Source of the DNA: Selaginella moellendorffii
Lineage: Eukaryota; Plantae; Lycopodiophyta
Direction of reading: 5' to 3'
Assembly: GCF_000143415.4 (NCBI RefSeq)
Contig: NW_003314619.1
Coordinates: forward strand, 1 to 9,009
DNA length: 9,009 bases
Under the pieces are notes generated by a model. The model saw only the letters and a list, made by a program, of their open reading frames with translations. It was not told where the DNA came from and ran no database searches. The first letter of the stretch is position 1; each line of letters opens with the position of its first letter. Both the position numbers and the translations under genes were made by a program. Positions 1 through 9,009 of this stretch are shown one piece after another.

Positions 1-2117
1 TTGTACAAGCAATTCATGAGCAATCAACACACAGACTGGGATGTGTTTAGGTGCCTCCACCATATAATGGGTGTGGTTGGATTCCCGGGTGCGGGAAAAA
101 CATCATTTGGCAAGGCACTCCCACAAATACTCATTGAGATGAGAAGGCAACAGAGTGATCCAGGGCTAAGGATTCAACAACTTGCCTCGCTTTTCGATAC
201 ATCAATCGATGAGGTGCGACCGTGGGATGCCATGATGAGCACCGTTGAACATCTCGACGTGGTCATGTACCATGATTTTATTTCAACTTTCATTGGCGAG
301 GCCGGGCTGGGTGATGCTCAGGTTTTGGCCCTGAGGACTTTGCATGCAGCTGTTTCTAGAGCAGATGGCCAAGATAACATCAGAAAAGATACTGGGACTT
401 GGACGTGTTTTTTTTACCAAGAGCTTGTCGCTGTTGTTGATGCCAAAGCACCTGATTTGAAGAAGTTCCTCCTGTTTGATGACGTGATAGCTTTGTTGCG
501 AGAAGTCTGCGAGCTCGGAGACCAAAACATTTTCCTGTCGTTCTTCTTTGATGAGATTGGGAGGAACAACGTCCTTGTTCAGAAAGTGTTTCGGGAGTTC
601 ATAGTTTGGAAGTACAGCAACGTGGGTGGCAAAACGTTTGTCACTATGCTCGGAGCGACCAACCTTTTCACAGCGGCATCTTTGAGAGAGAGCGGTGACA
701 CTGGATCATCTGAAGTGATTTATATTCCTGTCAACCCTCTCAGCAGCAGCGATCGGGAGAAGCTGGTGTTGCAAGTCTTTAACAAGGTGCTGAGGACTTC
801 AAACCGTGAAGAACTTCACGCTTTAAATGATGGCATGCAGCTGTTGTGCAAGCTGAGCGGAGGGAATCCGAGGTTGATTACCTTCATGGTTCAGGCTTTG
901 GCTTCAGATGACCCAGACATGGCCCTTGACATTGACAACCTTGCGCTGAGAATTCAGGAGCCCTTCCTGAGAGACAAAGTAAGGCGGATTCTGGATCGTG
1001 TGTGGAGCCTATGCAGAAGATTCGAGTATTACAATGGCTTTGCCGGGGATGAGAGATTTTCTTATTTCTTACGAGCAATTCAAGCATCGATGCTTCGTGA
1101 GCATGTCTCAAGGAATGGACCGGTTCTGCTGCAGGCCTTTCCAAGAGAGAATGTTTTGACATGGGAAGCTCTGGAGAGTTGTGGAGTAGTGGCTGTGGTT
1201 CTTGACGAAGAAAAGGCTCTGGTGGAGTTTTCACCTGTGTTACTGCATAAGCTAACACTCCAGCGGGAGGACTTTTTTGGCTCTACAACTTTTGATTTGA
1301 CAACAATGTCAACGGATGATTGGAAGCAGAAGGAAGACAACGATTTGGTGTCTCTGATCTTCAGCATCTACATTCATAAGGTATGTGAATTCTACGTTCA
1401 TAGTCTTTCATAGTCTCGGTTACTAACATGTTATTTGCAGTTACTATCGGGGGGTTCAGACACCTTCATGCTGGCGGACGTGTTGCCTTGCGATTGGTAC
1501 ATCCCTGACAATCTGAAGAACCGAAAGTTCAGGTTCCCCACTTTTCCAGTTTCAATCAAGCAACTGAGTCCAGGTATGTTCTTGTTTTTAGTTTTTTGGT
1601 TTCGGATCAAACACAGTAGTCCAGGCTCAAAGGAGGAGGTTCAAAGGTCAGGGACTTGGGCCATGTGTGGACCTCGGAACAGCGGGGCTGATACCTTCCT
1701 GATACTCGAGGAAGTAAAAGGCATTGATTTGGAGCCATTTCTTTTGTACATCCAAAGCAAGTGCTCTGGAGACCCCTTAAGCCAGCCATTGCGGATTGGT
1801 CGGAAGTCGTTCGAAATGTTAAGAGTGACGTCCGAAGACTGATTGCTATCAAGGACAATGAGCAGCCTGGCGATGAAAGTAAGTCCATACGTTATACATT
1901 TTTTGTTTATTTTTAATTTATGTTTTTTGTAGAGTATGCTCGAACGAACTTTGGATACGTATTTTTCTCGGACAAGGACAATTCATCAGCTCTCTCATAT
2001 CAAAAGTCTAATCCGATGGATATATACGCCTCGAGTGTTATTATCGGCTCCAATTTTGGTATGATCGAGCAGATTGCAGCTGTAAGGCATACCAAAAAGT
2101 GTACGAGAGAGATGTGA
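1..2117 (+). CDS. 5'-partial spliced gene: STAND-like P-loop NTPase + C-terminal restriction-endonuclease-fold domain (Crinkler/RHS-type). This copy is frameshifted at ~1773-1776. Exons <1-1380, 1441-1573, 1625-1878, 1933-2117
   Basis: Walker A GFPGAGKT (79-102), Walker B FFFDE (541-555), helical-domain GGNPR (859-873), and GADTF...LLYIQSK resembling a D...QxK REase active site (1684-1761). Three GT-AG introns join the ORF pieces. A C4 run here versus C5 in the other arm shifts the frame to an early TGA at 1840-1842. Confidence 0.75.
1381..1440 (+). other. Spliceosomal intron, 60 nt (mirror 7500-7559 on -)
   Basis: AAG|GTATGT donor, TACTAAC branch point at 1421-1427, TTTGCAG| acceptor. Phase 0; removal deletes the TAG at 1411-1413 and fuses two ORFs in frame. 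Confidence 0.92.
1574..1624 (+). other. Probable spliceosomal intron, 51 nt, in frame with no stop (mirror 7316-7366 on -)
   Basis: CAG|GTATGT donor, T-rich interior, CCAG| acceptor. This is the only nearby AG that keeps the frame. Confidence 0.7.
1879..1932 (+). other. Spliceosomal intron, 54 nt (mirror 7007-7060 on -)
   Basis: GTAAGT donor, AT-rich body, TTTTTTGTAG acceptor. Joins exon 3 (intact-copy frame) to the YARTNFGY... exon. Confidence 0.88.
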
Positions 2118-3154
2118 TCACCAGTATTTAGTGGTAAAGGAGGCTTTCCAGGTGCGATTCAGCTAGACTTTGATACCAAGAGAGTCTTATGATTCTGGTT
2201 TTCCTTTGGTAGGTGACTGGATTCTCTATTGGTGACAGTAAGGGAAACGGCATAGATAATGTGTTGATGTTGAGTGCACAACAATCCATATTTAAGTTTA
2301 TTTAAGAAATTTAGTTTAAAAAGTCATAATTATTATTATTTCAGTTATTTTAAATTCATGTATAGTCATATATAGTAAATCCATACATATGTATTTAGCC
2401 TGAGCTTAGGTGTCTCTCTTAAAACATTTCCTTCTCTTCTGTTTGATTATTTACAAGCAGCCATGTAAGTACTTCATTTGATTGATATCTTTTAGATTTC
2501 TTGCTCTTATAGTTGGCATATTAAATTACGTCCACGGATGTAACAAAGTTTCCCTTTTGACCGTTGAATTTTTGTCAAAAGTTCCAAAGTGGAATGGTTA
2601 TATCAATAGAAGTTGAGACTACTCGAGAATAAGTAGTGGGATTGAGATAGAGGAAGAGTCTCAAACAAGTTTAGCGAGAACTAAACCAATGAAAGGGAGA
2701 GAACCACCACAGGTGGTCGATCGAGTCTTTATGTTAAAGAGACCATGCTTCTTGGAGGATGGACAACACATAATGAGCCTTCAGTGTCAAACTATTGACA
2801 AATATTGGCTAGGTGCCAAGGATGGAAAGGGTAATACATGCTAGTATTACTTTATAAAATAATTTATCGTTCAATGAAGACATTGAACTTCATCTATAGG
2901 TGGTGGAGTTGTGAGACACAAATCCCTAAGCCCCAAAGTGGAGCCAAAAGGGTGCCATATGGTAGTGGTTAAAGCGAGAGCCAAATAAGCGTAACATGTT
3001 TGAACTAAAAGCTCCAACTTGAAAGGTTGAGAGTGGGAGTGGAACTCCCAACGAAGTGCTTGAGGAACAAGCATGAAGTGAGCAATAAGTGAGTCTCTAG
3101 AAAAGGGACACAAGAGGACCAACACATGACATATGAAAGTGTCCGGCACCGAGC

Positions 3155-3166
3155 TAGGGTTAGGGT
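3155..3166 (+). repeat. Short G-strand telomere-like tract TAGGGTTAGGGT
   Basis: Two TAGGGT units just upstream of the hammerhead, opposite in polarity to the CCCTAAA array. Short, so it could be chance. Confidence 0.4.
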
Positions 3167-3173
3167 AAACACT

Positions 3174-3231
3174 AGACGACTACACCCAGCTGATGAGTCC
3201 CAAAAAGGACGAAACCGGTCTCGGGTTGTCT
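3174..3231 (+). ncRNA. Type I hammerhead ribozyme (minimal, PLE-type)
   Basis: Core CTGATGA 3190-3196; stem II GTCC/GGAC (3197-3200/3207-3210) with loop CAAAAA; GAAA 3211-3214; very short palindromic stem III ACCGGT 3214-3219; GTC cleavage triplet 3218-3220; stem I ACCCAG/TCGGGT (one G-U, one mismatch) plus distal AGACGAC/GTTGTCT (the two helices overlap at 3225-3226). Confidence 0.93.
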
Positions 3232-3390
3232 CTTGTCCTCTCCCTCGCTCACGAATGAATGAAAATTCATTCCCTCGCCTCCTCTACTTGCTCTCGATCA
3301 CGCCGTTTCGACAACGGCACACGGAGAATGTGGATTGCACAAAGTGGTGTCGCGATCTCGCCGGATTGCAGCACCGCAGGGTGTCTTTGA

Positions 3391-3535
3391 CCCTAAACGC
3401 CTAAACGCGCCTAAATCCTAAACCCTAAACACTAAACCCTAAACCGGGGTGTCTTTGACCCTAAACACAGCAAGCGCCTAAATGTGCCTAAACCCTAAAC
3501 CTAAAACCCTAAACCCTAAACCCTAAACCCTAAAC
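3391..3535 (+). repeat. Interstitial Arabidopsis-type telomeric repeat array (CCCTAAA)n, partly degenerate
   Basis: Many CCCTAAA units with variants (CGCCTAAA, TCCTAAA, CACTAAA, CCTAAAA), four perfect tandem units at 3507-3534, interrupted by GGGGTGTCTTTGA. Confidence 0.95.
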
Positions 3536-3625
3536 TGGATCGCCGAAGACAGTAAGCATTCTTCTGGCAGGTGATGTACCTTTGACGCAAGATAACTTGT
3601 GAACGTGGCATGATATGAGAATCGA

Positions 3626-5394
3626 GTGGAGACTGGAGCCGTACACAACCTCTTGAGCAGGGCTCTTTCGGCTGCCAAGATCCGCCTCCTCTCCCTCGGC
3701 CTGAGGTACATCCCGAACCCGGCACCGCTCAGAGCCCCACAGATCGTGGAAAGCTCTGACGCTCTCTGCCGAGCCGTCCGACTCTGTCACCTCTTCAAGG
3801 ACGACGACTCAGCCCTGCCGGAGTTCCGAGTACCGAACCCGAGCTTCCAGCACCAGCGCATGTGGAACGGCGCCTTGCACACGTGTGAGGCAGCCTGCTC
3901 CACAGGCTGGAAGGAGCACACAAGCCTCGCTCCTTTGCTCATGGTTGGAAAAAGTGTGCTCTCCACTCTCTCGCAATGGACACATCCATCGTCATCAAGC
4001 CTGCGGACAAAAATCTTGGAACGGTGGTGCTGGATCACGATTGGTACACGAAGGAGGCTCTCCGCCAACTGAACGTCCCACTCATTTATGTGAAGGTCCC
4101 CTCCATGCCATCCAAATCCCTCCAGGAACGCCTCGCCGAGCTCATCACAAAGTACCGCAGCTGCTCGTGGCTCGACAACTCCACGCAGCAGTTCCTGCTG
4201 CACCAGCCCGCCGTACCCTGGCAGGCTTGCATGCTGTATTTTCTTCCGAAAATACACAAGCAGCCAATAAAGGGCCGGCCCATTGCGAGCTACATTGGGA
4301 CTTTGTGGGAGCCTCTCGCGCGTTGGCTTCACCGCCAGCTCTACGACATCCTGCTGAAGCAGCCAACGTTTCTTTCCGACTTGCGCATGCTGCTGCAGGA
4401 CCTCCTCCACCTATAGCTCCCGTGGGACTGCTGGCTCTTCACGTTCGATGTAGAGAGCCTCTACCCAAGCATCCCCACACGAGAAGGTCTCCAACGCCTC
4501 CGCGACTTTGTGTTTGCCGAGTACGGCAACACCACAAGCTTGCGGTTCCTCATGGCTGCGGCTGCCCTCGTCCTGGAGCACAACTATGTGGAGTTCGACA
4601 GTAACATCTACCAGCAGATCCGTGGCACAGCAATGGGCTCCAACTTCGAGGTGGTCTACGCTTGCCTCTTCCTCTGCTCTCTCGAAGCCGAGTACAAGCA
4701 TGCCACCAACGACTGGCCCTTCTATCTACGAAGGTACATAAATGACGGAGTGGGCATTTGGACAGGTACACGAGCAGGTCTCGAACGATGGCTCCGAGGA
4801 TACAGCACGCTGTGTCCTTCGATCAAGATCACCTCGGTGATCTCGCTCGAAGAGTTGGATATCCTCGATATCCACTTCTTCAAAGGCCCTCGCTTTGAAG
4901 AGACAGGCTGCCTCGACTCGTCCACGTTCCAGAAGCCGCTCAATGCCTACCAGTACCTTCCCTGGACGTCGGTTCACCCATGGCACCAGAAAGTGGCATT
5001 CATCCGCAGCGAGCTCCACAGATACCTCCTCCACGAGAGCACGGCCGATGGATTCCACGCCATGCGCACGCGGTTCTACCACCGCCTCCGTGCCCGGGGA
5101 TACCCGATTTCCTTCCTCCATCACTGCTTCTCCGGCATCTCCTACGACCAGCGACATCAAGCTCTCCTCGCAAGTTCGCGCCACTCTAGCGATGCCTGTC
5201 GACAGGCCCCCCTCGCCTTCAAGCTGCCTTACACACTCCACAGTGCGCAGCTAGGCTTGGGGGACATCCTAAACCCTAAACAGGTGATGGATGAAGCTCC
5301 CGCAGACACACTCCCCCGAGTGATTACGTGCTGGAGATGCTCCCCAAACCTCGGTTCTTTCCTGGTAAGGGCTAAGCTCCCTCCGCGAGCCTAG
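3626..5394 (+). pseudogene. Penelope-like reverse transcriptase, disrupted (frameshift ~3850, stops at 3886 and 4414, YIDD>YIND)
   Basis: N-terminal VHNL..RALS....LLSLGLRYIP; IKPADKNLG (PADKNLG at 4000-4020); YFLPKIHK (4237-4260); motif A FTFDVESLYPSIP (4438-4476, just past the TAG and missing from the ORF track); motif B QQIRGTAMG (4612-4638); motif C YIND (4735-4746); thumb FQKP...YLPWTSVHP...K and RLRARGYP; ends NLGSFLVRAKLPPRA*. Confidence 0.93.
5268..5281 (+). repeat. Short telomeric tract CCTAAACCCTAAAC inside the RT coding 3' end
   Basis: Read directly; encodes (I)LNPK(Q) in the RT frame. Confidence 0.7.
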
Positions 5395-5527
5395 CCATGT
5401 CTTGTACCGCACTTTTCAAGACACGGAAGCACATGTTTGCATCCCTCTCCGCGTACCCGATGACTCCCAGGGTCTGGCCAATGGACTTCAGGTATGTCCC
5501 AAGTCACTTCAGGCCACCCCCATCTCG

Positions 5528-5557
5528 AGTCAACGCACGGTCAACGCGTAGTCAACG
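5528..5557 (+). repeat. Three 11-bp-phased RGTCAACG units
   Basis: AGTCAACGCAC-GGTCAACGCGT-AGTCAACG. Confidence 0.7.
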
Positions 5558-5820
5558 GTCAGAATGGAATATTCCCCAATATTCCGACTGTATCCCTGCT
5601 GACCGAGTCAAAACGGAATATACCGTTGGATTCCGCTCTTCCTTCCGATCGTGAATATGTGAGTTTCAACCCTGAACTCCACACACGACTCGTGGAAAAG
5701 CGTGTATTCTGTTAAAATGGTGCCGCTCCCTCGACATCGGCGACACATGCCGACAGCTCGCGGGATGGCTCTCCCCAACGCAACCACTGGACTCCGGGTA
5801 TGTATGAGTGACCTCAGGCC

Positions 5821-5901
5821 CTCCATCTCGGACTCCATCTCGGACTTCATCTCAAGTCCATCTCGGACTCCATTTCGAGTCTATTTCGAACTCCTTCTCG
5901 G
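5821..5901 (+). repeat. 11-12-bp minisatellite (consensus CTCCATCTCGGA, ~7 units)
   Basis: CTCCATCTCGGA x2, CTTCATCTCAAG, TCCATCTCGGA, CTCCATTTCGAG, TCTATTTCGAA, CTCCTTCTCGG; abuts the right-arm breakpoint. Confidence 0.85.
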
Positions 5902-8900
5902 CCCACTCTCAACCTTTCAAGTTGGAGCTTTTAGTTCAAACATGTTACGCTTATTTGGCTCTCGCTTTAACCACTACCATATGGCACCCTTTTAGCTCCA
6001 CTTTGGGGCTTAGGGATTTGTGTCTCACAACTCCACCACCTATAGATGAAGTTCGATGCCTTCATTGAACGATAAATTATTTTATAAAGTAATACTAGCA
6101 TGTATTACCCTTTCCATCCTTGGCACCTAGCCAATATTTGTCAATAGTTTGACACCGAAGGCTCATTATGTGTTGTCCATCCTCCAAGAAGCATGGTCTC
6201 TTTAACATAAAGACTCGATCGACCACCTGTGGTGGTTCTCTCCCTTTCATTGGTTTAGTTCTCGCTAAACTTGTTTGAGACTCTTCCTCTATCTCAATCC
6301 CACTACTTATTCTCGAGTAGTCTCAACTTCTATTGATATAACCATTCCACTTTGGAACTTTTGACAAAAATTCAACGGTCAAAAGGGAAACTTTGTTACA
6401 TCCGTGGACGTAATTTAATATGCCAACTATAAGAGCAAGAAATCTAAAAGATATCAATCAAATGAAGTACTTACATGGCTGCTTGTAAATAATCAAACAG
6501 AAGAGAAGGAAATGTTTTAAGAGAGACACCTAAGCTCAGGCTAAATACATATATATGGATTTACTATATATGACTATACATGAATTTAAAATAACTGAAA
6601 TAATAATAATTATGACTTTTTAAACTAAATTTCTTAAATAAACTTAAATATGGATTGTTGTGCACTCAACGTCAACACATTATCTATGCCGTTTCCCTTA
6701 CTGTCACCAATAGAGAATCCAGTCACCTACCAAAGGAAAACCAGAATCGTAAGACTCTCTTGGTATCAAAGTCTAGCTGAATCGCACCTGGAAAGCCTCC
6801 TTTACCACTAAATACTGGTGATCACATCTCTCTCGTACACTTTTTGGTATGCCTTACAGCTGCAATCTGCTCGATCATACCAAAATTGGAGCCGATAATA
6901 ACACTCGAGGCGTATATATCCATCGGATTAGACTTTTGATATGAGAGAGCTGATGAATTGTCCTTGTCCGAGAAAAATACGTATCCAAAGTTCGTTCGAG
7001 CATACTCTACAAAAAACATAAATTAAAAATAAACAAAAAATGTATAACGTATGGACTTACTTTCATCGCCAGGCTGCTCATTGTCCTTGATAGCAATCAG
7101 TCTTCGGACGTCACTCTTAACATTTCGAACGACTTCCGACCAATCCGCAATGGCTGGCTTAAGGGGGTCTCCAGAGCACTTGCTTTGGATGTACAAAAGA
7201 AATGGCTCCAAATCAATGCCTTTTACTTCCTCGAGTATCAGGAAGGTATCAGCCCCGCTGTTCCGAGGTCCACACATGGCCCAAGTCCCTGACCTTTGAA
7301 CCTCCTCCTTTGAGCCTGGACTACTGTGTTTGATCCGAAACCAAAAAACTAAAAACAAGAACATACCTGGACTCAGTTGCTTGATTGAAACTGGAAAAGT
7401 GGGGAACCTGAACTTTCGGTTCTTCAGATTGTCAGGGATGTACCAATCGCAAGGCAACACGTCCGCCAGCATGAAGGTGTCTGAACCCCCCGATAGTAAC
7501 TGCAAATAACATGTTAGTAACCGAGACTATGAAAGACTATGAACGTAGAATTCACATACCTTATGAATGTAGATGCTGAAGATCAGAGACACCAAATCGT
7601 TGTCTTCCTTCTGCTTCCAATCATCCGTTGACATTGTTGTCAAATCAAAAGTTGTAGAGCCAAAAAAGTCCTCCCGCTGGAGTGTTAGCTTATGCAGTAA
7701 CACAGGTGAAAACTCCACCAGAGCCTTTTCTTCGTCAAGAACCACAGCCACTACTCCACAACTCTCCAGAGCTTCCCATGTCAAAACATTCTCTCTTGGA
7801 AAGGCCTGCAGCAGAACCGGTCCATTCCTTGAGACATGCTCACGAAGCATCGATGCTTGAATTGCTCGTAAGAAATAAGAAAATCTCTCATCCCCGGCAA
7901 AGCCATTGTAATACTCGAATCTTCTGCATAGGCTCCACACACGATCCAGAATCCGCCTTACTTTGTCTCTCAGGAAGGGCTCCTGAATTCTCAGCGCAAG
8001 GTTGTCAATGTCAAGGGCCATGTCTGGGTCATCTGAAGCCAAAGCCTGAACCATGAAGGTAATCAACCTCGGATTCCCTCCGCTCAGCTTGCACAACAGC
8101 TGCATGCCATCATTTAAAGCGTGAAGTTCTTCACGGTTTGAAGTCCTCAGCACCTTGTTAAAGACTTGCAACACCAGCTTCTCCCGATCGCTGCTGCTGA
8201 GAGGGTTGACAGGAATATAAATCACTTCAGATGATCCAGTGTCACCGCTCTCTCTCAAAGATGCCGCTGTGAAAAGGTTGGTCGCTCCGAGCATAGTGAC
8301 AAACGTTTTGCCACCCACGTTGCTGTACTTCCAAACTATGAACTCCCGAAACACTTTCTGAACAAGGACGTTGTTCCTCCCAATCTCATCAAAGAAGAAC
8401 GACAGGAAAATGTTTTGGTCTCCGAGCTCGCAGACTTCTCGCAACAAAGCTATCACGTCATCAAACAGGAGGAACTTCTTCAAATCAGGTGCTTTGGCAT
8501 CAACAACAGCGACAAGCTCTTGGTAAAAAAAACACGTCCAAGTCCCAGTATCTTTTCTGATGTTATCTTGGCCATCTGCTCTAGAAACAGCTGCATGCAA
8601 AGTCCTCAGGGCCAAAACCTGAGCATCACCCAGCCCGGCCTCGCCAATGAAAGTTGAAATAAAATCATGGTACATGACCACGTCGAGATGTTCAACGGTG
8701 CTCATCATGGCATCCCACGGTCGCACCTCATCGATTGATGTATCGAAAAGCGAGGCAAGTTGTTGAATCCTTAGCCCTGGATCACTCTGTTGCCTTCTCA
8801 TCTCAATGAGTATTTGTGGGAGTGCCTTGCCAAATGATGTTTTTCCCGCACCCGGGAATCCAACCACACCCATTATATGGTGGAGGCACCTAAACACATC

Positions 8901-8939
8901 CCAGTCTGTGTGTTGATTGCTCATGAATTGCTTGTACAA
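5902..8939 (-). repeat. Right arm of a large inverted repeat (partner 1-3037; likely extends past 8939)
   Basis: Reverse-complement match to 1-3037. I found 7 transitions and one 1-bp indel by eye. Confidence 0.98.
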
Positions 8940-9009
8940 CAGCCAGTTACCCCTGAGCAATGCATCCACAGTCTTCTCTCGTCCAACAATGGGAAACTGC
9001 TGCCCGATG
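6822..9009 (-). CDS. 5'-partial spliced gene, apparently intact copy: STAND-like NTPase + REase-fold domain (Crinkler/RHS-type). Exons >9009-7560, 7499-7367, 7315-7061, 7006-6822
   Basis: The frame is open to the window edge (IGQQFPIVGREKTVDALL..., with the hhGRE motif that typically precedes Walker A in STAND/AAA-type NTPases). Same motifs as the left copy. After splicing it reads without interruption ...SGDPLKPAIADW...PGDE-K-YARTNFGYVFFSDK... to the TGA ending at 6822. Confidence 0.8.

Follow-up and report, generated by a model that had tools for sequence, protein, structure and literature searches.

The window, a 9,009-nt stretch of Selaginella moellendorffii DNA, holds a fragment of retroelement sequence between two inverted arms of host DNA. 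The left arm (1–3037, + strand) comprises a host gene, an AT-rich spacer and, at its inner end, a subtelomere-type repeat; the right arm (5902–8939, - strand) carries the same gene and spacer reversed, with the gene running on to 9009. This multi-exon gene belongs to a P-loop-like family, its exon 1 ends at ~1380 in the left arm, and its product shares 93–95% amino acid identity with S. moellendorffii LOC9637151 and a paralogue. The arms are 100% identical over 1–1776/7164–8939 and 99% identical over 1773–3037/5902–7166, the outer part being free of differences and the inner part having seven transitions, with a 1-nt indel in a C-run at 1776. Only the left arm has an inner extension (3038–3122, + strand), made up of ~65 nt of subtelomeric sequence and a degenerate 12-mer satellite and homologous, in reverse, to positions 16233–16315 of a related locus (L001); it meets the retroelement DNA at ~3120/3123. 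On the other side, a 12-mer subtelomeric satellite with unit CTCCATCTCGGA (5821–5901, + strand) adjoins the retroelement 3'UTR, the two being joined through the common letters CTCCA at 5825. The 12-mer satellite lies beside arm-like sequence in L001 (15757–16464) too. Judged by its sequence, the retroelement fragment appears to form the centre of an inverted repeat with 3-kb arms, with non-canonical joins on both sides.

The fragment itself consists of three successive pieces, all on the + strand. Chain member 1 (3123–3445) is a 5'-truncated 3' tail module with 96% identity to tails in L001 and in a second related locus, L002, where they come after the RT and 3'UTR. It contains a leader, a hammerhead, three hairpins (3253–3272, 3302–3318 and ~3344–3377), a terminal GGGTGTCTTTGA (3379–3390) and element-encoded degenerate C-strand repeats (3391–3445), and its fold has a z of -3.65. 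Chain member 2 (3446–3536) is an extremely 5'-truncated tail of GGGTGTCTTTGA, degenerate repeats and then perfect CCCTAAA. Chain member 3 (3537–5825) is an RT copy with filler at its 5' junction (3537–3610), an RT pseudogene (3608–5394) and a 3'UTR (5395–5825). The filler is an inverted segment, with 88–90% identity on the opposite strand to L001 4323–4404 and to L002 1354–1435 and 8142–8223; in canonical copies its source segment lies between the 3'UTR and the hammerhead, and the filler begins inside the loop of a small hairpin that this segment forms. The 3'UTR shares 94% identity with L001 3806–4182 and with L002 838–1213 and 7626–8001. These counterparts run on into a tail module, whereas the window's 3'UTR is broken off at 5825, with no hammerhead, tail or telomere repeats.

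The hammerhead is of type I (3184–3226, + strand; Rfam RF00163, 38.4 bits against a gathering score of 34, E 5.5e-07) and spans 3178–3230 if its extended helix I is included. Its GUC triplet occupies 3218–3220, and this, together with the RF00163 match, bears out the cut after C3220 that the initial annotation had proposed. Helix III is the palindrome ACCGGU. In structure prediction the monomer minimum-energy fold did not reproduce the active hammerhead fold, as is expected because helix III has 2 bp. A G-to-A change at 3188 costs the window copy one helix I pair; the hammerheads of five relatives score 40.5 bits each, so that the window and all five lie above the curated RF00163 threshold, with the conserved core CUGAUGA ... 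GAAA ... GUC. A ribozyme block of ~62 nt is invariant in two subfamilies, with window position 3188 as the sole exception, and its flanks have diverged beyond recognition between the subfamilies. This pattern points to strong constraint on the ribozyme block within the family, an observation of potentially modest use to the field. Our best guess is that the hammerhead would trim multi-unit read-through transcripts of a chain to unit length, with the palindromic helix III allowing two ribozymes to pair for the cut.

Exact CCCTAAA occurs nine times in 3391–3534 and once at 5274–5280, always on the + strand, against ~0.96 expected in the whole window; at least 10 copies were found in 0 of 200 shuffles. 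TRF reported period-7 arrays at 3390–3445 and 3487–3535 and a 70-nt two-copy unit at 3379–3515. The first repeat lies 170 nt from the cut site, and both the exact counts and TRF agree with the earlier description of a (CCCTAAA)n array at about that distance. Inside the RT ORF lies a telomere-like CCTAAACCCTAAAC (5267–5280). This two-unit motif is conserved within the RT coding region, and the terminal telomere of one related locus begins exactly at it, which could be of modest use to researchers working on such elements.

The RT pseudogene (+ strand) survives as two pieces, 3626–~3860 in frame 2 and 3976–5394 in frame 1, with 58–67% identity over residues 2–578 of the 580-aa S. moellendorffii protein XP_024523476. 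This homology takes in the N-terminal PLE motifs and the thumb and marks the RT as one of the Penelope-like element (PLE) type. The copy has no ATG at the equivalent of the XP_024523476 start (~3662), a frameshift between ~3860 and ~3948, a TAG at 4414–4416 and, in the catalytic YIDD (4735–4746), a change to YIND (AAT at 4741–4743); its stop codon is at 5392–5394. All typed point lesions in the centre fragment are G-to-A or C-to-T transitions, the pattern expected of silenced repeat DNA. The window RT copy is dead, and no tail of its own follows it. Precomputed matches list thousands of RT homologues with the Pfam families DUF8422, RVT_1 and HTH_animal, the RVT_1 match on XP_024523476 itself being weak. 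Pfam gave zero matches on the three broken RT pieces alone, and a PDB sequence search returned chance matches only.

An earlier proposal that this PLE RT stops without a GIY-YIG endonuclease was supported throughout. XP_024523476 ends two residues past the LPP at which the window ORF stops, Pfam found no GIY-YIG domain in the window's flanking ORFs, and in tblastn with six GIY-YIG-bearing relatives only the RT parts aligned, both in the window and across ~56 kb from the related loci L001–L003. Pfam family PF01541 is absent among the nearest ~100 relatives. Because three intact 580-aa S. moellendorffii relatives share the C-terminal end point of the window ORF, we conclude that the family is truly endonuclease-less; intact members carrying GIY-YIG would have argued otherwise, and those found have none. 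In a quick tree, which places the copy only relative to endonuclease-less and GIY-YIG-bearing relatives, the window RT is sister to XP_024523476 within an endonuclease-less plant clade, that clade and the GIY-YIG group are split at 100% support, and a Puccinia RT falls on the endonuclease-less side.

We compared the window with three related loci of one assembly. In all five canonical copies (one in L001, three in L002 and one in L003), the order on the RT strand is RT, 3'UTR, hammerhead, a near-constant 157–170 nt, and C-strand repeats. The array thus keeps its position relative to the hammerhead, as the initial annotation had suggested checking, and the arrangement indicates that in this family hammerhead and array make up a tail module at the 3' end. 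One full-length copy, which is intact (L003 8139–11547), has a 590-nt 5'UTR, and no hammerhead was found in or near it. Locus L002 opens at the end of its scaffold, where ~360 nt of (CCCTAAA)n come first, and the 5' ends of 3/3 chain members there face this terminal tract. Further in, L002 has a hammerhead at 8416–8458, arrays to 9366 and an intact RT from 9964; this tail comes from one subfamily and the RT downstream of it from another (94–96% versus 67% identity to the window), so the two are neighbours in a chain. Mini-tails of varying 5' extent lie between arrays at L002 8962–9366 and L003 8000–8138. The relatives have the ribozyme as well as telomeric repeats, and one relative lies at a telomere at the end of a scaffold; together with the homology and the missing GIY-YIG, this confirms the proposed class, an endonuclease-deficient, telomere-associated PLE. 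The related loci yielded no further full-length member of the window's RT subfamily and none whose 5' end is intact, and segment 3537–3610 may be a short native 5'UTR of that subfamily. No closer Selaginella RT fragments were found in the length range searched, and no independent contigs were found for the window ORFs across the junctions or for the RT piece. Three metagenome contigs with distant relatives have head-to-tail units, with no Rfam hammerhead and no telomere arrays. Sequencing runs that may be of RNA contained 7–18% of the sequence words sampled.

We conclude that 3123–5825 is probably a decayed remnant of a chain in which endonuclease-deficient PLEs of the Coprina/Athena kind follow one another head to tail, with the hammerhead and array as the tail of a neighbour. 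From the literature and our own reasoning, the RNA of such an element would end in C-strand repeats, with the hammerhead as part of the 3' module 157–170 nt ahead of them. The repeats would pair with the TTTAGGG 3' overhang, and the RT could then extend the overhang without a nuclease. Telomerase would cap the often-truncated 5' end before the next element lands on top, and such successive capped additions produce a chain that reads array, element, array, element on the sense strand. In the window, 3537–5825 would be the older RT copy, 3446–3536 an even shorter added tail together with telomerase repeats, and 3123–3445 the tail left by an addition that came later and was heavily truncated at its 5' end. 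Since the RT copy has no tail at its 3' end and the outer junctions (3120/3123 and 5825) are odd, a later rearrangement or unusual priming has to be assumed. In a chain one copy's tail always precedes the next copy, and an apparent ribozyme-array-RT "cassette" is therefore to be expected.

The initial annotation had instead read hammerhead, array and RT as a single cassette: one transcription unit in which self-cleavage after 3220 frees an RNA with a CCCUAAA 5' leader, acting as template or anchor in cis. All three parts do lie on one strand, L002 repeats the adjacency of hammerhead, arrays and intact RT, and a chain read-through transcript would take just this form once the upstream ribozyme had cut it. 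Nevertheless, the module lies 3' of the RT in 5/5 related copies, the intact L003 copy has no upstream hammerhead, the upstream tail and downstream RT of L002 are of different subfamilies, and the distance from array to start codon differs, being ~126 nt in the window and ~590–600 nt in intact copies. Priming on a tract 5' of the ORF would, moreover, copy the 170-nt leader only and not the RT, and retro-copied tails, the window's included, run uncut through the cut site. We consider a single unit highly improbable. Another reading that we judge very improbable is a circular unit RNA, in which paired hammerheads in a multi-unit chain transcript would cut at either end of a unit and a tRNA-ligase-type enzyme would then seal the two ends, as happens in retrozymes; with the overhang able to prime on the array at any place in the circle, calling the array 5' or 3' would make no difference. 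A palindromic helix III (ACCGGU), which cannot close as a hairpin, suits two paired ribozymes, the ribozyme block is invariant across subfamilies, and PMC5680766, which also describes tandem hammerhead sequences in S. moellendorffii, ties PLE hammerheads to retrozyme circular RNAs. However, the members of a chain come from different subfamilies and are truncated at different 5' points, which marks them as separate events and not rolling-circle products, and genomic structure alone fits a linear as well as a circular template.

The palindrome calls for an explanation of its own. A simple fold-back copy of one arm was rejected, as the left arm keeps ~65 nt absent from the right. It is possible, at somewhat less than an even chance, that the ~3120/3123 join, and hence the palindrome, is an artefact, arising from a chimeric clone or from two haplotype chromosome ends wrongly joined in the assembly. 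Both haplotypes are known to be present in the S. moellendorffii assembly; the arms are distinct copies, as two alleles would be (seven transitions, one indel and the 65-nt one-sided stretch), and the orientation of the retroelement is compatible with the right arm only. On the other hand, an end-to-end mis-join through telomeres needs a telomere tract at the join, and there is none; the arm differences, all transitions and clustered in the inner 1.26 kb, also fit a real, slightly diverged palindrome.

It is unlikely, though worth setting out, that the centre of the palindrome is a real record of one chromosome end that was healed, capped and fused head to head. The end would have been broken or eroded into the 12-mer satellite, with its telomere repeats gone, and a PLE RT would have healed it by priming at the internal 5-nt CTCCA (5825) and not on a telomeric tail. 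The 5' end would next have undergone snap-back or a filler event (3537–3610), followed by telomerase and two further tail additions as a cap and, later, by a head-to-head fusion with a second, uncapped subtelomere copy, giving a true palindrome. The non-canonical junctions hint that such RTs can also act at ends without telomere repeats, a point that could likewise be of modest use to the field. L1 is capable of endonuclease-independent insertion, and 5' inversions and filler DNA occur at retrotransposon junctions. The window would resemble the former in priming at a free DNA end via short microhomology (CTCCA, 5825) and resembles the latter in the inverted 74–82-nt piece at its 5' junction (3537–3610), but a different class of RT is involved here, in a single example with a putative mechanism.

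Returning to the chain of telomeric PLEs, earlier publications already cover the class, the species and the ribozyme, and the suggestion that the family or its layout might be undescribed is not supported in view of PMC8557442, PMC4209133 and PMC12477314. PMC8557442 describes endonuclease-deficient PLEs in which reverse-complement telomeric repeats, with hammerheads beside them, serve for attachment to overhangs, and places PLE hammerheads near 3' ends. Coprina/Athena (Gladyshev and Arkhipova 2007), including S. moellendorffii elements, are treated as endonuclease-deficient PLEs in PMC8557442 and PMC12477314. The window family shares with them a PLE-type RT without GIY-YIG, S. moellendorffii as host, 3'-terminal reverse-complement telomeric repeats on the sense strand with an adjacent hammerhead, and chains with 5' ends toward the chromosome end, as here in L002. 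The 3' repeats are present in the family and in chain member 1 but lost from the window RT copy, and L002 lies at a scaffold end whereas the window copy, with no visible chromosome end, lies between inverted host arms; that copy also differs in being dead, in having lost its own tail and in its non-canonical junctions.

Cervera and De la Pena 2014 (PMC4209133) report type I hammerheads in PLEs of S. moellendorffii. The window-family hammerhead has a core like theirs and that of RF00163, and like theirs it sits in a repeat flanking the RT ORF; its helix II and loop are almost identical to the Rfam consensus (Schistosoma-type motif). The window copy is unlike the known S. moellendorffii hammerheads in its G-to-A change and broken helix I pair. 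Its helix III is only the palindrome ACCGGU, whereas that paper terms the Selaginella motifs canonical, a comparison by description. Chlamys PLE-X, another endonuclease-less PLE group in Selaginella, is characterized in PMC8557442 by 28S rDNA targeting, a CxC...C motif and, in most subclades, no canonical hammerhead. We rejected membership in it, as telomeric repeats surround the copies studied here, which have a hammerhead; no rRNA matches were found in the window or related loci.

Terminons (Arkhipova et al. 2017), as summarized in PMC12477314 and PMC8557442, are similar in their Athena-type RT, in C-rich RNA 3' repeats beside a hammerhead and in long telomeric chains, sometimes with host genes between units; these units of bdelloid rotifers are giants, growing to 40 kb or above and carrying numerous additional ORFs, in contrast to the ~3.4-kb units with a single ORF found here. 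Telomerase (TERT plus template RNA) is alike in its related RT lineage and in extending a G-overhang on C-strand RNA without a nuclease. Unlike telomerase, the element would use neither a short template RNA set apart from it nor cycles of repeat addition; its entire RNA would be copied a single time. The suggested template in cis corresponds to the PLE model already published, where the tract lies 3', and our result is mainly a correction: the ribozyme-array-RT arrangement represents no new telomerase-like design.

We checked each part that the initial annotation had placed in the window centre. An Rfam model identifies a type I hammerhead at 3184-3226 (38.4 bits against a threshold of 34, E 5.5e-07), and because its GUC triplet occupies 3218-3220, the cut had been correctly placed after 3220. 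The telomere-type array is also genuine, with nine exact CCCTAAA units within 3391-3534, where less than one is expected in the whole window; TRF resolved the region into two period-7 arrays and one 70-nt two-copy unit. Translated pieces of the window reverse transcriptase (RT) are 58-67% identical to P0004 (XP_024523476), an annotated 580-aa S. moellendorffii protein whose C-terminus lies two residues past the LPP at which the window ORF stops. As had been claimed, no GIY-YIG domain is present in the window. A Pfam search of the ORFs flanking the RT gave no match, and six GIY-YIG-bearing relatives aligned to the window and three related loci through their RT parts only. In a quick tree, built without TERT and without named clade references, the window RT was sister to P0004, both falling within an endonuclease (EN)-less clade with Ginkgo and Cryptomeria proteins that is split from GIY-YIG-bearing relatives by a branch with 100% support. 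Hammerhead, array and nuclease-free RT are all real, and their assignment to the EN-deficient Penelope-like elements (PLEs) is right.

The three parts had also been read as a single sense-strand cassette. We compared the window centre with three S. moellendorffii loci encoding intact 580-aa proteins (L001, L002 and L003). Sequence 85-94% identical to window 4705-5825, comprising the RT C-terminus and 3'UTR, occurs once in L001 and twice in L002; ~370 nt after the 3'UTR match, each of these copies has a stretch matching window 3145-3426 at 96%, in which lie the hammerhead, three hairpins and the beginning of the C-strand repeats. Identity to the window is 67% for the intact RTs in L002 and L003, which belong to a different subfamily; there the stop codon is followed by ~860 nt, a hammerhead, ~157-160 nt and then arrays. 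Hammerheads lie on the RT strand in all five relatives. The intact L003 element starts at 8139, directly after an array, and has a 590-nt 5'UTR, with no hammerhead within or just upstream of it. The array-to-start-codon gap is ~126 nt in the window versus ~590-600 nt in intact copies. Judged from the order and gaps of parts in these copies, the hammerhead and array are the family's 3' tail module; those in the window form the tail of another copy, truncated at its 5' end, that lies in front of the RT copy. In L002, the same adjacency links a tail of the window's subfamily with an RT from the other one. Thus, tail and RT are neighbours in a head-to-tail chain rather than one unit, and the cassette reading is not supported.

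The 2.86-kb centre (G+C 52-62% versus 27-50% in the flanking arms) can be divided accordingly. The first chain member is a tail module at 3123-3445. The second, at 3446-3536, is a mini-tail that begins only 12 nt ahead of its repeats and is followed by perfect repeats; L002 and L003 contain comparable mini-tails whose 5' ends vary. The telomere repeats are separated from the 5'-truncated RT by a 74-82-nt inverted copy (3537-3610) of a tail-region segment whose canonical place is between 3'UTR and hammerhead. Its start falls within the loop of a small hairpin whose canonical sequence is CTTCGGCG-ATC-CGCCGAAG; snap-back or filler addition at the 5' junction could account for this inversion, the sole example seen. 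The RT (3608-5394) and its 3'UTR (5395-5825) follow. Homology to canonical copies stops at 5825, where a 12-mer satellite starts, so the RT copy lacks a tail of its own. The junction at 5821-5825 is a direct join with common letters CTCCA and neither tail nor telomere repeats; both a later deletion and priming at an end that lacked a telomere would fit.

The window RT is dead. It has no ATG at the equivalent of the P0004 start (~3662), a frameshift between ~3860 and ~3948, a TAG at 4414-4416 instead of the Gln of P0004, and YIND in place of the catalytic YIDD. In the hammerhead, a G-to-A change at 3188, absent from five relatives, breaks one helix I pair. All typable point lesions are G-to-A or C-to-T transitions: the helix I change (3188), the Gln-to-stop change (4414), the Asp-to-Asn substitution within YIDD (4741) and the seven arm differences. 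Transition-only lesions are the pattern expected for deaminated methylated cytosines in silenced repeats. The window locus is a dead, rearranged relic.

A large inverted repeat dominates the 9009-base window, its outer part (1-1776 vs 7164-8939) matching at 100% and its inner part (1773-3037 vs 5902-7166) at 99%. The palindrome arms, at least 3 kb each (1-3037 and 5902-8939), hold a multi-exon host gene, whose exon 1 protein is 93-95% identical to two S. moellendorffii paralogues, and spacer. By this identity the genome belongs to S. moellendorffii or to a very close relative. The palindrome may be genuine, as the relic of a head-to-head fusion or of a fold-back, or it may stem from an assembly mis-join between two haplotype ends. 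The arms are distinct copies: the outer 1776 nt carry no differences, the left gene copy is thrown out of frame by a 1-nt indel in a C run at 1776, and the inner 1261 nt carry seven differences, all transitions. The left arm keeps ~65 nt that are absent from the right and common to the related subtelomere in L001. In L001 a PLE chain is followed by the same satellite and arm-like sequence; the right window half therefore resembles a normal chromosome end running inwards from its terminus. At ~3120/3123 the left arm is joined to the chain's sense strand, an orientation that does not fit telomere-primed addition. Exact-protein look-ups across the palindrome junctions gave no match. Six runs guessed to be RNA contain 7-18% of sampled words from 2900-6050, the source part being arm, satellite or retroelement. 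Of the whole locus, only the palindrome and its non-canonical junctions might merit long-read study.

How might the element work? Observed here are the part order, a constant hammerhead-array spacing, the chain form, a terminal telomere in L002 and the lack of a nuclease. Drawing also on the literature, we infer that the 3' C-strand tail would pair with the overhang, which the RT would extend, and that telomerase would then cap the 5' end. Because reverse transcription proceeds toward the 5' end of its RNA, copying of the ORF could not be primed from a tract lying 5' of it. Two subfamilies with unalignable flanks share an identical ribozyme block of ~62 nt, its extended helix I and internal loop included, and the block is therefore constrained. 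Retro-copied tails cross the cut site uncut, so cleavage is unnecessary for making template. Helix III consists solely of the palindrome ACCGGU, unable to form a closed hairpin but able to pair with a second copy; our best guess is that paired ribozymes would cut multi-unit transcripts of a chain down to unit length. A circular intermediate might also occur.

Distant EN-less relatives (36-45% identity) also occur in head-to-tail units. Among three metagenome contigs (L004-L006) there are units of a 455-aa ORF1 and a 623-aa RT with a period of ~4.95 kb, and a Cryptomeria japonica contig has two 626-aa RT genes 4.33 kb apart. An Rfam search found no hammerhead in the three metagenome contigs, and a tandem-repeat scan of L004 found no telomere-type array. 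Close EN-less relatives are present in Ginkgo and Closterium as well. Separately, L001 contains two 1.64-kb inserts (4786-6425 and 12233-13874), 99.6% identical to each other, which occupy the same position within the final hairpin of two separate PLE tails and are each accompanied by a target duplication of ~16-19 nt (ATCTCGCCGGATTGCA); an ORF scan of the first found a single ORF of 107 aa.

Within the RT ORF, both subfamilies conserve a two-unit telomere-like motif, CCTAAACCCTAAAC, that encodes LNPK (window 5267-5280; L001 11616-11629; L002 11579-11592 and 330-365; L003 10344-10357). The terminal telomere tract of L002 leads directly into a copy whose truncation point is exactly this motif, a hint that a cDNA ending there can act as a ready telomere seed.

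The family had been proposed as possibly undescribed, which is not supported: family, host species and ribozyme are already in the literature, with type I hammerheads reported in repeats flanking S. moellendorffii PLEs (PMC4209133) and spikemoss PLEs serving as the plant example (PMC12477314). Athena and Coprina attach to G-rich overhangs, aided by reverse-complement telomeric repeats with adjacent hammerheads, which are drawn near their 3' ends (PMC8557442). L002 starts at the end of a 658-kb scaffold, where ~360 nt of (CCCTAAA)n lie, and all three of its chain members have their 5' ends facing the scaffold end, a layout that is the published habit of EN-deficient PLEs.
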